Position numbers and translations under genes: made by a program
DNA from: Selaginella moellendorffii
Taxonomy: Eukaryota > Plantae > Lycopodiophyta
NCBI RefSeq assembly: GCF_000143415.4
Contig: NW_003314293.1
Location: forward strand, 1,322,431-1,386,430
Length of the DNA stretch: 64,000 nt
Direction of reading: 5' to 3'
Shown: piece after piece, positions 1 to 64,000 of the stretch
Layout: every line of letters begins with the position of its first letter
Position numbering within the stretch: the first letter of the stretch is position 1
The notes under the pieces: model-generated
Seen by the model: the letters and a program-made list of their open reading frames with translations, nothing else
What the model was told of the DNA's origin: nothing
Databases searched by the model: none

Positions 1-290
1 TGCCGGAGGGACAGATTTGAGTCTCCAAACAAGGTGTCGTGCTTATCATGGAGAGTAACTGTGTGCTGGTGGTGCGTGTGAGGGAGACGCACCGGAAGGT
101 TTGGCTGGCTATGGAAGACAGTGGCTTCGAGCATGCATATGGTCAAGCTCATATATCCAGTTTGGAATCGAGCTCGAGTCGGGTTGCAAATGGCCGAGAG
201 TGCTTCGCGACAATCGACCATTTTCTCCAGGCAATGGATCGCGATCGCGAGCGTGATCCTATTAACACACCTCTCTTCTTAAATGCTACC
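1..290 (+). pseudogene. Possible degraded bulb-type (GNA/B-lectin) domain fragment
   Basis: Frameshifted translation RDRFESPNKVS / VLIMESNCVLVVRVRETHRKVWLAMEDSG resembles the bulb-lectin 'LIMQxDCNLVLY...VW' pattern. A 23-nt identical match (103-125) occurs at 7581-7603. Confidence 0.25.
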
Positions 291-336
291 TAGGAAAAGA
301 GTACGACTTTGCAAGTTATCAGGGTTTTTCTTTCGC

Positions 337-1945
337 ATGGAACAAGAGGAGAACAAGCGGCCATTGCTCGCGGCGTCCTTCGCTCCAGGTATGGAATGGC
401 TCCACACCGTCCTGTATTTTCCAAGCCATCGTTTTCTTCGATCAAGCAGGCCACGAGCCGCGAGTTCCAGTGTGGACGGGAGAATTCCCATGCTCGGAAT
501 TGGAAGCCCAAGTCACCGGATCTGAGATACGAGCCGCCGCAGCGCACGATCCATATCCGGCTTGGATCAATGCTTGTGTGGTCACTCCGGATAGCTCCAT
601 CCAAGGCGCTCACGATCCTGGCTATGGAGGCAAGTGGACTCTTTCTCCATGAGATTTTTTGCTCACTTCTAGTTGCAGACGAACAAGCAGCTTCTTCTAC
701 CCACGAGAACTCGAGGTTGGATGTGGAATTAGCTTGTTGGTTTCTAACTCTTCCCCTCGATCTCCAGTGTCCAGAGCTTGCAAGAGGATGAGATTCGCGA
801 CTTACTCATCGATCACGTCCACCACCATTGCTGCTGGGGGAAGCGGCCAGCGTGGTCGTGGAAGATCAGCAAGGTGGAAGACTGTAATGCCTACGTTGGA
901 ACTCTGGAAACTTTCATCGAGGAGAGAGACCTAGTGGAGGAGTGTGTTCCATACGACGGTCGAATCATAGACGAGGGTGGCCGAGCTCCCGGACCTTGGG
1001 AACTCGACACTCGTTCACACTTTCCACCACTCTTCGTGAGCTCCAAAGAGGCTTTGATCAAGGTGCCACACTCGGAAAGTGTGGAGCAATGCACAGGTTC
1101 TCTTGGAGCTCAAAACTTTTTTTTTTCTTTTCGAGAGATTTTTGCTGAGTTTCTTTGGCCAGGTTGCTTCGGACAGGGAGATATCGCTTGTCATGTTTGC
1201 ACGATATACGATGATTCCGGAAATCTCCAGCAAAGGAAAAAGTTTACGTGCTCGGGATGCAATGGCCGTGGCCTCATTGCTCACTTGGATGGCTCCGACA
1301 GCAGGTTTTTCTAGATTGATCTTCGAGTCTTTCACTTATCCTGCCAGAGCTCTCTCTTTTCAGCTGCAAGGAATGCAAGGGAAGCGGCAAAGTTTACTGC
1401 CCGAGATGCCACTCTCGCGGTTTGCTGGCATGCGAGCACTGCAAGTCAGCCGGATCATTCGTCTCATCCATGAGCGTTCGCGTTAAATGGTTAGTGCTTC
1501 TCCCAAGCTTTTACAAGCTGCCAGTGGCGATTGATCTTAAGAGTCCATCTTTCCTTTTACTCCCAGGAGGACACTGCTGAGCAGGAAAGTGATCGCGTCC
1601 AGCCACGCCGCCTCCGTCCCGGACGACGTTTTCCAGCGAGCCAAAGGCGTGGAGCTCTACTGCCACGAATCACAGCAATGCCAGGCAGCAGATTTCCAGG
1701 ACTCGGCACTGCTCAGCCGCTTCTCGAAGGAGATCATCCGGGAGCGAGCTCCAGTCCCCCCGGCGGCGCGAGTCGTGAGCGAGAGGCACCGCATCACGGT
1801 GGTTCCCGTGACCAGAGTGTTGATGAGCGACGGCAAGAGAAGGTGGTTTAAGTTCTATATCGTCGGGCTCAAGAAGGAGGTCTATCTCAAGAACTATCCA
1901 CAAAAGTGCTGCTGCCAGTGTTGCCATAGCTGCACAATCATGTAG
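337..1945 (+). CDS. SSUH2 homologue (DnaJ-like CxxCxGxG zinc-finger protein), multi-exon
   Basis: ATG 337. Spliced exons give MEQEENKRPLL...EDEIRDLLIDHVHHHCCWGKRPA..GPWELD..KVPHSESVEQCTGCFGQG..CSGCNGRGLIAHLDGSD..ERHRITVVPVTRV..FYIVGLKKEVYLKNYP..CTIM*. Stop at 1943-1945. Confidence 0.85.
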
Positions 1946-2025
1946 GTAATTTGTCTCTTGATAAACTCATTGTCGTTATGCTATAGAACTTGGCAATGAC
2001 CGATGCCATCCTAAGAAAAGAGTAT

Positions 2026-2280
2026 GTTATCAGAAATTTTCTTCTTTTTCTTGTTCTTTCGCATGGAACAAGAAGAAGAGATTTTTCATAAGCTTCCAGT
2101 TCTGAGCAGGGAGAATTTTCCCGTCTGATAGTGACCTGCTCGATCGAAGGCATGGATTTTTTAACTCACGAGATCTTTGCTCACTCGTGGCTGGCTGTAG
2201 TCACAGACAAAACAACCAGCTTCTTTCACTCGAGCACTCGTTGGATGTGAAATTAGCTCGTTGATTTCTAACTCTTCCCC
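2026..2280 (+). pseudogene. Degenerate partial tandem duplicate of the 5' part of the SSUH2-like gene
   Basis: ctttcgcatggaacaagaagaa matches ~330-350. gagatctttgctcact...ttggatgtgaaattagctcgttgatttctaactcttccc matches ~651-755. Confidence 0.65.
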
Positions 2281-4380
2281 ATGTTGGTCCATCTCCGTGG
2301 AAGAGATGGAGCGGGCGACTCGAGGTTCAGCTTCTCGGGCTTGTTTATTCCATTAATATTTGCGTTAACCAGGGCAGTGAGTATGACAGAGAACTATGGC
2401 ACGTAGCACATCTCCCTTATTGGCACTCAGGGATCCAGCTTTAGCTCATCCATGAACGCCCAGTGTGATTTGATAGTAAGAAGGAGCCACAGAGTTTTAA
2501 AGAAGGGACATGCATATGAATCGGACTTCTTCTAGTAGCAGTGTACACCAAGCAAAGCTTACTCTTATTCCATTTGGGTCTCTAGTCCTAGCATTGAGCA
2601 GAGTAGCAAATCGACACATACCTGTGGTTGCTTTCATTATAGTAGCTCGATGGCAAGGCGAGCCGCGAGATTCACATCTTTACGAGAGTATCCTGTTCAA
2701 AGAAGAAGGACAAGGAGATGAAGAAGAAAAACAAAGTCGCTCAGACTCTGGCCAGCGAGAATACCTCAAGTCTTCCTGGCAGAGGACATCGTTCCCCGTA
2801 GCGTTTTCATCCTGCCTGCAAAGCCGCCATCCTTGAGATTCCCGGCCAGCAGCTTCCTGCATTGAATCAAAAATGATCCAGCGAAAGAAAATGTTTGACG
2901 AATACCTGACGCTCTGCCAGCAGCTGGTCCTGCAAATCCTCCACCGGTATACAAATCCTCCCGGAACCGCGCCAGCGTGCGTGCGCAAGTCATGAAGAAG
3001 TTACTGCACAGACCACAAACTGTCCTGTGCGACTCGCTCGGACCGCTCGCCCTAGCATATCGTGTATCAAGGTCAAGCCGTGCTCGTTAGTATGCGTTAG
3101 CACAAGAAAAGAGAAGAACCGCTACTCGCTTGAGATGTGTATCCTTGTGCCTCATATCCACTTAGACGTGGACATCGTTGAGGGAATTGAGCTGGGGCAA
3201 AACTTCTGGCAGCAGATGACACGAGCAGGACATCGTAAGAGAAGCAAGCCGAGGGTTGAAGAATCGGAGGTGACGTTCGTGTCAGAGAAACCAGAGGCAT
3301 GAGGAGACTACATGATCAAACCATCAGAGCAAGTTCCCCCAAACTTCTCTAAATCAAATCACCTGAAAGGCGCAGCGGCCAGAGTTTGTGATCCGGCAAC
3401 ATGTGGCAGTGCTCCTCCTTGGCCAGGGGCAATGTACATTTGCCAACACCTGGAATCTTCATGAGCGAAGAAAATGGAAACGCGGTAGCCATCGATTTAC
3501 CATGACAGCGAGCCTGGATGAATCCCTGGAGGGACAAGTAGAGGCGCTGCTGCTGCTGGTAATTTCCAAAGCCTCCCGGACCGATCGCTTGCTGCTGCTC
3601 TCGCCGCCAGCACGATTACTGTTTTGCAGCTGCCCAATGCGAACATAACATCACATAACAAACTCGTTACAGCCATGAGAGCCCCATAGCTGAGAAGTGT
3701 AGAAGCATCAATGAGGTTTGCGAGCATACATTCTTGCTTGGTGGCGTTGGATGGATTATATTTCCAAAATATTAAAAACATAAGGGTTAAAAGGGCTGAC
3801 CTAGATCATATTATTTGCACAAGATAGTATTGCCGATCAATTTCAGAACTGAACAAACAAAAGCGATAAGAAGTAGCATTCCAGACTGGCAACAAATCAA
3901 AAGGTGAGTACTCACTGTCTCTTTTTTGCATTTGCTACAAGATCATCATACAATGCAATGGAGCAGCATTAGTAACCTCAATTGACATGTTCCTTGATCA
4001 ATGACAACGTTGTATAATTGAAGAAGATAATGCAAAACCAGAAAAAAGTTTCACTTTGTTCATTGTGCCCATTGTGTTAGTGGCTCCTTTTATAGCAGCA
4101 GCAACAGAAAGGTATTGGCATACATTGCCTAGACAACAACACTGGGCTAGAAAAACTTCCTGCGAGTTCAATAGGAAAAAAGGAGCCAAAAGAAACATCC
4201 CTGGAGCTTTTGAATGTGCTGCCGCAATCTGATCAATTGCTGTCCCAAGATCGTCGTTGCGCTGAAACTCGATGCCTGAAAACAATTTTTCTGAGCACTG
4301 CCTTCTTCGCAATTTCTTGGGGAGCATCGACTTTCTTCTAAGCTTTTGGCTGGCGGACGTAATATGGGTTAGGGCTGGTG

Positions 4381-5388
4381 ATGGAGCATGTAGATATCCT
4401 TTTGAAGCTTCCTGGACCGAGTCTCTTGAGAGCGAGAGCTGTTTGCAAGGCTTGGAAAGAAGTAATTGATTCTCCATGGTTTTCAAACCGCTACAGGGAT
4501 CCATCGCCCTACATCTTACTGCCATCGTCAAAACAAGAGGGCTTGCCATTCTGTAACATATGCCACTTGGTTCTGGGTAAGTGGTTCAAGTTGGAATTTC
4601 CATCCACATATATCCAGTTGGTCTCTCAGTCCGGGCTGGTGCTGGTCCGGGAAGGCAGAGTTTTTTGGGTGGGGAACCCATTCTTCAATAAGTGGAAACG
4701 ATATAACTTAGACTTGCCATTTGCGAAATTTGATCATGAGCTTGCAACTCTAGCGGATCATGAGCAGGGCTACCGAGTAGTATTTCGGGTGCGTAGGTTT
4801 ATGCAAACAGCAGTCCTCTACTCTTGGAAGTCAGAGTGGCTCGTCACAGAGCAATGTAAGGAGGATATCAAAATGGAGGATTTTGCGGATTTTGTCACAT
4901 CCTCTTCTACTGTTTGTGGCAACATCATCCATTCCATTGGGTCCAAAAACAAAGTGGCACTACTAAGTTGTCGTGTAGACAATGGCAAGGTTCTCTCGCT
5001 CCGCTACTTGAAGCTGGGATCTGAAGTACTTGAAGGGCGTTTTAAGCTCTTTGGTTGGGATGGCAAGCTCTACTTGCTGGGAGAAAATGACAGTCACTTA
5101 TTTGGACTCTTTGAAATAAGAGGAGAGAATGTAGTTCTGATAAGCTGGGCGCCAGAAAGCATTTCTATAAAATTTCCCTTCGTAAGGTCGGCAAGCATAT
5201 ACAACAATATTATCTACTGCATTTTTCAAGTGAAGCTAGCAATGCTAGTAACTTACAACCTCAGTAAACATGGTTCGTGGCAGGTGGTACCACTTCCAGA
5301 ACCATTGCCTCTGTGCATTGGAATCTTAAATATTGTGAAGTTTAGTTTAGACTTACCGTTTGGGTTAGACTTGTGTAGTTCCTATTGA
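4381..5388 (+). CDS. F-box protein (F-box plus kelch/FBA-like C-terminus), single exon
   Basis: MEHVDILLKLPGPSLLRARAVCKAWKEVIDSPWF F-box motif; SQSGLVLV and VGNPFFNKWK motifs; VTYNLSKHGSWQVVPLP terminal motif. Confidence 0.8.
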   Translation: MEHVDILLKLPGPSLLRARAVCKAWKEVIDSPWFSNRYRDPSPYILLPSSKQEGLPFCNICHLVLGKWFKLEFPSTYIQLVSQSGLVLVREGRVFWVGNPFFNKWKRYNLDLPFAKFDHELATLADHEQGYRVVFRVRRFMQTAVLYSWKSEWLVTEQCKEDIKMEDFADFVTSSSTVCGNIIHSIGSKNKVALLSCRVDNGKVLSLRYLKLGSEVLEGRFKLFGWDGKLYLLGENDSHLFGLFEIRGENVVLISWAPESISIKFPFVRSASIYNNIIYCIFQVKLAMLVTYNLSKHGSWQVVPLPEPLPLCIGILNIVKFSLDLPFGLDLCSSY

Positions 5389-6339
5389 TTTTCTTTTTCA
5401 CTTAGTTGATTTTGCTCTTGACCCTCCACACCTGAAAGGTTGTTATGAAAAAAAATCATAAAAATTTTCGAAATAATTTTCTGTCCAGCAGCTTTTTGGA
5501 TTGGGAAATTTTAGTTCCCACTATAAATCTCATCCAGGCCGAGCATTCAGCAGAGAATAAGCCAGCCGAAGGAATAATTTTGCAAAACCTTTACTCCTAG
5601 AATGTTAGAAACACAGTGTTAGGACAAGGAAAATAATGCGAACGATAACATGGATCATGGTCAATCTCCCTTGCCAGAGGCTTGGAAGCTTTCACGAGCA
5701 CTTGACCAGTGAAAGCTTCCAATGCTCTTCAGCAAGAAAAAATGTCTTTTGAGTTTGTCAAAGTTTTGGTACAGCTACCATTTAGATCTCTGATAGATGG
5801 TAATCAACAAAGAGTGGCTCAATCACGTCAAAGGCTAAAGAGGGCTGGGGAAAGCAGGCAGCCTTGCTTTACCCCAATGGCGTTGGTGATCGATTTTTGA
5901 CTGATAAAGTCGGCAAGGATAACGTTATATAATGCCTAGATTATATCTGGGGTGTCCCATGTGCCTTCTGCCAATCCCATAAGCTTTGTCTTGGGACTGT
6001 ATCCGAAGCTTTCTTGAAGTTTACGATATCTACTTGTGTATGGTGCATAACATGATTAAGTGATCTGCACAATTGTATTATCGCCAGAAACCCGTCACAC
6101 ATTTCGCTTTTAAGGCATATCAATTGACAATTAAGATTTCTCTGTTTAGAAGAGCATCAATGGAACAATCAAAATAAAGATCTGTTGCCCTTCTTTTCAG
6201 GAGCCATGCTCGCAATTCAAGAGAGAAGACAAAAAGCGCAAAGGCAAGAATCAAGAAATGAACTCAACATGATGAAGCTTAACTTTATAGAGTGACTTGT
6301 GATCTTATCATATGAGAGTTCTTGCTTTCCGGGTCGGGC

Positions 6340-7060
6340 TGTGTCCAGGAGTTCTCGTGGATGCCCTGATGGATCTGTTGGAGGTGATCAAGCTCTCGTG
6401 GGAGATGGTCAATCCTCTGAAAGCCAGGCCAGTTTCGAGGAGGCCTGCTGCTGCTCATGGCAACAAGGACTACGACTACTACGGTTGTTGACAAAATGGC
6501 TCTCAAGTGTGTTACGAAAAGGCTCTGCAAAGATTGGAAATGGGTTTGTCTCCCTAGCGTTCGAGCGCGAATCGCCCACGTCCGCCCGCACAACAAATCT
6601 CGTGTCCAACTTCTGAGCAAGACTACCATCTTTCAGGTGTAGATTGATCTCTTGAGCACTTTATTCAAGCAAAGAAATAAAGCTCTAAATCGATCGGAAC
6701 GAGGTCGGAGATTCGCTGTTCGTGATAGAATGCCAAGCGTATGCATTCTCTAGACAAAGCGATTGGCTGTGTCGATCTCACAAACGAGATCGTGGTGAGA
6801 TCCAGAACGAGATCACCAGCCGGATCTGGGAGGAGGTGGCTGGTTTACAGCCTGCGGCCACAAGGATGCTTGAGCTGCACCACAATCACTGTCTTGTTGT
6901 CTTCGACACTCATGGCTTGCATGCTATCACAAAAGAAGGCAAGTTGCATGGCCTGCCAACTACCCGCCAGTCGTGGATGCTGGGACAAATGCTCTCAACG
7001 CACTCCCGCGGCACACCATCTGATGCCAGCACCAGAAACTTACAGCCCCCATCATGATGG
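6340..7060 (+). pseudogene. Possible degraded F-box/kelch-type gene remnant
   Basis: Disrupted frames with 'MVNPLK..', 'WKWVCLPS', 'IWEEVAGLQP' and 'TRQSW' resemble F-box C-terminal repeats. No continuous ORF. Confidence 0.2.
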
Positions 7061-7783
7061 AAATCAATTTCCACAACGTCGGGAAGAGCCACTACCGCGG
7101 GATTTTTCAACTGAATTCTTATTTCCCTTCCCTTCCTGAATGAAATAATCCAAGAACCCAAACGAGTACAAGGGGCTTAGTAAAATAGCGAGAGATACGG
7201 AAATAGGAGTGGAGCGTAGCGTGGTTATGAGCGTCTGTGGCATAACACCACTTTTAAGTTGTGATTCACTGGTTGAATAGTTTACAGCCCTGATCATACT
7301 GGCTGAGCACACATCTGACAGTTGAAATCCGCAGATATGATCCGACAAAACGTGTTGCTGTTTGAAACTGCGAACTTCTCCTGTATTGCGTGGTCAATTT
7401 CTTGGTGCTTCAATCGTCCTTGCTTGGATCTAACCCTCAATGAACTCTTTATTGTTCCAATAGTGCTACTGCGTCACCATGGATCTGGGATCGAACATTG
7501 TTGTGCAACACAACCCAAAAGTTGCTGGACGGCGTTGAAAGGCCTGGGCAAATGGCAAAAACGTGGGAATTATACTTATGGGCTGGCTATGGAAGACAGT
7601 GGCCGACTTTCGATGTACTGATGACGCCAGCAGCCGGACGGAGAAGCACAGCTTGAATTAGTTGTTTGTCTGGAATGTCTGGCTTCTTTCCGACATCAAA
7701 ACATTTATAATGCAAGGTGGCGGGCTTTAAGTTAATGAAGTTGGTTAACAATGTAAGAAGAGTAAAATAAAACGAACTCTCTT

Positions 7784-10462
7784 TCACCCAAGAAACTTGG
7801 CAAGCTCCATTCTTACCTCATTCGCAGCGTCCGCCATCACCTTGCCATTGTTTATGGTCGTAGTCGTCCACTGGATATTGTCCTCGCTCTTCAAGAATCG
7901 CCCTCCTCTCGGGTACTGCACTTGCTGCCACCCCATCGCGCTCCATTTGTCACACTGCTCCTCGATCCTCCTCCTCTTGAACCGAAAGTGCGCCGCGATC
8001 AAATCCTTGAACACCTCGTCCGGACTGCGCAGCGCCGGCACCATGGAATGCATCATCGTGTTGAAGCACTGCTCGTAGTTGTAGTTCTCGGACTCGTAGT
8101 GGCGGCTACCATCCTTGGGCCTGCTCTTCTCCCACCCGGGTTCGTTGTAGTAAGGCTCGCTCACGAACACCAGGCTTTGGAGCGACACGAGCAGCTGGAG
8201 CAGCGTCGAGGATCCCGGCTGCCACGATGGCCCGGTCCAAGTCCCCAGCAAGCTCAAGCACACCTTGCCACAGTGGTACAAGTTTGGGTTGAATCGCACC
8301 TTGCCGCCGGCGGTGGTCAGGAACTGGACCGACGGAGGGGAGCTCGGGTAGCCATCGCCCACGAAGATGTCGAAGAGGAAGATCCCATTCTCGTATGGCG
8401 TGTCGTGGGGGCCGATGATGAGCGCGCGGAGGAGGTCCATCCGGAACTCGTCCACCCGGACGTGGATCGAGGAGTGGAACTCGAGCGGGAGCTGCGTGGC
8501 GAGGCCAGCCAGCTCCTTGGCGATGCGCCGGGACCGGCTGCCGTTGCCCAAGTCCGCGTCCCAGTGGATCGAGCTCCGGAAGTAGTGATTCTGGAGGAGC
8601 GCAGCGTGGCCGAACTGGAGTGGCTTGAGCGCCGTCACGTAGTCGAGCTCCTCGCTGCTTGGTTCGTCCATGGCGATCACTTGCTTGCCTTTGTCGTCGT
8701 GTCGCGGCGGTGGAGAGCTCTCCTTCTCGATCGTGATGCTGCTAGCGCCGGAGGAGGGCGACCCTGACGGAAGAGCACCAGGGTGGCGGAGCTTGAAAAC
8801 TTGGTCCGAGTCTTCCATCCACGCTGCATGCCACGCGAGGCGCTGCCTCCACGCACTGATCCGCCGCACCAGCCGCTCAAACGTGTCCTTTGCCTCGCCA
8901 AACAGCGCCGCCTCCACCGCGGAGTTCTCGTCGTCGTCCACCCCGCCAAGCATCGGCGTGCTCAGGAAGAACGAGGCCTGCGTGTGGAGCTTCGCGAAGC
9001 TGGCCATGAGCGACGCCGGATGGAACAGTCCCTCGCTGCCGCTCCAGCAATCGTGGCTCGGATCCGACGCGCTGCCGCAAACCAGCGGGAGGAGCTCCGG
9101 AAGGCCGGCAACAGTCCGCAGCAGAGCAAAGAGCTCGAAGTGGAGCTCCGAGCGGGAGACGATGTCCAGCGCTGAATCGTTGCGGAGCAGCCAGCTGAGA
9201 ACATCGCGGGCGATAGAGTCACGGCAGCACAGCAGCGCGGCTGCTGGCAGCGAGACCCGGCCGCCATTCTCCAGGCACGCCAGCTTGATCCCGTCAGAGA
9301 GCTTCCTCAACACCTCGACCACTGCCTTGTCCGAGGCCTCGACATTCTTATCCACGGCCACTGCGCAAACCTCCTTGGAGCTCGCCGTCTCGGACTTCTT
9401 CGCCTTGAAAGCTCGCCGGATCGACGAGCTCTTCTTCGTGTAGTTCTTCCTCGCCACCTTGACGCTCAAGCTCGAGTGATACACTGCCCGGAGCTCCTCC
9501 ACCGTCGCAAAGATGGTCTCCATCTCCGCGTCCCACGAAAAGGTCGCCGCCGCCGCCGCCACCTTGAGCCGCTTCGCCGAATTCTCACCGGGGTTGAAAG
9601 CCGCCGAGGCGTCGCGCATCCTCGAGCACAGCCACTGGTCCACAAAGTCCACGGCCTTCTTGCCGGCGACAACTCTTAGATCCTGTCGGCTCAGGGGGAG
9701 CTGGCAGATCGGACACTCGAATCCCGCAAACCCGGACTGGAGCCTCTCCACACGGTCGCCGACGAGCCCGACCGCGCAATCCCGGCAAAAACCGTGCCCA
9801 CATCCTTGGAGGGAGTAGCCGTCAACGCCGTCAACGCGGCACACCACGCAGTTGACCGGGGGCTTGACCGCTGGAGGAGCCGGGTCCTCCTCGATCATCG
9901 TCAAATCGATCGGATCAAACGGGGCTCGGCACATAGAACACGCGCTGGAGGGCATCTCATTGATGAAAGTGCAAGCCGGGCAAGCTCTCTCGCTCGATCC
10001 CGATGATCCTTCTTCGCTGTTCTTGGGCTCGTTGTTGCGAATCTCCTGCTCGATCCGCGGCTCAAACCGGGCATTGCACATAGAACACGCCAGCGCTCCC
10101 ATCTTGTTGGCGAAAGTGCAAACTGGGCATGGCTTCGATCCGGCGGCGCCGCTCGAGGCCCCAAACTCCGATCGACACATGCTACACTTGGCGGCCCTGG
10201 AGAAATTGAGATACGTGCAAACCTCGCAAAGCTTGGAGCGGGCCTCCTTGCCCGATTCATCGTCACTGCCATCGATCACCACAACGTTATCCTGCGGAGG
10301 AGGAGGATGGGGAGGAGGAGCACCATAGCCAGGCCCAGGAGCTACAAATTCTACTTCATCTCCTCCACTGTCGTCCTCTTCCTCGTCTTCCTCGTCTTCC
10401 TCTTCTTCCTCTTCTCCTTGACTGTAGTAGCCATCCCCCGTCTCGCCCCAGTCCACCTCCAT
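7784..10462 (-). CDS. 892-aa single-exon protein: acidic N-terminus, three NZF/RanBP2 zinc fingers, RING-HC finger, BIRC6/BRUCE-type UBC (E2) domain
   Basis: NZFs: CEVCTYLN..CSMC, CPVCTFAN..CSMC, CPACTFIN..CSMC. RING: CVVC..CGHGFCRDC..CPIC. BIRC6-like pre-UBC block: LLRNDSALDIV. UBC: RIAKELAGLATQLP..GPHDTPYENG..RFNPNLYHCGKVCLSLLGTW..EPYYNEPG, with catalytic Cys at 8258-8260. Confidence 0.9.
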   Translation of the reverse strand: MEVDWGETGDGYYSQGEEEEEEDEEDEEEDDSGGDEVEFVAPGPGYGAPPPHPPPPQDNVVVIDGSDDESGKEARSKLCEVCTYLNFSRAAKCSMCRSEFGASSGAAGSKPCPVCTFANKMGALACSMCNARFEPRIEQEIRNNEPKNSEEGSSGSSERACPACTFINEMPSSACSMCRAPFDPIDLTMIEEDPAPPAVKPPVNCVVCRVDGVDGYSLQGCGHGFCRDCAVGLVGDRVERLQSGFAGFECPICQLPLSRQDLRVVAGKKAVDFVDQWLCSRMRDASAAFNPGENSAKRLKVAAAAATFSWDAEMETIFATVEELRAVYHSSLSVKVARKNYTKKSSSIRRAFKAKKSETASSKEVCAVAVDKNVEASDKAVVEVLRKLSDGIKLACLENGGRVSLPAAALLCCRDSIARDVLSWLLRNDSALDIVSRSELHFELFALLRTVAGLPELLPLVCGSASDPSHDCWSGSEGLFHPASLMASFAKLHTQASFFLSTPMLGGVDDDENSAVEAALFGEAKDTFERLVRRISAWRQRLAWHAAWMEDSDQVFKLRHPGALPSGSPSSGASSITIEKESSPPPRHDDKGKQVIAMDEPSSEELDYVTALKPLQFGHAALLQNHYFRSSIHWDADLGNGSRSRRIAKELAGLATQLPLEFHSSIHVRVDEFRMDLLRALIIGPHDTPYENGIFLFDIFVGDGYPSSPPSVQFLTTAGGKVRFNPNLYHCGKVCLSLLGTWTGPSWQPGSSTLLQLLVSLQSLVFVSEPYYNEPGWEKSRPKDGSRHYESENYNYEQCFNTMMHSMVPALRSPDEVFKDLIAAHFRFKRRRIEEQCDKWSAMGWQQVQYPRGGRFLKSEDNIQWTTTTINNGKVMADAANEVRMELAKFLG

Positions 10463-10900
10463 GCCCGGAAAAAGCTTTGCCCTCGCCGGCGAGCGAATAT
10501 TCTCCCTATCAAACCCTAGGCCTAGGGGAATATACCGGTCAATTTATCTATTTTAGGGCTGACATCAGCGATAGGATGCTGACCTTTGGTTGCTCGGGTT
10601 TTATTTTTTTGTTTGCTTTTTCCGCTTTCGCGCGTTTCCTGGATTTGAAAAAGCTCTGTTCTTGGTCGCGGATGATTAGGGCGAAGCGATGAGAGGGCGA
10701 GCTGTGATCGTCGGGAGATGGGTAGCAGCGGCGAGAGCCCGTGCCAGTTTATCGTCGAGCTCCTGAGCGAGAATGCGTACGATCTCATCTCCTGATCTAG
10801 AGAGGTTTTCACAGTTTCTCTTCCTTTTGCTCGTTTTCTCTAAATCAGTCCCAGTGACCGCGATCATCGTCCCCCGCCCCCGCCTCTGCCATCGAATCTA
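10463..10900. promoter_or_regulatory. Compact divergent (bidirectional) promoter region with telo-box-like motif
   Basis: 438 bp between head-to-head ATGs (10462 minus, 10901 plus). aaaccctag at 10511 overlaps a perfect 14-bp palindrome ccctaggcctaggg (10514-10527). Confidence 0.45.
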
Positions 10901-11840
10901 ATGCTAGCGGCTTTCAATCCTGCTGCGCAAGCAGCAGCTCAAGCTCCGCCACCGCCTCCGCCGCCGCCATCGCCGCCCACCCTCACCGCCACACTGCTCT
11001 ACAGCCGCGTGAGCAAGAACATCCTGTGCATGGAGGCCGGCAAGGAGCTCGTGGACCTGGTGGTGGGCTTCCTCACGCTGCCGCTGGGATGCGTCGTCAA
11101 GCTCCTCCAGGCGATCGAGATCCCGCCACCCGAGGGAGCGCCGCCGCCGCCGATCTCCAGCAAGCGCGAGGTGAAGCCGCTGGTGGGGATCACGAGCCTG
11201 TTCTCGTGCACCGAGAAGCTGGACGAATCGAGGATGTGCTCCAGCAAGAGCTTGCTGGTGGATCCTCGCCCAACCATGACCTTTGGAGACAAAGTGATCC
11301 GGATCCCCGGGACCGAGGGAGCGGCGATCTACTGCTGCGGCGCCCCGGCGGCGTGTGAGTTCATCACCAAGAAACCGGATCTAAAGTGTCCCAAGCACAA
11401 GAAGGTGATGGAGAACCCGTGCAAAGTCTTGGCGAGCGAGGAGGATGTGATCGCCGCCGCCGCTGCCGCCGCTGGGGGTGGCAAGAAGGAGGAAGCGGCT
11501 CCAAAGAAAGGGAAGAAAGGCGGGGCCCCGGCAGTGGAGGCTGCGCCGCCTCCCGGGTATATCAAAGCCGGATCGAGTTTCATGATCACCAACACGCTCG
11601 AGGTTTTCCCGAGCTCCACCATCCAATCCATCTTGCGACTGGGGACGCAAAAGGGCGAGAAGATGAGCGATCTGGAGAGCATGGAGATTCCAGTGTCGGG
11701 CGAGGAGGTAAGCTTTGATCTTTGGTTTCATGCTGATGATCGCTGGATCGATTTGTCACAGATTGTCCAGATGCTAAAATCGTCGCTTTCTTCCACCAAT
11801 GTGCTCAACGATGTGTTTGGCAAGCATTGCAAGAAACGTA
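10901..11840 (+). CDS. DUF674 family protein
   Basis: LLYSRVSKNILCMEAGKELVDLVVGFLTLPLGCVVKLL, GYIK..FMITNTLEVFPSSTI and LKSSLSSTNVLNDVF are DUF674 motifs. In-frame 54-nt intron 11708-11761. 3' end uncertain because of a second donor near 11838. Confidence 0.8.
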
Positions 11841-12335
11841 AGCGCGAGAAATCTCTCCACCACATTCTTGTTCTTGATGTTCTTCCTCTCGTTTCTTGTG
11901 ATCCCAGCGCTAGCTTCACCGATGATGCTTCTCCCGGCACCACCATCGGCCGGAGCTCTCCCCGCGTAGAGATCAAACGCAGGAAGAAAAGGAGAGAGTG
12001 ATTTAGAGCGTGGATTGGATGATCTTCCGGGAAGAACACAATGTTTGAGATTTATGGCCTAGTGAGGAAGAAAGGCGTTTTAAAAGCTTGCATGGACTGC
12101 CACGTAGCAAACCTCGCCATGGCCATGGGCATGAATGGGCATGGCCATGCATAGTGCCATTCAACGAGAGGGCGGGAAAAAAATCGCTAGGGGAGGCGTT
12201 GTTCCAATTACAATAAATTTGGTTTCCACAAAATAGCGAAGATGGTTCTTTAGGTTTTGTGGCGCTGCCCTAATTCGTCCGGTCTGGAGCTCGAGCGCGG
12301 CGCCGTGGCAAGGTAGAGCGATTTCTCTCGCAATC

Positions 12336-13844
12336 TTGTGGAATGTAGATTCGGAGCTCTCGGCCGGCAGCGCGAGCGATCGAAAATGCGGGGGGATTGG
12401 CGATGGAGCGGCGCCACCGAGTGACGGATTCTTCGCCGCCGGAGGGAGCCGCGGGCGCGATATGACCGGTGGGAGGGGTTTTCCAGGCAGTGGAGCTGTG
12501 GCATTTCACATCGAGCTGGGCGACGATCGGGAGGCCGTGGAGAGGAGGAGGATTGTGTACGATAGCTCCGGGAGGGACGATGATGGTTTCAATGGAATAG
12601 TTGGCAGGAGTGAGGTGAGCGTTTCTCACAGTGATGGGTCCGAGGACTACGTAGACGAAGAGCTCGACTTGGAAGCTGATGGAAGGGATGGTCTGGTGGA
12701 TGGAGATAGAACCCCGCAGATGCAAATTCCCAGCCAGGATAGCTTCCAGAGGATGACGAGCAGCGAGAGGGATAGGATCATGAAAACAGCGAGCCAGAAG
12801 TTTGGGATGTTTCCATTCTTTAACCCCGCGTCCTACAGCGAGAACGGTGCGAGGGAGAGGCCAGAGGGCGATGGAAACGGTGGTGAAGCGGGTGTTCCAG
12901 ACTCCGCTTACTTCAGTTCGATGGTTAACTCCGCGGCTGGACGTGTTCCTCCGGCGACTGATACTACCTCGGTTCGTCACTTCCTGTCGGATCCAGTATC
13001 GTAAGTTGTAGATGTTTCGCTATGCTTGCTAACTTGCGGGGTTTATCAGTGGCGCGCTCATGGAGGACGCTGTCATATTTCCCTGCGGACACTCGGTTGG
13101 AACCTCTGGCTTTCAACGAGTCCAAGAAACTGTATGTGACGAGAGATGGAATGCTCTTTGTAATGACCATGTTTTTCTTTCTCTTTTGTAGAACGCGTGT
13201 GTTGTTTGTATGATGCCGACTGCTCCTATGTCGGCTGCTCCTAACCATGGTATTGCTGCTCGGATTTTCTTCTAAACTCTCACTTTTTTTCTCTGGCAGC
13301 TCTAAGGCAAGCGGTACACGCCTACAAACGGGAGAGAGAGTTTCCTATAATCACTTGCTCGAAAACGCTGAAGAGGAAACGCGAACAGGTGTGGTGTGGA
13401 ACTTATTTCCTGAGACGTTCTTATCGTTTTGTTTACGTTGTTTTAGGAGGATAATGGGAAAGTCAAGGGCGTGCAATTTCCATACTCGGTCAGTGATCGC
13501 GTTCTTATCAAGGTAAGTGATTTCACAAACTTTAGAATCCCCGGCGATAAATTCTCCGCAATATCTCACAGGGTAACAAGCGAACTCCCGAGAGATTTGT
13601 TGGCCGCGAAGCGATTATTACCACTCAATGCTTGAATGGATGGTAAAACTCTCGCTTTGATCTGTTCTTTCGTCTCGTTTGACGATGTTCTTTCGCAGGT
13701 ACTTGGTGAGGACAATAGACAATGGCGAGAGCGTCAGGTTACAATACCGATCTCTCCAAAAAATAGGAGGTAGCAAATCGAAGTTTCGTTTTTTTAACTT
13801 TGGATCTTACGAGACATTCTTGTGGCATTCTTGTGGCAGACTAA
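12336..13844 (+). CDS. U-box domain protein PUB62/PUB63-like, multi-exon
   Basis: Spliced: FLSDPVSGALMEDAVIFPCGHS..CVVC..APNHALRQAV (U-box-like), then KGVQFPYSVSDRVLIKGNKRTPERFVGREAIITTQCLNGWYLVRTIDNGESVRLQYRSL, the conserved PUB62 C-terminus. Exact start and stop uncertain. Confidence 0.8.
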
Positions 13845-14153
13845 ACGAGCGAAGACAAAGGTTAAAAGGTGAATTCTTCCAGCCCAGATTTTACCAAAGT
13901 TTTGTAGAGAGCCTTTGAAAATCAAATTGACGTGTAGCATATTCTCCATCAAATCGACGTGTCAAAGGCGCGGGGCTGCCGTAGGATCACTGATCCGACG
14001 GCCGTGGGAGCTTTCGCGCGAAGGAAGTAGCTCTCCGCTCGCACCGCGCTAGGGCAATAATAATCTCGCGAGGCACATTTCAGGTATGGCGCTAGGGTTT
14101 TAGGCAATTCTCTTCTACAGAGGCGCTAGAGATTCTCGCCAGAGCCACGATTC

Positions 14154-15747
14154 ATGGCGTCTTTAGCTGAGAGGATAGCTTCCGCGTGCCTAGCAGGTGA
14201 TTGATCTTTGAAAAATTCGAGTGCGAGAGATCTGATCGGCCGATTGATGCAGTTCTTACGATTGCGCCGCTCGTCGTCAACGTAAATCCCAACGCTAACG
14301 TGATTCTTACCGCCTGTCTGACTGTTTTCATCGGTTGTCATCGATCCGTCAAGCCGGCTCCGCCCGTGGTAAGTGTTCTTGAGCTCCTTGCTTTTTCATA
14401 TGTGAAAAAACGTTCTTTGTCAGGAAACTCTTTCCAAGGGACATGCCATACGCTTCCCTTTCGTCGGCAGTGCCGTCCTATGCTCTTTGTTTCTTCTCTT
14501 CAAATTTATTCCCAAGGAGCTGATCAATGGGATACTCACGCTCTACTTCGTGGTTCTCGGAGTTCTTGCTCTAACGTAAGTAACTTGCGTGTGTTAACCC
14601 AAGGAAATTAACTCATTGTTCGTGTAGTGCTACCATCTGGCCAGATGTCAAAGATTTCATTCCAAAGGCCTGGGACGAGAAAGAGATTTCTTTACATCTT
14701 CCGTATTTCACCAGTAAGATCATCCCATTTTATCACTTTGTGCGATTTTTCTTACGATTCGCTGCAGATGTTGGTGTGGAGTTTACTCTTGCCCAGCTGT
14801 TTGTATCCATTCCGGGAATTTGCTTTTGTGCTTGGTATGCTCTACGAAAACACTGGCTGGCGAACAACACCCTCGGACTGGCATTCTCGATACAGGTGCT
14901 TTAGAGCTCTTCTTTTCTCAATTTACACTATGAACATACTTTCAGGGAATCGAGATGCTGTCTCTAGGCTCATTCAAGATCGGGGCGATTCTTCTGGTAC
15001 CGTGTTCACTTACAAAACAACACTTTGATCATTCGTTTTCTCTCTCTGTCTCGCCAGGCCGGGCTATTCGTATATGACATCTTCTGGGTATTCTTCACTC
15101 CTGTGATGGTCACCGTTGCGAAGTCCTTTGATGCTCCCATCAAGGTTTGCTCTCTCAGTGCAATGCATCCTTCTCTAATCCCTCCATGCAGCTAATCTTC
15201 CCGACTGGCTCTTCGAGCAAACCGTTCTCTATGCTGGGTCTCGGCGACATAGTAATCCCAGGTAAAGCCATCTTTTTCCTCTTCTTTGGTGACGGGGGAT
15301 TTCAACTCAGGAATTTTTGTTGCACTGGCTCTGCGATTCGATGTGTCTCGGGGCACTGGAAAGCGCTACTTCACCAGTGCGTTTATGGGCTATATAACTG
15401 GAATCGTGGCCACCATAATCGTCATGAACGTGTTTCAAGCTGCTCAGGTAGAAGTTCAAGCACTACTGTTTAAAAGCTTTTCTGACTTTCTCCTTGGTGT
15501 TCTATCCAGCCTGCATTGCTCTACATTGTACCGTGCGTGACGGGCTTCTTGGCCGTTCACTGCCTTGCGAAAGGGGAGATCAAACCGGTAAATCACACAT
15601 CTAGCTCTTGTTTTGCCTCGAAATCTTACATGGTTTTTTTCCTTGTGATTCTAGCTCCTTGAATTCGATGAGGCTGCCACAAAACGAGCTCTCGAAGAAG
15701 CAACGAGCTCGGAGGAAACCACTGAATCCACCAAAAAGGATGACTAA
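14154..15747 (+). CDS. SPP: Signal peptide peptidase (A22B intramembrane aspartyl protease), multi-exon
   Basis: YDIFWVFFTPVMVTVAKSFDAPIKL, SMLGLGDIVIPG and QPALLYIVP motifs across exons. C-terminal KKDD* (KKxx ER-retrieval motif). Confidence 0.93.
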
Positions 15748-16162
15748 CAACGGTAAATTTTTGTATCGCCAAGAACAACTCAAAACATTTAAAAAAAGTT
15801 TGGAAATTTTGGCATCCGACGCTTTCCAGATGGACGGTAGAGATTGAAAGGAATATACGAATATGCCGCCACGCGAAGGTAACGTCTCTTCAACATGGCG
15901 CGCGACCCGTGGTGCTTGGAAACGAGGGTTTCGTTCCAAGACTGGGGCCAGTAGTCCCGGCGATCGCCACTCGCCGGTCCGATCGCTCCATTCGTGATCT
16001 TTGCCCTAGATTTCGGCGCGGCCCACAGCGCAGTCTTGACAATGTGAGTTCTTGGCTGGATTCCGCAGCGAAATCCTCGCTAGTCCGTGTTCCAGGTGGG
16101 AGCTTCGCCGCCGGCTGTGGCGCATCAGCTAGGATCGGCTGGAGCTCCAGAAAGCCAGCGCA

Positions 16163-18248
16163 ATGAAGGTCGACGCGGGGCAAATCCGGATTATCATGCG
16201 GCCTTCTCGCCCCGAGATTGAAGGTAAAACTCGCGATTCTTCCCCTTTCGGTCTCGATCAATTGGAATTTTTCTTGCGGTCTTTGCAGCTGTGACTCCTT
16301 CCACTGTTAGTCGCAGCCCGACTAGCAGGAGCCCGAGGAGTCCCGCGAGCGTGGCAAAGAGTGGATTGGACTCCGAGCACAAGGCTAGCAATATCCATGT
16401 CTACGTTCGCGTTCGTCCTCTCGCGAAGGACGAGATAGCTTCCGGGGTAAAGTCCGCGGTGGAAGTGTCCAGGGACGAGACAACCATCCAGGTTGGTGAG
16501 TACATTATATGGCACTGGAAAATTCACTAAGATTTCGTTAAAGGGAGAATGAGACGAGTGGGACTCCTCCACTGTGCTAAATTGCTACGCTATGTCAGGT
16601 TGTGGATCGCCAGCAATCTTTCGGGTATACGGCCATGAAAACGTTCCAGGTGTGTGAAGAAGTTTTTCTTTTCTTTCTACCTTGCGGGATTCGCTAAGCT
16701 TGTGTGTGGGATTTTTGGCAGTTTGATGGCTGCTTTGGTCCCTCCATCACGCAAGAGAAGCTCATGGAGAAGTGTAATATGAGGAAGCTGCTAGACTCGG
16801 TGCTGGATGGTTACTCGTCGACTGTGATGGCTTATGGCCAAACTGGCTCGGGGAAGACTTACACAATGTGTGGTCGCCAAGAGGTAAGAGCTTTGAGCGA
16901 TGGAGTTGAGCTAACACTCAATGTGAATGTAGGGTAGCGTGAAGGAGAAGATAACAGAGGGTGGTGTTATTGCTCGTTCAGTGAGATATATTTTCGAAGC
17001 TATCAGAAGACGAACCGTATTGGATGATCAGAAAACGTACTCCTTGCGGGCCTCCTACTTTGAGATCTACAATGAGCAAGTATGTTTTTCTCATTTTGCT
17101 CGTTTCTCCCTTTTGTGACGAAATGAATTAAGAATGACAGGTCCATGATTTACTGCGGGAGGAGTGCTCTCCAAGGGAGGTCAGATGGAACCAGTCGGAC
17201 GGTTTTCACGTTGAAGGCCTCCTTGTTGTGGATTGCGAGACTGTTGAAGACGTGTTTGCTGTTGTGAACGAAGGGGCCAAGAACCGCAAGGTAGCTGAAA
17301 GAAGAATCTAGATCGTTCTAATGTTCTGGATTTTACAGGTTGGCTCTCACAATCAAAACAAGGATAGCAGCAGGAGTCATTGTATTATGACCCTGTACGT
17401 GGATTCCATATCTTCCATGGGAGATGGGCCAATTCTACTGAGACATGGCCGACTACTATTTGTTGATTTGGCCGGAAGTGAAAGGTTGAAGAAAACAAAA
17501 AGCTCCGGCGACATGCTGAAAGAGACGGGAAGCATAAACCGGTCGCTTTTTACGCTTGGCAAGGTAATCTTGACGCGTTTATCGAGCCATTCGAGTTAAT
17601 GCTCAATGTACAGGTTATCTCAGCTTTATCGGAGGGTAAGAAGGAAGAGATAGTACCATACAGGTCTGGATGTGTTTGTAATGTGAATTAGCTCGAGCTT
17701 ACGCATTTTGGCAATGCAGGGAGAGCATGTTGACGAAGCTTATAATGGAGAGTTTGGGAGGCAGCAGCCTGGGACTTATGATTGCTTGTGTTTCTCCGGC
17801 AACAACCGTTGTCGATCAAACGTTGAGCACCCTGCATTACGCCACTTGCGCGAAGCAGATTGTCAACATTCCATCTGTGAAGATGGACGAGAAAGACAGG
17901 GTACGTATGACATCCTTTCCGACAGGGAAACTTACTGACGTGTTTATGTTTCGCAGGTCATAACACAACTCCAGAAAGAAGTGTCTCGCCTGAAAGACGA
18001 AAACCAGTCGCTGAGGTCGAAGCTGGGGATCATGGGAACTGGACAAATCTGCGACATAGCGACGTTGTCAAACTGCGCTTCGAAAATGTGCATGCCATGC
18101 TCAAAGCCGGACGCGAGGCCGAACGACTACATCCCTTCCAAGGTACGTCCACTACTCTTTCCCTTTAGACTGCATCTATTGACTGGTAACCCAGGTGGAT
18201 GTGGGCTTGGAGAAACCAATCCCATGGCCTCATGGTGTTTCATCATGA
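16163..18248 (+). CDS. Kinesin motor protein, KIF12/kinesin-16-like, multi-exon
   Basis: NIHVYVRVRP, P-loop GQTGSGKT, ASYFEIYNEQV, SSRSH, FVDLAGSE, INRSLFTLG, VPYRES.LTKL..SLGG, then a short coiled coil. Stop at 18246-18248. Confidence 0.88.
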
Positions 18249-20011
18249 AACTAATGGGTGGGGAGATGCATTTCCTGCATCGGAGGGAGGGGGACTTTAC
18301 ATACTTTGGCTAGACGTTCCATCAGAGAGTCTTTCTTCCTGGTTCCTGGGTCTGTGGTGGTGCTGTGCATGTTGTGCATGCTTGCTTCTTTGTCTTTCTT
18401 ATTCATGTTGTGGCATTTCTCTGGCAAGACAAAGTTTCAGCTGAGCTACAGCCTGGATTGTCGACGAGCTAAGGCTAGTGGAACAGGGCAGGAAAGACGT
18501 GAGAATGTAGTAAACAGGGCCAGGAGAAGAGCAGGCAGGAGGATAGGCGTAGTAGATAGGGGGTAACGCTGAACCTTGTGAAAGAACCGCGCTGCTTGCT
18601 CTTTTAGCTTTTGCTTTTTGCCAACTCGTTTTGAATGGAACCATGGGTGCTGCGTGCAGGAGATCACAGGCGGAGAAAAGCTGCCTGAGGGACGCTTAAG
18701 TAGAAATGGCAGTCCGGATAAGCAGCCGGGCAGTGAGGATTGGTCCGTGGTAGAGTTTTTCACTCGGTACAGTAGGGAGAGTCTAAAGGGGACAGGGAAG
18801 GCAAAATGGTTACAGCAGGCAGCAAACAGGAGGCAGCGGATATGTGTGGATCACTTGACTCCGTCGATCAAAAACAAGGTGCTGTCGCGGACGAGCAGCC
18901 GGTGTGGTCCGTCCGAGCCGGATTTCCAAGGAAGTATCATTGTCAACCACGACGCGTTCTATCGGATGCTGGACTTGGATTTGTAGCGTGGGTGACGGGA
19001 CGGGCAGCACACAGGGGTGGAAGTGTTTGATGGTTTGTGGGATCGTCGGATCATCCGAAAGCCAGGGCCGCGCAGGCGAAAAAACTCCAGCTCAAAAACG
19101 CAGGAAGAGCTGTAAGTTGGAAGGTTGTGACTGCCTGGTTTTGCTTTGCATCGTTTGCCTTCTTTCTCTTTTTGTTACTTCTTCTTCACAGCGATGTTTC
19201 TACAGTGGCTAACGTCGTGTGTGATATTCTATCGATGCAGAGAGATTTGTGGTCGTGCTTCTGCTTTTGGTGGCCACGGCCTAGATGATATTTTTTGGGG
19301 GGGTCCATCCTCGTCGGTCGGGAATGTACATTCTAATCATCCTGTTTCGAAAGGAGACAGGAGCTTCAAATAGGACTCTACCCTCTCAGGTCGCGTGTTT
19401 TGCTCTAGCTTCGTAGAGTTCTTTCATTCTTTTCCATGGGAATGTCTCAGCTAGATTGGATTGATTAAACTGCCAGCAGTAGTAAAGCGTGTCGATCGAT
19501 CGACAAGTTTCACGCGAAAGACGATCGCGCGAAACTTACGAGACGAAAAGCCAACGCCAGCAAACTCCTTTTTAAAGGAGAAGAAGGCGCGAGATCCAAC
19601 GGCGGAGATTTCCAACGGCCGGGATCTCTTCTCGCCTCCATCTTGTTGCCAAATCGCCATCGCGGAAGCGACGTTGTGGCGACCGTTTCCAAATCCCGGG
19701 GCATATTCTCCGGCACCAACGCGTACGACACGATCGCTCTGCGATGTAGGTAGACGTGTTGCTGTTTCTTCCCGGAAAGCATAAAAACAGAGCATCCATC
19801 TCTTTTTCTTCTCTCCCTCTTGGCGCTCTTTGTCTCGTCTAGCCCCCAATTCTCCGCTTCTCCCGCTCGATTCTCTCAATCCAGGGCCGCAATTGCCCTC
19901 TCTCTGCCAGATTTGAAGTGGGCAGCGTCCAATTTCGCGTTTCCGCCGCGGATTGATCTGGGTTGGAGCTGGTGCTCTGTTTTTTGCCTTTGCTAGTGTT
20001 CTTGGGTGGCT

Positions 20012-20707
20012 ATGGCGGAGCTAAACAGGCCTCCCCAGCAGCAGAAGCTCAACGGCGCCTACTACGTCCCGAATGCCTACCCGGTCGGCGACAATCGCAA
20101 GCGGCCATCGGGGCGCAGGAGCCGGATTGGATTTTGCTGCCGCTGCCTGTGCTCCACGCTCCTGGCGATCATCTTCGCGCTGGGCATCGCGGCGCTCGTC
20201 ATCTGGCTCGTCCTCCGCCCCAAGGCGCCCAAGTACACGGTCCAGGACGTGAGGATCAACGCGCTCAATGTCACCTCCGGCTCTAGATCCGTGGACACGG
20301 ACATCGTGCTGGGCATCCGGGCCGAGAATCCAAACAAGCGCATCACGATCAAGTATGGCGGCATCCACACGCGGGTCTTCTTCCTGGGCACGCAGATTGG
20401 GGCGGGATCCATCGCTCCATTCACGCAGCCCAGGAGGAACGTGACGGTGGTGAGCGCGCCCATCCGTGGATCGGGCGTGCTGGTGTCGCAGCCCACCGCG
20501 TCCAGCCTGAGAGCGTCGGTCGATCGCAGCAGCATTCCACTGGTTGTGGACGTGAATGTGAGGGCCAAGATCAAGACCGGGAGCGCGAGCACGTTTTGGT
20601 TCCGCGTGAGAGTGAGGTGCGCGATCCGGGTGAGCTCGCCGGCGTCGCCGGGCGGGGCGAGGATGCTGAGCAAGAACTGCAAGAGGCGCGGTGGCAAATT
20701 CTGGTAG
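20012..20707 (+). CDS. NDR1/HIN1-like (LEA_2 domain) protein
   Basis: Cys-rich segment plus TM helix (LLAIIFALGIAALVIWLVLRPKAPKY); NPNKRITIKY, PFTQPRRNVT and VRVRC motifs. Single exon. Confidence 0.9.
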   Translation: MAELNRPPQQQKLNGAYYVPNAYPVGDNRKRPSGRRSRIGFCCRCLCSTLLAIIFALGIAALVIWLVLRPKAPKYTVQDVRINALNVTSGSRSVDTDIVLGIRAENPNKRITIKYGGIHTRVFFLGTQIGAGSIAPFTQPRRNVTVVSAPIRGSGVLVSQPTASSLRASVDRSSIPLVVDVNVRAKIKTGSASTFWFRVRVRCAIRVSSPASPGGARMLSKNCKRRGGKFW

Positions 20708-21258
20708 AAGAAGAATGGAAATCGCCCTCCTCGCTCGCTCGCGCGCTCGCTGGGAGACGAATTTTCATAGCTCCTGCGCTACATCCTTTCGTTTTTGGTC
20801 CCCTTCCTCTTCCCGCTCGCATTGTTTCTATAGATCGATCCAATTCCTTCCTCTCGATGGAAATTGGCCATGGATTTGAGCTTTGTTTGTGCTGCCAAGG
20901 ATCTAGTCCTTGCTTTCGAGTTTCATTTTTACAGTGGTGTGAATACTAAAGAGATCTATAAACATGCATCCTTCGTTCGTCCGCCATGGAAATTTGCTCG
21001 TCCTTGTGGCGCGATTCCTCATTTTTTACTGTGCGATTTACACCATGGAAATTGCTTTTTCGCCTCGTTTCTTGGGATCGTGTGGCGTGGAGCTACCTGT
21101 CAATCTCAGACACAGAGGGTGTGATCCAGCAGTGACAAGATGCTGACGCTTGACTGGGCAGTTTGACCGGGTCAACCCACTCGGTCAACCCAGCAAAGGA
21201 CTGGTTCCATCTTTAACATTTTCTCTCTTCCTTGATGATCTAATCCAGGAATTCTCTC

Positions 21259-22313
<1,055 letters not shown>

Positions 22314-22379
22314 TCAGAAAAGGATCGAACTGGAGACCTTCCGTAAAAGACAACAGCTATATGGAAACTAGATTTTATG

Positions 22380-23530
22380 AACTGACCAATATGAAAGAAA
22401 AGATAGTTTTAAACATTTGGTCTCCAGTTCTGAAGCCTTCAGTGTGTGGTACACCATGAAACCATCACCAAAATGCCTTTACAAGGCATTTGTAGCTATC
22501 CAAAAGTAAAATCAAAGCAAAGAAAGAGGTATGAACTAGAGACCTTCAATGACATGATGACCAACTACACCATGAAAACATCAGCAAATGCCTCTTCCAG
22601 GCATTTGTTATTGACATATAAAATCAAAGGAAAGAAAATGCTTTAACTTGTGGCTTCATCCGAAACCTTCAAGTGTATGAGACTGGTGTGATGACCAATT
22701 ACACCATGAAACAATCACCAAATGCATTGCCTTTCCTGGGCATTGCTATTGTCCCTAACGCACAAGTAAAATAAAAGAAAAGAAAAGCCTTTTAAATTGG
22801 CTTCATGCTAGAGACCTTCAACTGACCAACTACACCATAAAACCATCACCAAATGTTTTTCTTGGGTATTTACTTGTACAAGCAAAACGAAAGATATTAC
22901 ATGGCTTCGTCCAGGTTACAGACCTTCAATGTGTCGTAATGACCAACTTCACCAGATACCTGTTTTGGGCATCTGTATTTAACCCAACCCACAAGTAAAA
23001 TGAAAGTAAAGAAAGTGCTTCTGGCAATTGGCTTCATCCAGGTTTGAACTGGAGGTCTTCCATGAAACATTGAACCATCAACAAATAACTTTTATGGGCA
23101 TTTGCAGTTGTCATAATCCACAAGTAAAATCAAGCTTCATCTGGAGACCTTCACTGTGTCACTACACCATGAAACCATCAGCAAATGCCTTTCCTGTTGT
23201 TCTAAATCACAAGTAAAAATAAAAGGAAAAAAAACCCTTTAACATGTGGTTTCATCCATCAAAACATGCCTTGCCTTTCCTTGGCATTTGCTATTGTTCC
23301 TAATTCACAAGTAAAAACAAAGCGTTAACTTATAGCTTCATACTTTGAGGCTGTCAATATCAAAGACAAGACAGTGATAACCACACTATACCATCAACAA
23401 ATGCCTTCCTTGGGCATCACAAGTAAAAATGAAAGGGAAAAGAGTGGTCTCACATGTGGCTTTGAACTGGAAGCCTTCAGTGTGTTAGACTGACGTGATA
23501 ACCAACTACACCATGAAACCATTAACAAAA
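22380..23530. repeat. Degenerate tandem repeat of about 9-10 units of ~90-140 bp
   Basis: Recurring blocks gaccttcaa / tgaccaactacaccatgaaaccatc / ggcatttg / cacaagtaaaa(a)tnaaag near 22501, 22619, 22761, 22877, 22991, 23121, 23209, 23307 and 23418. Confidence 0.8.
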
Positions 23531-23552
23531 TCTTCATTATCTGAAAGGGAAT

Positions 23553-24624
<1,072 letters not shown>

Positions 24625-24764
24625 TGCAAATCGAAATACCAAACTTCTCTCTGTTTTTGTCCACAGTGATTTGTGCTGCCTCGTGTCCGCATGGAAGAAG
24701 GACACTTGAAAGCTCAAGATCTTTCTATTATAGTAGCTAATTACATGTGTTTTAAGGCTGCGAT

Positions 24765-25154
24765 TTACCATTCAAATTCCACAATTGGAACATACCAATA
24801 TTCCTTGGTAAAGTCCCAACCAGTGCTAAACAAAGCAAAGTCTAAGACATACCACTCGAGGGGATCATAATCATGGTTCTTTTTTTGGTCGTAAGCATTG
24901 AACGAGCTTGACTTGCCATTCAAGGAGACGTCGCACCAAAAGAGCGTGTTTCCGAACACTCGATCGCCGAATGGCCAGCCGAATGAAGCCTTGGGCTTGA
25001 TCTTCTGTGCCCCCAAATCGTTTTGCGCGGATCGGCAGTGGAGAAATAGATCAAACTTAGAGCGATTAAAGATCGTGACGGTGTTTTCTCCTGCTGCTGC
25101 TGCTATGAGAACAAGCAAGAGCGGAAGAACGCGAAAAGATTTCGGTGATAGCAT
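24765..25154 (-). CDS. S-protein homologue (SPH, plant self-incompatibility S1 family), secreted (copy 1)
   Basis: Signal peptide, then VTIFN..LFLHCRSAQNDLG..F.WPF....NTLFWC.....FNAY..W..; terminal W. Confidence 0.85.
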   Translation of the reverse strand: MLSPKSFRVLPLLLVLIAAAAGENTVTIFNRSKFDLFLHCRSAQNDLGAQKIKPKASFGWPFGDRVFGNTLFWCDVSLNGKSSSFNAYDQKKNHDYDPLEWYVLDFALFSTGWDFTKEYWYVPIVEFEW

Positions 25155-25290
25155 TGGAAGGTTCAGGGAGGACAATCATGATCATCTGATTTATACTAGT
25201 CCAAAAATCAAACCTTGGACCGCAAAACTATCTCATATGGTTTAAAGTTCTTTTTTCCATAGACACAAGAACCTTCAAGCTTTGATCGTC

Positions 25291-25812
25291 TCATCTCTGG
25301 ATGGACAGCTTCTCCTGGAAGATGATATCGTCCTCGAGGATTGGATTGGAATCTGGATCAAGGTATGGAGGAAGCAGCACTGCCGTTTTCTGGGTAGCCA
25401 AGCTCGCACGGAAGGCCTCGGCGATCTTCTCCGGTCCATAGTAGTGACCCTCGGCTACGTGAATCGAGGCATGCACCAGGAACCCATCCTCGATCACCAA
25501 GTTGTAGAAGTTGCATTGTGTTCCTCGGTAGATCTTCCGGAAGCGGGGCTTGTGTAGATCAAACTTGAGCTCGCCCAGGCTAAAGAGCGTTGTAAGCCCC
25601 TGGAAGAAAAGACTAAAGCCCACTCGATCTCGCTGAGTGAAACTTACGTTGAAGTGAAACTGGACAATGTCGTCTTTCCATTGCTCGAGCAGCGCGTCCA
25701 GTTGCTTCCACACCTCCTCTCGAGAGACGCCTCTCTTCTCGTACATGTCCTCCAAGCGCGAGGTCGATTCATCCTCTCCTTTTCCTTCGTGAGATCCAGA
25801 ACGGTTGCCACC
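25291..25812 (-). CDS. Uncharacterised protein (ORF of ~154-173 aa, possibly a terminal exon)
   Basis: Long open frame with GC-rich third codon positions, preceded by the acceptor ttttacag at 25813-25820. Its 3' end is duplicated at 27262-27382. No family recognised. Confidence 0.5.
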   Translation of the reverse strand, partial: GGNRSGSHEGKGEDESTSRLEDMYEKRGVSREEVWKQLDALLEQWKDDIVQFHFNVSFTQRDRVGFSLFFQGLTTLFSLGELKFDLHKPRFRKIYRGTQCNFYNLVIEDGFLVHASIHVAEGHYYGPEKIAEAFRASLATQKTAVLLPPYLDPDSNPILEDDIIFQEKLSIQR

Positions 25813-25845
25813 TGTAAAACCAACCAGAACCCTAATGCTCTTTAC

Positions 25846-26250
25846 GAACTGGGTTCTCCAGCTAAGCTAGCCATGAGAAAAGTTGCCGCAGCTTGAAATG
25901 GTTGCCGAGCTCGGCCTCTCAGACCAGGATGTTACAACCATCGCTGAAATGATTGATGCGGCAATCGTGGCTTTGGTTCCCGACTGGCGACCCGGGGCTT
26001 GAGGACAATGGTGTGACAGAGGTGGATGATCAAGCACAAGCGAGAGAAGAAAGTCCATCGGTAGCTCACCGAGATTTCAAGCCCCAGAATGAGACCGAAC
26101 ACCGCCCTGCATTTTACCGCTTGCGGCATCCGCTCAGCGCGCTCATGAGCGTCATAAATCCCGTGGCGCCGATGAGAAACAGCAATTTTCCTTGACACGA
26201 GGTTGGAGCTGCGAGAGAAGTCACTCGGTTTGGGCGACAGGCGTGAAATA
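25846..26250 (-). pseudogene. Collapsed PPR pseudogene (paralogue of the 27500-29623 PPR), interrupted by a foreign fragment
   Basis: 26197-26250 matches PPR 29150-29208. 26068-26170 gives GFMTLMSALSGCRK..VFGLILGLEIS versus GFVTLMGALGGCRK..VFDLILGLEIP in the intact gene. 25865-25893 matches 27517-27545. Confidence 0.75.
25891..26068 (+). pseudogene. Captured fragment of a WNK kinase gene (OSR1-C/autoinhibitory region)
   Basis: Translation [35 protein letters not shown] matches the plant WNK motif EMVAELDITDQDV..IAEMIDxEIxxLVPxWKPG. Confidence 0.7.
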
Positions 26251-26274
26251 GAAGAAGACGGCGGACATGTCCTG

Positions 26275-26700
26275 GGCGGTGGATTGCTTCCTCACATTGT
26301 GTCCTACGTTGCTTACCTGGGACAAAGCCTGGATCGCTTCCTCACATTGTTTCCTACGTTGTTTACATCTCAATCATAATCCATCAATCGAGACAAACTA
26401 AGAGCTTTACGTGAGAAGAAAGTGGATTTACTCGAGGCAAAAACTTCGTTGTCGAGCTTTTCCGCGTAAGTAAGGGGACACAAGCGGCAAGAACTTCAAA
26501 ACTTCTTTACAAGGATGTCGAGCTTTTCCTCCAAAATGTTGCCCATTCATGAGCGCTCTCTCGCTGGGCTTGGAGAGACCACAGTGGATTGGCGCCACTG
26601 GTGGAGCCGCTCACATATTACACAGAAACTCCAAGCTCCGCAAGCTCGATTCACGAGTTTTTATCGACGAGTAACCCATCAAAGAACTTAACCCGATTAT
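26275..26700 (-). pseudogene. Tropinone reductase-like pseudogene (copy 3, fragmented 5' half)
   Basis: Patches align with copy 2 at 24130-24560 (ggattgcttcc.cacatt, gagaagaaagtggattt, ttacaaggatgtc, cccatcaaagaactta), with many deletions and a local duplication. Confidence 0.8.
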
Positions 26701-26773
26701 ACGAGATTTCTCTTCCACAGCCAGCTCATTGTTCTTAATCTTTTATAATAGAACTATTACATGACATTAGTTT

Positions 26774-27157
26774 TTACCACTCAAACTCCACAACTGGAAC
26801 ATACCATTTCCTGGTGTCCCAACCAGTACCAAACAAAGCAAAGTCCAAAAGATACCACTCGATCTGCTCGTAATTGGAGCTCTTTTTTTGGTCGTAAGCA
26901 TGGAACTGGAATGACTTACCATCCAAGGAGAAGTCACACCAAAAGAGCGTGTTTCCAACCCATCGATCATCGAATGGCCAGCCGAATGAATCCTTGGGCT
27001 TGAGCGTCTGTGCCCCCAAATCGTCCTGCTTGGATTGGCAGTGGAGCGATAGATCAGACTCAGAGCGATTAAAGATCTTCACGGTCTTTGCTTCTGCTGC
27101 CGCTGTCATGAGAACTAGCAAGAGTGGAAGAACGTGACAAGATTTTGGTGATAGCAT
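26774..27157 (-). CDS. S-protein homologue (SPH) (copy 2)
   Basis: Signal peptide; VKIFN..LSLHCQSKQDDLG..FGWPF..NTLFWC..FHAYD; ends VVEFEW*. Intact paralogue of 24765-25154. Confidence 0.85.
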   Translation of the reverse strand: MLSPKSCHVLPLLLVLMTAAAEAKTVKIFNRSESDLSLHCQSKQDDLGAQTLKPKDSFGWPFDDRWVGNTLFWCDFSLDGKSFQFHAYDQKKSSNYEQIEWYLLDFALFGTGWDTRKWYVPVVEFEW

Positions 27158-27261
27158 TGGAAAGTTGAGGGAGGACAATTGCGATCATCTGATTTATAGT
27201 TGTCGAGCTTGGACCGCTAACCTATCTCATATGGCTTGAAGTTTTCGCGGCATTCATAGTT

Positions 27262-27382
27262 GAGACAAAAACCTTCAAGCTTTGATTGTCTCATCTCTGG
27301 ATGGGCAGCTTCTCCCGGAAGATGATATATTTCTCGAGGATTGGATTGGAATCGGGATAAGGTATGGAGGTAGCAGCACTGC
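27262..27382 (-). pseudogene. 3' remnant of the uncharacterised ORF at 25291
   Basis: Near-identical to 25262-25383 (aaccttcaagctttgat..tcatctctggatgg..gcagcactgc), then truncated. Confidence 0.75.
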
Positions 27383-27499
27383 GAGATTCAACACAAAGTT
27401 GCCACCTAAAGTTCTTTAACAAATGCCGAGTTGAGGCATTTGCCTAAAACTCTAATGTTTTACCAGATGTCTTTGAAAACGAGAAGCTGTAATGGATAT

Positions 27500-29623
27500 C
27501 TAGGCTTCTCCACAAACGCTAGCCATGAGCAAAGTTGCCGCAGCTCGGTCTTCCTCCGGGATTTCAAGCCCCAGAATGAGATCAAACACCGCCCTCGCGA
27601 CGCGGGCATTTCCCCACTTGCGGCATCCGCCCAGCGCGCCCATGAGTGTCACAAATCCCGGCCTCGGCCGCTGGCATTCCAACATCTCCAGCGCCTCGTC
27701 CAATCGATTCGCCCGACAAAGGAGATCCACGACGCAGCTAATGTGCTCCTCGGAGGGGACAATGCCGTACACATCCCGCATTTCGCGGAAGAACTGTCGC
27801 CCTTGGTCGACGAGCCCGGCGTGGCCGCACGCCGCGAGAATCGAGACGAAGGTCACTCCGTTTGGTCGGAGGCCCTGCTCGGCTTCCATCCCCTGGAGGG
27901 AATCCAGCACGCGATCGATCTTGCCTTGGTGGCTGTGAGCTCCCACGAGAGCGTTCCACATCGCGAGGTCTCTAGCGGCAGCCGCGGCATCAAACACCGC
28001 CTCCGCGTCGCGCGAGCTCCCGGATCTCCCGTAGAAATCGATCAGGGCGGTGGTCACCAGCAGCTCGCCCTCGAATCCTCGCCGGCAGATCTTAGCGTGG
28101 ATCGATCTCCCCGCCGCCAGAGCTCCCAGGTTCGCGCAGGCCTTGAGCGCTGTGAGATAAGTCACTGGGCTTGGAGGGGCTGGGATTTGCGCGAGCTCCA
28201 TTCGAGCGAAGAGGGCGAGAGCTTGCTCGTTCTCGCCACCCTCGACGTAGGCGGAGATCATGGCTGTCCACGCGAAAACGTCGCGAAGATCCATGGAATC
28301 AAACACGGTCTTGGCTTCCTCCACGCTCCCACACTTTCCATAGAGATCGATGAGAGTGCTCGAGAGAAAGAGATGGTGGTCTTGTCCAATGTTCTTCAGT
28401 CGTGAATGGATAGCTCGTCCCCTTCTCAGGCATGAAAGTTTCATAGATTTGGAGCTCGGACTGGTGGAACTCGGACTCGAAGAGCTCGGACTGGAACTCG
28501 GGCTCTTTCCTGCCAAGTTTACACAGGCCTTGAGCGCTGCGAGGTAAGTCACAGCGTTGCTTCTCTCGAGCCTTTCAATCGACTCAAACGTCTCCAAGGC
28601 CTGTTGTTCGTCGCCACCCTCGGCATAGCCGAGGATCAGCGCGTTCCACGATGCGGCGTCGTCGTGGGCGATCGCGATTCCATCGAAAACAAGCTGAGCT
28701 TGGGTCATGCTGCCGACTTTTCCATAGAGATCGACCAGAGCGTTCGCCACGAATCCGTTGGACTCGCTGCCGGACCTTAGAATCCCCGAGTGAACGTCTC
28801 GAGCTTTCGAAAGATCTCCTGGAAAGTTGGCGCAGGCCTTGAGAGCTGCAAGGTAAGTCACCGCGTTTGGGCGAACTCCATCATCTCGCATTCTCTCCAG
28901 GAGCTCCAGAGAAGTGTCTCCACGGCCGCTCTCGGCATATCCCAGAATCATGGAGCTCCACGACACAACATCCTGCGTTTTCATTCGATCGAAGACGCTC
29001 CTCGCGTCAACCATGCTCCCACACTTCCCATACGTGTCGATGAGCGTGCTTGCCACGAAAGTATGGAGCTCCAGTCCGGATTCGACGAGCTGGGAGTGGA
29101 TTCTTCGTCCAATCTCCAAACACTCGGTGGATTTTCCTCGCTCTATCGACGCGAGGTTGGCACAGGCCTTGAGAGCTGCGAGATATGTCACTCGGTTTGG
29201 GCGACAGGATCTCTCCAAGCTCGAGCTTTCCATTTGCGAGAAGAGATCGAGAGCTTGCTTGGCATCGCCATTCTCGGCGTACCCAAGTATGAGAGCGTTC
29301 CACGAGACGACGCTCTTGCGAGGATTGGTTTCGAAGATCTTTCGAGCATCAACCATGCTCCCACACTTGGCATACATGGAAACGAGCGAGTTTGCAACGT
29401 AAGTGTCCGACGATGCCGCAGCGTCTCTGGAAACCTCGCCATGAATTCTCCTCCCGCCCTCTAAATCTCTGGAGCGAGCACATACCTTGAGCGCCGAGAG
29501 GAGAGCTGGAATGCTCAACGCCACTCCCTCTTTTGTCGAGGCTTCCCGGATTCTTTTCCGGCCGGAAGATGAAGATGGTTCCTCCATCCTGGCGAGAAGA
29601 GCTCCAGCGTGATGCCATTCCAT
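27500..29623 (-). CDS. PLS-class pentatricopeptide repeat protein (E-like C-terminus, no DYW)
   Basis: Repeated P-L-S triplets (VANSLVSMYAKCGSMVDARKIF / VSWNALILGYAENG / VTYLAALKACA), ending ACGHAGLVDQG..HISCVVDLLCRA..LGGCRKWGN. Single exon. Confidence 0.92.
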   Translation of the reverse strand: MEWHHAGALLARMEEPSSSSGRKRIREASTKEGVALSIPALLSALKVCARSRDLEGGRRIHGEVSRDAAASSDTYVANSLVSMYAKCGSMVDARKIFETNPRKSVVSWNALILGYAENGDAKQALDLFSQMESSSLERSCRPNRVTYLAALKACANLASIERGKSTECLEIGRRIHSQLVESGLELHTFVASTLIDTYGKCGSMVDARSVFDRMKTQDVVSWSSMILGYAESGRGDTSLELLERMRDDGVRPNAVTYLAALKACANFPGDLSKARDVHSGILRSGSESNGFVANALVDLYGKVGSMTQAQLVFDGIAIAHDDAASWNALILGYAEGGDEQQALETFESIERLERSNAVTYLAALKACVNLAGKSPSSSPSSSSPSSTSPSSKSMKLSCLRRGRAIHSRLKNIGQDHHLFLSSTLIDLYGKCGSVEEAKTVFDSMDLRDVFAWTAMISAYVEGGENEQALALFARMELAQIPAPPSPVTYLTALKACANLGALAAGRSIHAKICRRGFEGELLVTTALIDFYGRSGSSRDAEAVFDAAAAARDLAMWNALVGAHSHQGKIDRVLDSLQGMEAEQGLRPNGVTFVSILAACGHAGLVDQGRQFFREMRDVYGIVPSEEHISCVVDLLCRANRLDEALEMLECQRPRPGFVTLMGALGGCRKWGNARVARAVFDLILGLEIPEEDRAAATLLMASVCGEA

Positions 29624-29849
29624 AGAGAAATCAACCCATAGAAAAGAAAGACTAGATTTTTTGTGGATCCAACCTCTTGAGTTCCTTTTAGTACACAATG
29701 CTAGGATCATCTATCGCTCTACAACAAAAACCATCCATCTCCCTTCCTCTCTCCAGCTTTTCCTTCTTCTCTAGCTGTGGATCTAGTATACAAACCCAAG
29801 GCAAGGAAAACGAATCAAAGAATGGACGTGTGCTCTCTCTTTCATCCAT

Positions 29850-30728
29850 TCAACTTTGCTCCGTCTTGACGGCCATGGCGGCTTGCCTTCTACGCATTTG
29901 AGCCTCGAGCTTATTTTGCATCTCTGCGAAACAAAAACAACGTTAGAAACTCTGCTCTTTCATGCGTAACACCAAGCGAAGAAGGGAGAAAGGCTTACTC
30001 TTGTGAGCAATTGCCTTGCGAGTGAGTGCCAAAAACTCCTCCCACTCGAACGATTGTAGCTCTTGTTTCTCTTCGTCTGTGAGTTGGAAGTTTGGCTCCC
30101 TTCCACACATATAAGCAGCTCTAATGCCAGACAAAGATAAGAAACGACGAAACGAAACGAAGAGCTATGAAAAACTCTTTACCTGTCGTAGAGATGAGCA
30201 GCCTCTTCTTGGGTGTTGACGGTTCCCAGATGGACTTGTTTCTTCCCAACTTTGATGGCAGCCTGCCACTTCAAGTTCTTGAAATAAACTCCCCGCAGCA
30301 TGCACGGCTCCTGGTTATTCACTTGCTTCCTCCGGTGTAGCTTTCGCTTCTTGAGCTCCTTGTCTGCCAAAAACCAAGGATATCTCAAGCCGAGCAAACT
30401 ACAAGAGCAGTAGCGAGAGATACCTTTGAAGGGGGTTTTGAAAGCGAGAGGTGGTGGCTTGCCTATGTACTCCTGCAACTACGAACGCATAGTCTCTTAG
30501 AACATCGAACTGGAAACGAAGAGAAGAAAGTGATGGAAACTTACGTCTGTTCCATCCGGCCGATACATGGCCAGCGCCAGAGGCTCCACATTTTCACTAC
30601 ACTTGTTGGAAGCTTGCTGCAGCCTACATTTCTCTGATAGAACACACACAGGAAACAAGTAAGATATGAGCTTTGAAGCAATAGAAACACTTACCACTCA
30701 GGTGCTTTCGTTTTCGAATGCTGACCAT
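29850..30728 (-). CDS. AP2/ERF 'soloist' transcription factor (At4g13040/APD1-like), multi-exon
   Basis: Starts MVSIRKRKHLSG. RKLHRRK..EPCMLRGVYFKNLKWQAAIKVGKKQVHLGTV..EEAAHLYDRAAYMCGREPNF.L..EEKQEL..FEWEEFL.LTR.AI. Confidence 0.88.
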
Positions 30729-32399
30729 GGCCTCCAGCTAAAGCTCTTTCAAAGTCTCCACCAAAACGACAGTAAAGCTAGTCCCACCCTCGAATCGACT
30801 TGTAGCAGCACAGCTTTTCTCCTTCCCGGCCCTCCACCAAAGCAAAAGCTCGATTTCTACGCACCCTTCCTTCCTGTTCACGCCGTAAGCTCCAAGCTTT
30901 CCTGGATCCCTTCCCCGCGGCTAGTTTGTCCGCGAGCTACTGTCCTACCACTGTTCTTCCCCTTTGCTCCAAATCCAAAGCTCCCCCCTGGATGTGTTCT
31001 AGCGCTCTAGCTGCAAACACGCACACACCGGGATGAAGCGAATCATCGAGAAAGGTGGCACCGATAAAAACCAGCCAGCCAACCAGCCACCCCCGTCAAT
31101 CAATCAATCAATCCGGCCCCCACGGAGCTCCGGAAAAAGTCAACTTACAAGAACCACCGCCGCCTCCTCTTCGTCTTCTTCCTTGCAGCTCCAGCTCCAC
31201 AAGATGGACCGCGCAAAAAAAATCCCCCTCTTCTTCTCGCTCTCCTAGTCAAACACAAGCACCTCTATTCCTCTTTCTCCTCCAACCAAGAACACGAAGA
31301 AAAAAAAAAACCTCTCCCCCACATAGACGCTGAGAAAGAAAGCCCAAGCGCAGGCAGCAAGAAAGAAGAGAGACTTACCCGTGTAGCGTTTTGGAGCATT
31401 CCCTGGGATCCAATGGAGGCGGCCGAGCAAATGGGTCGGCGCTAAACCTTGCGAGGCGCGGCGGCGAGCACAGCCCAGTTCCCCAATCGCTGGAATCGGC
31501 GAGAGCGGCGCCCCAAAAGCCTCCAAATCTTTGCTTGCCACCTTTTGCTAAACGAAACGAGCGAGGGGACTAGCGCACCACCCTCGACGCCATGGATGGT
31601 GGTGGTGGTGGACGCTTAAACTCACGCACACGCACACGGGGGCACACCACTTAATAGAAAGAAAGAGAAAGAAAGAAGAAACCCAACCCAACTCTCTCCT
31701 CTCTCTTTGAGTTGATGGCCTAACTCTCTAAGTAAGAGTGCGATGCACGACTTTCAACTCTAACACGAAAAAAAAAAGGGCAAACAATGGGAGAGAGAGA
31801 GCCCAAAAGGTAAGAAAAAAAAAAAGATTGAGAAAAAAAACGGCAAAAAGAAGAACAATGAGGGTTAAAATGTATAAACCGACTTGGGTGGTGGAAATTA
31901 TTTCCCCCCAGCGGTCCAATCCATGGTGGCTTAAGGTGAGATTAAAGGCTAATCACAATTAGCCGCGGGGGGCTATGACTGCTATGTGCCACCGCCATCC
32001 TTCGGGAAAAAAAATAGGATTTGTGCTAACCGAGGTGGGGTTTATTAGCATTAGCGGGTGATTAGCGCCGCAGGCGTCAGATTGCTCGGCAGCAACGGTG
32101 AGGATTGGAGGGCGCCGGCGCTTTACAGGTATACGTGTACGCTGCATGGACCAGGAAGCAAAAGCAAAAAATAATGCTTGCCTCTCTTTTATATGTTTCA
32201 AGCTTTGTTGTGTTTTTTTAGGGGCCACCACCTTTGGGTTTGTAATGAGGGAAAATTTTGACAAGGACATGGAGTTTGTGGGTCGGCCTGCCGCAGCTGC
32301 CTCGTCTAGCAATAAAGTGGAGAAAGGTGGTGCAATTGCCACCGTTACTTTTAGTGCTTACCTGTCCCGTTATGCTGGATTTTGATTTTGGTCAATGAT

Positions 32400-35300
32400 T
32401 AGGTACTTTAAGATTTTTAACCATATTTATGTACTAAATTGTTTCTGAAGAAATTTCAAATGACACTAATCATCAAGTAGACTTTAAAAGTAAATTCTAC
32501 AGCCAAAACAAATATGCCAAAAATTAAATATGAAGAATTAGACAAATGGTTTTCCAAATTAATTTTATCTCATCACATATATGTGATAACTTAAGCAGAA
32601 TTTGATTTCAAAAAATAAGAACTCTTTAAAAAAAACTTAAATTAATATAAAAAATTAGAGAAAATTAAAACTAATTTTCTGTATAATATATTGCATATCT
32701 GCTTTCCAAAACACAAGTAATTATAATCTATTAGACATGATAGTAGCAATAAAGTTTTTTATAGAATAAGTAGAATAAAAATAAAATAATTTCATCAATA
32801 CTAGTATACTAAATCAAGTTTTTGTTATTATTTTATTAAATTTAGTTTTATTTATCTTTGTTCTTTTATATATTAACCCTTTAAATAAAAATTTACATTT
32901 TAAAATTATTAATGTAAGAAGCTATGAGATAAAATACATATTAAAAATAAGGAATTAAAATAAATAATGTCAAAGGGAGAAAGAAGAAATATAAATTTAT
33001 AATTATTATAAAAACTATTTTAAGCTTATGATAATGATAGAGGCTGTCAAGCATAATAATTAACATTTGATTTGGTGTATCTCATAAAAAATTTGGATTT
33101 CATTTAAATTTTAAAGCACTATTTTATATAAACAAATATTTCACTATAAAGTTTATTTTATGGAAAAGTAAACATGCATATCAACTATAGAATATTGACT
33201 AAAGCTAACATTAGAAATAAAAAAATTTATTCTCAAATAACAAGTCCATAATAGCTTAAAAAAACTTTCTTTTGAAAAAAATCATGTGGAAGTTTTGGTG
33301 GATAATGGGTGGTTAACATAATTAGTTAAAGAGGGAAGATAATGGCATGACAATGTTTATAAATTTAAAATTTTATTAAAATATTTACATAGCAAAAGAA
33401 TGTTTTCTGTGGCTCTGACATGTTTTTCTAATTGAAATTTTCATACACAACAAGAATCTTTTTTGGTGCTAGCTAGTCTAATTTATAATTGAGTTTAACT
33501 ATTATGCTCATAATTATAGGATTATAGCAAATATAAATAACGTGGTAATATGTATGCTAACATAAAGTGCATAAATATTGATTAGTAAGTTTATGCTTTT
33601 TGCCATAAGCACTAGATAACAAATGAACTACAAACACTAGGAAAAGAGCAAATGCAAAATAATGAAAACATATGTAAATAAAGTAAAACTCTTTTAAAGT
33701 GTTAAACTTAAGATTGAGTTGCAACATTGAGAGCAACATATTCTATATGTTATATGGGTTGTAATCGACAAAGAGAGAAAGCAAGTGTTACATTATTTAA
33801 AAATTAAATACAAGGAAATCTAAATTGGCAACTTTATATAATAAATTTAATGAAGTAAGATGGGTCAAGAAGAGTCATTATAGTGAAGCAAAATATAGAT
33901 TGCTTAAACTAATGTTGGGCCTAGACAAGTTTATATCACTTGAGAAGTAATTGAACTTTCTTCTTTTCATTATTACTTTCCATTATCTCTAACTAGGTTT
34001 TCATTCAAATATTTGATAATTAAGGTTTAGCAATGGTCTTCTTGAAGCATATAAATAAGCAATATCAAAGTCTTTAAATTTGTAAAGGTTCATAATGTAT
34101 TTTCCCTCTTTTTGTTTATATCAGATAAAAAAGAAGATCAAATTTCTTGATGTTAAGTGCTCTCTAGAAAGGATGGTGAAAAAAAAAAAAAGCTTAAAGT
34201 GTTCAAAGTGTTTATTGTTTTCTCCTACTTTACAACCCTTTTGAATATAACAAACATTGAGCCTTGAAAGTTTGTTTACTTGTAAGTGTTAATTTAATTT
34301 TTGATTACAACTTTTAGTGTTTTACAAATTCACTAATTTAACAAGAGTTAATAGTTGTATGGAAGGTGGTTTTACTTGCTGAGGGTATATTGAATGCATA
34401 GTGATGGATCTATTAGACACACTCTAACCACATATGGCATGGACAAGCTTATTATTCCATCTTAGTATGCTCATCAACTTAGCTTGTTTATTATGGCATA
34501 AATAACTATATCATTCCATTTTTAAAGATTATTCAACAAAAGTATTAAGAAAAATGGAATTTAACATGTACATACTCTTCCTCAAAGAAGTAGAGTATAT
34601 AGATTGTAAAACATATTACATTATTGAGATTATCGTAACAATAACTTAGTATAATAAAATGTATTGAGAGACAAAGATTAATTATAGAGTAGATATGTTT
34701 TGGCATGTTTTTTTGCCTTTGATAAACTGATGAGTTGAATCTATTTTTGCTCAAAGAATTTTAGAGATAGCATTGATTAGCATTTGTTAAGTAGTTTCTA
34801 GTTTATAATAATAAGGAGAAACTGCTGAACTTTGTGGATCTTGCTAATTGATGTTATCAAATAAAGGTAATCTCAGTTTTTCACTATACATTATTTTGAA
34901 TTTTGTTTGCAATATTGAGTCACCCAATAGGTGCACGATATATATTAGGTTAGGGAAGAAGGTAAGCATAACACTTATTTTTTTCCTCACTCAAAGAAGC
35001 CTTGTGAAAATAAAACTTTCTTTACTATAACATGTTTCTATTCTATTTAAATCTTATTTTAAAATCCAATTTTCTTCTTAAAATAATAAGTCTATTTTTC
35101 ACATATTTATTTAAACTTTGTAAGTTTTCTAATTTCTCTTTTTTATATCGATTTTTTATTTATTTATGAATACTCTTCAATCCCAATATAAAGCATAGAA
35201 GAAAATGCTATGTTTTGAAAATTTCAAAGGGGAAAAGCTATTATAAGCTCTTAAGACACATCAAAAAGGGATTAAGCCAACTTAAAAAATAGACAAAAAA

Positions 35301-38300
35301 TTTAATTTCAAAGAAGAAAGTTTGCACACTTCATCTTGTTACTCCTTTTCAAATAAAGGAAAATGTGAAAATTTCTTAAAGAGAGTTATTCCTTCGGTAG
35401 AAAAATATATAAGTCCAAGAAAGAAAAGTTAATAGTTAGCATATCAACACCTTAGCTCCAAAGTAAATGTATAATATAATATAGTCTAAAGATTTCTAAA
35501 TTTAATTCAAATTTACAGTTTTATCTTATAATCACTCTTTAGCATTTTTATGATGCCTCAAGATATGGGGGAACACCATCTTTAGTATCCCTTCTTTGAT
35601 ACCCATTAAGTCCCTTTCTATTCACAACAATGTTTGTCAAATTTATTATTGAGAAAGGGCTCAAAAACTTATCTATTAAATCCCATTAATTTTTCAAACT
35701 GTAGCTAAAGTAAAGTTCTAATAAACCATGCAAAATATCCAATAATACTATTCACATTTGGATTAAGAACATTGACCATTTAATCTTCTAGATAAATTAG
35801 AGCTAACTATTGAACATTTCACTAAATCATTAAACTTCTCCATTCATGTTCACTCTAACCTTAAATTCTTTAGTATTTACATTATCACCCACTATATGGA
35901 AATAACATTTTTTAATCATATTAATTCTTTGGAATCTTCCCCCTATTATCCCATAAGGACTTACTAAACCCCTTAAGGTTTGGAAGCAAATTGCTTTGGG
36001 CTTTCACCCCACTCTATAATATGTTTATCTTTAAATATATCAAACTTTGGACTTGGTCTTAAATATGGTCTCAAACTTGGTCTTAAATTCAATCTTGGAC
36101 TTAGTTTTAAACTTGATTTTAGACTTAATTTTGAACTCGATCTTAGAGTTGTTTTAGACTTGGTCTTAAACTCTATTTCAACACGTCCATGTACCACATA
36201 TTAGTTATTTTTTTGTCCCTTTTTAAAAACTTGCTTATTAATTGTTTTGTGCCCATTCTTTAAACACTTCTTTCAGAGTTCCACTCCCACTCTCGACTTT
36301 TTAAGTTAGAGCTTTTAGTCTAAATATATTATGCTTATTAAACTTTTACTTTAGCCACTGCCACATTATTCACCTTCGACTCTACTTTGAGATTTAAAGA
36401 TTTGTGTTTTATAATTTTTTAATGACTAATCTAGCTTGATATCTAAGTAGTTTTTCCCCTTTCTAAGCCTTTAGTACTACACCATAGTTGCTACCCTCTT
36501 CTTTATAGCTATGCTATACACGAGTCATATATCAAATAATATTTTAGAGCTAAAAACATGTAAGCAAGATATTAGAGCTAAAATTCTCACTTTATCTAAT
36601 TTTGTATTTTCAATAGCCATATAGGATAGAGAGAAGCTAGTGCCATATAAGGTTGAGATATTTACCATGTAAGAGTGAAATATTAAATTTATAAAGGTTT
36701 AAATAAAAGCATTTCTCACCCAAGTCCCCAAGTTTTTAATTCAAACCCACCCCCCCACCCCCTAAATTATATCCATATGATAAATGCAAAATTATGAGAT
36801 AATGTTTTGAGTAAGTTTTATGACATTTTAGGCTATAATAGATTTGAGTGTCATTTAAGTGTTCATCACTATTTTCAATCGTAAATCTAGCCATTTGGAG
36901 GAAAAGGAACTCATCTCATTGCTTTATTTCATCTATATTCTTGAATTTAGAAAGGAGCTTAATAAAACTATATAAGTAAATTATTTTTTCAGTTCAACTA
37001 TCTATTAAGTTACATGTCATTATAGGGTCAAAATATCTCAAAAGTGGCTAAGAAAAGTAAAGAAGTTAGAAAGAACATATTAAATCTTAAGATATGCTAT
37101 TGTTTTCAAAAGAAAAACATTTTTTTCCTTATATTTTTTACATTTTATCACAAAATTTATCATTCAACCAATTATAAAGCTCAATTAACACAATATACAT
37201 ATACAAAGTATATTGCATACCACTTTTTTGTATGTTAAAAAAATAATTAAAAAACCGTTAAGATTATTTGTGGGGGCATAAATCACTTGACTTGGACCAA
37301 TGTTGTAAATTAGTATTAGAATTTGTTTAACAAATCCAAAATCATAAGCATTTTTGAAGTGATTTTTGTTGCGAAAGAAACACATGAGAAACAAAAAAAA
37401 TTAAAAGTAACAAAAAGGGCTATAAGGAAAAAGGGAAAAAATAACAATAAATAAAAAAGAAAGAAGCAATAACTACCAAGAAAAAAGAGAGAAAAGAAGT
37501 AGTAGTCGAAAAAGATGAAGAAATAAAGAAGAAGAAATTAGAAGTTTTGGAAAAAAAAGATAAGGAAAAGGAAATAATAAAAAAAACTAATTTGTTGCAT
37601 ATTGTATGCAACAACACTTGATTTACTTAATAATAGTGTTTTTCTTGTTTAGTATTATTTATTAATATAATTGATCAATCAAAAATTTATAATTTATAAA
37701 TACAAGATTATTTTTTTTGCACACCATTATATGGTAGAATAAACTAGAATATACTAGAAAGTGTTTAGGAAATTTTAAAATTTATAAACATGTTTATAAA
37801 TTATAAATATAATATTAATCTAAATGAATAACAATTTTTAAATAATAAAATATCCCAGAATATCTAGATATATTTTTTATGTATCTATCAGCTCCCTCTC
37901 TTGGATAAAAAATTTTTAGATGTTAAAGGTTTTCTAGTCTCCTTGCATTTTTTCTTGCTAGGGTTTGCCCAACACCCAGCACCTATAGCTTATTATGAAG
38001 AGTGGAGAAGGTTGGAGATGGCTCCTCCATGCTAGATATGCTCTTCTTGGCAAAAAAGAATAAGAATTATCACTTAAGCTAAGAGTTTACTTTGTGTTTG
38101 TGGCTATTGTAGGGAGAGTGTTGGCACTGCTTTCATCAGCCTCAGGGTTTATAGTGAATTCTCATGTCACAAATTGGCATTTACAAATCTTTTTTCTGCC
38201 ATGTTCATCGAGTGTAATATGTGTGATCCAGGTGAGAAAGAGAGACTAAGGCATTTCTTTTTTCTCGTATCTATCCCAGAGCAAGTTACTAAGGCATTCA

Positions 38301-39060
38301 AGGTGCACAAAACAATGTTTGAGAGACTAGATGTATATGTTAACTATGTAGTCATTGCTGCGCAAAGGGACTTCCTCAGCACTGCAAAATGGTGCAAGGT
38401 TTAAACCCATCAAATGCACAAGCCAAATAGTAAGTCTCAACTCTCATAATTTTTTCATTCCACATTCAGGATCTCAAGAGAGCACACTCTAGCCATAAGA
38501 ATCTGATGCAGGAGAGGAAGAACACCATGCTAAACTTAATGGTTTATGACTTTATGAGAGAAATGACAAGTTGTTTGGAAGCAATTGAGGAGGATTGGGT
38601 GCTGGGAATTGTGAGTATTTGGAATATTTACACTTATTTCTCTGCTGATGTTGAAGTTCCAGAAGAAGAATTGAGTTCTGAGTGAAGGCGTGGTGCTCAT
38701 ATCAAATTTCACTGCTACTGCATCCAATGGGTTGGGTATGTGGGAGCTAGGATTGTGTGTATCTTGGAGCCAATGGCAATGTTGTAGCATGTTTCCTTGA
38801 TAAATTTGGTTACTTATCTTTTTCAGTCTAACAAGAGACAAAGGTTTCATAGGCATTAGTATCCAGTTTAACTCTAGTTCAAAAAGCAATTTGCTCTTTA
38901 CTGTGTTAATAAATTATGTTTACTACTTTCCTTTGAAGTTTTCGCCTGGATCTTGAGACCACATTAAATAACGTAAACCTTTATTTATCATTATGTTTCT
39001 AATTACGCACTATTTAAAAAAAAGTGGTTTAACAGCTAGCATATATGTACAAACATAAAC
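32400..39060. repeat. AT-rich, highly decayed repeat of probable transposon origin; 34612-38990 is homologous to the spacers of triplication units 2 and 3
   Basis: Abrupt drop in GC and CpG at ~32.4 kb; stop-riddled frames. 34612 onward aligns with 42476 onward and 53259 onward. Confidence 0.6.
36040..36172. repeat. 12-bp periodic repeat (aaacttggtctt-like), reading (S/L)-(R/K)-P-S repeats on the minus strand
   Basis: Minus frame reads LRSSSKLSLKSSLKLSPRLNLRPSLRPYLRPSPK. Related copy at 54720-54840; deleted in unit 2. Confidence 0.6.
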
Positions 39061-39227
39061 TTATTTTGCACTCTCGGTAAAGAAAAAATCCAAATAAATA
39101 GGAATAAGAACCAACCTAGCAAGTTCTGATTTTGGTTTGAAAGTTTGGCTGAAGTGTCGGCGGTGCCCACGATGCGAGAGAACGCGTTCAAGCCCTAGCC
39201 AGCGTTCCATGCGGGGGCCGATCGCCA

Positions 39228-40701
39228 ATGCCAGAGGACGATGCATATCGATTCGAGGTCACGGGGCCAAAGCGCAAGCATTTCAACTGGTAAAGAATTT
39301 CGCCGCCCTAGCTGCATTGCTCTGTTTGAAGCGATTCTTGGCGGGCTGGGTGTGTGATTTTGGCAGTAGAATCCCGTTTCGATTGATTCCAATCGCCCCC
39401 GAGAGAATTCTCAGCTACCCTAGGCTTGTCTTTGGATCATAGCCTTTCATTTGTCCCATTTTGGTGTCTCTTTCGTTCACTTGCGTGATAAGGGCTGATT
39501 GATAAGTAGCTAGAGTTATTTCGATGGCTAGTCTTTAGTGGATTGGTCCTCACTTCTCCATTCTTTTTTTTTTTGTTGTTTCGCAAAGCTTGCTTGGGCT
39601 TTTGTCTACTTTTTTGTTTCATTGCTGCTAAAGACTTGGTCCGGTTAGAGTTCTCGTCCTTTAAAAGCTTTTTATCTCGAGTCCTCGCGAGTTCTTACCA
39701 TACATTCTTTCCAGGGATGTTCCGGACGACAAAAGAGCAATCTTGGCATGCCTTGTGTCAAGCGTGTACTCACTCCAGCACGACAGATCGAAAAACTACA
39801 CAGGAACTCCGCAAGCTCTCGCTCCTCCCTGGTGGACGTCCTTCAACTACGAGCTCCTCGACGTGATCCTCGGCAATGACAAGCTCCGGATCAACGGCGC
39901 AGTGTTCGTGTGGAACTACAAAAACCACTGGAAGCCTGCCAGAGCTCCGATGGTGGTCCTGGCGCTCAGAGGCACGGACAGCCTAACCAGCGACTACATC
40001 GTCGACTTCAAGATCGCCAACCAGGAGCTTTACAAGACAGGCAGGTTCACAGCCGCGTACAACGCTCTCCGAAACGCCGTCGCATGGCATGGCAAGGACA
40101 ACGTTTGCATCACGGGGCACTCGCTCGGATGATGGCATCGCAGGGCCAGTTCGTCGAGGCTCATCTCTTCAATCCGCCATTCTCGTCCTCGACCGCTCCA
40201 TACAAGTCACTCTTTGGTGCTGAGACTTACAGCAATCTCCAAGAGGTTTACACCGTTGCAAAGGCCGGGCTCGTCAACTTACTGGTGGATGCCGCAAAGA
40301 GAAGGGAGTCCGAGGCAGAGTTTGCGGCACTTGGAAGCTGGTACCCGGACATGTATGTTCATCCCAGTGATCCGGTATGCTCGGGCTTTCTCGAGCACTT
40401 CAAGAACTATCAGTATATGCTACAGGGGAAGTACGCGAGATTGGCGATGCCTCACGAATCCATCCGGGGCGTGCTCTGCTCCTCCAAAGCGAAGCCGCAT
40501 CACCTCATCCCCTCGGCAAGGCTTCACGTCCCAGCGGATGAAGGCAAAGCTGCGAGTGCTCGAGACGCTCATTCTCTTACACAGTGGTGGTCGGATGGAG
40601 CAGTCGTCCAGGTGCAATTTGTCAACTTGACAGGTCAAGAACACTTGGATCATCCGCTGCAAATCCCGTTTGGGGGGATAAGCGACGAAGCTATGGTGTA
40701 G
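39228..40701 (+). pseudogene. Class-3 lipase (At4g10955-like) copy 1, frameshifted
   Basis: Exon 1 39228-39289, intron to 39714. A 28-bp deletion right after GHSLG gives an immediate TGA (40130-40132); the remainder is in another frame. Confidence 0.85.
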
Positions 40702-41163
40702 TACGCGGCTACATATTTTCTCTGTGCTCAAAGAGCCCGAGAAAAAAGTTTTTATTTTTTCCTGTGCTAGACCAAGGTTTGAAGAGAACGCGGCGTGTTT
40801 TCGACGTTCAATCTTACTGGAAGAACGTCACAGGTGGATGTTTACCACGTCATGACTTTACAATGAACACTTTCATTGTCTGCTCGAGCCAAAGCCTTCA
40901 AGCTCGCGTTTGTTTTTGTTAGATGGTTAAAGAGAGAACGAGGCCGGATAATGAGGGTTGGCGGTTTCAACTGGAGAAGCACAAACCAGTGAGGACAGAT
41001 AATGGAGAATAACTTCAGAAAGAAGAAGCTGAGCTTCCCGAAAATGAGATTTTTTAATCGATCAAGCGTTCACTCTGCTTCCGCGAAAGTTAGGTTTTTT
41101 ATGGGGCTCCTTGCATCCCTTTTGCAGTACTATAAGGTCACTCTTCTAGGTATTGCCCTTGTG

Positions 41164-42408
41164 ATGAAGAAACGGAGACATGAAGCGCCTGTGTTGCTGC
41201 AAGACGACGTTTTGGAGACGGTTCTCAGCTATGTGGACCTGGCCACACTAGCGACCTCATGCTCCGCCGTTTGCAAGTCATGGAACGCCATCATCGGCGA
41301 TCCATCCTTTCGCCGCCGCTGGTGCCAAAACAGTGGCCACAAGGAATCCTTGCGGCTTATGACTAGCTCCTTCGACTACGGCGAGCGTTGCCACGCCTGG
41401 GATCCATCACGGCCCCAACGCAGCGTGGAGTTTCCGTTGCCCCACAAAACGGAAGAATTTCCTAACGCTCAAGTGGTTGCTTCCGCGGGTGGCCTGGTAT
41501 GCGTCTTCAGGACGCACAGGGGCATGGTTGATCCTGCTGATGATGTGTTTCACCTGGTGGTGGGGAATCCAGTGACCCAAGAGTGGAGCGAACTACCACC
41601 GCTCCATTGGGAGGACAGAGAAAGATGCACTTTAGCGGGAGTGATCGACTTTGCCATGTTCGTCGACAAGAATGGCTTCAAAGTCGGTCTGCACTACACC
41701 GCTGTCGACTTCTCAGGCCACTGGTGCTGCATCTACGACTCGGCAACGCGCTCCTGGTCTTCTCTCCCCAAGCTCCCGTTCTCGCCAGCCTACGTCAAAA
41801 TGAAGGCGCAGCGGCTTTCAGATTACAGGGTGGACGTGGCACCCCCTGCCGTATTCCCAGGCTTGGACGATTACTTCTACGATCTCACCATCCTGGGATT
41901 TTACGACTTTGGCCGCGCCAGGTGGAGCACCGGGGAAGTCGTGCGCAGCCTGAGGATTACAACAGGCCTGGAAGACAAGGTTGACCCGGATGGAGAGATC
42001 CTGCGCTGCGTCTTGCCGCTCCCGGGACTGTGCACCGCGAGGCTGTGGGAGTACAATGGCCAGCGATACTTGGCAAGTGGCTGGGTGTATGCGGGAGGCT
42101 ACCGCGAGGCAGGGGAGTCCGGAGTTGATGGCTATGGCGTGTGGAAGGTTGACGACAAGGGTGGCTTGGTTGCCGTCTCTGCAAAGACCCATAAATCGAT
42201 CCTTCGTCAAGTGTACGCTGGGCAGCGCTTTTTCGGAGCGGTTTTCCGTTGTTCTGTTCATGCAGAGGCCAATCTGGTGATCTTTTCAGAGATAGGGATC
42301 ATGTTTGTTTACGACTTGAGCACAGGGGATTGGGGCGGAGTAGGGGGGCACGTAGATGAATATTCACAAGCAGTGATTTTTCGCCCGTCCCTCAGGGCAC
42401 CTAGATGA
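41164..42408 (+). CDS. F-box protein (kelch/FBA-like C-terminus) copy 1
   Basis: LQDDVLETVLSYVDLATLATSCSAVCKSWNAIIGDPSF; VASAGGLVC; VGNPVTQEWSELPPL; IYDSATRSW; VYDLSTGDW..F.PSL. An upstream in-frame ATG at 41002 exists only in this copy. Confidence 0.88.
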   Translation: MKKRRHEAPVLLQDDVLETVLSYVDLATLATSCSAVCKSWNAIIGDPSFRRRWCQNSGHKESLRLMTSSFDYGERCHAWDPSRPQRSVEFPLPHKTEEFPNAQVVASAGGLVCVFRTHRGMVDPADDVFHLVVGNPVTQEWSELPPLHWEDRERCTLAGVIDFAMFVDKNGFKVGLHYTAVDFSGHWCCIYDSATRSWSSLPKLPFSPAYVKMKAQRLSDYRVDVAPPAVFPGLDDYFYDLTILGFYDFGRARWSTGEVVRSLRITTGLEDKVDPDGEILRCVLPLPGLCTARLWEYNGQRYLASGWVYAGGYREAGESGVDGYGVWKVDDKGGLVAVSAKTHKSILRQVYAGQRFFGAVFRCSVHAEANLVIFSEIGIMFVYDLSTGDWGGVGGHVDEYSQAVIFRPSLRAPR

Positions 42409-44674
42409 TCCAGAAAGGAGGATGAACGCCACACAAACAGGTATTGTTAATCCTAGAGTACATAAATTGCAAGATATATTACATTATTGAGATTATTGTA
42501 ATAGTAGCTTAGTATAATAAAATGTATTGAGAAGCAAAGAGTGGATAAATTTTTGCTCGTTTTTTGCATTTTATGAGTTGAATATATTTTTATTCAAAGA
42601 GTTTTAAAGATGGCACTAATTAATATTTATTAAGAAGTTTCTAGTTTATAACAATAATAGAAATTGTTGAACTTTGTGAATTTCATCAATTGATGCTATT
42701 AAATAAAGGGTAATATCGTTTTTTCACTATGCATTTTTTTGAATTTTTTTTGTAATGTTGAGTCAACCAATAGGTGTATGACATACATTAGATTAGGGAA
42801 GAAGGTAGATATAATATTTATTTTTTTGCTTATTCAAAGAAATTTTGTGAGAGTAAAATTTTCTTTACTATAGCATGCTCTTTTCCTTAATTTTCTTTTT
42901 AGGGTAATAAGTCCATTTCTCACATCTTTATTTAAATCTTTGTAAGTTTTTTAATTTCTTTTTTTTACTACAAAAATATTAAATCTATAAATATTCTTCA
43001 ATCTCAATATAAATCATAGATGAGAATGCTATATTTTGAAGATTTCAAAGGGGAAAGGGGATTGTAGGGATTAGCTTTTTTTAAAACATATTAAAGAAAT
43101 ATTAAGCCAACTTCAAGAATAAATAAAAATTTAATCTCAAAGAAGAAAGTTAATACACTTTATCATATTACTTCTTTTCAGATAAGGGAAAATGTGAATT
43201 TTTTTTAAAAAAGAATCATTCCTTTGGTAAAAAAATACATAAATCTAAGAAAAAGAAGCTAGCATGGTAGCACCTTAGGAAACTAAAAAAAAAGGTATAA
43301 TATAAAATAGTTTAAAGATTTCTAAATTTAATTCAAATTTACACTTTCATTTTATAATCAATTTTTAACATCCTTATGATGCCCCAAGATATGGGGGAAT
43401 ATAATTTCTCCTTCTTTGATCCTTATTAAATTATTTTTTGTTCACAACAATATTTGCCAATTCTGTTATTAGAACAAGTTCCAAGAGTTAATAGGATTTA
43501 ATGAATAAGTTTTTAAGCCTTCCTCACCACATAGCTATACTTTTAGTTATTAAGCAAAAGGACCATTCATTTTTTATTAAATTCCCCAATCATGTATTTA
43601 AAGTAAAGTTCTGATGAGTTATACAAAATATTCAAATAGTGCTACCCACACTTGAATTAAGAGCATTGACCATTCAATCTCCTAAAAAAGATAGAGCTAA
43701 ATATTATACATTTCAACAAATCATTCAATTTATCCATTCATGTTTATTTTAACCTTGGACTCCTTAATATTTACATCATCACCCACCATATGAAAATAAC
43801 CTTTTTTGGTCATATTGATTCTTTAGAATCCTCCTCTTATTATCCCATAGAAACTTATTAAACCCCTTAATGTTTAGGAAAAAATTGCTTTGGGCTTTCA
43901 CCCCACCTTCAAATATGTTTGTCCCTAGATATATCAAGCCTTATAAGTTATAAGTTATTAGCCTTATAAGTTATTTGATACATAATTTATATATGGCATG
44001 GCTATCAAGAAAAAGGCAGTAATCATAATGTAATATTGAGGCTTAGGGGAAAAACATATTTAAAAGCTAAAAACACCTAAGTAAGATTTTAGAGCTAAAA
44101 TTCTATCACAATATTTAATTTTGTGTTTTCAATTGCTATATAGGATAAAGAGAAATTAGTGCCATAAGGTTGGGGTGTTTACCATGTAGGAGTGAGGCAT
44201 AAAATTTATGGAGGTTTAAATAAAGGCACTTCTCACCCAAGTCTTTAATTCAAACCCCATATTTATATGATAAATGGAAAATTATGAAGTAAATTTTTAT
44301 GTAGATTTTATGACATTTTAGGCTATAATAGATTTGATTGTCATCACTTTTTTCAATTGCAAATTTAGCCATTTGGAGAAAAAGGAACTCATCCTATTGT
44401 TCTATTTCATTAGTGTTCTTAAGTTTAGAAAAGAATTTAATAAAACTATACAAATAAGTAATTTGTTGAGTTCAACTATCTATTAAGTTGCATTTTATTA
44501 TAGGGTTAAAATATCTCGAGAATGGTTAAGAAAAGTAAAGAAGTTAGGAAAAACATATCAAATTTAAAAGTATGCTATTTTTTTAAAAAGAGAAACATTC
44601 TTTCCTTATATTTCTTAGATTCTATCACAAAATTTATTCAATCAATTACAAAACTCAATTATTATTTTATATAT

Positions 44675-47600
44675 CCTGAGGGCCAAGTGTATGGCTACGA
44701 TGTCGTATACTAATATTAGCATAATAGGATTTTGGTAGCTGTCAGATTGGTTTCAATCCAGACCACTCACTCTTGTATATAAGCTAAGGTTTTTGGGTTA
44801 ATTGATATGCACGTTTCTATATTCCCTTTCCATATTCCATGCACTCACATTGGTGGAGGTAAGGGGCACCTTTGATTGTCCCTGAAGAGTGTTTGGATTT
44901 GAGATTTTGGTTTAGATCTAGCTTTTGCATTGTTTAGATCTAACTTTTTCCATTTCCTTCCTTTTGTTCTTTCTTTTTAGGATTTTGGTTTAGATCTAGC
45001 TTTTTGCATTGTCTAAATTTATCATTTCCTTCTAGCTTTTTTCTCTTTTTTTGCTCTTTCTTTTTCATTCATTTTCATGGTAGATCAACAATCTCCTCTA
45101 ACTCGAGTAGTAGTTGGTACAATTGCTTAATGCTATGTGCTTGCAATTGAACAACCAAACTCAATTGATGGCAGCATTCACGGCACGTGGTACAACTCCT
45201 GCTCTTGGTGCCAATCCTTGCATTCGGCCGGAGTTCTTTCGCAGGAATCCTAGGGATGATGTGTACCATTGGTTTAATCACTTCATGGTGATTGCCATAT
45301 ATCATTCTTGGGATGATGCTCGCTATTTGTGTGGGTTTCCCATATGTCTCCAAGGGACGGCATTGCAGTGGTACAATGGTTTGAGCGCAACCACTCGTGA
45401 GGATTGAGTATTCTACAAATTGATCATGACAAACTTGTAGTTGTTCTAAAGTTCCTTACTCTGAAGTGTGTGAATGATGTGCAACGCTTCTTGGGCAAGG
45501 TGCAATATCTTGGTTGTTTTGTAGATCATCTTTCTGATCACATTGCACTGTTGCGAGCGTTGCTAAAGTCATCAATATCATCTTTCATCTGGTCTCTAGA
45601 TTGTGAGTGGGCGTTCAAGGATCTCAAAGAGCTATTGACGACTCCTCTGATTTTGGCATATCCTAACTACACTTGACCTTTATTTTGCGCATGGATGCTT
45701 ATGACATTGATCTTGGAGATGTGTTGATTCAAGAGAGCTTGAGTGTGCCTGATCAGTGCCATCCCATTATGTATATAAGCCATACATTACAACCAGCAGA
45801 AATGAACTACTCCACGACAGAGAAGGAGTGTTTAGTAGCAATTTAGGGTTTCAAGAAACTTCATGCATATCTACATGGTTCTCGGACGTTACTTGAAGGT
45901 GATCATGCTGTTGTTACTTCATTATTAAAGCAGAAGAACCTAGTTAGTCATACTGCTTAATAGGCGTTGAAGCTTTAGATATATGATTTTGATGTTATTC
46001 ATCGCCCTGGGAGTTCTTTGGCTGATGTTGATGCCCTTTTTCGAGCTCCTCTTTCTTCTCCATTCTCTTCTCATGTTTCTGACGAGCCTGTTGTTTTAGC
46101 CTCTGTGGATTTTCTATACGAGGATTCTGTGCCGTTGACAGTTGTTGTACTTGACGTTCAGTGTCCACAAGGCGTAGAGCAAGATCTACCTTCTCTTGAT
46201 GAGGTTCGCGAGGCTCAAAAGATTGAGCTGTGGATTCGAAGACTTTGAGATGGGTTTAAGAATCTTGCATCACTTGCTGATGACTTGCCTTTCTGGCATT
46301 TATATTCTCAATATCACCTTGAAGACGGCCTTCTTTATTTTGTGGGGACGGATCCTAATGATCATTTACGGCTAGTGGTGCCTTCTATCTTTATTCCGCG
46401 GTTTCTCTATGCCTAACATGATTCTGGTGGGCATATGGGACATCGTCGCGTAACCAAGAAGCTGCGTAGGTCTTTCTATTGGCCGGAGATATAATGTGAT
46501 ATTATCCGGTATGTGCATAGCTGCGTTTGGTGCCAAGCTCGTAATACTCCCCTTCGGGTTGCAGAAGGACCGTTGGAGTCAATTACAATTTCCCGTCTGT
46601 TTGAGTTGGTGACATTTGATCTTATGGGACCTTTTCCACGATCGACTATTGGCAATGAGTATGTTATTATTGCTTCTGACTACTTGACTCGTTGGGTGGA
46701 AGTTGGTGCTCTTGCTAGCGCCTCTGCAACTGTTGTTGGATACTTCCTCCTCAATCGAGTGGTGTTTCAACATTCTTGTCCAGAGCGAATTCTTTCGAAT
46801 AGAGGTCCTACATTTATGGCTGAGGCATTTCATGTTTTGATGTCTCGGTTGGGGATACGCCACACTTTCACGAGTACTTATCATCCACAATTAAACGGTC
46901 TGGTGGAATAACTCATTTGGACATTCAAGGGGATAATTGCAAAGTATGTGAACTTTTAGCATTCGGATTGGGATGGTTATTTGCCGTCTCTTCGGTATGC
47001 ATATATCACAAGGGTGCAGAGTTCTATTGGTGCTTCACCATATAAATTCCTATATGGTCATGATCCAATATTACCAATGGAACTAGGTTTACCTTCGCGA
47101 TTGCCATGAGTTGCAAATATTAAGTTGTGGGATCAGTATTTGACAAGCATTCTTCCACTTGTCCAAGCGGAGTTTGCCAAACACTTAGGCCACGTACAAG
47201 TGGGACAACAACGGTGGTACAACTCCCATCATCGTCCACCTGCAGAGTACAAAGTGGATGATTTGGTGTTAGTTTATTTTCCCTATCTTATGGTACGTGG
47301 TTTATCTAAAAGGCTCTTTGCACAATGGAAAGGACCATATTGGGTGTTATGGCAAGTTGGACTACAAGTTTATGAGGTTCGGCATGATATCCAGCAGGCT
47401 GATCTTCCAGAGATTGTGTATGTGCAGTAGTTGAAACGCTTCATACAAAGGGATCAGGAGCAGTTAATACCACCTACAGATCCACCGATGCCTCCTCTTG
47501 ACATTCCTCTAGATCCCGGCCTGTCTACAAGAGAACCCTAATGCTCTTCCATTATTCTAAGAGGAGGGGATGATGTGAGGGCCAAGTGTATGGCTACAAT

Positions 47601-47744
47601 GCCATATACTAATATTAGCATAATGGGATTTTGGTAGCCATTGGATTGGTTTCAATCTAGACCACTCACTCCTGTATATAAGCTAGGGTTTTTGGGCTAA
47701 TTGATATACACATTTTTGTATTCCCTTTTTATATTCCATGCACT

Positions 47745-47748
<4 letters not shown>
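44675..47748 (+). mobile_element. Internally deleted, inactive Ty3/Gypsy LTR retrotransposon (~3.07 kb) with ~175-bp LTRs
   Basis: 5' LTR ~44675-44849 followed by PBS-like ttggtggagg. Gag fragment joined to the RT-end/RNase H (AEMNYSTTEKECL, IHRPG..ADVDAL), then integrase (HHCC, DLMGPFP, YHPQLNGLVE, WKGPY). PPT aagaggaggggatga; 3' LTR 47574-47748. Many stops; protease and most of RT absent. Confidence 0.9.
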
Positions 47749-47751
<3 letters not shown>

Positions 47752-47816
<65 letters not shown>

Positions 47817-47838
47817 TAGATAGATAGATAGATAGATA
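47752..47838. repeat. (TA)n plus (GATA)n microsatellite abutting the 3' LTR
   Basis: Directly visible in the sequence. Confidence 0.95.
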
Positions 47839-49948
47839 AAGTACATTGCATGCCACTTCTTTGCATGGTAAAAAAAACAATAAGAAAAACCAGTAAAATT
47901 ATTTATGGGAGCATAAAGTCGCTTGATTTGGATCAATATTATAAACTAGCATTGAGATTGATTTAACAGGTCTAAAATTCATAAGTGTTATTGTGCTGCA
48001 AAAGAAACACATGAGAAAAAAATAGAAGTAATAAAAAAAGCTATAAGAAAAAAGGGAAAAAAAGTAACAATAAAAAAGAAAGAAGTAACAACTACTAAGA
48101 AAAAAGAGAGAGAAGAAGTAGTAGTCATAAAAGCTGAAGTAATAAAGAAAAAAAATTAGAAGCTTTGGAAAAACATGAGAAGGAAAAAGAAATAATAAAA
48201 AAAACTAATTTGTTGCATATTGTATGCAACAACACTTGATTTTCTTAATAATAGTGTAATTCTTGTTTAGTATTGTTTAATAATATAATTGATCAATCAA
48301 AAATTTATAATTTAAAAATATAAGATTAATTTTATTGCACACCAATAAAATAGAATATACTAGAAAGTGTTTAGAAAAATTTATAATTTATAAACATGTT
48401 TGTAAACTATAAGAATAAAAACTATTAAATAGTAGAATATCCCAGAATATCTAAATATATTTTTGATGTATTTATCAACTCCCTCTCTTCAATAGAAAAA
48501 TTTTGGATGTTAAGGGCTTTCTAGTGAATAAAGTTTCCTTGCATTTTTTCTTGCTAGAGTCTGCCCAACACCCAGCACCCATAACTTATTATGAAGAGTG
48601 AAGAAGGTTGGAGATGGCTCCTCTATGCTAGATATGGCATTGCTATGTCCTCTTCTTGGCAAGAAAGAATAAGAATTCTCACTCAAGCTAAGAGTTTATT
48701 TTGTGTTTGTGGCTATTATAGGGAGAGTGTTGGCACTACTTTCATTAGCTTCAGGGTTTATAGTGAATTCTCATGTCATGAGTTTACATATCTTTTTTCT
48801 GCCATATTCATCAAGTGCAATATGTGTGATCCAAGTGAGAAAGAGAGACGTAAGGCATTTCTTTTTTCTCATATCTATCCTAGAGCAAATTACTAAGGCA
48901 TTCAAGGAGCACAAAACAATGTTTGTGAGACTGGATGTATATATTAACTATGTGAGCATTGCCGAGCAAAGGGACTTCCTCAGCAATGCAAAATGGTGCA
49001 AGGTCTTGAGTGTGAACCCATCAAATGCACAATCCAAGTAGTAAGTCTCAATTCTCACAATTTCCTCATTCCACATTCTGGATCTCAAGAGAGCACACTC
49101 TAGCCATAAGAATCTGATGTGGGAGAGGAAGAACATTGTGCTAAACTTAATGTTTTATGACTTTATGAGAGAAATGACAAGTTGTTTGGAAGCAATTGAG
49201 GAGGATTGGGTGTTGGGAATTGTGGGTATTGGAATATTTACACTTATTTCTCTGCCAGGATTTAGATGAAGTGATAGTGAAGTTCTAGGAGAAGAATTGA
49301 GTTCTGAATTAATGTGTGGTGCTCATATCAAATTTCACTGCTATTGCATCCAAGAAAGAAAGTAAAGTGGTTAATACTGATAAAAAACTTTTTTCAACTT
49401 TGAAAGGGTAGGGTGTAAGCTTTATATATAAAGAATGCTGAAAGTTATTGTGAGTATGGGATAGTTTTGGGTATTTGGGAGCTAAGATTGTATATATCTG
49501 GGAACCAATGGGGGAGCCAATGGCAATGTTATAATTTGTTTCCTTGATAAATTTAGTTACTTATCTTTTTTAGTCTAACAAGAGACAAAGTTTTCATACA
49601 CATTAGTATCCAGTTTAACTCTAGTTCAAAAAGCAATTTACTCTTTACTGTGTAAATAAATTATGTTACTACTTTCTTTTGAAGTTTTCACCTCATTAAA
49701 TAACTTAAACCTTATTTATCATTATGTTTCCAGATTCACACTATTTGGATATGAAATTTTAACAGCTAGCATAAATTTAAATAGCTATAAATATAAGCAT
49801 TTGCTCGGTAAAAATAAAAAGGAATAAGAACCACCCTAGCAAGTTCTGGCCTGTTGTTTGAAAATTTGGCTGAAGTGTCGGCGGTGTCCACGATGCGAGA
49901 GAACGCGTTCAAGCCCTAGCCAGCGTTCCAGGCGGGGGCCGATTGCCA

Positions 49949-51455
49949 ATGCCAGAGGACGATGCATATCGATTCGAGGTCACGGGGCCAAAGCGCAAGC
50001 ATTTCAACTGGTAAAGAATCTCGCCGCCCTAGCTGCATTGATCTGTTTGAAGCGATTCTTGGCGGGCTGGGTGTGTGATTTTAGCAGTAGAATCCCGTTT
50101 CGATTGATTCCAATCGCCCCGGAGAGAATTCTCAGCTACCCTAGGCTTGTCTTTGGATCATAGCCTTTCATTTGTCCCATTTTGGTGTCTCTTTCGTTCA
50201 CTTGCGTGCTAAGTGCTGATTGATAAGTAGCTAGAGTTATTTCGATGGCTAGTCTTTAGTGGATTGGTCCTCACTTCTCCATTCTTTTTTTTTGTTGTTT
50301 CGCAAAGCTTGCTTGGGCTTGAGTTCATTGTCTACTTTTTCGTTTCATTGCTGCTAAGGACTTGGTCCGGTTAGAGTTCTCGTCCTTTAAAAGCTTTTTA
50401 TCTCGATTCCTCGCGAGTTCTTACCATACATTCTTTCCAGGGATGTTCCGGACGACAAAAGAGCAATCTTGGCATGCCTTGTGTCAAGCGTGTACTCACT
50501 CCAGCACGACAGATCGAAAAACTACACAGGAACTCCGCAAGCTCTCGCTCCTCCCTGGTGGACGTCCTTCAACTACGAGCTCCTCGACGTGATCCTCGGC
50601 AATGACAAGCTCCGGATCAACGGCGCAGTGTTCGTGTGGAACTACAAAAACCACTGGAAGCCTGCCAGAGCTCCGATGGTGGTCCTGGCGCTCAGAGGCA
50701 CGGACAGCCTAACCAGCGACTACATCGTCGACTTCAAGATCGCCAACCAGGAGCTTTACAAGACAGGCAGGTTCACAGCCGCGTACAACGCTCTCCGAAA
50801 CGCCGTCGCATGGCATGGCAAGGACAACGTTTGCATCACGGGGCACTCGCTCGGAGCAGCGGTGGCGCTCTCCGCCGCTCGGATGATGGCATCGCAGGGC
50901 CAGTTCGTCGAGGCTCATCTCTTCAATCCGCCATTCTCGTCCTCGACCGCTCCATACAAGTCACTCTTTGGTGCTGAGACTTACAGCAATCTCCAAGAGG
51001 TTTACACCGTTGCAAAGGCCGGGCTCGTCAACTTACTGGTGGATGCTGCAAAGAGAAGGGAGTCCGAGGCAGAGTTTGCGGCACTTGGAAGCTGGTACCC
51101 GGACATGTATGTTCATCCCAGTGATCCGGTATGCTCGGGCTTTCTCGAGCACTTCAAGAACTATCAGTATATGCTACAGGGGAAGTACGCGAGATTGGCG
51201 ATGCCTCACGAATCCATCGGGGGCGTGCTGTGCTCCTCCAAAGCGAAGCCGCATCACCTCATCCCCTCGGCAAGGCTTCACGTCCCAGCGGATGAAGGCA
51301 AAGCTGCGAGTGCTCGAGACGCTCATTCTCTTACACAGTGGTGGTCGGATGGAGCAGTCGTTCAGGTGCAATTTGTCAACTTGACAGGTCAAGAACACTT
51401 GGATCATCCGCTGCAAATCCCGTTTGGGGGGATAAGCTACGAAGCTATGGTGTAG
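49949..51455 (+). CDS. Class-3 lipase / alpha-beta hydrolase (At4g10955-like) copy 2, intact
   Basis: MPEDDAYRFEVTGP..NW|DVPDDKRAILACLVSSVYSLQHDR..APPWWTSF..VLALRGT..ITGHSLGAAVAL..HLFNPPF..HPSDPVCS..DAHSLTQWW. Putative Ser-Asp-His triad present. Confidence 0.9.
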
Positions 51456-51946
51456 TACGCGGCAATGATTTCATGGTACATATTTTCTCTGTGCTCAAAG
51501 AACCCGAGAAAAAAGATTTTTATTTTTTCCTGTGCTAGACCAAGGTTTGAAGAGAACGCGGCGTGTTTTTGACGTTCAATCTTACTGGAAGAACGTCACA
51601 GGTGGATGTTTACCACGTCATGACTTTATAATGAACACTTTCATTGTCTTGCTCGAGCCAAAGCCTTCAAAGTAAGTTTGCTCGCGTTTGTTTTTGTTAG
51701 ATGGTTAAAGAGAGAACGAGGCCGGATAATGAGGGTTGGCGGTTTCAACTAGAGAAGCACAAGCCAGTGAGCTTCCCGAAAATGAGAATTTTTAATCGAT
51801 GAAGCGTCACTCTGCTTCCATGCTATGAGAAGGGTTTGCTCGAGGACATGGAAGGTAATCTTGTTCCATTATCAGTTCCTTTTGGGGCATCCCTTTTGCA
51901 GTAGTATAAGGTGCTTCTCGCCACTCTTCTAGGCATTGCCCTTGTG

Positions 51947-53191
51947 ATGAAGAAACGGAGAGAAGAAGCGCCTGTGTTGCTGCAAGACGACATTTTGGAG
52001 ACGGTTCTCAGCTATGTGGACCTGGCCACACTAGCGACCTCATGCTCCGCCGTTTGCAAGTCATGGAACGCCATCATCGGCGATCCATCCTTTCGCCGCC
52101 GCTGGTGCCAAAACAGTGGCCACAAGGAATCCTTGCGGCTTATGACTAGCTCCTTCGACTACGGCGAGCGTTGCCACGCCTGGGATCCATCACGGCCCCA
52201 ACGCAGCGTGGAGTTTCCGTTGCCCCACAAAACGGAAGAATTTCCTAACGCTCAAGTGGTTGCTTCCGCGGGTGGCCTGGTATGCGTCTTCAGGACGCAC
52301 AGGGGCATGGTTGATCCTGCTGATGATGTGTTTCACCTGGTGGTGGGGAATCCAGTGACCCAAGAGTGGAGCGAACTACCACCGCTCCATTGGGAGGACA
52401 GAGAAAGATGCACTTTAGCGGGAGTGATCGACTTTGCCATGTTCGTCGACAAGAATGGCTTCAAAGTCGGTCTGCACTACACCGCTGTCGACTTCTCAGG
52501 CCACTGGTGCTGCATCTACGACTCGGCAACGCGCTCCTGGTCTTCTCTCCCCAAGCTCCCGTTCTCGCCAGCCTACGTGAAAATGAAGGCGCAGCGGCTT
52601 TCAGATTACAGCGTGGACGTGGCACCCCCTGCTGTATTCCCAGGCTTGGACGATTACTTCTACGATCTCACCATCCTGGGATTTTACGACTTTGGCCGCG
52701 CCAGGTGGAGCACCGGGGAACTCGTGCGCAGCCTGAGGATTACAACAGGCCTGGAAGACAAGGTTGACCCGGATGGAGAGATCCTGCGCTGCGTCTTGCC
52801 GCTCCCGGGACTGTGCACCGCGAGGCTGTGGGAGTACAATGGCCAGCGATACTTGGCAAGTGGCTGGGTGTATGCGGGAGGCTACCGCGAGGCAGGGGAG
52901 TCCGGAGTTGATGGCTATGGCGTGTGGAAGGTTGACGACAAGGGTGGCTTGGTTGCCGTCTCTGCAAAGACCCATATATCGATCCTTCGTCAAGTGTACG
53001 CTGGGCAGCGCTCTATGGGAGCGGTTTTCCGTTGTTCTGTTCATGCAGAGGCCAATCTGGTGATCTTTTCAGAGATAGGGATCATGTTTGTTTACGACTT
53101 GAGCACAGGGGATTGGGGCGGAGTAGGGGGGCACGTAGATGAATATTCACAAGCAGTGATTTTTCGCCCGTCCCTCAGGGCACCTAGATGA
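51947..53191 (+). CDS. F-box protein copy 2
   Basis: Near-identical to copy 1, with a few substitutions. Confidence 0.88.
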   Translation: MKKRREEAPVLLQDDILETVLSYVDLATLATSCSAVCKSWNAIIGDPSFRRRWCQNSGHKESLRLMTSSFDYGERCHAWDPSRPQRSVEFPLPHKTEEFPNAQVVASAGGLVCVFRTHRGMVDPADDVFHLVVGNPVTQEWSELPPLHWEDRERCTLAGVIDFAMFVDKNGFKVGLHYTAVDFSGHWCCIYDSATRSWSSLPKLPFSPAYVKMKAQRLSDYSVDVAPPAVFPGLDDYFYDLTILGFYDFGRARWSTGELVRSLRITTGLEDKVDPDGEILRCVLPLPGLCTARLWEYNGQRYLASGWVYAGGYREAGESGVDGYGVWKVDDKGGLVAVSAKTHISILRQVYAGQRSMGAVFRCSVHAEANLVIFSEIGIMFVYDLSTGDWGGVGGHVDEYSQAVIFRPSLRAPR

Positions 53192-55812
53192 TCCAGAAAG
53201 GAGGATGAACGCCACACAAACAGGTATTGTTAATCCTAGAGTACATAAATTGCAAGATATATTACATTATTGAGATTATTGTAATAGTAGCTTAGTATAA
53301 TAAAATGTATTGAGAAGCAAAGATTAATTATAGAGTGGATAAATTTTTGCTCGTTTTTTGCATTTTATGAGTTGAATATATTTTTATTCAAAGAGTTTTA
53401 AAGATGGCACTAATTAATATTTACTAAGAAGTTTCTAGTTTATAACAATAATAGAAATTGTTGAACTTTGTGAATTTCATCAATTGATGCTATTAAATAA
53501 AGGGTAATATCGTTTTTTCACTATGCATTTTTTTGAATTTTTTTTGTAATGTTGAGTCAACCAATAGGTGTATGACATACATTAGGTTAGGGAAGAAGGT
53601 AGATATAATATTTATTTTTTTGCTTATTCAAAGAAATTTTGTGAGAGTAAAATTTTCTTTACTATAGCATGCTCCTTTCCTTAATTTTCTTTTTAGGGTA
53701 ATAAGTCCATTTCTCACATCTTTATTTAAATCTTTGTAAGTTTTTTAATTTCTTTTTTTTACTACAAAAATATTAAATCTATAAATATTCTTCAATCTCA
53801 ATATAAATCATAGATGAGAATGCTATATTTTGAAGATTTCAAAGGGGAAAGGGGATTGTAGAGATTAGCTTTTTTTAAAACATATTAAAGAAAGATTAAG
53901 CCAACTTCAAGAATAAATAAAAATTTAATCTCAAAGAAGAAAGTTAATACACTTTATCATATTACTTCTTTTCAGATAAGGGAAAATGTGAATTTTTTTT
54001 TAAAAAGAATCATTCCTTTGGTAAAAAAATACATAAATCTAAGAAAAAGAAGCTAGCATGGTAGCACCTTAGGAAACTAAAAAAAAAGGTATAATATAAA
54101 ATAGTTTAAAGATTTCTAAATTTAATTCAAATTTACACTTTCATTTTATAATCAATTTTTAACATCCTTATGATGCCCCAAGATATGGGGGAATATAATT
54201 TCTCCTTCTTTGATCCCTATTAAATTCTTTTTTGTTCACAACAATATTTGCCAATTCTGTTATTAGAACAAGTTCCAAGAGTTAATAGGATTTAATGAAT
54301 AAGTTTTTAAGCCTTCCTCACCACATAGCTATACTTTTAGTTATTAAGCAAAAGGACCATTCATTTTTTATTAAATTCCCCAATCATGTATTTAAAGTAA
54401 AGTTCTGATGAGTTATACAAAATATTCAAATAGTGCTACCCACACTTGAATTAAGAGCATTGACCATTCAATCTCCTAAAAAAGATAGAGCTAAATATTA
54501 TACATTTCAACAAATCATTCAATTTATCCATTCATGTTTATTTTAACCTTGGACTCCTTAATATTTACATCATCACCCACCATATGAAAATAACCTTTTT
54601 TGGTCATATTGGTTCTTTAGAATCTTCCTCTTATTATCCCAAAACCCCTTAATGTTTAGGAAAAAATTGCTTTGGGCTTTCACCCCACCTTCAAATATGT
54701 TTGTCCCTAGATATATCAAGCCTTGGACTCGGTCTTGGACATGGTTTCAAACTTGGTCTAAGACTTGATCCTAGACTTAATTTTAAACTTGATCTTAGAG
54801 TTGTTTTAGATTGGGTTTCGAACTCGGTCTTGGACTCTATCTCAACACTTCTATATATTACAATAATTGCCACATGTTAGTCATTCTTTTGTCTCTTTTT
54901 TTAAAATTCATTTATTAATCATTTTATACTCATTCCTCAAACATTTTTTTAGGAGTTTATTTCCACTCTCAACTTTTTAAGTCAAAACTTTTGGTCCAAT
55001 ATGATATGCTTATTGAACTTTTGCCTCAACCACTACCTCACATTCAACTTTACTTTGTGGCTTAAGGATTTATGTTTTATAAGTGTTTCATAACTAATCC
55101 AGTTTGATATATTTGATATATAACTTATATATGGCATGGCTATCAAGAAGAAGGCAGTAATCATAATGTAATATTGAGGCTTAGGGGAAAAACATATTTA
55201 AAAGCTAAAAACACCTAAGTAAGATTTTAGAGCTAAAATTCTATCACAATATTTAATTTTGTGTTTTCAATTGCTATATAGGATAAAGAGAAATTAGTGC
55301 CATAAGGTTGGGGTGTTTACCATGTAGGAGTGAGGCATAAAATTTATGGAGGTTTAAATAAAGGCACTTCTCACCCAAGTCTTTAATTCAAACCCCATAT
55401 TTATATGATAAATGGAAAATTATGAAGTAAATTTTTATGTAGATTTTATGACATTTTAGGCTATAATAGATTTGATTGTCATCACTTTTTTCAATTGCAA
55501 ATTTAGCCATTTGGAGAAAAAGGAACTCATCCTATTGTTCTATTTCATTAGTGTTCTTAAGTTTAGAAAAGAATTTAATAAAACTATACAAATAAGTAAT
55601 TTGTTGAGTTCAACTATCTATTAAGTTGCATTTTATTATAGGGTTAAAATATCTCGAGAATGGTTAAGAAAAGTAAAGAAGTTAGGAAAAACATATCAAA
55701 TTTAAAAGTATGCTATTTTTTTAAAAAGAGAAACATTCTTTCCTTATATTTCTTAGATTCTATCACAAAATTTATTCAATCAATTACAAAACTCAATTAT
55801 TATTTTATATAT

Positions 55813-58800
55813 CCTGAGGGCAAGTGTATGGCTACGATGCCGTATACTAATATTAGCATAATAGGATTTTGGTAGCTGTCAGATTAGTTTCAATCCAGAC
55901 CACTCACTTCTGTATATAAGCTAAGGTTTTTGGGTTAATTAATATGCACATTTCTATATTCCCTTTCCATATTCCATGCACTCACATTGGTGGAGGTAAA
56001 GGGCACCTTTGATTGTCCCTGAAGAGTGTTTGGATTTGAGATTTTGGTTTATATCTAGCTTTTGTATTGTTTAGATCTAACTTTTTCCATTTCCTTCCTT
56101 TTGTTCTTTCTTTTTAGGATTTTGGTTTAGATCTAGCTTTTTGCATTGTCTAAATTTATCATTTCCTTCTAGCTTTTTTCTCTTTTTTTGCTCTTTCTTT
56201 TTCATTCATTTTCATGGTAGATCAACAATCTCCTCTAACTCGAGTAGTAGTTGGTACAATTGCTTGATACTATGTGCTTGCAATTGAACAACCAAACTCA
56301 ATTGATGGCAGCATTCACGGCACGTGGTACAACTCCTGCTCTTGGTGCCAATCCTTGCATTCGGCCGGAGTTCTTTCGCGGGAATCCTAGGGATGATGTG
56401 TACCATTGGTTTAATCACTTCATGGTGATTGCCATATATCATTCTTGGGATGATACTCGCTATTTGTGTGGGTTTCCCACATGTCTCCAAGGGACGGCAT
56501 TGCAGTGGTACAATGGTTTGAGCGCAACCACTCGTGAGGATTGAGTATTCTGCAAATTGATCATGACAAACTTGTAACTGTTCTAAAGTTCCTTACTCCG
56601 AAGTGTGTGAATGATGTGCAACGCTTCTTGGGCAAGGTGCAATATCTTGGTTGTTTTGTAGATCATCTTTCTGATCACATTGCACTGTTGCGAGCGTTGC
56701 TAAAGTCATCAACATCATCTTTCATCTGGTCTCTAGATTGTGAGTGGGCGTTCAGGGATCTCAAAGAGCTATTGACGACTCCTCTGATTTTGGCATATCC
56801 TAACTACACTTAACCTTTATTTTGCGCATGGATGCTTATGACATTGATCTTGGAGGTGTGTTGATTCAAGAGAGCTCGAGTGTGCCTGGTCAGTGCCATC
56901 CCATTGTGTATATAATCCATACATTACAACCAGCGGAAATGAACTACTCCACGACAGAGAATGAGTGTTTAGTAGCAATTTAGGGTTTCAAGAAACTTCA
57001 TGCATATCTACATGGTTCTCGGACGTTACTTGAAGGTGATCATGCTGTTGTTACTTCATTATTGAAGCAGAAGAACCTAGTTAGTCATACTGCTTAATAG
57101 GCGTTGAAGCTTTAGATATATGATTTTGATGTTATTCATCGCCCTGGGAGTTCTTTGGCTGATGTTGATGCCCTTTTTCGAGCTCTTCTTTCTTCTCCAT
57201 TCTTTTCTCATGTTTCTGACGAGCCTGTTGTTCTAGCCTCTGTGGATTTTCTATACGAGGATTCTGTGCCGTTGACAGTTGTTGTACTTGACGTTCAGTG
57301 TCCACAAGGCGTAGAGCAAGATCTACCTTCTCTTGATGAGGTTCACGAGGCTCAAAAGATTGAGTTGTGGATTCGAAGACTTTAAGATGGGTTTAAGAAT
57401 CTTGCATCACTTGCTGATGACTTGCCTTTCCGGCATTTACATTCTCAATATCACCTTGAAGACGGCCTTCTTTATTTTGTGGGGACGGATCCTAATGATC
57501 ATTTACGGCTAGTGGTGCCTTCTATATTTATTCCGCGGTTTCTCTATGCCTAACATGATTCTGGTGGGCATATGGGACATCGTCGCGTAACCGAGAAGCT
57601 ACGTAGGTCTTTCTATTGGCCGGAGATATAATGTGATATTATCCGGTATGTACATAGCTGCGTTTAGTGCCAAGCTCGTAATACTCCCCTTCGGGTTGCA
57701 GAAGGACCATTGGAGTCAATTACAATTTCCCGTCTGTTTGAGTTGGTGGCATTTGATCTTATGGGACCTTTTCCACGATCGACTATTGGCAATGAGTATG
57801 TTATTATTGCTTCTGATTACTTGACTCGTTGGGTGGAAGTTGGTGCTCTTGTTAGCGCCTCTGCAACTGTTGTTGGATACTTCCTCCTCAATCGAGTGGT
57901 GTTCCAACATTCTTGTCCAGAGCGAATTCTTTCGAATAGAGGTCCTGCATTTATGGCTGAGGCATTTCATGTTTTGATGTCTCGGTTGGGGATACGCCAC
58001 ACTTTCACGAGTACTTATCATCCACAATTAAACGGTCTGGTGGAATAACTCATTTGGACATTCAAGGGGATAATTGCAAAGTATGTGAACTTTTAGCATT
58101 CGGATTGGGATAGTTATTTGCCGTCTCTTCGGTATGCATATATCACAAGGGTGCAGAGTTCTATTGGTGCTTCACCATATAAACTCCTATATGGTCATGA
58201 TCTAATATTACCAATGGAACTAGGTTTACCTTTGCGATTGCCATGAGTTGCAAATACTAGGTTGTGGGATCAGTATTTGACAAGCATTCTTCCACTTGTC
58301 CAAGCGGAGTTTGCCAAACACTTAGGCCACATACAAGTGGGACAACAACGATGGTACAACTCCCATCATCGTCCACCTGCAGAGTACAAAGTGGATGATT
58401 TGGTGTTAGTCCATTTTCCCCATCTTATGGTACGTGGTTTATCTAAAAGGCTCTTTGCATAATGGAAAGGACCATATTGGGTGTTATGGCAAGTTGGACC
58501 ACAAGTTTATGAGGTTCGGCATGATATCCAGCAGGCTGATCTTCCAGAGATTGTGTATGTGCAGCAGTTGAAACGCTTCATACAAAGGGATCAGGAGCAG
58601 TTAATACCACCTACAGATCCACCGATGCCTCCTCTTGACATTCCTCTAGATCCTGGCCTGTCTACAAGAGAACCCTAATGCTCTTCCATTATTCTAAGAG
58701 GAGGGGATGATGTGAGGGCCAAGTGTATGGCTACAATGCCGTATACTAATATTAGCATAATGGGATTTTGGTAGCCATTGGATTGGTTTCAATCCAGACC

Positions 58801-58881
58801 ACTCACTCCTGTATATAAGCTAGGGTTTTTGGGCTAATTAATATACACATTTCTGTATTCCCTTTCTATATTCCATGCACT

Positions 58882-58884
<3 letters not shown>
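55813..58884 (+). mobile_element. Second copy of the deleted Gypsy element, duplicated with the segment
   Basis: Same flanks, same internal deletion and shared stops. LTRs at ~55813-55986 and 58711-58884. Confidence 0.9.

Positions 58885-58887
<3 letters not shown>

Positions 58888-58938
<51 letters not shown>
58888..58938. repeat. (TA)n microsatellite abutting the 3' LTR
   Basis: Directly visible. Shorter than in unit 2 and without the GATA run. Confidence 0.95.
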
Positions 58939-58941
<3 letters not shown>

Positions 58942-61034
58942 TTGCATGCCACTTCTTTGCATGGTAAAAAAACAATAAGAAAAACCAGTAAAATTATTTA
59001 TGGGAGCATAAAGTCGCTTGATTTGGATCAATGTTATAAACTAGCATTGAGATTGATTTAACAGGTCTAAAATTCATAAGTGTTATTGTGCTGCAAAAGA
59101 AACACATGAGAAAAAAATAGAAGTAATAAAAAAAGCTATAAGAAAAAAGGGAAAAAAAGTAACAATAAAAAAGAAAGAAGTAACAACTACTAAGAAAAAA
59201 GAGAGAGAAGAAGTAGTAGTCATAAAAGCTGAAGTAATAAAGAAAAAAAATTAGAAGCTTTGGAAAAACATGAGAAGGAAAAAGAAATAATAAAAAAAAC
59301 TAATTTGTTGCATATTGTATGCAACAACACTTGATTTTCTTAATAATAGTGTAATTCTTGTTTAGTATTGTTTAATAATATAATTGATCAATCAAAAATT
59401 TATAATTTAAAAATATAAGATTAATTTTATTGCACACCAATAAAATAGAATATACTAGAAAGTGTTTAGAAAAATTTATAATTTATAAACATGTTTGTAA
59501 ACTATAAGAATAAAAACTATTAAATAGTAGAATATCCCAGAATATCTAAATATATTTTTGATGTATTCCCTCTCTTCAATAGAAAAATTTTGGATGTTAA
59601 GGGCTTTCTAGTGAATAAAGTTTCCTTGCATTTTTTCTTGCTAGAGTCTGCCCAACACCTAGCACCCATAACTTATTATGAAGAGTGGAGAAGGTTGGAG
59701 ATGGCTCCTCTATGCTAGATATGGCATTGCTATGTCCTCTTCTTGGCAAGAAAGAATAAGAATTCTCACTCAAGCTAAGAGTTTATTTTGTGTTTGTGGC
59801 TATTATAGGGAGAGTGTTGGCACTGCTTTCATTAGCTTCAGGGTTTATAGTGAATTCTCATGTCACGAGTTTACATATCTTTTTTCTGCCATATTCATCA
59901 AGTGCAATATGTGTGATCCAAGTGAGAAAGAGAGACGTAAGGCATTTCTTTTTTCTCATATCTATCCTAGAGCAAATTACTAAGGCATTCAAGGAGCACA
60001 AAACAATGTTTGTGAGACTGGATGTATATATTAACTATGTGAGCATTGCCGAGCAAAGGGACTTCCTCAGCAATGCAAAATGGTGCAAGGTCTTGAGTGT
60101 GAACCCATCAAATGCACAATCCAAGTAGTAAGTCTCAATTCTCACAATTTCCTCATTCCACATTCTGGATCTCAAGAGAGCACACTCTAGCCATAAGAAT
60201 CTGATGTGGGAGAGGAAGAACATTGTGCTAAACTTAATGTTTTATGACTTTATGAGAGAAATGACAAGTTGTTTGGAAGCAATTGAGGAGGATTGGGTGT
60301 TGGGAATTGTGAGTATTGGAATATTTACACTTATTTCTCTGCCAGGATCTAGATGAAGTGATAGTGAAGTTCTAGGAGAAGAATTGAGTTCTGAATTAAT
60401 GTGTGGTGCTCATATCAAATTTCACTGCTATTGCATCCAAGAAAGAAAGTAAAGTGGTTAATACTGATAAAAAACTTTTTTCAACTTTGAAAGGGTAGGG
60501 TGTAAGCTTTATATATAAAGAATGCTGAAAGTTATTGTGAGTATGGGATGGGTTTGGGTATTTGGGAGCTAGGATTGTATATATCTGGGAACCAATGGGG
60601 GAGCCAATGGCAATGTTGTAGTTTGTTTCCTTGATAAATTTAGTTACTTATCTTTTTTAGTCTAACAAGAGACAAAGTTTTCATACACATTAGTATCCAG
60701 TTTAACTCTAGTTCAAAAAGCAATTTACTCTTTACTGTGTTAATAAATTATGTTACTACTTTCTTTTGAAGTTTTAGACTCATTAAATAACATAAACCTT
60801 TATTTATCATTATGTTTCACTATTTTTTTAAAAATGGTTTAAATTTAAATAGCTATAAATATAACGAAACAAGCATTTGCTCGGTAAAGAAAAAATCCAA
60901 ATAAATAGGAATAAGAACCACCCTAGGGCCTGTTGAATTTTGGTTTGAAAATTTGGCTGAAGTGTCGGCGGTGTCCACGATGCGAGAGAACGCGTTCAAG
61001 CCCTAGCCAGCGTTCCAGGCGGGGCCGATCGCCA

Positions 61035-62482
61035 ATGCCAGAGGACGATGCATATCGATTCGAGGTTACGGGGCCAAAGGGCAAGCATTTCAACTGGTAA
61101 AGAATCTCGCCGCCCTAGCTGCATTGCTCTGTTTGAAGCGATTCTTGGCGGGCTGGGTGTGTGATTTTGTCAGTAGAATCCCGTTTCGATTGATTCCAAT
61201 CGCCCCCGAGAGAATTCTCAGCTACCCTAGGCTTGTCTTTGGATCATAGCCTTTCATTTGTCCCATTTTGGTGTCTCTTTCGTTCACTTGCGTGCTAAGG
61301 GCTGATTGATAAGTAGCTAGAGTTCTTTCGATGGCTAGTCTTTAGTGGATTGGTCCTCACTTCTCCATTCTTTTTTTTTTGTTGTTTCGCAAAGCTTGCT
61401 TGGGCTTGAGTTCATTGTCTACTTTTTTGTTTCATTGCTGCTAAAGACTTGGTCCGGTTAGAGTTCTCGTCCTTTAAAAGCTTTTTATCTCGATTCCTCG
61501 CGAGTTCTTACCATACATTCTTTCCAGGGATGTTCCGGACGACAAAAGAGCAATCTTGGCATGCCTTGTGTCAAGCGTGTACTCACTCCAGCACGACAGA
61601 TCGAAAAACTACACAGGAACTCCGCAAGCTCTCGCTCCTCCCTGGTGGACGTCCTTCAACTACGAGCTCCTCGACGTGATCCTCGGCAATGACAAGCTCC
61701 GGATCAACGGCGCAGTGTTCGTGTGGAACTACAAAAACCACTGGAAGCCTGCCAGAGCTCCGATGGTGGTCCTGGCGCTCAGAGGCACGGACAGCCTAAC
61801 CAGCGACTACATCGTCGACTTCAAGATCGCCAACCAGGAGCTTTACAAGACAGGCAGGTTCACAGCCGCGTACAACGCTCTCCGAAACGCCGTCGCATGG
61901 CATGGCAAGGACAACGCATCGCATGGCCAGTTCGTCGAGGCTCATCTCTTCAATCCGCCATTCTCGTCCTCGACCGCTCCATACAAGTCACTCTTCGGTG
62001 CTGAGACTTACAGCAATCTCCAAGAGGTTTACACCGTTGCAAAGGCCGGGCTCGTCAACTTACTGGTGGATGCCGCAAAGAGAAGGGAGTCCGAGGCAGA
62101 GTTTGCGGCACTTGGAAGCTGGTACCCGGACATGTATGTTCATCCCAGTGATCCGGTATGCTCGGGCTTTCTCGAGCACTTCAAGAACTATCAGTATATG
62201 CTACAGGGGAAGTACGCGAGATTGGCGATGCCTCACGAATCCATCCGGGGCGTGCTCTGCTCCTCCAAAGCGAAGCCGCATCACCTCATCCCCTCGGCAA
62301 GGCTTCACGTCCGAGCGGATGAAGGCAAAGCTGCGAGTGCTCGAGACGCTCATTCTCTTACACAGTGGTGGTCAGATGGAGCAGTCGTTCAGGTGCAATT
62401 TGTCAACTTGACAGGTCAAGAACACTTGGATCATCCGCTGCAAATCCCGTTTGGGGGGATAAGCTACGAAGCTATGGTGTAG
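61035..62482 (+). CDS. Class-3 lipase copy 3 with in-frame 60-bp deletion removing the catalytic GHSLG motif (pseudo-enzyme or pseudogene)
   Basis: KDNASHGQF versus KDNVCITGHSLGAAVALSAARMMASQGQF in copy 2 (308 vs 328 aa ORF). Confidence 0.8.
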
Positions 62483-62961
62483 TACGCGGCTACATATTTT
62501 CTCTGTGCTCAAAGAACCCGAGAAAAAAGTTTTTTTATTTTTTCCTGTGCTAGACCAAGGTTTGAAGAGAACGCGGCGTGTTTTCGACGTTCAATCTTAC
62601 TGGAAGAACGTCACAGGTGGATGTTTACCACGTCATGACTTTATAATGAACACTTTCATTGTCTTGCTCGAGCCAAAGCCTTCAAAGTAAGTTTGCTCGC
62701 GTTTGTTTTTGTTAGATGGTTAAAGAGAGAACGAGGCCGGATAATGAGGGTTGGCGGTTTCAACTAGAGAAGCACAAGCCAGTGAGCTTCCCGAAAATGA
62801 GATTTTTTAATCGATGAAGCGTCACTCTGCTTCCATGCTATGAGAAGGGTTTGCTCGAGGACATGGAAGGTAATCTTGTTCCATTATCAGTTCCTTTTGG
62901 GGCATCCCTTTTGCAGTACTATAAGGTGCTTCTCGCCACTCTTCTAGGCATTGCCCTTGTG

Positions 62962-64000
62962 ATGAAGAAAAGGAGCAAAGAAGCGCCTGTGTTGCTGCAA
63001 GACGACATTGAGACGGTTCTCAGCTATGTGGACCTGGCCACACTAGCGACCTCATGCTCCGCCGTTTGCAAGTCATGGAACGCCATCATCGGCGATCCAT
63101 CCTTTCGCCGCCGCTGGTGCCAAAACAGTGGCCACAAGGAATCCTTGCGGCTTATGACTAGCTCCTTCGACTACGGCGAGCGTTGCCACGCCTGGGATCC
63201 ATCACGGCCCCAACGCAGCGTGGAGTTTCCGTTGCCCCACAAAACGGAAGAACTTCCTAACGCTCAAGTGGTTGCTTCCGCGGGTGGCCTGGTATGCGTC
63301 TTCAGGACGCACAGGGGCATGGTTGATCCTGCTGATGATGTGTTTCACCTGGTGGTGGGGAATCCAGTGACCCAAGAGTGGAGCGAACTACCACCGCTCC
63401 ATTGGGAGGACAGAGAAAGATGCACTTTAGCGGGAGTGATCGACTTTGCCATGTTCGTCGACAAGAATGGCTTCAAAGTCGGTCTGCACTACACCGCTGT
63501 CGACTTCTCAGGCCACTGGTGCTGCATCTACGACTCGGCAACGCGCTCCTGGTCTTCTCTCCCCAAGCTCCCGTTCTCGCCAGCCTACGTCAAAATGAAG
63601 GCGCAGCGGCTTTCAGATTACAGCGTGGACGTGCCACCCCCTGCTGTATTCCCAGGCTTGGACGATTACTTCTACGATCTCACCATCCTGGGATTTTACG
63701 ACTTTGGCCGCGGCAGGTGGAGCACCGGGGAAGTCGTGCGCAGCCTGAGGATTACAACAGGCCTGGAAGACAAGGTTGACCCGGATGGAGAGATCCTGCG
63801 CTGCGTCTTGCCGCTCCCGGGACTGTGCACCGCGAGGCTGTGGGAGTACAATGGCCAGCGATACTTGGCAAGTGGCTGGGTGTATGCGGGAGGCTACCGC
63901 GAGGCAGGGGAGTCCGGAGTTGATGGCTATGGCGTGTGGAAGGTTGACGACAAGGGTGGCTTGGTTGCCGTCTCTGCAAAGACCCATAAATCGATCCTTC
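62962..64000 (+). CDS. F-box protein copy 3 (truncated by the window edge)
   Basis: Open frame to the window end. One-codon in-frame deletion in the F-box motif (DDI-ETVL versus DDILETVL). Confidence 0.8.
   Translation, partial: MKKRSKEAPVLLQDDIETVLSYVDLATLATSCSAVCKSWNAIIGDPSFRRRWCQNSGHKESLRLMTSSFDYGERCHAWDPSRPQRSVEFPLPHKTEELPNAQVVASAGGLVCVFRTHRGMVDPADDVFHLVVGNPVTQEWSELPPLHWEDRERCTLAGVIDFAMFVDKNGFKVGLHYTAVDFSGHWCCIYDSATRSWSSLPKLPFSPAYVKMKAQRLSDYSVDVPPPAVFPGLDDYFYDLTILGFYDFGRGRWSTGEVVRSLRITTGLEDKVDPDGEILRCVLPLPGLCTARLWEYNGQRYLASGWVYAGGYREAGESGVDGYGVWKVDDKGGLVAVSAKTHKSIL

What the first reader, a model, noticed from the sequence alone, without database searches (positions are those of the whole stretch)
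7784..10462. Candidate all-in-one ubiquitin/SUMO-reading E2-E3 enzyme: NZF x3 + SIM-like motifs + RING + BIRC6-type UBC
Seen: one intronless ORF joins three C4 fingers (~9925-10230), a RING-HC-like finger (~9700-9850) and an E2 domain with intact catalytic Cys. All three C4 fingers carry the T-F/Y plus hydrophobic (CSMC) signature. Hydrophobic-acidic motifs VVVIDGSDDE, PIDLTMIEED and QVIAMDE are interspersed. Known: the TF/hydrophobic signature marks ubiquitin-binding NZFs (Npl4, TAB2, HOIL-1L). V/I-rich cores next to acidic tracts are typical SUMO-interacting motifs. The LRNDS.LD block and LP....SIHVRVDE.R.D...LI.GP..TPY.NG match BIRC6/BRUCE rather than the UBE2O/PHO2-type E2s of angiosperms. 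Inference: a single polypeptide that binds Ub/SUMO-modified substrates and extends chains with its own RING and E2, like a self-contained STUbL/E4. The NZF-RING juxtaposition recalls LUBAC subunits. I know of no described protein with this architecture. The lack of introns among intron-rich neighbours hints at retroposition or another unusual origin.
Basis: partly seen in the sequence, partly recalled or inferred. Interest (0 to 1): 0.85.

Follow-up and report, generated by a model that had tools for sequence, protein, structure and literature searches.

The report
Mini-BIRC6 enzyme with ubiquitin-reading fingers
This spikemoss gene is real, expressed and intron-free, and it joins three ubiquitin-binding-type zinc fingers and an RBR-type RING finger to the catalytic tail of the giant enzyme BIRC6; it belongs to an old, unstudied family found in red algae, green algae, mosses and ferns but not seen in flowering plants.

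Summary
Window 7784-10462 (minus strand) is one 892-aa ORF. It is Selaginella moellendorffii LOC9655898, which RefSeq calls "uncharacterized protein".

- **Expression:** contigs from four studies cover the ORF end to end, without joints and without the flanks.
- **Domains:** a conserved SIM-like motif, three NZF-type fingers, a C3HC4 RING, a helical scaffold and an extended UBC domain with Cys735.
- **BIRC6 kinship:** the UBC is BIRC6-type. It separates from the angiosperm UBC23-26 group, whose UBC is UBE2O-like, with 100/100 support. The scaffold alone also matches only the last armadillo repeats of BIRC6 (E 1e-17).
- **RING type:** the RING belongs to a family RING whose fold is that of RBR RING1 (Z up to 10.1).
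- **Not unique:** NZF + RING + UBC also occurs in ferns, Chlorokybus and Mesostigma. RING + UBC occurs in moss, liverwort and a red alga. I found no paper on the family.
- **Not a recent retrocopy:** the fern orthologue is also intronless.
- **Most likely function:** a BIRC6-like E2/E3 hybrid that recruits ubiquitylated, and possibly SUMOylated, proteins. What the RING does is open.

The scan had already found this gene on other DNA of the same genome (s1-408337, s1-421073). My independent tests agree with that follow-up.

The parts
7784..10462 (-). Single-exon coding sequence of 892 aa plus stop. It is Selaginella moellendorffii LOC9655898, second haplotype.
   Evidence: ORF. It is 99.4% identical in DNA and differs at 7 residues from XP_024541500.1. 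pN/pS between the haplotypes is 0.26, P = 0.007.
7623..10505 (-). Transcribed span seen in public run contigs, with short UTRs and no splice joint.
   Evidence: records of 2781 nt (7744-10505) and 2764 nt (7704-10467) are colinear. There are no joints and no coverage in 6600-7520 or 10650-12100. An adapter sequence sits at 10505.
10355..10420 (-). Acidic low-complexity tract (residues about 15-36), predicted disordered.
   Evidence: Translation. pLDDT is below 50 for residues 1-77. Read laying masked it as a repeat.
10256..10285 (-). SIM-like motif VVVIDGSDDE (residues 60-69): a hydrophobic core followed by a Ser/acidic run.
   Evidence: It passes the strict pattern. It aligns with IIDVSSSDDD and IIDLSSDDDE in ferns, VIQLSSDDEE in P0131, VIDLCSDAED in Chlorokybus and IVISDDEE in Mesostigma.
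10175..10228 (-). NZF-type finger 1 (residues 79-96), with a TY motif and Met in the second CxxC.
   Evidence: The best PDB match is TRABID NZF1, E 0.0012.
10076..10129 (-). NZF-type finger 2 (residues 112-129), with a TF motif and Met in the second CxxC.
   Evidence: The best PDB match is the YAF2 NZF, E 0.0016.
9929..9982 (-). NZF-type finger 3 (residues 161-178), with a TF motif and Met in the second CxxC.
   Evidence: PDB matches are the NZFs of HOIL-1L, HOIP, NPL4 and TAB2.
9884..9913 (-). Second hydrophobic-acidic motif PIDLTMIEED (residues 184-193). It is weak and not conserved.
   Evidence: Located. It fails the strict SIM pattern. Ferns have LELRNLMVED at this position.
9599..9850 (-). 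C3HC4 RING (205-253) plus the helices that follow it (259-288). This is an RBR-RING1-type module, and the IBR-like cluster found in relatives is missing here.
   Evidence: Pfam RING hits are below threshold. hhalign against the family RING profile gives 98.5%, E 3.6e-15. The family profile against the RING1 of an RBR-UBC protein gives 95.4%. A fern relative's module folds like RBR RING1, Z 8-10. pLDDT is about 90.
8783..9580 (-). Helical scaffold (residues 295-560). Residues from about 355 to 545 are homologous to the last armadillo repeats of BIRC6 and include LRNDSALD at 426-433.
   Evidence: A profile of this region without the UBC hits only BIRC6 4310-4503 in the PDB, E 1.2e-17. PMC10827748 places that BIRC6 region at the C-terminal end of its armadillo-repeat domain. 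Helices have pLDDT 90 or more.
8663..8782 (-). Disordered linker (residues 561-600), which includes QVIAMDE at 594-600.
   Evidence: pLDDT is below 50 for residues 565-588. Motif located. It is not conserved.
7895..8662 (-). Extended BIRC6-type UBC domain (residues 601-856).
   Evidence: phmmer against BIRC6 gives 214 bits, E 3e-62, over residues 618-856. Foldseek against the BIRC6 UBC gives E 6e-20, TM 0.86, 303 columns, 39% identity. Tree.
8258..8260 (-). Catalytic Cys735 codon, in RFNPNLYHCGKVC.
   Evidence: N725, P726, N727, L728 and Y729 are invariant in both family alignments; C735 is invariant among 15 sequences and nearly invariant among 131.
7790..7873 (-). C-terminal helix (residues 864-891).
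   Evidence: Secondary structure of the AF2 model, pLDDT 90 or more.

Best explanation
The ORF is a functional, expressed, single-exon gene of Selaginella moellendorffii. It encodes a BIRC6-type E2/E3 hybrid enzyme, a 'mini-BIRC6'.

Shown: the C-terminal 540 residues are homologous to the last armadillo repeats plus the extended UBC domain of BIRC6, and the catalytic Cys735 and NPN motif are intact.

Inferred: E1 charges Cys735 with ubiquitin, and the enzyme passes it directly to proteins held by its own N-terminal half, as BIRC6 and UBE2O do. A plant UBA1 could be the E1, because Drosophila BIRC6 is charged by UBA1. The N-terminal half carries three NZF-type fingers with the ubiquitin-binding TF + hydrophobic signature and one conserved SIM-like motif. 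The preferred clients or acceptors would therefore be proteins already ubiquitylated, and perhaps SUMOylated, so the enzyme would extend or branch chains (E4-like).

The RING is an RBR-type RING1 that has lost its IBR partner and has no RING2. Its likeliest role is to dock an E2~ubiquitin, either its own UBC domain or another E2. That step is not shown.
For: - Gene reality: ORF; contigs from four studies bounded by the gene and colinear; pN/pS 0.26 between haplotypes; RefSeq model of identical length.
- Catalytic module: UQ_con at 76.9 bits; BIRC6 at 214 bits against UBE2O at 139 and UBE2Z at 128; Foldseek BIRC6 UBC TM 0.86; 100/100 split from the angiosperm UBC23-26 group, whose UBC is UBE2O-like, with a true BIR-containing BIRC6 inside the query's clade; scaffold profile hits only BIRC6 4310-4503, E 1.2e-17.
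- Model quality: the AF2 model is confident for residues 200-560 and 600-892, pTM 0.75.
- NZFs: the pattern occurs three times. The best PDB hits are almost all ubiquitin-binding NZFs. The defining features are listed in PMC11372445.
- SIM-like motif: conserved across streptophytes.
- RING.
- E1: Drosophila BIRC6 is charged by UBA1 (PMC12999496).
Against: - There is no biochemical evidence for any step.
- The NZF fingers lack the structural Trp before the first Cys, score below Pfam's cut-off (20.5 against 27 bits) and fold with low confidence (pLDDT 45-73).
- The RING type of this protein is inferred through its relatives, not from a fold of its own RING searched alone.
- The RING-UBC complex prediction gave no answer.
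- Ubiquitin binding, SUMO binding and E1 choice all rest on motifs and analogy.
Confidence: 0.6

Rival explanations
1. RBR-like relay with a UBC domain in place of RING2. The RING1-type finger docks a separate, already charged E2~ubiquitin and hands ubiquitin to Cys735 (E2-to-E2 transthiolation). The BIRC6-type UBC then acts as the E3 active site rather than being charged by E1.
For: The family RING has an RBR-RING1 fold and most relatives keep an IBR-like Cys cluster, but none has a RING2. One relative, P0012, carries a complete RBR fused to the same type of UBC. Human BIRC6 refuses UBA1 (PMC12999496).
Against: Drosophila BIRC6 UBC is charged directly by UBA1, so direct charging is the simpler reading. 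No E2-to-E2 relay of this kind is known to me. Selaginella has lost the IBR-like part.
Confidence: 0.12
2. SUMO-targeted ligase (STUbL-like). The conserved N-terminal SIM-like motif is the main client selector and the NZFs add avidity for mixed SUMO-ubiquitin chains.
For: The motif is a hydrophobic core followed by a Ser/acidic run. It is kept at the same N-terminal place from Mesostigma to ferns and Selaginella.
Against: There is only one strict motif, whereas known STUbLs use several SIMs (my own knowledge). The other two motifs are not conserved. This is motif-level evidence only. Such motifs are also common in acidic disordered regions.
Confidence: 0.2
3. The C4 fingers are RanBP2-type fingers that bind RNA or another protein rather than ubiquitin, so the E2 hybrid is aimed at non-ubiquitin clients.
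For: Many plant RanBP2 fingers bind RNA (PMC7154859). Finger 1 has N-F-x-R after the TY motif, and ZRANB2 and Nup153 appear among the weak PDB hits. The structural Trp is missing.
Against: All three fingers carry TF/TY plus Met, which is the ubiquitin-binding signature. The top PDB hits are ubiquitin-binding NZFs.
Confidence: 0.1
4. A decaying retrocopy or an annotation artefact without function.
For: The gene is intronless and lies among genes that have introns.
Against: The reading frame is intact over 892 codons. It is expressed in runs from several studies. pN/pS is 0.26. All Zn ligands and catalytic residues are kept. The fern orthologue is also intronless and intact.
Confidence: 0.02

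Closest known systems
BIRC6 / BRUCE / Apollon (animal giant E2/E3 hybrid)
   Same: It shares the extended UBC domain with an NPN motif (39-40% identity, TM 0.86) and about 190 residues of the last armadillo repeats before it. It is probably also a hybrid that needs no separate E3.
   Different: It has no BIR domain and is 892 aa instead of about 4,850. It lacks the WD40, jelly-roll, CBM32 and UBL inserts. It has NZF fingers and a RING1-type finger that BIRC6 lacks. It is not an IAP.
LUBAC subunits HOIL-1L (RBCK1) and HOIP (RNF31), and other RBR ligases (RNF216, RNF144A, ARIH)
   Same: NZF finger(s) are followed by an RBR-type RING1 with its helix. Relatives also have an IBR-like cluster. UniRef even labels the Adiantum homologue as RanBP-type and C3HC4-type zinc finger protein.
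   Different: There is no RING2 catalytic domain anywhere in the family except in P0012, and no IBR in Selaginella. A UBC domain occupies the C-terminus instead.
UBE2O and plant UBC23-26, including PHO2/UBC24
   Same: These are large E2s with an NPN-type UBC that act, or are thought to act, as E2/E3 hybrids.
   Different: They form a separate clade (100/100) and score lower (139-160 bits). They have different N-terminal domains and have neither the BIRC6-like scaffold, NZF nor RING.
Basidiomycete 'ubiquitin conjugating enzyme family proteins' of about 890 aa, and chlorophyte homologues (Trebouxia, Myrmecia, Nannochloris)
   Same: They share the same scaffold + UBC module (31-39% identity over 47-72% of the query) and sit in the same clade. 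Nannochloris also has RanBP2 fingers.
   Different: The fungal members show no RING or NZF in Pfam. None has been characterised.

Membership tests
UBC-fold E2 superfamily | UBC fold above the curated threshold | tested here: met
   PF00179 at 76.9 bits against a cut-off of 27. Foldseek matches E2 structures.
UBC-fold E2 superfamily | Catalytic Cys and the (H/N)PN motif upstream of it | tested here: met
   N725-P726-N727 and C735 are invariant among 15 relatives. Among 131, NPN stays invariant and C735 is nearly invariant.
BIRC6-type UBC clade (as opposed to UBE2O / UBC23-26 / UBE2Z) | UBC groups with BIR-containing BIRC6 rather than with the UBE2O-like group | tested here: met
   Tree split of 100/100. 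P0232 carries a BIR domain. Bit scores are 214 against 139 and 128.
BIRC6-type UBC clade | Armadillo-type helical region upstream of the UBC, homologous to BIRC6 around residues 4310-4500 | tested here: met
   A profile without the UBC hits only BIRC6, E 1.2e-17.
BIRC6/BRUCE proper (an IAP) | BIR domain | tested here: not met
   No BIR hit in Pfam at E up to 1.
BIRC6/BRUCE proper (an IAP) | Giant multidomain dimeric scaffold (WD40, jelly-roll, CBM32, UBL, 31 armadillo repeats) | tested here: not met
   The protein has 892 aa. Only the last repeats are present.
NZF (ubiquitin-binding subgroup of RanBP2 fingers; features as listed in PMC11372445) | [quoted passage not shown] | tested here: met
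   All three fingers fit.
NZF | Thr-Phe/Tyr motif plus a hydrophobic residue in the second CxxC | tested here: met
   TY, TF and TF, each with C-S-M-C. Definition taken.
NZF | Structural Trp before the first Cys | tested here: not met
   The residues are L, P and A in Selaginella. The Trp is present in the Chlorokybus and Mesostigma fingers of the same family.
NZF | Ubiquitin binding | not testable with these tools
   No ubiquitin sequence could be handed to the complex tool. Pfam Zn_ribbon_RanBP gives only 20.5 bits against a cut-off of 27.
RBR E3 ligases | RING1 of the RBR type (fold with the following helix) | tested here: met
   A fern relative's module gives Z 10.1 to RNF144A, 9.6 to RNF216 and 8.2-8.7 to HOIL-1 and HOIP. 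Canonical RINGs give Z 5.9 or less. The query matches the family RING profile at 98.5%. The query's own RING was not folded and searched alone.
RBR E3 ligases | IBR domain | tested here: not met
   There is no Cys cluster after the RING in the query. Relatives have an invariant C-x2-C...C-x2-C-x4-C-x2-C-G cluster, with a less regular His/Cys site after it, whose identity as an IBR is inconclusive.
RBR E3 ligases | RING2 with a catalytic Cys | tested here: not met
   It is absent in the query and in all relatives except P0012.
STUbL (SUMO-targeted ubiquitin ligases) | Several SIMs that bind poly-SUMO, plus an active RING | tested here: inconclusive
   There is one strict, conserved SIM-like motif and two weak ones. 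SUMO binding and RING activity cannot be tested here.
UBE2O / PHO2 (UBC24) family | UBE2O-type UBC and UBE2O N-terminal domains (PF23043, PF23044, PF23046) | tested here: not met
   It falls in a separate clade. Those Pfam families do not appear in the query, although they are present in Nymphaea UBC24.

The most novel reading that the evidence does not exclude
The family is a previously unrecognised class of ubiquitin enzyme in which a BIRC6-type UBC domain has taken the place of RING2 in an RBR ligase. The RING1(-IBR) part docks a charged E2, or the protein's own charged UBC in cis or across a dimer. NZF and SIM readers position a ubiquitin or SUMO already on the substrate as acceptor. The result would be a self-contained, chain-type-specific E4 that is conserved across Archaeplastida and lost in angiosperms.
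Probability: 0.15. Interest if true: 0.85.

Novelty: new variant of a known kind. Interest (0 to 1): 0.6.

Why it matters
E2/E3 hybrids such as BIRC6 and UBE2O are few, and they have been studied almost only in animals. This family shows that the catalytic tail of BIRC6 (last armadillo repeats plus UBC) is an ancient, portable module. In red algae, green algae, bryophytes, lycophytes and ferns it is combined with the front half of a LUBAC-like RBR ligase (NZF + RING1).

It was probably overlooked because no flowering-plant member turned up, so model plants such as Arabidopsis would lack it. A protein of about 900 aa is also far easier to handle than the 530-kDa BIRC6. It could therefore help answer how BIRC6-type UBC domains choose substrates and E1s, and whether a RING1 can work with a UBC domain in one chain.

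Tried and rejected
- **RING-UBC complex prediction** (residues 196-300 against 600-892): no answer, score 0.00. This is evidence neither for nor against binding.
- **Family RING + second Cys cluster profile against PDB sequences**: not decisive. TRIM2 RING + B-box scored E 3e-5 and HOIL-1 scored 0.007-0.07. Sequence alone cannot tell IBR from B-box.
- **Foldseek on that module**: no hit at E 0.001 or better, although the list was dominated by RBR ligases. Only the VIA re-alignment gave a clear RING1 result, and only for model residues 1-108. The second cluster stayed unresolved.
- **Word-index search with the N-terminal 55-300 residues**: only P0001 was found. The cluster holding the Selaginella protein itself is represented by a 295-aa fragment outside the length filter, so this blank means little.
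- **ESM Atlas feature search of residues 55-360**: no usable hit.
- **Look-up of the Sphagnum gene for intron structure**: not on record.
- **Literature searches for the family**: nothing found. Subscription journals are not covered, so this does not prove absence.
- **Antisense ORFs** of 158-281 aa on the plus strand (7922-8767, 8670-9443, 9852-10328): no Pfam family. I take them for by-products of the 63% G+C coding region.
- **Recent-retrocopy idea:** rejected, because the fern orthologue is also one exon.
- **Pseudogene idea:** rejected.

Full report

Yes. The minus strand carries one ORF from ATG 10462 to stop 7784, 892 aa long. It lies in a 63% G+C island.

A pattern scan finds three fingers at residues 79-96, 112-129 and 161-178. 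All fit C-x2-C-T-[FY]-x-N-x6-C-S-M-C. It also finds a C3HC4 RING at 205-253 and the motif RFNPNLY..GKVC ending in Cys735. Pfam gives UQ_con at 76.9 bits against a cut-off of 27. The RING and RanBP-finger hits are below threshold.

**2. Whose gene is it, and is it expressed as one piece?**

The window is 98.8% identical to Selaginella moellendorffii scaffold GL377610.1 over the gene and its upstream neighbours. The protein differs at 7 of 892 residues from RefSeq XP_024541500.1, "uncharacterized protein LOC9655898". Its last 295 residues are identical to a model on a second scaffold. The window is therefore the other haplotype of the same locus. An older, truncated model was named "UBC25, E2-like".

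Between the haplotypes there are 9 synonymous and 8 non-synonymous base changes. That gives pN/pS 0.26, P = 0.007, which indicates purifying selection.

Twenty public runs from ten studies hold the stretch, at a share that matches the ORF and not the flanks. I laid four runs from four studies. Their contigs cover 7623/7704-10505 colinearly and include single records of 2781 and 2764 nt. There are no joints, no indels and nothing over 6600-7520 or 10650-12100. The runs are only guessed to be RNA. Gene-bounded coverage in 20-37 Mb assemblies is nevertheless what transcriptomes give. So this is one unspliced transcript and not two genes.

The plus-strand ORFs that overlap the gene have no Pfam family.

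**3. The C-terminal half is the tail of BIRC6.**

Against PDB sequences, the best match to residues 618-856 is the BIRC6 UBC domain (214 bits, E 3e-62). UBE2O scores 139 bits and UBE2Z 128.

The AlphaFold2 model was built from 131 aligned sequences. It has mean pLDDT 76.8 and pTM 0.75, and it is confident for residues 200-560 and 600-892. Foldseek matches it best to BIRC6 UBC structures (E 6e-20, TM 0.86, 303 columns, 39% identity), and only then to UBE2O and UBE2Z.

I built a maximum-likelihood tree of 43 UBC domains. It splits the angiosperm UBC23-26 group from everything else with 100/100 support. That group's UBC is UBE2O-like by PDB score. The query's side holds a 5,163-aa protein with a BIR domain, which is a true BIRC6. 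It also holds other giant proteins with ZZ/discoidin or SPRY domains, basidiomycete proteins of about 890 aa, chlorophytes and streptophytes.

The kinship reaches beyond the UBC. A profile of the helical region alone (query residues 355-605, 27 sequences, UBC excluded) hits nothing in the PDB except BIRC6 residues 4310-4503, at E 1.2e-17. That part of BIRC6 is the C-terminal end of its armadillo-repeat domain, just before the flexible UBC (PMC10827748).

There is no BIR domain. The protein shares a module with BIRC6 but is not a BIRC6 orthologue.

**4. The N-terminal half resembles the front of an RBR/LUBAC-type ligase.**

*NZF fingers.* The finger region's PDB hits are individually weak, as is usual for 25-residue fingers (E 0.001-0.6). 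They are almost all ubiquitin-binding NZFs: TRABID NZF1, YAF2, HOIL-1L, HOIP, NPL4, TAB2 and RYBP.

[quoted passage not shown] The Selaginella fingers meet all of these except the Trp. Fingers of the same family in Chlorokybus and Mesostigma do have the Trp.

*RING.* On sequence alone the RING looks TRIM-like, and the family context changes that reading.
- Most relatives have a C-x4-C last ligand pair.
- They also have a conserved "LSR.DL" helix.
- A second Cys cluster follows, with invariant C-x2-C ... C-x2-C-x4-C-x2-C-G and a less regular His/Cys site after it.
- The family profile aligns with the RING1 of a relative that carries a Pfam-significant full RBR, at 95.4% probability.
- The query's RING aligns with the family profile at 98.5%, E 3.6e-15.
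- A folded fern module (pLDDT 80) matches RBR RING1 domains ahead of canonical RINGs. RNF144A gives Z 10.1, RNF216 9.6, ARIH2 8.9, HOIL-1L 8.7, HOIP 8.2-8.4 and parkin 7.6. Canonical RINGs give Z 5.9 or less.

Whether the second cluster is an IBR stays unresolved. Selaginella has lost it. It has also lost a W..GTG[FY]GG motif that bryophyte, gymnosperm and algal relatives keep.

*SIM-like motifs.* Only VVVIDGSDDE (residues 60-69) passes a strict pattern. It recurs at the equivalent N-terminal place in three fern proteins, one unplaced relative, Mesostigma and, more loosely, Chlorokybus. The other two motifs are not conserved.

**5. How widespread is the architecture?**

Among about 260 retrieved relatives, 7 besides the query have NZF + RING + UBC. 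These are Adiantum capillus-veneris, two Adiantum nelumboides proteins, a further fern-like protein of unnamed origin (P0003), Chlorokybus and Mesostigma (one cluster contributed two near-identical rows). Another 17 have RING + UBC, among them Sphagnum and the red alga Hildenbrandia. Four have NZF + UBC, including Nannochloris. The liverwort Riccia also carries the RING, in a variant that my pattern missed.

In the tree, Selaginella groups with ferns and two unplaced sequences (98/85). Taxus, Sphagnum and Riccia form a second starred clade. No angiosperm member appeared in either database search. The angiosperm hits were all of the UBC25/26 type, some with two UBC domains.

The architecture is therefore old and recurrent. 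In the sources I saw, the members carry no functional annotation, only names such as "hypothetical protein". I found no paper on it.

**6. Intron loss.**

The Selaginella gene is one exon, while its neighbours (DUF674, PUB62/63-like, peptidase A22B) have introns. The Adiantum orthologue is also a single exon of 1,083 codons. The Riccia gene has several introns in its 5' third.

The intron-free state is thus at least as old as the lycophyte-fern split, or it arose twice. It does not mark a recent retroposition.

**7. Mechanism.**

*Shown:* an intact, conserved, expressed BIRC6-type scaffold + UBC with its catalytic residues, three NZF-signature fingers, one conserved SIM-like motif, and an RBR-RING1-type finger without RING2.

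*Inferred, with about 0.6 confidence:*
- E1 charges Cys735. Drosophila BIRC6 works with UBA1, so UBA6 is not obligatory (PMC12999496).
- The enzyme modifies clients held by its own N-terminus, as BIRC6 and UBE2O do.
- The readers would make it prefer proteins already ubiquitylated or SUMOylated, so it would extend or branch chains.

*Open:* what the RING1 docks. The complex prediction of RING with UBC gave no answer.

*Rivals:* an RBR-like relay onto Cys735 (0.12); SUMO as the main signal (0.2, not exclusive of the main reading); RNA or other ligands for the fingers (0.1); a dead gene (0.02).

**8. Verdict.**

It is right on the domains, on the BIRC6 type and on the LUBAC likeness. It is wrong on uniqueness and on recent retroposition, and the self-contained RING + E2 mechanism is unproven.

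The scan had already met this gene on other pieces of the same genome (s1-408337, which has a follow-up, and s1-421073). My tests were run independently and agree with that follow-up. They add four things: the scaffold-only match to BIRC6, the UBC tree, the structural RING1 evidence and the intron comparison.

I rate it a new variant of a known kind (E2/E3 hybrids), with interest 0.6.

Noticed in passing
window 3093-7619, compared with L001 8806-11571: Downstream of the gene the two Selaginella haplotypes are only 85-89% identical, with many gaps. The gene itself is 99.4% identical and the upstream 8.7 kb is 98.8% identical. This is a sharply more divergent or rearranged intergenic block.
   Followed up: no
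window 10901-12001 (+): A DUF674 gene (Pfam E 6e-15) lies head-to-head with the E2 gene, about 440 bp between the start codons. It has essentially no contig coverage in the four runs that do cover the E2 gene.
   Followed up: partly
P0012 (595 aa, Logan contig, organism unknown): This protein has a complete RBR (RING1, IBR, IBR_1/RING2; Pfam-significant) fused directly to a BIRC6-type UBC, without the armadillo-like scaffold. It is a natural E3-E2 fusion of another layout.
   Followed up: partly
P0221, P0223 (3,250-3,720 aa) and P0226 (2,056 aa): These giant non-BIR proteins carry ZZ fingers plus discoidin (F5/8 type C) domains, or a SPRY domain, in front of a BIRC6-type UBC. This suggests that the BIRC6 tail has been attached to several different substrate-binding fronts.
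   Followed up: no
alignments A1 and A3, columns just before the scaffold: A W..GTG[FY]GG motif is conserved in bryophyte, gymnosperm, algal and many other relatives. It is absent from the Selaginella + fern clade. Its function is unknown.
   Followed up: no
P0008 (Cynara), P0280 (Nymphaea UBC24-like), P0279 (Aristolochia): These angiosperm large E2s carry two UBC domains in one protein. That is why they ranked high in whole-protein searches although they belong to the other clade.
   Followed up: partly
window 32001-38000: A 6-kb block of 27% G+C lies in an otherwise 43-63% G+C window. It is probably repeat or transposon-derived intergenic DNA.
   Followed up: no
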